From: a virus
Taxonomy: Duplodnaviria; Caudoviricetes
IMG/VR virus record: IMGVR_UViG_3300025652_000516
Location: 1 to 24,706 of that record
Length of the DNA: 24,706 nt
Strand: one strand, 5' to 3'
In this document: positions 1 to 24,706 of the stretch, in pieces
Layout of the letters: each line of letters begins with the position of its first letter
How positions within the stretch are numbered: position 1 is the first letter of the stretch
Notes under the pieces: generated by a model
The model's database searches: none
What the model was told of the DNA's origin: nothing
What the model saw: the letters and a program-made list of their open reading frames with translations, nothing else
Made by a program: the position numbers and the translations under genes

Positions 1-1
1 T

Positions 2-238
2 GTTAAAAGATCAATAGACCTTGTAATATACGAGGCACCTTCTCTTAAATGGTATGCTGAATATGATGATGTAAAGGAGATAGATTCCTTTATACAAGAA
101 AAACAACACTTTGATTTCTTAGATTACAAAAGTGGTGGTAGAACTATGGTGTGTGTAGGAGAGGATAACGAGGTACACTCACACATAGGAGATTATTGGG
201 ATGTTTTTAAGGTATACACTAAAGTAGAAGTAATATAG
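2..238 (+). CDS. Partial (5'-truncated) phage hypothetical protein
   Basis: Open frame from the window edge (VKRSIDLVIYEAPSLKWYAEYDDV...MVCVGEDNE...KVEVI) to TAG at 236-238, 2 nt before the next ATG. Not in the supplied ORF track. Confidence 0.75.
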   Translation, partial: VKRSIDLVIYEAPSLKWYAEYDDVKEIDSFIQEKQHFDFLDYKSGGRTMVCVGEDNEVHSHIGDYWDVFKVYTKVEVI

Positions 239-240
239 CA

Positions 241-516
241 ATGAAAGGTAAAGGAAAAGAAATGCTGGAGGCAATTATAGAAAACTACGGAGATGAACAT
301 CAGTTTTTAATAGCTGATGGTTTTGATGACGCAGTTATAGGTTGTGAGAATAATTCACTACGAATTATATATTCCTACGTTAAATGCGTGGAAATACTTA
401 TGGAACGAGATGGCATGAGTCATTTGGAATGTGTAGAACATATGGACTTTAATGTACTAGGTGCATACGTTGGAGATAAAACACCTATATGGTGTATGGA
501 TGATTTAATTTTTTAA
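241..516 (+). CDS. Conserved phage hypothetical protein
   Basis: ADGFDDAVIG...YS..KC...L...DGM...E..E...FNV.GAYVG..TP pattern, which I recognise from a widespread family of small phage proteins of unknown function. Confidence 0.8.
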   Translation: MKGKGKEMLEAIIENYGDEHQFLIADGFDDAVIGCENNSLRIIYSYVKCVEILMERDGMSHLECVEHMDFNVLGAYVGDKTPIWCMDDLIF

Positions 517-518
517 TT

Positions 519-881
519 ATGCAAGATATAAACACAAAATTAGCATTAAAAGGGCAGACATCAAGGCTATACATTTATGGGGATGAAAATAAAAACGTGT
601 GCCTTGAGTACAAATTAATGTCAAGGATAAAGAGAAAGTATATTAAGCCTATACTTGAAGACACTAAAGATCTGTGTAAGTCTTTAAAGAATACTAAGTA
701 TTATCATGGCACTCCTTCACTTACTAGAAGGAGAATTGTTGGTCTATTTAATTCCATAGAATCTAAATTTAATCATATTGATTACAAAAGATTACTAGAA
801 AAAGAATTAACTTATCGTGAATTTGTAATATTAGGGTATGAGATTAGAGATGAAAACTTTGCAAACAATTATAGAAAATAG
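519..881 (+). CDS. Hypothetical protein
   Basis: 120-aa ORF tightly packed in the + strand operon; no recognised motif. Confidence 0.65.
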   Translation: MQDINTKLALKGQTSRLYIYGDENKNVCLEYKLMSRIKRKYIKPILEDTKDLCKSLKNTKYYHGTPSLTRRRIVGLFNSIESKFNHIDYKRLLEKELTYREFVILGYEIRDENFANNYRK

Positions 882-1206
882 TGGTATAAATCATTCACTA
901 TCACCAAGTATTTTCCCTAACAAACACCCATTTATTTCCGACTTAGTTAAGTCTTTAAAAAATTTATCGGTTGGTTATATGTACTATAGTGATACGGATA
1001 GCGTGACAATAACTAACGACCTACCTTCTAGTAGGTATGAGCCTCTACTTAATGTGTTTATTGCTCCTAGCAAGGATGGATTGATATTTATGTTTGTGCT
1101 TGATGCAGACTCAGAAGATTATGATTATGAGTTTGTTATGAGTATACATGAACTTATAGATGGAATATTGCCTGATGGGATTCCATTTGAAATCATGGGT
1201 ATTTAA
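850..1206 (+). CDS. Hypothetical protein
   Basis: The ORF track starts at 838; the in-frame ATG at 850 (MKTLQ...) reduces the overlap with the upstream gene, but the start is uncertain. Acidic C-terminal half. Confidence 0.65.
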   Translation: MKTLQTIIENSGINHSLSPSIFPNKHPFISDLVKSLKNLSVGYMYYSDTDSVTITNDLPSSRYEPLLNVFIAPSKDGLIFMFVLDADSEDYDYEFVMSIHELIDGILPDGIPFEIMGI

Positions 1207-1220
1207 TTATTATTGTAGTG

Positions 1221-1250
1221 TTGTTTTGTAAAAATAATTTACTATATTTG
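1221..1250 (+). promoter_or_regulatory. Bacteroidota sigma-70-type promoter upstream of the ERF operon
   Basis: TTG at 1221-1223, 19-bp spacer, TATATTTG at 1243-1250; fits the -33 TTG / -7 TAnnTTTG consensus; intergenic. Confidence 0.75.
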
Positions 1251-1283
1251 TAAAATAAATTTAATTTAAACTAATCAAAAATC

Positions 1284-1850
1284 ATGGAGAAATCTGAAAC
1301 AATAGGTAAGCTAACCCTTGCCTTGTCTAAAGTACAGGCTCAATTAAAACCTGCTAAAGAAAATTCAAAGAATCCTTTCTTTAAGTCAAATTACGCAGAC
1401 TTAGGCTCAGTTTGGGATTCTGTTCGTAGCTTATTAGCTGATAACGAATTAGCAATACTTCAAATGCCTACAGATATTGGTGGGCTAACAACAATCTTAT
1501 CACATTCAAGTGGAGAGTTTATCTCATCTACCATGTACATTCCATCTAAGGAAGATGCACATGGTGTAGGTTCAGCTATCTCTTACGCAAGAAGGTATGC
1601 TTTAGCATCTGTCATAGGTGTAGTTACTGGAGATGATGATGGTAATGGTGCAGTAAAAAGCAGTACACCAACCGTTAAGAAGGCTACATCTAAGTCTAAG
1701 CTATCTGATAGCCAATACAAAGCGATGGTAAAAGCTATAGAAGATGGTAAGGGTGCAGTTGTTGAGCAAAAAATGAGTGGGTATACACTTACAAAGACTC
1801 AGTCAGATAAGTTATCTAAGTTATTAAAACTAGCTAACACCTTAGCTTAA
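1284..1850 (+). CDS. erf: ERF-family single-strand annealing protein
   Basis: K.SKNPFFKSNYADL at the N-terminus and GSAISYARRYAL...G...DDDG, the ERF signature. Confidence 0.92.
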   Translation: MEKSETIGKLTLALSKVQAQLKPAKENSKNPFFKSNYADLGSVWDSVRSLLADNELAILQMPTDIGGLTTILSHSSGEFISSTMYIPSKEDAHGVGSAISYARRYALASVIGVVTGDDDGNGAVKSSTPTVKKATSKSKLSDSQYKAMVKAIEDGKGAVVEQKMSGYTLTKTQSDKLSKLLKLANTLA

Positions 1851-2617
1851 TGAGTTTAGATAGCTTCATAAAAAAGATAGAGGATGACTCTTTCTATTAT
1901 TCCGACTACGAGTTTGTTACGAACTCGCAGTTGGGATTGATAAAGAAAGATGTACGTACCTATAAGCTAATGAGGGATAATCCTCAGCTTAGAAAGGAAA
2001 CTTTACCAATGATCTTTGGTAGAGCTTACCATGTTGCAATGCTTGAACCTAATGAGTTTAATCAAAAGGTTCTTGTATTTGACTCAGCAACAAGGACTAC
2101 TAAGGGGTATAAAGAATTTAAGGCTAATAACTTAGATGCACCCACTATAATACTACAGAAGGAGTACGATAAGATAATGCGTATGCAGGATGTTTTATTC
2201 TCTCATAAAGAGGTTAAGGATTTGTTGGTAGCTGAAGGAGAAAGAGAAATAGCTAACGCTTGGCAAGATGATGATACTGATGTGTTCTGCAAAGGTAAGG
2301 CAGACTACAGACATGATAGTGTTTTAGTTGACTTAAAGACTACTGGAGATGGTAGCTTTAATGGGTTCTCTCATTCGTGTAGAAGTTATGGTTACGATAG
2401 GCAATCAGCCTTTTATTCAGATGGTTTTAATTGTGATGACTTTATATTTATCACTCAAGAGAAAGAGATGCCTTACAACGTAAACATATACTATTGTAGT
2501 AAAAGTTTTATTGAGAGAGGTAGGGATGAGTATAAATTGCTATTAGAAACTTATAGGAGGTTTTTCATAGACAATGAAGCATCTGTAGATAGTCATCTAG
2601 AGATACATGAACTATGA
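1850..2617 (+). CDS. PD-(D/E)XK exonuclease, RecE/exonuclease VIII-like (DUF3799-like)
   Basis: FGRAYH..MLEP, E.E..W, CKGKADY, VDLKTT and YGYDRQSAFYSDG motifs; TAATG overlap with erf. Confidence 0.88.
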   Translation: MSLDSFIKKIEDDSFYYSDYEFVTNSQLGLIKKDVRTYKLMRDNPQLRKETLPMIFGRAYHVAMLEPNEFNQKVLVFDSATRTTKGYKEFKANNLDAPTIILQKEYDKIMRMQDVLFSHKEVKDLLVAEGEREIANAWQDDDTDVFCKGKADYRHDSVLVDLKTTGDGSFNGFSHSCRSYGYDRQSAFYSDGFNCDDFIFITQEKEMPYNVNIYYCSKSFIERGRDEYKLLLETYRRFFIDNEASVDSHLEIHEL

Positions 2618-2817
2618 CATTAAAAGAAAAAATAAAGGAGCAGTACATTAATATAGGACTCCTTTCAAGGCATTTAGGGTTAAGTCGACCTACCCTAAAT
2701 AAATATATTGAGTATCCAGAGGAATTTAAAATTAAAGATTTCAGAAAGATATGCAAGATAATTAAAGTAAATCAAAGGGAGGCATTAAGTAATTATTTTA
2801 AAAATTCTCAAAAATGA
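2614..2817 (+). CDS. Small HTH (Cro/XRE-like) DNA-binding protein
   Basis: 67 aa with LSRHLGLSRPTLNKYIEYP helix-turn-helix pattern; ATGA overlaps at both ends. Confidence 0.7.
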   Translation: MTLKEKIKEQYINIGLLSRHLGLSRPTLNKYIEYPEEFKIKDFRKICKIIKVNQREALSNYFKNSQK

Positions 2818-3080
2818 GCAAGACTGAAAAAATTTACATTGGAAACGGAGTAGAAAAATTTGATGGAGACATGGTAAGTGTTTCTGTAAACCTAACTAAG
2901 TTGGGTAAAGATGCATCAGATTTTATGTTTGAGTACAATGGAGACAAGTTTATTAAGTTAAACGTTTGTAAGAATCGTGATGGTGCTAACGAGTATGGTA
3001 AGACACACTACCTAGCAGTTGATACCTACAAGCCTGAACCTAAAAAAGCAGAGCCAGTAGATGATGGACTTCCATTCTAG
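2814..3080 (+). CDS. Putative ssDNA-binding protein with SSB-like acidic tail
   Basis: Beta-rich 88 aa ending ...EPVDDGLPF, like the bacterial SSB C-terminal DDDIPF; lies between recombination and replication genes. Confidence 0.65.
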   Translation: MSKTEKIYIGNGVEKFDGDMVSVSVNLTKLGKDASDFMFEYNGDKFIKLNVCKNRDGANEYGKTHYLAVDTYKPEPKKAEPVDDGLPF

Positions 3081-3101
3081 ATTATAAGTTTATAAGTTTA
3101 A

Positions 3102-3121
3102 AAGGGTATATATACACCCTT
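3102..3121. terminator. Hairpin after the SSB-like gene (possible terminator or processing site)
   Basis: AAGGGT-atatatac-ACCCTT inverted repeat, but no convincing U-tract on the + strand. Confidence 0.35.
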
Positions 3122-3145
3122 AAACCGATAAATCAATAAATGAAT

Positions 3146-3231
3146 AGGCATGAGTGAGAGCAGTTAAACTCTAATAATCATAGCTACTGCAGGTAAGACT
3201 TCCGAATAAAACCTATGAGCCTTTCTTTTTT
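3146..3231 (+). ncRNA. Candidate structured cis-regulatory RNA leader
   Basis: Nested short stems (AGGC/GCCT, ATGA/TCAT, AGAG/CTCT, AGGT/ACCT), a GCAGT/ACTGC cross-pairing, and a following U-rich run. Confidence 0.3.
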
Positions 3232-3244
3232 AAAACCAAAAATC

Positions 3245-3745
3245 ATGTTAGTAAGAATATCAGATTACGATCTTGTCGACATATCTAAAGTCGAGCATCT
3301 AAATATAGATGAGAGAACTATTAATTTCTACATTAATGGTAAGAACTATGACTGCATATACAATAATGAGTATGAAGCGTTGTATGTATTCAATAATATT
3401 ATTAGAGAAAAATCAGCTAAAGACTTTAGGTTCTACACAGACAATCAGAAAAAAGAATCAGAAGAAGATTTAAGAAAAGAAAAAGCATTTGAAATATTTT
3501 GGAATCTGTACGATAAGAAACACGATTACAATAAAACTAAAATGACCTTTATTAAATTATCCTTAGAGGAAATAAAAAAAGCTGTTACTTCAGTAAAGAA
3601 ATATGTTGAGTCTACACCCAATAAGGCATACAGAAAAACTCCTAGAAGCTGGTTGCTAAATAAGGCGTGGGATAATGAAATAATTATAGATAAGAAGAAA
3701 GAGAATAGATATGTAAAGCCTAATTATGTTACAGATGAAAGATAA
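3245..3745 (+). CDS. Phage replication protein (initiator/helicase-loader-like)
   Basis: C-terminal FEIFWNLYDKK...YV.STP...YRK.P..WL..K.W.NE pattern typical of phage replication proteins; directly upstream of DnaB. I prefer the ATG at 3245 over 3215 because of its A-rich AACCAAAAATC leader. Confidence 0.7.
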   Translation: MLVRISDYDLVDISKVEHLNIDERTINFYINGKNYDCIYNNEYEALYVFNNIIREKSAKDFRFYTDNQKKESEEDLRKEKAFEIFWNLYDKKHDYNKTKMTFIKLSLEEIKKAVTSVKKYVESTPNKAYRKTPRSWLLNKAWDNEIIIDKKKENRYVKPNYVTDER

Positions 3746-5057
3746 TATAGAAATGGAGAATAGGTTGTTAGGTAAATTAATTAGCAACTCAAGAGATTAT
3801 TACGACCATCATTCTTTGTTGTCTGAGAGCATATTTAAAGACCCTTTAAACAAAAGGATATACAAAGTATTATCATCTAATTTAGATGTAGGAGATAAGG
3901 TGGATTTGATTACTATCTCTTCAAAAATAAAGGACTCGTTAGTTGATGTTAGGGTGGCTGAATGTATTTCAAGCGACCATTACGGATACATCACAAACAA
4001 TATAATAGTATACCTTAGCCAAGAAGATAAGAAAATTAGGCTAAAGAATCTAACTGAAACTATGACTAAGCGAATAGATAGGGGAGATGATTTGTTTGAT
4101 ATGTTAGACTTCATGGAATCTGAGGTTAAATTAATATCAGAGGTTAGGGGTAGTGATATACCTGACATTAAAAAACAACTTAAGGTATTGCATGATGACA
4201 TACAAAAGAGAATGTCCTCAGATGATATGGTAGGCATACCTACAGGATTTCAATCAATAGATAAATTTACTGGTGGCTGGCAGGAGACTGACTTTATAGT
4301 TATAGGTGGTGCATCCTCTATGGGTAAGACATCACTAGGTTTAGCGTTCTGTTACAATTGTACTAAGGCTGGTATACCATCAGCAGTATTCTCATACGAA
4401 ATGGGAGATACTCAGTTACTACAGAGGTTAGTATCCTTGGAGAGTTCAGTTAATAATAGATACATCATGAAGGGTGCATTGCAAGACGATGAACTTAAAA
4501 GAGTTAATACTGCCATAGGTAAGCTAGAAAGAACTAATTTATACGTTGATGAGTGTAAGGACTCCTCACTTAGATACCTACTAAATAAGATACGTCAGTA
4601 CGTAATAACTAAGGATGTCAAGTTTGTATTGGTTGATTACCTGCAGTTAGTTAAGGGTAGTGGACATTCTAGAGAGCAAGAGGTAGCGTTGGTGGCTCGT
4701 GAACTTAAGAATATAGCTAAGGAATTAAACATAACAATCGTAGCGTTGTCTCAGCTTAGTAGAGGTGTGGATAGAAGAGAGGGTTCAAGACCTACGCTAT
4801 CTGACCTTCGAGAGAGTGGGGAGATAGAGCAAGCGTCAGATATTGTTATGCTTGTATATAGACCTGAATACTATGGTATCATGCAGGATGATAGTGGTAA
4901 ACCTACTGAAGGCTTAGTAGACTTAATCTTTGCTAAGGGTAGGAATATAGGTACTGGTACTTTACCTCTTAAATTTAAGAAGGAATACACAAGGTTTAGT
5001 GATCCTATGGATTATAAAGAGAGTTACACTAGCTACAAACCTGAGGAATCATTTTAA
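3726..5057 (+). CDS. dnaB: Replicative DNA helicase, DnaB family
   Basis: GIPTGF..ID, Walker A GGASSMGKT, FSYEM, VDYLQL, LSQLSR, RP.LSDLRESGEIEQASD and AKGRN motifs. The start may be 3735. Confidence 0.96.
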   Translation: MLQMKDNIEMENRLLGKLISNSRDYYDHHSLLSESIFKDPLNKRIYKVLSSNLDVGDKVDLITISSKIKDSLVDVRVAECISSDHYGYITNNIIVYLSQEDKKIRLKNLTETMTKRIDRGDDLFDMLDFMESEVKLISEVRGSDIPDIKKQLKVLHDDIQKRMSSDDMVGIPTGFQSIDKFTGGWQETDFIVIGGASSMGKTSLGLAFCYNCTKAGIPSAVFSYEMGDTQLLQRLVSLESSVNNRYIMKGALQDDELKRVNTAIGKLERTNLYVDECKDSSLRYLLNKIRQYVITKDVKFVLVDYLQLVKGSGHSREQEVALVARELKNIAKELNITIVALSQLSRGVDRREGSRPTLSDLRESGEIEQASDIVMLVYRPEYYGIMQDDSGKPTEGLVDLIFAKGRNIGTGTLPLKFKKEYTRFSDPMDYKESYTSYKPEESF

Positions 5058-5058
5058 G

Positions 5059-5169
5059 ATGGATGTGTTTTATAATTTAGTAAGTATTTTATTTACGATT
5101 TATAAATTTATTTTTGGTTTGTATTTTGTTCTGTACATATTGTTTGATTTTAACCCTTTAGAATTATGA
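5059..5169 (+). CDS. 36-aa hydrophobic membrane micropeptide
   Basis: MDVFYNLVSILFTIYKFIFGLYFVLYILFDFNPLEL*. Starts 1 nt after the dnaB stop and has an ATGA overlap with the 5166 gene. Not in the ORF track. Confidence 0.6.
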   Translation: MDVFYNLVSILFTIYKFIFGLYFVLYILFDFNPLEL

Positions 5170-5429
5170 AAAAAACAATATACTTTGGAATACTTCATTA
5201 CAAGTGGAGAACTATAAGTTATTTAAAAGGAATTAAAAAGCCTGCTAAGAAGTGGTCTGAATCTAAACACGAAACAGTGTTTACAGATTTAGATGTAGAG
5301 AAATTAAATAGTAGTGACAGGTATATAAAAAGATTAAAAAACCTACAGAGTTCTTCAAAAGAAATTGAAGTAAAGATAACTAAGGTAGAAAATCCAATAT
5401 ACTTGTGTATGTCAAACGATATTTATTAA
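5166..5429 (+). CDS. Hypothetical basic protein
   Basis: 87-aa ORF in the operon. Confidence 0.65.
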   Translation: MKKTIYFGILHYKWRTISYLKGIKKPAKKWSESKHETVFTDLDVEKLNSSDRYIKRLKNLQSSSKEIEVKITKVENPIYLCMSNDIY

Positions 5430-5436
5430 GCTAAGT

Positions 5437-5655
5437 ATGTATTATAAAGGAACTTTAACAGATTTAAATTCTAAACAACCTAATGGGCAACCTATGTCCG
5501 TTAAGTTTCGAGACAAGTCTGTATTCGAGGTGTTAACTCACTTCAGTATGATGATAGAAGATTGTAATCTGAGTGAGATTACTATAAAGATAAAGAGAGA
5601 TAAGTTAAAGATTTTAAGTCATAACAAACAAAAACCTCATTACAAAGACTTATAA
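5437..5655 (+). CDS. Hypothetical protein
   Basis: 72-aa ORF in the operon. Confidence 0.6.
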   Translation: MYYKGTLTDLNSKQPNGQPMSVKFRDKSVFEVLTHFSMMIEDCNLSEITIKIKRDKLKILSHNKQKPHYKDL

Positions 5656-5693
5656 GTGAGTACCATACTTGAGTTGGGCATAAATTGAAAAGT

Positions 5694-5757
5694 CCTAGCA
5701 GGGGTGCTAGGCAAGTCAGTGTCAAAGGTAGAGCTTAAGTCACTCTACCCTTGACTT
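5694..5757. other. Tandem stem-loops (structured intergenic element)
   Basis: CCTAGCA-gggg-TGCTAGG (5694-5711) and GTCAAaGGTAGAG-cttaagtca-CTCTACCcTTGAC (5721-5755). Confidence 0.6.
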
Positions 5758-5778
5758 TGAAATAATAAAGAAACAATT

Positions 5779-5859
5779 ATGATTGGAAACATTATAATTA
5801 TAATATCAACTGTATTATCTTTATCAGTAATTATGAATGCATTTACTAATAAAAAATAA
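5779..5859 (+). CDS. 26-aa single-transmembrane micropeptide
   Basis: MIGNIIIIISTVLSLSVIMNAFTNKK*. A-rich leader; fills the gap before 5865. Not in the ORF track. Confidence 0.55.
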   Translation: MIGNIIIIISTVLSLSVIMNAFTNKK

Positions 5860-5864
5860 TTACT

Positions 5865-6056
5865 ATGGATATGTATTGCGAGAAATGTGACAACAAGGTA
5901 GAGGTTACCAAGTTCACTATTAAAATAGTTAATGGAGAGGTTATAAATCCTGAAACTATCTGCAATTGTGGTGAAGTTATGGAGGATGTAACTGAGTACA
6001 ATGGACTTGGAGGTATAATAAAGAGACCAGGAGGTCGCATAAGAGGTAAAAGATGA
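5865..6056 (+). CDS. Small zinc-ribbon protein
   Basis: CEKC...CNCG cysteine pairs in 63 aa. Confidence 0.7.
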   Translation: MDMYCEKCDNKVEVTKFTIKIVNGEVINPETICNCGEVMEDVTEYNGLGGIIKRPGGRIRGKR

Positions 6057-6277
6057 TACAACATATTTCACTAATCATAAGAGAGATAAAAAATGGCTGG
6101 AATAATTTCAAGAATGCTAAGAATATCAATCAAGAAAGGTATGACCTTGAAGGTTTTACGAAGATACCTAAGGATGAAGTACAGAATACATGTAAGCGAA
6201 GTTGTGCTTGCGAAAAGAAAAAAGAATATAACCAATTAAAGAAAAGAGATGAAAAAAGAAATTACAAAAAAATGTAA
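6053..6277 (+). CDS. Hypothetical protein
   Basis: 74-aa ORF with an ATGA overlap with the upstream gene; CKRSCAC cluster. Confidence 0.55.
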   Translation: MIQHISLIIREIKNGWNNFKNAKNINQERYDLEGFTKIPKDEVQNTCKRSCACEKKKEYNQLKKRDEKRNYKKM

Positions 6278-6560
6278 CGAGATAAGAGACTTGTTGCTAG
6301 AGAAAAATGAAGCGTATGGTAATGCAGTTTTCGACAAAGGAGTTCTGTTTGATGTGGACCCACTATATGCTATACAAGCTAGGATAAATGACAAACTTAA
6401 TAGAATAAAGAATAACAACGTTTATCATAGTGATAACGATCTTTTAGATTTAACTGGTTACCTAATTCTATTACAAGTAATGAAGGATCAATTAGATAAG
6501 AAAAGAGTTTGGACATTTAACAATAATGTAAAGGGAAAGTCTAATGAAGAGAGAGCCTAA
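6249..6560 (+). CDS. Nucleotide modification-associated domain 1 (Nmad1/DUF1599-like) protein
   Basis: LL.EKN.AYGN...RI.DKL.RI...D.LLDL.GY.IL signature of this all-alpha family. Confidence 0.8.
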   Translation: MKKEITKKCNEIRDLLLEKNEAYGNAVFDKGVLFDVDPLYAIQARINDKLNRIKNNNVYHSDNDLLDLTGYLILLQVMKDQLDKKRVWTFNNNVKGKSNEERA

Positions 6561-6987
6561 GTTTGAAAAAGAATCTGATAGAGTAAGAGAAGAGGAAACT
6601 CTTCGTATACTATTAGAAGGCAAAGACCTAACTTTTAAACAGCTAGATAGGTATGCTCCAGTAGATGCAGAGATAATTAACAATAAGACCATGAAAGTTG
6701 TATCTCTATGTGAGATAAAAACAATGAGTCTTGATATGAGTGATATAGAAAGGGTTAGGACTTCTGTACGAAAGATACAACACTGTCAGAAAGAATCCTT
6801 AACTAGAGATTTACCTTTATGTATAGCCTGGAGATTTAACGATGGTATAGGTTATATATGGATGAAGGATATAACTAAAGCCACAGTTGAGTGGGGTGGC
6901 ATGAAGAACCCACGACCAGGATCTATATGGGATAGGGAACTCCTGTTTTATATAGACTTAGATTTACTAACTATAATTAAATTTTAG
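6544..6987 (+). CDS. PD-(D/E)XK-family nuclease
   Basis: RE...Y.PVDA...CEIKT catalytic pattern; W...DG and DRE motifs. Confidence 0.7.
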   Translation: MKREPKFEKESDRVREEETLRILLEGKDLTFKQLDRYAPVDAEIINNKTMKVVSLCEIKTMSLDMSDIERVRTSVRKIQHCQKESLTRDLPLCIAWRFNDGIGYIWMKDITKATVEWGGMKNPRPGSIWDRELLFYIDLDLLTIIKF

Positions 6988-6989
6988 AC

Positions 6990-7181
6990 ATGAACAAGAT
7001 TCAGAAAGATCAAGAACAGCAGTACAAGTATTTAAAGTTTGACTGCGAAATGAGAGCTAAGGCTGTAGAACTAGCCTCAAGTCTACCAACATCTAAGAAC
7101 GTTAAGTCTTTGTTAGATAATACAGAAAAGATAGCTAAGTATATATTTGGTATGGTAGACCAACCAAAGGAACAGAAATAA
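6990..7181 (+). CDS. Hypothetical protein
   Basis: 63-aa helical ORF (R.KAVELA...EKIAKYI). Confidence 0.65.
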   Translation: MNKIQKDQEQQYKYLKFDCEMRAKAVELASSLPTSKNVKSLLDNTEKIAKYIFGMVDQPKEQK

Positions 7182-7193
7182 TTTGTATCTTGC
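7176..7193 (+). promoter_or_regulatory. Possible promoter (-7 variant TATCTTGC)
   Basis: AAATAATttgTATCTTGC, 21 nt before the 7215 ATG. A perfect TATATTTG also occurs at 7142-7149 inside the upstream gene. Confidence 0.4.
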
Positions 7194-7214
7194 GTGTTAT
7201 AAAATAATTATAAT

Positions 7215-7487
7215 ATGGCTAGAAATAAATTAGCAGGGACTAAGGTAGGAAATAGTAAGAGTGCTAAGTTCTATCAAGACAACCCTGACGCTAAGAAGAA
7301 GAAGGATAAGTATAACGCTAAGTATGGTGCTAGCTTATCTAGGAAACTTTACAGAGCTTTTCTTAACGCTATGAATAAGAAAAAAGGCAAGAAAGGTGAT
7401 GGTAAGGATGTATCTCACACTAAAGGTGGAGGTACAGTCTTGGAGTCACAGAAAAATAATCGTGCTAGAAATCGAGGGAAGAAATAA
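7215..7487 (+). CDS. Small basic HNH-like protein
   Basis: GDGKDVSH...S..NRARN pattern resembling minimal phage HNH-like proteins; very Lys-rich. Confidence 0.6.
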   Translation: MARNKLAGTKVGNSKSAKFYQDNPDAKKKKDKYNAKYGASLSRKLYRAFLNAMNKKKGKKGDGKDVSHTKGGGTVLESQKNNRARNRGKK

Positions 7488-7507
7488 TTATTTCGTAAAT
7501 TTCCATC

Positions 7508-7966
7508 ATGCGATACAAGAGAAGAAAAGGTAAGCAGATAACTAAAGCTAAGAAACATACTGAGGATGGAATTACATTTGCCTCAGGCTTAGAATTGTAT
7601 TGCTATAAAGCCTTAAATAAAGCTAAAATCCCCCATGAGTATGAGGGCAAGACCTTCGAGCTTGTAGAAAAATTCAAGTTCGAGGGTCTCCTTATGGATA
7701 AAGGAACCACTAAAGGTAAAAAGGTTTACAAAGAAATGACTGGTAACATAAGAAGTATATCTTATACTCCAGACTTTATAAACTTAGATAAAGGGTTTAT
7801 AATAGAAACAAAAGGATTGAGAACCCCAGTATTTAACATGAGGTTTAAATTGTTTTTAAAATATCTACATGATAGTGATCAAAAACTAGATGTTTACATA
7901 CCATCAAACAGGAAACAAGTTGATGAAACAATAGAATCTATACTAACTAGAAAGTTTAAAAAATGA
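7508..7966 (+). CDS. Endonuclease I-like / DUF1064-like Holliday-junction resolvase
   Basis: FASGLE...YE...YTPDF...IIETKG motifs, as in the T7 gp3 endonuclease I family. Confidence 0.82.
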   Translation: MRYKRRKGKQITKAKKHTEDGITFASGLELYCYKALNKAKIPHEYEGKTFELVEKFKFEGLLMDKGTTKGKKVYKEMTGNIRSISYTPDFINLDKGFIIETKGLRTPVFNMRFKLFLKYLHDSDQKLDVYIPSNRKQVDETIESILTRKFKK

Positions 7967-8124
7967 GCAACAACGAGAAAGATGACTTTATTATAGACTC
8001 TGCAAAGAGAGCAGAAAAATCTAAACAAGATATTTTAGATTCTTGGATAGTAGATTTAACTGAGAAAGAACAGCCTGAAGCATGTAATATAGATGACGAG
8101 GACTGTGAAGCCTGTGGCTCGTAG
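7963..8124 (+). CDS. 53-aa acidic protein ending in a C-x6-C-x2-C motif (RNR alpha tail-like)
   Basis: MSNNEKDDF...SWIVDLTEKEQPEACNIDDEDCEACGS*. ATGA overlap with the upstream gene; stop 1 nt before the phoH ATG. Not in the ORF track. Confidence 0.8.
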   Translation: MSNNEKDDFIIDSAKRAEKSKQDILDSWIVDLTEKEQPEACNIDDEDCEACGS

Positions 8125-8125
8125 T

Positions 8126-8782
8126 ATGGACAACAAGAAGAAGCAACCACCAAAGGGTAATGTTAAGTTTAATATAACCTTATCTGAAGAGCAAAAGATA
8201 GCTAAGGAGCAGATACTAAACCATGCATTCAACTTTATTGTTGGGAAGGCTGGCTCTGGTAAGACGCTTTTAGCTGTTCAAATAGCTTTAGACATGTTCT
8301 TCAAGAGGCAGTATAATAAGATTATCATTACAAGACCTACTATAGCTACAGAGGATAATGGTTTCCTGCCTGGTGATGAGAAGGAGAAGCTAGAGCCTTG
8401 GCTTGTACCAATCATGTCGAATATGCGTAAGGTGTATAACAAGCCTGAGAAGATTCAAAAGATGGTTGAGAATGAAGAAGTTGAGTTAGTATCTTTAGCT
8501 CACTTTAGAGGTAGGACTTTTGATCACGCAGTAGTTATAATAGATGAGTTTCAGAACTTAACTAAGCCACAATTAAGAATGGCATTAGGTAGATTAGGTA
8601 AAGATTCTGTTATGATATTTTGTGGAGATAATCAACAGATAGATTTAGCATCGCAACTCAACTCAGCTATAGATGATGTACACAAGATAAAAGATAGTAA
8701 ACATGTCTACAAGGTAATATTAGAAGACAACCATAGACATAAAGCTATTGATGACGTTCTTAAATTATTAACTGGATACTAG
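8126..8782 (+). CDS. phoH: PhoH-family ATPase
   Basis: GKAGSGKT, ITRP, GFLPGD..EKL.PW, RGRTF, IIDEFQN, GRLG and GD..Q.DL motifs. The ATG at 8126 is preferred over 8093 because it avoids the 53-aa gene. Confidence 0.95.
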   Translation: MDNKKKQPPKGNVKFNITLSEEQKIAKEQILNHAFNFIVGKAGSGKTLLAVQIALDMFFKRQYNKIIITRPTIATEDNGFLPGDEKEKLEPWLVPIMSNMRKVYNKPEKIQKMVENEEVELVSLAHFRGRTFDHAVVIIDEFQNLTKPQLRMALGRLGKDSVMIFCGDNQQIDLASQLNSAIDDVHKIKDSKHVYKVILEDNHRHKAIDDVLKLLTGY

Positions 8783-8786
8783 AGCT

Positions 8787-9023
8787 ATGAAGCAAAGAAA
8801 AGATGGTACAAGTCCCTACTACACTAACAAATCTGTTAAGTCAAAAGTAGATAAGTTATTAAATGACAACTCTATTATATGGTCTAACATGGGGACAGGG
8901 ACTCCGTTAGATCTTAAGACTAGAAAAGCAGGTGAAAGTAAGTGGCAAGAATTAGCCCTTGAAATAAAAAAATTAGACGAAACTTACTTTAATGTTATAT
9001 GCCCATACGGTATAGATTCTTAA
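8787..9023 (+). CDS. Hypothetical protein (last gene of the + strand module)
   Basis: 78-aa ORF; its stop overlaps the stop of the convergent small gene. Confidence 0.7.
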   Translation: MKQRKDGTSPYYTNKSVKSKVDKLLNDNSIIWSNMGTGTPLDLKTRKAGESKWQELALEIKKLDETYFNVICPYGIDS

Positions 9024-9151
9024 TCCCATATAATATATATGCATATAGGTCCAGCAAATAGCTGGACTTCGTTGTATGGTACCTCTTCAGTTGCCTCGAA
9101 GTTCCTCATACCCAATAACAATCCCTTAATTAGTGCTACTCCTATTTCCAT
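9020..9151 (-). CDS. 43-aa small hydrophobic protein
   Basis: MEIGVALIKGLLLGMRNFEATEEVPYNEVQLFAGPICIYIIWD*. ATG at 9151; the longer 9250 start would run through a promoter and a terminator. Confidence 0.6.
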   Translation of the reverse strand: MEIGVALIKGLLLGMRNFEATEEVPYNEVQLFAGPICIYIIWD

Positions 9152-9160
9152 ACGATGTAA

Positions 9161-9188
9161 TAAAAAAAGGAGGGAATCACCCCTCCTT
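9161..9188 (-). terminator. Rho-independent terminator
   Basis: Minus strand reads AAGGAGGG-gtgatt-CCCTCC followed by TTTTTTT. Confidence 0.85.
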
Positions 9189-9235
9189 CTAACCAAAAAC
9201 CATCTAAGACTCTGAACAGAGTCTGAAGAAAAGCT
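9161..9235 (-). ncRNA. Candidate trans-acting small RNA (~75 nt)
   Basis: Dedicated TATATTTG promoter (9247-9240), perfect hairpin AGACTCTG-tt-CAGAGTCT (9207-9224), unpaired seed (9189-9206) and terminator. The 5' end is estimated from the -7 box. Confidence 0.6.
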
Positions 9236-9239
9236 AAAG

Positions 9240-9258
9240 CAAATATACAATATTATTT
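9240..9258 (-). promoter_or_regulatory. Bacteroidota -7 promoter element
   Basis: Minus strand AAATAATattgTATATTTG, intergenic, 25 nt downstream of the giant gene's stop codon. Confidence 0.7.
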
Positions 9259-9282
9259 CTACGTATATTGAACTTGATTAAA

Positions 9283-12200
9283 TTAATTTGCAAGCTCATA
9301 ATCTGCAGTATTAAGAATCTCATATGCTAACCACTTTGGCATTTTAACATTTGATCCTGTCATTATATTAATTATATCTACTCCACGACCTCCAGCTTTA
9401 CGAACACCCTTAGTTATCTTAACCATGTCTCTAAACTCACGTTCAAAATCTGAATCAAATAAATTATTGTCAGGATCTCTATATCTTTTCTTTGTATCTG
9501 ATTCACTTGATAAACTAAACTTGACACGATTTTTGAATGGAGTTGAAATTTTATCAATTAAACCTTCTTCACCTTGACTTAACTCCTTCATCTTTCTGTA
9601 AGTAGATGTGTAGTCAAACTTAGACGAAGTGTAAGGCATCAGTTTAGTAATACGCAAACCAAGCATAGCTAACATTTCTGTATCTACAGATCTATTTGTG
9701 TCAGTAGTCGCTGCAATTTCTGCTAACTTAGCTGCCTGATTTATGGTAGACGGTCCTATAACCTGTGCTACATACATAACTCCTTTAAACATTTTTGTTA
9801 ATGGATCATCAGACTCATTGTAAATTCTATTATTTCTATTTTCTATAACCTCTTTTATAGCAGATGTAGTCATATCAATAGATAGAAAGGGCTCGTATAT
9901 TTGTTTTACTACTCTAGTAAAAGACTCTAATCCTTCTTCGCTTTCAAAGCCTTTCATCATAACTCTAAAAGTATCTCTTATGAATCCTGTACCAGACATC
10001 TTAGACATATTAATATACTCTATATAAGGTACTTCTTGTCTATAGAAAGGACTTTTTGGATCCATATCTATCATTGTACCTCTACTTAATACAGTATTCT
10101 TACTATTTCTATCCCATTCTGCTATTATTCTTTCTATATGTTGATCCATCTCGAAGTCCGATCGTTCTTTCAATGACATGTCAAATTCTTCTTCTTCTTC
10201 GTCATCTCTAAATGCAGACATTATAGCTTGAGACAATCCATACCCACCCATTATCAAGGCTGTCTGAACCGACTCAGTTATAACTAATCCAGCTAAAGCA
10301 CTAGCCATTCTTTTAGAACCTAATGATTTTAACTTAGGATTGTTACTATTCATCTCTTCATTTGCTAACCTTAAAGCATTAAGAGAACATCTCCATGTTT
10401 CAGCTTGGAATGACACAAAAGTACCAACTAAAGGAAATCTACCAATACTTCTAATAAAAGCAGGAACCTCATCGTAGTTAGGATACGTACCTCTAACATT
10501 AATAGCTGCCTGTCTTCTAGCTAAGTCTTCTGGGAACCCAGCTTCCTTATACCTATTTATTTCAGTTGCAAAAGCTAAGAACTTAAAGACATCATCTTCG
10601 ACTTGATAAGCCTTAGTTAAAAACTTATCTGTTCCTTTGACTCCACCCTTAATTAAATCTTTTGCTTTTTCAATACCAGTAGCATCTTCATTCTTTCTTA
10701 TATACTCATTTATATCATATCCTGCACCATCTAATTGATTAGCTATAGAGTTTATCTCTTGCAAAAATGCATTTGTATTTACAACACCAAGTGTTATAGC
10801 TGCTTCATAAAGTTCTTGAAGTTGTGGATTGCTATTGTCATATGCAATAAACTTTATCATGTTTATAGCATCCTTAAACATAACTCCATTTGTTGCAACG
10901 TGTCCATTCATTAGGACAAAAGAAGTGTTACCAATAACGTTTCTAAAGTGAGTACCCAAACTCCATATAGTCTTAAACTTTTTACCAAGTAAAGATACTT
11001 GAAGGTATTTTCTCATTAAGTCGCTGTTAGCTGCAGACAATACAGACTCATCAAACTCATTAAGAACATTATACATTTCATTGTCAACAAAATAACCTTC
11101 TAACGCTCCCCACTTACTTCCTTTAAGTTTATTACCTGAGAATTTAGACGATTCACCCTGTGGTAAATTTGCATCTTCATCCATTGGTGGCATTATGAAA
11201 TCACCTAAACCAATATCTAGCAACTCTTCGTACATTCTTTCAGATGCTATATTGTTAGAAATCTTAGATACCGTAGTAAGATAATTGTTAAATGGATCGA
11301 CAACCTCTCCAAGTAAATCTCTAATCTCTTTTGGTAAGTTTGTATTTCTAGCTTTAAATATAGAAACATCAGATGTTAATGCGTTAGCAAAACCACCTCC
11401 AAAGTAATCAAGCGATCCAGATTCTTTTCTAAGTATTGTATCTATTTTTTTCTTAGCAACATCGTAAAGTTCTTCTACTGGTTTACCTTCATACTTCTTT
11501 TTTCCTTGAAGCTCACTAACCATAAATAATATAGCCTTCTCTCTAACCTCCTCAGTTGGTGAGTAAGATTTAGAACCATATAACTTATATTTTCTGTGTA
11601 GATAAATACCTTTATTAGCATCTATAGTTAATGCAAGTGGACCAGAAACTAAACCTTCGTCTAATAGTATAGTACTTAATGAGGTGACATGATTAACCAT
11701 TTCATTAATTACATTTAATAGCTTAGGGTTACCTTCAACCTTTCTAGCACTTTTGTTTGTTAGTAATAATTGTATCTTATCATGACCAACAACATCAGCT
11801 ATTAGCTGTTTTTGTTTTGCCTTGTCAGCATTCTTGTATGCATCAGTTTCTTTTATTTCAGATGTAATTTCTTTTATAACCTGCTGTAGTTTTTTAGCAT
11901 TACTATTAGCTATAAACAATTCTCTGTTTGCAGAACCTTTAGCATAAATCATAAGGTTCTTTATATCCATATTTGTATGCTGACCAGCAGGCTTAAACAA
12001 TATCTTACTAGCCCTAATATCATATCTTCTAGTGCTATCATATAGTTTAGAACCCTTATCTATCTCAGATTTTGTAAGACCTTTTTTGTCTGAGTCAAGT
12101 TTAATTCTACTTCCAAAGTATCTTAATCCTGATAAGAATTTACCAAGTTTGTAGTCTTGATTTATTAAAGAAGTTTTTAAGTCAAACAAGAATCCCATTG

Positions 12201-15200
12201 AGTCGCTTACATACATAGTCTTCTCTTTATTATTCACAAGAGAAAATCTAGTTGTAGGGTTAGACTGAACTGGTTCCCAAATCTCTACCATACCCTCACC
12301 ATCTTGATCATATATGAATCCTTGGAACCCAGCACTCTCTGCTACCTTAGCAGTTTCTTCCTGCTCGTTATATTGAATATCCTCAGCAGAAACTTCTTCG
12401 GTTTCTATTTCATCACAGTTATCGTCTAGAATCTCTTGAACTTGTTCTGGGTTAATTCCATAGTTTAACTGAACAGAAAGTCCATCATCATTCTGTATCA
12501 CTGACATTATATTTACGTCATCACCTAAATCACTATCATCTATTGCAGACTTTATTTTGTCTATAGATATATTTAAGTATTGTGGGTTATCAGTATTGAA
12601 GTTTAATGTTGATACAAATCTATTACCTTGCTCTTTAAACTTAGAGATGTTATGTTCAACCATAGATTTTATATCTAAAGGATCTAAGTCTAATGGGTAT
12701 AATCTATCCATAGGGAACATTCCCTTATTCTTCTCACCTTCAGTTATTATTCTATCGTCATCATTCTCATTTAAGTTAAAATGTAATCTAGGTCTAGCCC
12801 ATGTTTTCATTTTTGTTTCGGCATATCCAGAAACAGGCTCCACAGTAGGGTTTATTATGCCGACTCCTGACTGATTGTAACCAAATATGTTTAATACACC
12901 ATCTTTAACATCAAAGTAGTCGTAAAAGTCTGATAACTCAAAGTAGCTATTATTTAAAGCTTTTGCTTGATTAGGACTCATTACAACTTTGTCGTTTTTA
13001 GATAAGCTAAACTTAGAAACCCCACCTGATTTATTAATATTATCAGCAAAAGGTCTAACTGGTATTGACTTTAAAGGTTTGCCTTCTTCTTTAGCAGTTT
13101 CAATAAGTTCAAAGTTATCTTTAATAAATTGAGACTTTTTTACACTATCTCTATCAGCTCTATTATTAATTTTATTTATACCAAAGTAATCCTGTACTCC
13201 TACTCTTCTTTTTGTATAGGAATCAAAAAAATCTGAGTTATTATCAACAAAAAGATTAATGTTAATATTATTTTTTGTCCAGTCATTAAGATAAGAAAGA
13301 ATAATAGTATCAGATGATGTAATCGACTGAGCCTTTAGATAAAAACTCCACATACTACTGTTAGCACTTCCCCATTCTGATTCTTTAAAAGATTGTTTAA
13401 AAGTTGAATTAAGTCTATTGTAAAATTCTTCTTCCTCTTTTAGTCTTTTAATATATTTTTCTCTTGCAAAATCAGCTACAGCTAAAATTTTATAACCTAA
13501 ATTATCACCTTGATATGCACTTTCTACTATAAATAAACTATCATTTAAACTAGAAAGCTCGCTACTAGATACCTCACCTTCTTCAACTAAAAGTTCTTGT
13601 TCTTTTTGAATTAATCTCTCATAGCTTCGTATTTTATCTCTAAGTTCTGAATCTATAAAATCTATATCCTCTTGTTTTTCTATATTTACTAAGCTGAGAT
13701 CTTCTAACATGTCATTAAAATACGAACTAATCATGTCTAGATCTATATAATTAATACCAGCATGAATAGGTTCAAAAGAACCAACATCATCTTTTTCTGA
13801 ATATAAATTAGTTAAATTAATATCTACAAGACCCTGCTTCATATTTACATTCTGAATACTATCGTCAGATTGTATAGCTCTTATTTCATCTGCAGTAAGT
13901 TTACTACCTTTCTTTAATTTAAAAGATTTTCTTGGTGCTTTAGGATTAACTTTTAAATTTGAAGCTAACACCATCCCATCGTTAGTCAACTCAGTAAGAT
14001 TATCTTTATTTGATTTTGTACTTTGATTAGAAACTTTATCAATTTGAGACATACCTATGGAAGGTAAAGTCTCTTCATATATAATAGCAGAATTAGAGTC
14101 CTGAGACCATCCCTGAATACTCCTTACAATCTCGCCAGATGGGAACGTTATGTAGTCATAACCTTCTTTAGCTGCAATATTCAAAAGAGTTCTCATTATT
14201 AAACCGTTAGACTTTGCAACTGTACCCCAAGGCATATAGGTTATATTACCCATAGTTCCTCGATTTAATTGCATTTTCATATCTCTAATATCATTTTCTA
14301 TATCACGATTTTTTTGTCTAAGAGCTGTCCGAATTTTTAAATTTGATTTGTATTCTTTGACTGTTTGGTTCGATGAACTTAAAACATCTCCTATTAATTC
14401 TATCTCTCTCTTAATATTTTTTTGTTCATCTATTTTAGCATCTATTTTGGCTGACAACCTAGCTTCACCTCTTTCGGAAAGTCTATTAGTTGCATTAACG
14501 TCAGATCTTTTAGGTGCTTTAGTTTTAGGTCCTATAAAGTCATTTAAGTTTTTAATACCATTTCGACTTTTCCATTCATCAATCTTGTATTCAAATTGTC
14601 TCCTTTCTTCTTTATTTATTCTTTGTTGCCAATCTGACTGAACCTCTCTAATAAACATTATTTTATTCCCATCAGAATCAGTACGATCATCAATTCTAGC
14701 CCAACCAAGGACAGGTTTATATTTTGGAAAGTGACCTTGTGATGCGTACAAGTTACTTGTGTTTATAGGATTAGGATGAGTAAGAACAATCTCTCTGTAG
14801 TTAGGTCCTTGATCTATGTCACTTCTACTCATGTTATAGTCCTCATATTCAGCTTGAGGAAAGTACAACTCAACTACATCCTTTAATTTTATAATAAGTT
14901 TCTTACTAGGAGATTGTCTGTAAAAATCAGACTTCATTATTTCAAAACCTAGATTATTAAATATGGCTCTATCAATTAAAATATCATCAAAACCAACGCT
15001 AGTTAATAGTTCTTGTATTCCTTCTTGAGTAGACTCATCATTGATTCCTCTTCGTATTTGAACAAACTCTGCAATTACTTCAGCTAAATCTCCATACCTA
15101 AGAGACTCAACCTGTAAGGATGAAATTTTACTAGCATTAAAAGAATCAATAGTATGTTGATATATAGCATCAAATAAATCTACTTCAAAAGGAAAACTTC

Positions 15201-18200
15201 TACCATCATTAAATGAAGAAAAATATACAAGTGAAGGTGATGTAAGTGACCTGTTTACACTTAACTCTTCAACAATATTATTATAATCTTCTTTAGACAA
15301 CAAACTCTTTAGTCTTGAAAAAAGTCTATTTTCACCAAACTCATCTTTTTTAATTTCTTTAAAATAAAAACTATCAAAATCGTATACAGAAGACTTGTCG
15401 TTTAATATATTTATATCATTAATCTCAAAAGCATCAAGTACTCTTCTTTCTTTTTGTTTGTAAGATACACCTTCATCCCCATAAAGATAATTAACATTAA
15501 CTTCAGGTCTTTCTAGCATTGTCAAAAGATATTTAATGTCTTGAAATGTAAGACCATTATTATCTCTTGTACCTTCCTTAATTCTTTCTTTTAAATGCTC
15601 TTCTAGTTCTTCTAATAAGTTTATTCCAGATACATTATCTCCTATTCCAGGAACATTACTCTTTAATATAATGTCTATCCACTTCTTAGGAGTCTTTACA
15701 TTGTTAGACTTTTTAGGTATCTCATACATATCTGATTTACCCTCCATAAAGTCTTTTTGATAGTTCTGACCTAATCCTTTAAGAACCAAATGTAATGATT
15801 CATCTAAAGGTGATTTGAAGTTTATAGATGGAGTTAATTTTAATGAGAATTTTACTCTGCCTTGATCGTCAATTTCATCTTGATTATAATTGTTTTTATA
15901 TACACTTCTAACCTGAGCTTCAGGATCAAATACAGCTATATTTTTGTATGTAGACTCATTAAAACTTTCTTCAACAAAGTAAGAATCAAATCCAAGTTCT
16001 TTTATGTAGTGAGTGTAATTTTCAATATTACCGTAGTTATCTGAATCCTGTATTTTATCTACAAAGTCATTCAAAACATCTTGAGTTTCTTGACTATCAA
16101 TATCAAAACCTTCATCAATTAAGTACTCAGCATGTGCTTTAGCGATTAATGAAATATGTTCAGTGTCTTCATAGTCCCATGTTTTTTCTGTCTTTAAATA
16201 AACAGGTATTACGTTATGTCCAGAAGTCATTTCATTTATCTCAGCATGATTCCCATATGAGTTACCTGCAAATAAATTAGCAAAATCTGAATTAGCTGTA
16301 AAGAATACACCTTTTGCTTTATCAGTTCTATCTTCAAAAGTTTCAAATTCAAATTTGGTTCCATGATAAAATACTCTAGGGTCTCCATCTGAGTCAACAG
16401 CATTAGACTTACCAAACCAATCCTTAAAACCTTTAGTTCCTTTAGGTTCTATACCGTTGAACTTAGCTCTATTAGATAAGGAGAATCTACCGTATTGAAG
16501 TTTACCTCCAGAGAAGTCATCTTTTACTTCAGGTACTGCATAACCTCCATACATAAATGTAGCGTATGCTGAAGACTCAGACTTTTCAGAAAGTAAAACA
16601 GGTCTTCTTCCTTCTTTCTTAGCTCTAGCTATCTCACTCATTGAGGCATAGTTAGGAAATACGTTTGTTATATTAGTAAACGTATCAAATATTCTAAAAT
16701 TAGCTCCCTTTATTGCAAATGGGTATCCAACATGATGACCTACATCACCAGGTTTAGTCTCAACAATTTCAGAGTCTAAATCAATCTCAATAGCTCCAAC
16801 TAGATCTCCTTTTTTAGCGTCAGAAATCATAGACTCATTTACAAACTCTAGTAGTTCTTTCTTTCTTCTAGTTACTTTTGTGTCTGAGTTAGGTAGCCCT
16901 AATTCTTTTAATAAACCTTCATTGATTAGTTTATCCATTATAATGTTTCTAGAACCAGTTCCTATAGTTCTTAGGTAGCTAGAAAAATCACTTAAACTTT
17001 TAAATTTCTTTTCAGGTAAACTTACTCCAGTATCTTGAAATGATTTTACAACACTATTTAATTCTACAATCTGATTAAGCCTAGCTGTAAGTTTTCTTTT
17101 ACCTATCTTCTTTTTATCAAGACCATTTTGTAATTCTTTTTCCATATACTCTATGAAATTTAAATTACCAAGTATACCTTGAGGTGCTTGAACCATAAAT
17201 ACCATAGTATTGGTACCGTTCTTTCTCAGTTTATTTAATTCAGTCTGAGCCTTTTCTCTAGTAGTAAATGCCCACCCTTCAGTGCCTTCTAACATTGGGT
17301 ATAAAATACCACCCATCATCATATGAGTTATACCAGTACTACTTGTTATTTGTCCTGCTGCTGACATATCAATAGCAGATACCATAACCTTTTGCCCATT
17401 AAGATCTATAATAGATCCTACAGGTACATCACTCTCTTTAAAGCCTTTTCTCTGTCTTAATGAGAACTTAGTAGAAAATCTACTTGGACTGACAGTCTCA
17501 TCTAAATCTACCTCACTGGTAAGAATTTCGTCACCATTTTCTGCAAGACCTCTCATTGACTTATTCATACTAATGGATAACTTAGTCTCTTCGTTTGTAA
17601 ATCCAAAGTCAATATCTTTATCCCCTATAGTAATACTCTCTCCTGATACAATATTTCTAGAAAAACTTTTTCTTATCTGAGTGTCAGACATATCACCTAT
17701 GGTTAATAGATCTAATGTTTTTCCTTCTCTACCTAATTTAGTCATAAGGCTTTTAACTCTGTCTTCACCAAACAACATGCTTAAAAACTCTTTAAGAATT
17801 TTTCTTATCTGACCTAATGTAGATAAATCATTAGAGAATTTAGCTGCTGCTGCATCACCTAACATTTCTGCAAAGGCTTCTTCTATAGCAGCTTCTTCAG
17901 CTTGTTTCTTTGTGAGACCTTGTGACTCAAACACTTCTTGATAAGTATCTTTAGCCCACTCTAAATATGACTTCGTTGAATATCTTCCTGTAGTCTGATC
18001 TTGATACCTTTTCTTTATGTTAGACTTTCTTACAGTGTCTTCAATTTTTTTATAAACTTTTTTTCCTTTTTTATTTTTCTTAAGAGATGCTACCAATGGG
18101 TGTACTATATCATGAAACATATCACTTAAAGTAAGATTAGCTGCATTTATATATACCTTACCGTCTGGAGCATAAAAAGCAGCAGATTTATCAGCAACCA

Positions 18201-21200
18201 TTTTTGCTGTAACACCTTTACCTAAGTTAATGTTGTTCTCAGTTAAATGATTATATAGATTTTGTTGAGTTCTAGCTATAACAAAAGGTATATTCCCATT
18301 CACAGAATTAAGTATAGATACTAGTGTACCCATAATTTTTTGCATAGTAGGAGAAAAATCTTTTATGTCTTTTGCAAGATCAGCAATATTACTTTTATTA
18401 TATTCCTGTACGTGAGACTTATTACCATCAGGTCTTATACCTATGTATTTAATTTCACCTTTAGAGTTTTTTATAGCAATAACTCCACCCTCCTTTAGTG
18501 ACTTAACACCTCTTACACGCTTTGCATTTTGAGTAGTACCATCAGAGAATAATATACCATTTTTACTAGAGTATGTATATTTTTGACTAAAGTCTCTAGT
18601 TAGTTTAAGTGCCTGATCTTTTGATATACCAGTTACAATAAACGAAGACTTTCTAACTCCGTCTTGAACAGATACAACTTTTTTAAAGTTTGCACCTATA
18701 GACTGAAGTCTAGATATTAAGTTCTTAACTTGTTTAGCCTCAGTATCAGCATCCGTCTTTTTATTACCTACACCAAGAACATAGTATCCACCATCTGCAT
18801 TAAGCTCTTCGTTTGTTACTTGATCTACCTCTGACTCGTCAAGATTATTTAATACCTTATTGTTATTTATTATATTTATATCTCCTTGTTTAGCCTTTGG
18901 ATTAGAGTTATTTTCAGCATTAAATTTTTCTAATAAAGATAGAGCTTGTTCGTATGATAATTGTGCAACGTTAACAACGCCTGGTTCAATGACTTGATTA
19001 CCTTTTAAAATAGAAGGTACACTTTGACCAATAGGCAAGTAAAGATATTTATTACCTGTATAATCATCTGTTCCCCAAAATCTGTTTATCTCTTCTTTAG
19101 TTGGAGGAACTAATGAGTTCATTGGGTTTCCTTGAGATCTAGTTGCATCAAATGCTCGCATCATATTTTTAAGAAGAGAACGAACATCAGGAGTTACATT
19201 TATAGCGTCTAAATCAAAACTTCTAAAGACTTTAACTTTAGGTTGAGTGTTCTTAAATTTATTAGGAGACTGTATTATTATTTCTCCATTCTCATACCTA
19301 AAACCTAGTCCATCAAACCCTTCTGTAAACTTAAAATCTTTAACTCTAATACCTTTTGATTTTAGAGCTTTTTTCATTTGATTCATTCTCTTTTTAGAAT
19401 TATCAAATTTAGACAAGAAAGGATTTGATCCAACATGATTATTTAAATCATTCATTGAGGCTTGAACCTCTTTCAGCGTATCCAGAAAATCTGTAGAATC
19501 TAATTCTACATCCTTACTTGTTATAGAGTTTAACTTGTTTATTGACTCATCAAACTTTCCTTGTAGCTTATTAAACTTGGTCTGAGCTTTCTGACCAGCC
19601 TTACTCATTAAACCATTATCAATGTTGTATAACTGTTCCTGCATTTCAGGATCCATAGAAGCATCTATAGTAATATCTTTACTTATAAGCTTCTTAATGT
19701 TATCATTGTTTGATAAGAAAGATAATACACCATTTCTATCAACCTCAACTACATTACCAGTAACACTATCTGTTATAGTATACTTAAAGCTTTCATTTAT
19801 CTTAGTAGAGTTAACACTATTATATGCAGTCTGAAGAGCAACCTTAGTAACACCTGCTCCACCCATCATTGCAAACATACCAACACCAGCCATATAAGAA
19901 TCAGATATTCTATTTACAACCTCACTAACAGATTCAGGTGACTTAACGCCTGTAAGTATATCTACACTAATATTAGCTGCCTCAGTAAAACCTTCAGACA
20001 TACCCTCTGCGTTAGCATTCCTAGCTATCTGTTTAAATACAGATTCTGCTATTTCTTTTCTTGCTTCTTTTTCACCTTTATTTTTTACAAATGACTTAGG
20101 CAGAGCCTTAAACATATCATTCATATTATCTAAGATGTCTAATGTTTTTTTCTCAAAATAAACCTCAACAAAACCATTAGCCATTGCATTAAATAACATA
20201 GCAGTGTCGCTAAGACCTCCTTCTACATTTCTAGCACTAAACTCTTCTAATTCATTTTTAGTCTGACCGTAGGCAGCAGCTCCCATAACACCAGCAGATG
20301 TCCATTTAGCAATAGATTTTCTTCTACTAGTACCTGCTATAGATTGGTATCTTTTAGCAACTTTATCTGCTAAACCTTTACTCTTTTTAATAACACTTTT
20401 TGGAATAAATTTACCTACAGGTATTTTATTAATTAAAAAGTTAGTAAATGCCATTTGAATTATTTGTGGAGCAGAACCGAATACTTGACCCACCAACTGA
20501 ATACCTGCATCAGAAATTTCTCCATTTCTAATAGAGTTCATTACACCAGGATACTGATAAACATAAGCTCTTTTTTGTGAATCTTTAGCAGTTTGAAATA
20601 ACGCATTTGATAAAGGTCCACCTTTAGACATATACTCATCGTAGTTACCTGTTGCTAACATAACAGGAAATTCTGCAGCATCCATCTCTCCACCAAAATG
20701 ATTTAAACCTCCTTCAGTAAATTTATCATACCATTCTCCCCAAACTCCATCCCAATTTTTTTGAGTCTCTTTTAAACCTTGCAAGTCTTTACCTGCATCT
20801 TCTTCTAAAAAGAAATCTGATATTATTATATCGTTGTCACCAGTTTTAAGACCTTCATTAAATGATAAACCATCAGCATTCTCAGGATTTTTTATAAGGT
20901 AATTCATAGCCTCAGCATAAGTAGATTCAACCTCTTCTTCTCCTATTTTTATTTTTATGTTTTCATTTCTAACATAACCCCAATTTAATCCTAAATCTTT
21001 AGATAAATTGTCATACATATCCATACCACCATTTTTTTCAATAGTAGTCTGTCTAATGTTTCTCTCTAAGTCTGTATGGTAATCTGTAAGAGCTTGAACT
21101 GATTGTTCATCAGTTTTTTTTAATTGGTCGTCTATAGATGCTATTTCACTTCCTAATTGTCTAGATCTTTTGTTTAATTCTACATCTTCATTATAATTAT

Positions 21201-21978
21201 CTTTATATTCTTCATCAGTAAGAATTTTATAATAAGTAGATAAAGGATAAGATTCAGAAACATCTGGGTAAATATCATCATCAGATCTACCAAATCCCAA
21301 AAGACCTGAAAGTGCATTTGAAAGTTCGTCATCGTTACTTCCAGATATATATCTTTCTTTTTGATTTAATACATCTTTTATTTCTTCACCACGAACAAAA
21401 GATCCGTCATCAGTTTCTTCGTACTGATAATACTTACCACTTTCTAAGCGTATATTTCTTTTTTCTAAATCTTTTTCAAATTGAAGTCCCCTAACTTCAT
21501 CTCTTTGTTTTTCAAGAGAAGACTTATTCTCTAAATTATTCTGTCTTACAGTATAGTCTACACCCTTCTTATCATAGTACTGAGATTTAATAAATTCTTT
21601 TTGATCCTCAGATAAATTAGATAAATCTAAAGGCTCTTGAGGTTGAGGAGTTGCCTCACCACTTTCTCGCTGTGATACAGCTTGATTAAGATACTCTTGA
21701 TCCGAAGAAGAAGGTTCTTCCGAAGATTGTAATGTAGTGTCCTGAGAAGTCCCCTGTATGGCATTGTCCCATATCGAAGGTTCTTTTTTTTTTACTTCAC
21801 CCCAAGCTGCCTGAAAAGTTTCTAAATCTGTAGTTGCAAACAATCCTTTCTCTTTACCTAAATTGTAAAGACTTTCTTGAATCTGTATATTTGATTGTTT
21901 AAATTTATCAATACTTGTTTTAGACGTAAGTAATCCATTGTCTAAATATAGTTGATACAAACTATCTAACTTATCCAT
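9283..21978 (-). CDS. Giant (4231 aa) polyvalent virion/ejection protein
   Basis: Uninterrupted ORF. C-terminal region with THFRN, EDD.FK and AA..VR.T.PNY..VP...P.VG.F.SF.AE motifs that I associate with large podovirus internal virion/DNA-transfer proteins. Internal ART-like, zincin-like and other polyvalent-protein domains. Confidence 0.85.
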   Translation of the reverse strand: MDKLDSLYQLYLDNGLLTSKTSIDKFKQSNIQIQESLYNLGKEKGLFATTDLETFQAAWGEVKKKEPSIWDNAIQGTSQDTTLQSSEEPSSSDQEYLNQAVSQRESGEATPQPQEPLDLSNLSEDQKEFIKSQYYDKKGVDYTVRQNNLENKSSLEKQRDEVRGLQFEKDLEKRNIRLESGKYYQYEETDDGSFVRGEEIKDVLNQKERYISGSNDDELSNALSGLLGFGRSDDDIYPDVSESYPLSTYYKILTDEEYKDNYNEDVELNKRSRQLGSEIASIDDQLKKTDEQSVQALTDYHTDLERNIRQTTIEKNGGMDMYDNLSKDLGLNWGYVRNENIKIKIGEEEVESTYAEAMNYLIKNPENADGLSFNEGLKTGDNDIIISDFFLEEDAGKDLQGLKETQKNWDGVWGEWYDKFTEGGLNHFGGEMDAAEFPVMLATGNYDEYMSKGGPLSNALFQTAKDSQKRAYVYQYPGVMNSIRNGEISDAGIQLVGQVFGSAPQIIQMAFTNFLINKIPVGKFIPKSVIKKSKGLADKVAKRYQSIAGTSRRKSIAKWTSAGVMGAAAYGQTKNELEEFSARNVEGGLSDTAMLFNAMANGFVEVYFEKKTLDILDNMNDMFKALPKSFVKNKGEKEARKEIAESVFKQIARNANAEGMSEGFTEAANISVDILTGVKSPESVSEVVNRISDSYMAGVGMFAMMGGAGVTKVALQTAYNSVNSTKINESFKYTITDSVTGNVVEVDRNGVLSFLSNNDNIKKLISKDITIDASMDPEMQEQLYNIDNGLMSKAGQKAQTKFNKLQGKFDESINKLNSITSKDVELDSTDFLDTLKEVQASMNDLNNHVGSNPFLSKFDNSKKRMNQMKKALKSKGIRVKDFKFTEGFDGLGFRYENGEIIIQSPNKFKNTQPKVKVFRSFDLDAINVTPDVRSLLKNMMRAFDATRSQGNPMNSLVPPTKEEINRFWGTDDYTGNKYLYLPIGQSVPSILKGNQVIEPGVVNVAQLSYEQALSLLEKFNAENNSNPKAKQGDINIINNNKVLNNLDESEVDQVTNEELNADGGYYVLGVGNKKTDADTEAKQVKNLISRLQSIGANFKKVVSVQDGVRKSSFIVTGISKDQALKLTRDFSQKYTYSSKNGILFSDGTTQNAKRVRGVKSLKEGGVIAIKNSKGEIKYIGIRPDGNKSHVQEYNKSNIADLAKDIKDFSPTMQKIMGTLVSILNSVNGNIPFVIARTQQNLYNHLTENNINLGKGVTAKMVADKSAAFYAPDGKVYINAANLTLSDMFHDIVHPLVASLKKNKKGKKVYKKIEDTVRKSNIKKRYQDQTTGRYSTKSYLEWAKDTYQEVFESQGLTKKQAEEAAIEEAFAEMLGDAAAAKFSNDLSTLGQIRKILKEFLSMLFGEDRVKSLMTKLGREGKTLDLLTIGDMSDTQIRKSFSRNIVSGESITIGDKDIDFGFTNEETKLSISMNKSMRGLAENGDEILTSEVDLDETVSPSRFSTKFSLRQRKGFKESDVPVGSIIDLNGQKVMVSAIDMSAAGQITSSTGITHMMMGGILYPMLEGTEGWAFTTREKAQTELNKLRKNGTNTMVFMVQAPQGILGNLNFIEYMEKELQNGLDKKKIGKRKLTARLNQIVELNSVVKSFQDTGVSLPEKKFKSLSDFSSYLRTIGTGSRNIIMDKLINEGLLKELGLPNSDTKVTRRKKELLEFVNESMISDAKKGDLVGAIEIDLDSEIVETKPGDVGHHVGYPFAIKGANFRIFDTFTNITNVFPNYASMSEIARAKKEGRRPVLLSEKSESSAYATFMYGGYAVPEVKDDFSGGKLQYGRFSLSNRAKFNGIEPKGTKGFKDWFGKSNAVDSDGDPRVFYHGTKFEFETFEDRTDKAKGVFFTANSDFANLFAGNSYGNHAEINEMTSGHNVIPVYLKTEKTWDYEDTEHISLIAKAHAEYLIDEGFDIDSQETQDVLNDFVDKIQDSDNYGNIENYTHYIKELGFDSYFVEESFNESTYKNIAVFDPEAQVRSVYKNNYNQDEIDDQGRVKFSLKLTPSINFKSPLDESLHLVLKGLGQNYQKDFMEGKSDMYEIPKKSNNVKTPKKWIDIILKSNVPGIGDNVSGINLLEELEEHLKERIKEGTRDNNGLTFQDIKYLLTMLERPEVNVNYLYGDEGVSYKQKERRVLDAFEINDINILNDKSSVYDFDSFYFKEIKKDEFGENRLFSRLKSLLSKEDYNNIVEELSVNRSLTSPSLVYFSSFNDGRSFPFEVDLFDAIYQHTIDSFNASKISSLQVESLRYGDLAEVIAEFVQIRRGINDESTQEGIQELLTSVGFDDILIDRAIFNNLGFEIMKSDFYRQSPSKKLIIKLKDVVELYFPQAEYEDYNMSRSDIDQGPNYREIVLTHPNPINTSNLYASQGHFPKYKPVLGWARIDDRTDSDGNKIMFIREVQSDWQQRINKEERRQFEYKIDEWKSRNGIKNLNDFIGPKTKAPKRSDVNATNRLSERGEARLSAKIDAKIDEQKNIKREIELIGDVLSSSNQTVKEYKSNLKIRTALRQKNRDIENDIRDMKMQLNRGTMGNITYMPWGTVAKSNGLIMRTLLNIAAKEGYDYITFPSGEIVRSIQGWSQDSNSAIIYEETLPSIGMSQIDKVSNQSTKSNKDNLTELTNDGMVLASNLKVNPKAPRKSFKLKKGSKLTADEIRAIQSDDSIQNVNMKQGLVDINLTNLYSEKDDVGSFEPIHAGINYIDLDMISSYFNDMLEDLSLVNIEKQEDIDFIDSELRDKIRSYERLIQKEQELLVEEGEVSSSELSSLNDSLFIVESAYQGDNLGYKILAVADFAREKYIKRLKEEEEFYNRLNSTFKQSFKESEWGSANSSMWSFYLKAQSITSSDTIILSYLNDWTKNNININLFVDNNSDFFDSYTKRRVGVQDYFGINKINNRADRDSVKKSQFIKDNFELIETAKEEGKPLKSIPVRPFADNINKSGGVSKFSLSKNDKVVMSPNQAKALNNSYFELSDFYDYFDVKDGVLNIFGYNQSGVGIINPTVEPVSGYAETKMKTWARPRLHFNLNENDDDRIITEGEKNKGMFPMDRLYPLDLDPLDIKSMVEHNISKFKEQGNRFVSTLNFNTDNPQYLNISIDKIKSAIDDSDLGDDVNIMSVIQNDDGLSVQLNYGINPEQVQEILDDNCDEIETEEVSAEDIQYNEQEETAKVAESAGFQGFIYDQDGEGMVEIWEPVQSNPTTRFSLVNNKEKTMYVSDSMGFLFDLKTSLINQDYKLGKFLSGLRYFGSRIKLDSDKKGLTKSEIDKGSKLYDSTRRYDIRASKILFKPAGQHTNMDIKNLMIYAKGSANRELFIANSNAKKLQQVIKEITSEIKETDAYKNADKAKQKQLIADVVGHDKIQLLLTNKSARKVEGNPKLLNVINEMVNHVTSLSTILLDEGLVSGPLALTIDANKGIYLHRKYKLYGSKSYSPTEEVREKAILFMVSELQGKKKYEGKPVEELYDVAKKKIDTILRKESGSLDYFGGGFANALTSDVSIFKARNTNLPKEIRDLLGEVVDPFNNYLTTVSKISNNIASERMYEELLDIGLGDFIMPPMDEDANLPQGESSKFSGNKLKGSKWGALEGYFVDNEMYNVLNEFDESVLSAANSDLMRKYLQVSLLGKKFKTIWSLGTHFRNVIGNTSFVLMNGHVATNGVMFKDAINMIKFIAYDNSNPQLQELYEAAITLGVVNTNAFLQEINSIANQLDGAGYDINEYIRKNEDATGIEKAKDLIKGGVKGTDKFLTKAYQVEDDVFKFLAFATEINRYKEAGFPEDLARRQAAINVRGTYPNYDEVPAFIRSIGRFPLVGTFVSFQAETWRCSLNALRLANEEMNSNNPKLKSLGSKRMASALAGLVITESVQTALIMGGYGLSQAIMSAFRDDEEEEEFDMSLKERSDFEMDQHIERIIAEWDRNSKNTVLSRGTMIDMDPKSPFYRQEVPYIEYINMSKMSGTGFIRDTFRVMMKGFESEEGLESFTRVVKQIYEPFLSIDMTTSAIKEVIENRNNRIYNESDDPLTKMFKGVMYVAQVIGPSTINQAAKLAEIAATTDTNRSVDTEMLAMLGLRITKLMPYTSSKFDYTSTYRKMKELSQGEEGLIDKISTPFKNRVKFSLSSESDTKKRYRDPDNNLFDSDFEREFRDMVKITKGVRKAGGRGVDIINIMTGSNVKMPKWLAYEILNTADYELAN
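15853..16476 (-). other. ADP-ribosyltransferase-like domain (ART-PolyVal type) within the giant protein
   Basis: FKDWFG.S..VD.DG.P..FYHGT (YHGT at 16357-16368), GVFFT, V.PVYL, GFD, IAVFDP..QVRS. Confidence 0.8.
17800..18330 (-). other. Zincin-like metallopeptidase domain (MPTase-PolyVal-like) with HDxxH
   Basis: AAFY...G.VYIN......FHDIVH (HDIVH at 18100-18114) and downstream EEAFAE (17866-17883). Boundaries approximate. Confidence 0.6.
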
Positions 21979-21996
21979 TTTTTTTGTTTTTTATTT

Positions 21997-23580
21997 TTAA
22001 TCAAAAAGATTGTCTCCAGGAGCACCTCCTGATGTTGGTACAGCAGAAGCACCTCCTCCTGCGTTTAAGAATATATAATAACCCTTTGATGGTTTTTTAC
22101 CTTTCGTACCTGTATATACACTTTTAATCTGAGAAGTTATGTTTTCAAGAGGAACTACAAATTGTTTGCCTCCTTCTACAGTAACAATAGCTATAGACTT
22201 ACCTTCTTTATTTAAAGTTAAAGTAGCTACTGTAGCTTCTGCAGTTAATTGACCTATAGTTTTATTTATTTTATCTTGATCACCTGCTGCTTTATCTATC
22301 TTATATTGTTCAGGACCAGATTTAGAACTTGTGGCTGGATAAAATTTGTTTGCTAAATACTCTTCAAGTGCTAAGTAATTAGTACCACTATTATCTATTG
22401 TACCAAGACTTAATTCAATTTTATCTCCTCCTCCAGCGTCTTGTATCTTTGTATTCCAAGCTATGCCATTTACAATAGAAGTATCTGTAAATCCAGCAGG
22501 ATCATTATCGTCAAGGATTTTTTGATATTCAGGAGTCATTTCAAAATATTCCTGACCTCTCTCTTCTTTAGGTTTTGATTCAGATCTTTTTTCTGCAGGT
22601 ATATTCTCCTCCATTAAAGCATTAGTAAGCCAGTTAGCATATCTGTCTGACATTTCTTTATCAAAATTCTCATTTACAGTTTCAGCTACACCATCACCAT
22701 CTAAATCTAGCTTAGGTAGTAATTTGCTTTTTTCCTCATCAGAAACCATGTCTATGTCTTCCTCTTGAGCAAAAAAAACATCCATAGCATTTGATGTAGT
22801 TTCTTCACCATCAGAGTTTACAACAGTGAGATCTGAGTTCATGTATAACATCTTAAAAGCATTATCCTTCCAAGTGCTATTACTATCTACTCTCATCTTT
22901 TTAGACGTAATAGATACTTGTTTATTTATCTGTTCTTGAGTAAGTTTTACCTTATTCACGTCTCCATCATAAAAAGAAGACTCTCTTTCAAGTAGTGATT
23001 CAACAACAAGACCCATAGTATTAGGATCTGTTTTATTAATTATATTGTCTATATCAACATTATGTAAAGAGATAGCCTCCTCAAAACTCATACCCCCAGA
23101 TAAATCATCAAGAAATTTTTGTTCTTCAAACTCATAATATAAGCTGCCATCATCGGTAGTTTTATATGCTTTTGTTTTGTTTTGAAGTTTTTGTTCGTTG
23201 TATGTATTTAATAAATTTGCTCTATTAACTGCTTGATTAACATTGTTTCTAAAATCTCGTTTTAATTGTCTAAGTTGAACTGCCTCAGGTCCGTTTGGGT
23301 TATCTTGTATAGCATCTGAATTTTCTGTAGTAAAAGCATCTATATCAGATTGCCTTTGAGAAAAATAATTACTATATCTTTCAGCACCCTGAGTAGATAA
23401 CTCCTCGTAAGATAATTGATTGTTTTTCTTCCTAGCATCTTTTCTCTTAAGAGCTAACTCTTCTTTTTGTATATTAAGCTGTTCTTGCTGAATATAAAGT
23501 TGCTGTCTAGATGCTTCCTCTTCTTGAAGATTTCTAGTATTCTTAAGAACATCTCCTGTAAAAAATAAACCTTTTGACAT
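21997..23580 (-). CDS. Probable internal virion/ejection protein (527 aa)
   Basis: Gln/Glu-rich coiled-coil N-terminus; lies between the pilot-like gene and the giant gene. Confidence 0.6.
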   Translation of the reverse strand: MSKGLFFTGDVLKNTRNLQEEEASRQQLYIQQEQLNIQKEELALKRKDARKKNNQLSYEELSTQGAERYSNYFSQRQSDIDAFTTENSDAIQDNPNGPEAVQLRQLKRDFRNNVNQAVNRANLLNTYNEQKLQNKTKAYKTTDDGSLYYEFEEQKFLDDLSGGMSFEEAISLHNVDIDNIINKTDPNTMGLVVESLLERESSFYDGDVNKVKLTQEQINKQVSITSKKMRVDSNSTWKDNAFKMLYMNSDLTVVNSDGEETTSNAMDVFFAQEEDIDMVSDEEKSKLLPKLDLDGDGVAETVNENFDKEMSDRYANWLTNALMEENIPAEKRSESKPKEERGQEYFEMTPEYQKILDDNDPAGFTDTSIVNGIAWNTKIQDAGGGDKIELSLGTIDNSGTNYLALEEYLANKFYPATSSKSGPEQYKIDKAAGDQDKINKTIGQLTAEATVATLTLNKEGKSIAIVTVEGGKQFVVPLENITSQIKSVYTGTKGKKPSKGYYIFLNAGGGASAVPTSGGAPGDNLFD

Positions 23581-23581
23581 A

Positions 23582-24508
23582 CTATCTTCTGCTTAAATAT
23601 GCACCCATCTTAGCACTTATAGATGACATTAAATTCGTAGCTCTAGTTTCTTGACCTGACTGTCCTGGTTGGCGTTCACTATCACCTTGCTGCTCTTCCT
23701 CATCTCCAATAGTATTAGAGTCGTACTTTTCTACAAGGTCTTCTAGCAGTTTAAACGCTGCGTCTTTATCTCCATCTTTTAGTGCAGATCTAATATCTTC
23801 AACATCATCAGGAGGTAATATAAGTTCTCCACCTGTAGCCTCACCAATCTTCTCACCATCTTGAACCATATCAATAGGATTGCTATCATGGTCAAACTCG
23901 CCAGGAGTTACTCCACCATCTTCAGAGTCTATAGATCCACCTTCCTTCATTGGTTTACTAACTATTGAACTTACACCACTAGCAATATCTTCAACACCTC
24001 CAAATATATTTTGAACTCCTGCAGATTTTTCTGCTTTAATTCCTTCAAGCTCTTGTCCTGCAATCTCAGCCTTTCTATCACCTACAGCCTTTTGTTCAGT
24101 AGCTAAGTTTTGCATAGCCTTAGTCTTAGCATCTTGCTGCATACCTAAAAGTTCTGTTCTTTGCTTACCAGCCTGAGCTTCTAAAGATTGAACACCTGCT
24201 AAAGCGTTTCTAGGATCTTTAGATAAAGCACCCATTGCAGAAGCTCTATCAGCAGCTTGCTGACCTTGCATCTGTTCTATGTAGTTTTGGTCTATAGGTT
24301 GATCAGCCATTTTTTGAGTAGCACTACTAACTTTAGTTTCTAGTCTGCTTTTATCAAAAGCTGCTTCAGCTTTCTTAGCTCTACTAGCTTGTATACCACC
24401 ATATATAGATTTACCTAGACCTATAGCTGCAGTAGCTGCACCAATAAAAGCCTTAGGTGTTTTCTTATTTTTTTTATATGATATTTTAGGTTTAACTCTT
24501 CGTGCCAT
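23582..24508 (-). CDS. Probable DNA pilot/ejection protein (308 aa)
   Basis: Gly/Ala-rich hydrophobic segment (AFIGAATAAIGLGKSIYGGIQA), Ala/Gln-rich coiled coil and a second GxxxG-rich segment; follows the tail gene. Confidence 0.7.
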   Translation of the reverse strand: MARRVKPKISYKKNKKTPKAFIGAATAAIGLGKSIYGGIQASRAKKAEAAFDKSRLETKVSSATQKMADQPIDQNYIEQMQGQQAADRASAMGALSKDPRNALAGVQSLEAQAGKQRTELLGMQQDAKTKAMQNLATEQKAVGDRKAEIAGQELEGIKAEKSAGVQNIFGGVEDIASGVSSIVSKPMKEGGSIDSEDGGVTPGEFDHDSNPIDMVQDGEKIGEATGGELILPPDDVEDIRSALKDGDKDAAFKLLEDLVEKYDSNTIGDEEEQQGDSERQPGQSGQETRATNLMSSISAKMGAYLSRR

Positions 24509-24523
24509 CTTATTTAATTTTTA

Positions 24524-24541
24524 CAAATATACTAATTATTT
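24524..24541 (-). promoter_or_regulatory. Bacteroidota -7 promoter element for the ejection-protein operon
   Basis: Minus strand AAATAATtagTATATTTGtaaaa, 15 nt before the 24508 ATG; nearly identical to the erf promoter. Confidence 0.65.
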
Positions 24542-24706
24542 TGTTATTATTTTGTTGCTAAGTTCACTCTTGTCTACATCTGCATTTGCAGCGTACAAGT
24601 TAAACTTACTCTTTGATTGATTTAAGTTAGTCGCAAGTATAGCTCTCATGTAACTACCCTTCATTCTCTCTCCTTCTATATTACCACTCTTAACAACAAA
24701 TAAAAA
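24536..24706 (-). CDS. C-terminus of a probable tail stabilisation/muzzle (tail tubular B-like) protein, partial
   Basis: ...FLFVVKSGNIEGERMKGSYMRAIL...FNLYAANADVDKSELSNKIITK*. The E..(M/L)(K/R)G.Y pattern and the position upstream of ejection genes are typical of podovirus-like tails. Confidence 0.55.
   Translation of the reverse strand, partial: FLFVVKSGNIEGERMKGSYMRAILATNLNQSKSKFNLYAANADVDKSELSNKIITK

Follow-up and report, generated by a model that had tools for sequence, protein, structure and literature searches.

The tailed phage genome fragment analysed here (24,706 nt; sole contig of IMG/VR record IMGVR_UViG_3300025652_000516; hereafter the window) holds a short minus-strand segment, positions 9161 to 9258, just past the end of a giant, probable virion gene. 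This segment raises a simple question: does it only end transcription of the virion genes, or is it a gene in its own right? The original prediction was that it encodes a small RNA (sRNA) that acts in trans on the translation starts of two plus-strand genes, erf and the replication initiator gene rep. Here, we suggest that the locus is a real, conserved and co-evolving sRNA candidate and, judging from comparative sequence evidence, that its probable product is a trans-acting sRNA repressing translation of mRNAs for replication and early functions of the phage itself.

The phage and its candidate sRNA locus

The plus strand of the window carries genes for Erf, an exonuclease, an HTH-like regulator, a replication initiator, a DnaB-like helicase, a resolvase and PhoH. 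The erf gene, for an Erf-like ssDNA annealing protein (1284..1850, +; phrog_2324, E 8e-39), heads the erf-exonuclease block, while the replication block consists of rep (3245..3745, +; phrog_270, E 1e-6) and, downstream of it, the gene for the DnaB-like helicase (3726-5057, +; phrog_19, E 8e-79). We place the start of rep at 3245 and not at 3215 because the alignments of relatives begin at the methionine at 3245, with an ATG there. On the minus strand, there are three large ORFs, the last of which (9283..21978, −) ends at 9283, just upstream of the sRNA promoter, and encodes a 4231-aa product without a PHROG match; judging from Elemovirus and phage MW202828, in which the structural module ends with an equivalent gene, this product is probably an injected virion protein.

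Near-complete relatives of this phage are 59-64 kb in size, three of them with direct terminal repeats, and they encode portal, terminase, holin and endolysin. Among the 24 window proteins and the 55 proteins of one complete relative (G002), no integrase or anti-repressor families were found, only two weak matches to regulators were seen, and no lysogeny module was found; the phage group is apparently lytic. Because the G002 terminase has matches in 132 catalogued phages (identities below 60%), the majority from Flavobacterium and Cellulophaga, we infer a host among the Bacteroidota. A search of bacterial genomes for the host or a prophage gave no matches with the exonuclease and none with the RNA pattern.

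On the minus strand, a −7 promoter box of the Bacteroidota sigma-A type, TATATTTG (9240..9247, −), precedes a predicted sRNA of ~74 nt (9162..9235, −) with a likely 5' end at 9235 or 9234. Folding predicts a 5' stem-loop (9199..9234, −) composed of a basal 3-bp stem, internal loops and a perfect 7-bp hairpin at 9207-9224. This stem-loop is followed by the anti-leader seed (9189..9203, −) and by an intrinsic terminator with 11 pairs (9161..9190, −), which is common to the virion-gene operon and is the sole terminator-like site within 8900-9500 (0.2 expected). The box at 9247-9240, the hairpin and the terminator, originally placed at 9161-9188, were all re-derived from the window. The seed had been described as unpaired throughout; this holds for its core (9198-9191, UUUUGGUU), which is freely unpaired, but not for its AUGG part, which is paired in the basal stem that lengthens the 5' hairpin to 9234-9199.

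Both strands fold well, the 77-nt minus strand with a z-score of −3.26 and the plus strand with one of −5.80, and, therefore, folding alone cannot assign the strand. Bare TAnnTTTG is present in the window at chance frequency (36 found versus 33.9 expected), and the promoter call, therefore, rests on conservation and not on the octamer match.

Conservation of the predicted transcription unit

Loci were gathered via PhoH, Erf, resolvase and terminator patterns. A search of related phages for the promoter-hairpin-seed-terminator unit, as suggested with the original prediction, shows that the unit recurs: 54 of the 57 syntenic loci with enough sequence have a match to the element profile, and the three misses comprise a divergent copy (L045 and L154, one record) and one locus without any (L062). 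With identical RNAs collapsed, and with three loci that end too early to hold the promoter left out of the counts, the homologues amount to 36 distinct RNAs, 55-105 nt in length. TGGTT lies ahead of the terminator in 35 of them, and TTTTGGTT is present in 28. The core of the seed has an unpaired probability above 0.7 in 19/21 lineages. Each phage genome searched has one strong profile match, and 61 of the 63 pattern matches in metagenome contigs are on contigs with a syntenic marker gene. The exact 20-nt seed-terminator pattern has no match in viral records because the flanks differ, and matches in cultured phages are of terminator length only.

These homologues also bear on the reading that there is no functional sRNA and that the locus is the virion-operon terminator combined with a decayed plus-strand gene start or a protein-bound DNA repeat. 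Every homologue is preceded by a TAnnTTT(G/A) box or by a one-letter variant of it (2 entries). The boxes come in 14 variants in which the middle two letters vary, and 35/36 distinct RNAs have a purine start 5 nt past the box, the same box-to-start spacing as in mapped Flavobacterium promoters (PMC6847099, PMC9723704). Such a minus-strand box, kept at fixed spacing despite its variable middle letters, would not be expected of a mere terminator, even if a terminator is needed at this position anyway and, in Elemovirus, a similar one without an RNA body ends the giant gene at the same junction. Similarly, the plus strand of the seed can be read as a leader after a hairpin, but there is no conserved plus-strand ORF, and 4/21 units, including that in the window, lack an ATG. 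The 5' domain differs in sequence and length; still, its stem topology is predicted in most homologues, and it is more stable on the minus strand in 15/21 lineages, with compensatory changes in the apical hairpin of the long forms. The signal per sequence is weak (z < −1 in 7 of the 21 counted), and RNAalifold on a sequence alignment did not recover a consensus 5' stem for the 13 short forms. In the terminator, 3/8 pairs have compensatory changes. Finally, the sRNA body is in no listed piece of shallow RNA-run contigs: six RNA runs contain only 0.07-0.15 of the words and, among the pieces listed for contigs from four of these runs, none covers 9169-9235. Because contigs of this kind cannot show ends or strand, they are silent either way on the sRNA transcript. 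Altogether, we consider it improbable that the locus lacks a functional sRNA. A discrete unit running from promoter to terminator is upheld, its signals being conserved across the phage group, while the transcript itself is predicted.

In MW202828, there is no TAnnTTT(G/A) box at the same junction, where a tRNA-like sequence is seen by eye. When 14 more distant sequences were scanned for promoter-terminator units in general, one of two positive controls was recovered, and the blanks are, therefore, weak; a match obtained in Elemovirus was rejected as it adjoins one of the matched leaders of that phage and looks like a repeated late promoter. Two further units were seen elsewhere. In a more distant phage, L025:4495-4560 (+) combines a promoter, a U-rich TTTTTGGTTTT stretch and a terminator just before the exonuclease gene and matches 3 of 19 candidate leaders in its locus over 9-10 nt, possibly representing an independent anti-leader RNA. 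At L301:370-407 (+), on a contig without a marker of the phage group and with ORFs that look cellular by eye, the same terminator follows an anti-AUG and TGGTT stretch; this could be a bacterial counterpart or chance. In many relatives, the resolvase gene (7508 in the window, and homologues) begins only a few bases past a −7-like box, suggesting that its mRNA has little or no leader.

Pairing with start codons and covariation of seed and leader

The seed can pair with the erf leader from −13 to the AU of the AUG (1271..1285, +; 15 pairs, 13 Watson-Crick and 2 G:U) and with the rep leader from −11 to the AU of the AUG (3234..3246, +; 13 pairs, 12 Watson-Crick and 1 G:U). These duplexes had been proposed at the outset, and every coordinate and count was reproduced, as was their common register, with each site directly preceding the G of ATG. 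No other site in the window, on either strand, can form 13 or more contiguous pairs with the seed, and two sites away from start codons have 12. When shuffled seeds were compared with the 24 start regions, 0/2000 reached 15 pairs and 0/2000 reached 13 on two starts. With up to three mismatches, the window has seven seed matches, the locus itself included, versus 1.36 expected. In cofolding, the erf duplex has −15.4 kcal/mol versus −5.1 +/- 1.8 for shuffled leaders and the rep duplex −12.0 versus −3.5 +/- 1.7, with 0/100 shuffled leaders as good in either case. Initiation in Flavobacterium and other Bacteroidota is promoted by adenines at −3, −6, −12 and −13 (PMC6847099), and these positions are covered wholly by the erf duplex and partly by the rep duplex. 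One argument did not survive: the G:U pairs had been taken to favor RNA-RNA pairing, but wobble-type differences are not enriched across the family (27/475 wobble-type versus 6/85 A:C-type transitions), and we reject the asymmetry as proof.

If the RNA acts on these leaders, seed and leader should change together. In 15 lineages, with one representative per seed type and the erf and rep ATGs fixed beforehand as targets, own pairs were compared with foreign pairs. Own pairs are the better ones, and the difference is significant for rep (p 2e-5 with a 24-nt query, 6e-4 with a 30-nt query) and for erf (5e-4 and 0.013), while six control leaders gave no significant difference (p 0.057-0.76). With 21 lineages, in which the target for L046, L052 and L246 was moved to an inserted gene after inspection, p is 2e-5 for rep and 3e-4 to 4e-3 for erf; the erf tests leave out two lineages without erf, and these permutation p-values assume independent lineages, which the lineages are not fully. 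A stricter comparison of nine disjoint nearest pairs favors the own pair in 7/9 cases for rep, a modest support (sign test p 0.09; Wilcoxon test p 0.037 and 0.0098), and in 5/9 for erf, which is not significant. Among held-out types, with the window's own record (L310) left out, one of three is strongly own-specific, and in held-out L309 the own RNA beats all 21 foreign RNAs. When structure is taken into account, the duplex at the replication block beats shuffled leaders (at most 2 of 100 as good) in 19/21 lineages and the erf duplex in 9/19. Thus, of the proposed repression of erf and rep in trans, the rep part is supported by covariation and the erf part more weakly, with repression as such being a likely consequence of the pairing.

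Individual lineages illustrate the matched changes. For instance, G008 has ACCATT instead of ACCAAA in the seed complement as well as in the leaders of erf, rep and two small early genes; in G007, the matched lineage-specific change is ACCAATAAA; and the RNA of G002 matches rep over 18 nt. In L045, non-homologous genes (from 3556) stand in place of the rep-dnaB module, identity is still 82-85% for erf, exonuclease and resolvase, and the L045 RNA matches the leader of the first gene in the replacement block over ~16 nt. In L046, L052 and L246, a small inserted gene (~30 codons, hydrophobic by eye) lies before rep, and the sRNA matches the start of this gene (14 nt in L246) and not that of rep. 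In other words, the match follows whichever start codon comes first in the replication block, despite gene replacement or insertion.

This behavior also bears on the possibility that the RNA is real but serves as a decoy or ligand of a host or phage RNA-binding protein, its likeness to the leaders being due to an inverted copy of terminator, leader and ATG followed by gene conversion. Gene conversion between the repeats could be an alternative source of seed/leader covariation, and the missing G:U bias fits such a source. Moreover, the element profile matches rep leaders and the hairpins upstream of them in antisense orientation (E 0.003-0.17), which points to an origin by duplication, and FopS RNAs of Bacteroides bind the protein RbpB (PMC11697453). 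However, a decoy would not explain why the match moves with the first start codon, why the matching stretch is kept single-stranded or why CAT, a possible anti-AUG, is present in 17/21 RNA bodies, and we regard the decoy as unlikely. The antisense matches, together with the bare Elemovirus terminator, suggest that the sRNA arose from an inverted leader copy set before an older terminator. A tree of Erf and exonuclease has good support for just 2 of its 16 inner branches, which leaves most of it unresolved, and we, therefore, do not claim an order of events.

In the window and nine relatives, leaders with at least eight contiguous Watson-Crick pairs to the RNA number 73/361 on the early strand versus 11/296 on the late strand, although early leaders appear richer in AC runs generally and the contrast is significant singly in 5/10 genomes, four of these from one lineage. 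In a structure-blind whole-genome scan, start regions account for five of the top ten non-self sites in G002 and one in the window, and they are scarce among the top ten for G001 and G004. Because several small early genes share the same lineage-specific leader, the target set, as read from the sequences, is probably wider than erf and rep.

Based on these data, we suggest the following model for translational repression by the sRNA. Host RNA polymerase would start ~5 nt past TATATTTG and stop at the terminator to yield an RNA of ~74 nt; late operon transcripts share the terminator and would also carry the sRNA sequence. The exposed UUUUGGUU core would nucleate on a AACCAAAA-type box just 5' of the start codon. 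Pairing would then open the weak basal stem and spread over the upstream adenines used by Bacteroidota ribosomes and onto the AUG. The computed duplex spans −13 (erf) or −11 (rep) to +2 and would block initiation. The primary target would be the start codon that opens the replication block (rep-dnaB), with erf and small early genes as secondary targets.

It is conceivable that the RNA pairs with these same sites and instead affects termination or stability of the transcripts, or even activates. Directly 5' of the rep site lie a hairpin and T-run; the complementarity of some lineages reaches into this hairpin. By contrast, no such hairpin accompanies the sites at erf and the small genes, and the duplexes have their ends at or close to the start codon, making this option very unlikely and a block of initiation the preferred reading.

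A separate RNA element lies just 5' of the rep target. This pseudoknotted element of ~77 nt (3146..3222, +), between an ssb-like ORF and rep, has 14 distinct copies (e.g. L106:2692-2782, L033:650-740 (−) and L042:437-528 (−)) and consists of a closing stem with T-run, a hairpin with a loop pairing to a strand further downstream, and another two stems. In its alignment, 99.7% of cells are paired and 6/22 pairs are changed on both sides, with 0/500 shuffles as high. There is no convincing Rfam match and no tRNA; its topology presumably recalls that of a pistol-type ribozyme. As the element is also present in the non-syntenic phages L033 and L042, it looks mobile. The L042 locus also holds a GOLLD RNA (6673-7062, −; RF02032, 222 bits). 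In L193, L182 and L046, the slot upstream of rep is occupied by other sequences of ~70-90 nt bounded by inverted repeats, in G004 and G008 by a plain terminator, and there is a tRNA-Ala at a comparable position in Elemovirus. Thus, this slot appears to exchange RNA elements.

Possible roles, known RNAs and significance

The location at the end of the virion operon had suggested that late transcription is coupled to replication shut-off. This is not supported: a promoter motif test (motif in 12/17 erf, 8/21 sRNA and 20/30 late promoters) did not separate the classes, early from late. At erf, the −7 box (1243..1250, +) is preceded and abutted by a GTAAA-N6-TTTAC palindrome (1228-1243, +), which is single in the window, partly kept in relatives and possibly an operator for the HTH-like ORF 2614-2817. 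The sRNA promoter is without the palindrome seen at most erf promoters. Temporal shut-off, control of copy number in a carrier state, and superinfection exclusion are all possible roles. Most likely, the RNA would serve to limit or end replication and early functions within the infected cell, and the same repression would also silence a superinfecting relative.

A precedent for start-codon blocking is provided by the FopS (RF04319)/GibS RNAs of Bacteroides thetaiotaomicron, and we propose that the phage RNA works alike. FopS RNAs repress by binding near the start codons of the first genes of operons (PMC11697453). Going by the sequence features of the phage RNA, both have a Bacteroidota sigma-A promoter and an intrinsic terminator. 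However, as described in PMC11697453, FopS is a chromosomal family of 14 copies, carries its seed in an unstructured 5' part and targets host PUL genes, whereas the phage RNA has a single-copy gene, a predicted 5' stem-loop with the seed between two hairpins, and targets among the phage's own replication and early genes. FopS is also relevant to the idea that the RNA acts mainly on host mRNAs (e.g. those of outer-membrane receptor operons), whose similar leaders would be imitated by those of the phage: outer-membrane protein mRNAs are enriched among FopS targets (PMC11697453), and there is a weak Rfam likeness to FopS. Nevertheless, lineage-specific covariation with the phage's own leaders is unexpected under selection by host leaders, and we find this decidedly improbable in comparison with repression of phage mRNAs. 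The FopS covariance model scores the phage RNA at 22 bits (E 0.2), short of the gathering threshold of 56. At threshold, there is no Rfam match in the window or in 20 homologue-carrying loci, in which matches are sub-threshold only, and c4 models are absent from matches up to E 5. The seed-terminator pattern has no match in a bacterial genome collection. Thus, by sequence, the phage RNA belongs to neither the FopS nor the c4 family.

The c4 RNA and its targets differ between P1 and P7, making the two phages heteroimmune. Like the RNA described here, c4 is a phage antisense RNA directed against the phage's own genes (PMC8198154). It lies in the operon that it controls (immI, with an anti-repressor), in temperate enterobacterial phages (PMC8198154). 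Unlike c4, the RNA studied here is encoded 6-8 kb from its targets, on the opposite strand, and matches several separate leaders. Short phage RNAs with their own promoters include sar of P22, OOP and aQ of lambda, STnc6030 of BTP1, PreS and VpdS; as reviewed in PMC12197685, they regulate development or superinfection exclusion by base pairing, most of them being antisense to one gene or Hfq-dependent on host mRNAs. In the accessible part of this review, a multi-target repressor of a phage replication initiator is not among the RNAs described, and the string "Bacteroid" does not occur in its text. Our own literature search, mostly of main texts available without subscription, found no description of such a phage RNA.

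In plasmids, CopA/CopT-type antisense RNAs limit synthesis of the replication initiator and are cis-encoded and fully complementary to their target. The phage RNA would likewise limit an initiator, and sequence divergence could similarly define incompatibility groups; it differs in being trans-encoded, pairing imperfectly and having multiple targets. How early and replication genes are shut off is poorly known in phages that have neither an RNA polymerase of their own nor a clear repressor, especially in those of Bacteroidota. In the system suggested here, regulator, targets and natural compensatory variants can all be read from sequence, providing ready cognate and non-cognate pairs. If true, start-codon-blocking sRNAs would extend from the Bacteroides chromosome to phages, and the system would offer a compact route by which the early regulon, and perhaps also exclusion groups, could be found in uncultured marine phages. 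More speculatively, we consider it possible, on tentative grounds, that apparently lytic marine phages rely on RNA only for replication control and immunity, with one trans-encoded RNA silencing the initiator plus early genes marked by a lineage-specific leader, and with seed/leader pairs forming incompatibility or exclusion groups that diversify by matched changes. Because Bacteroidota ribosomes read leaders without Shine-Dalgarno sites, such a strategy may have evolved repeatedly in phages of these bacteria.
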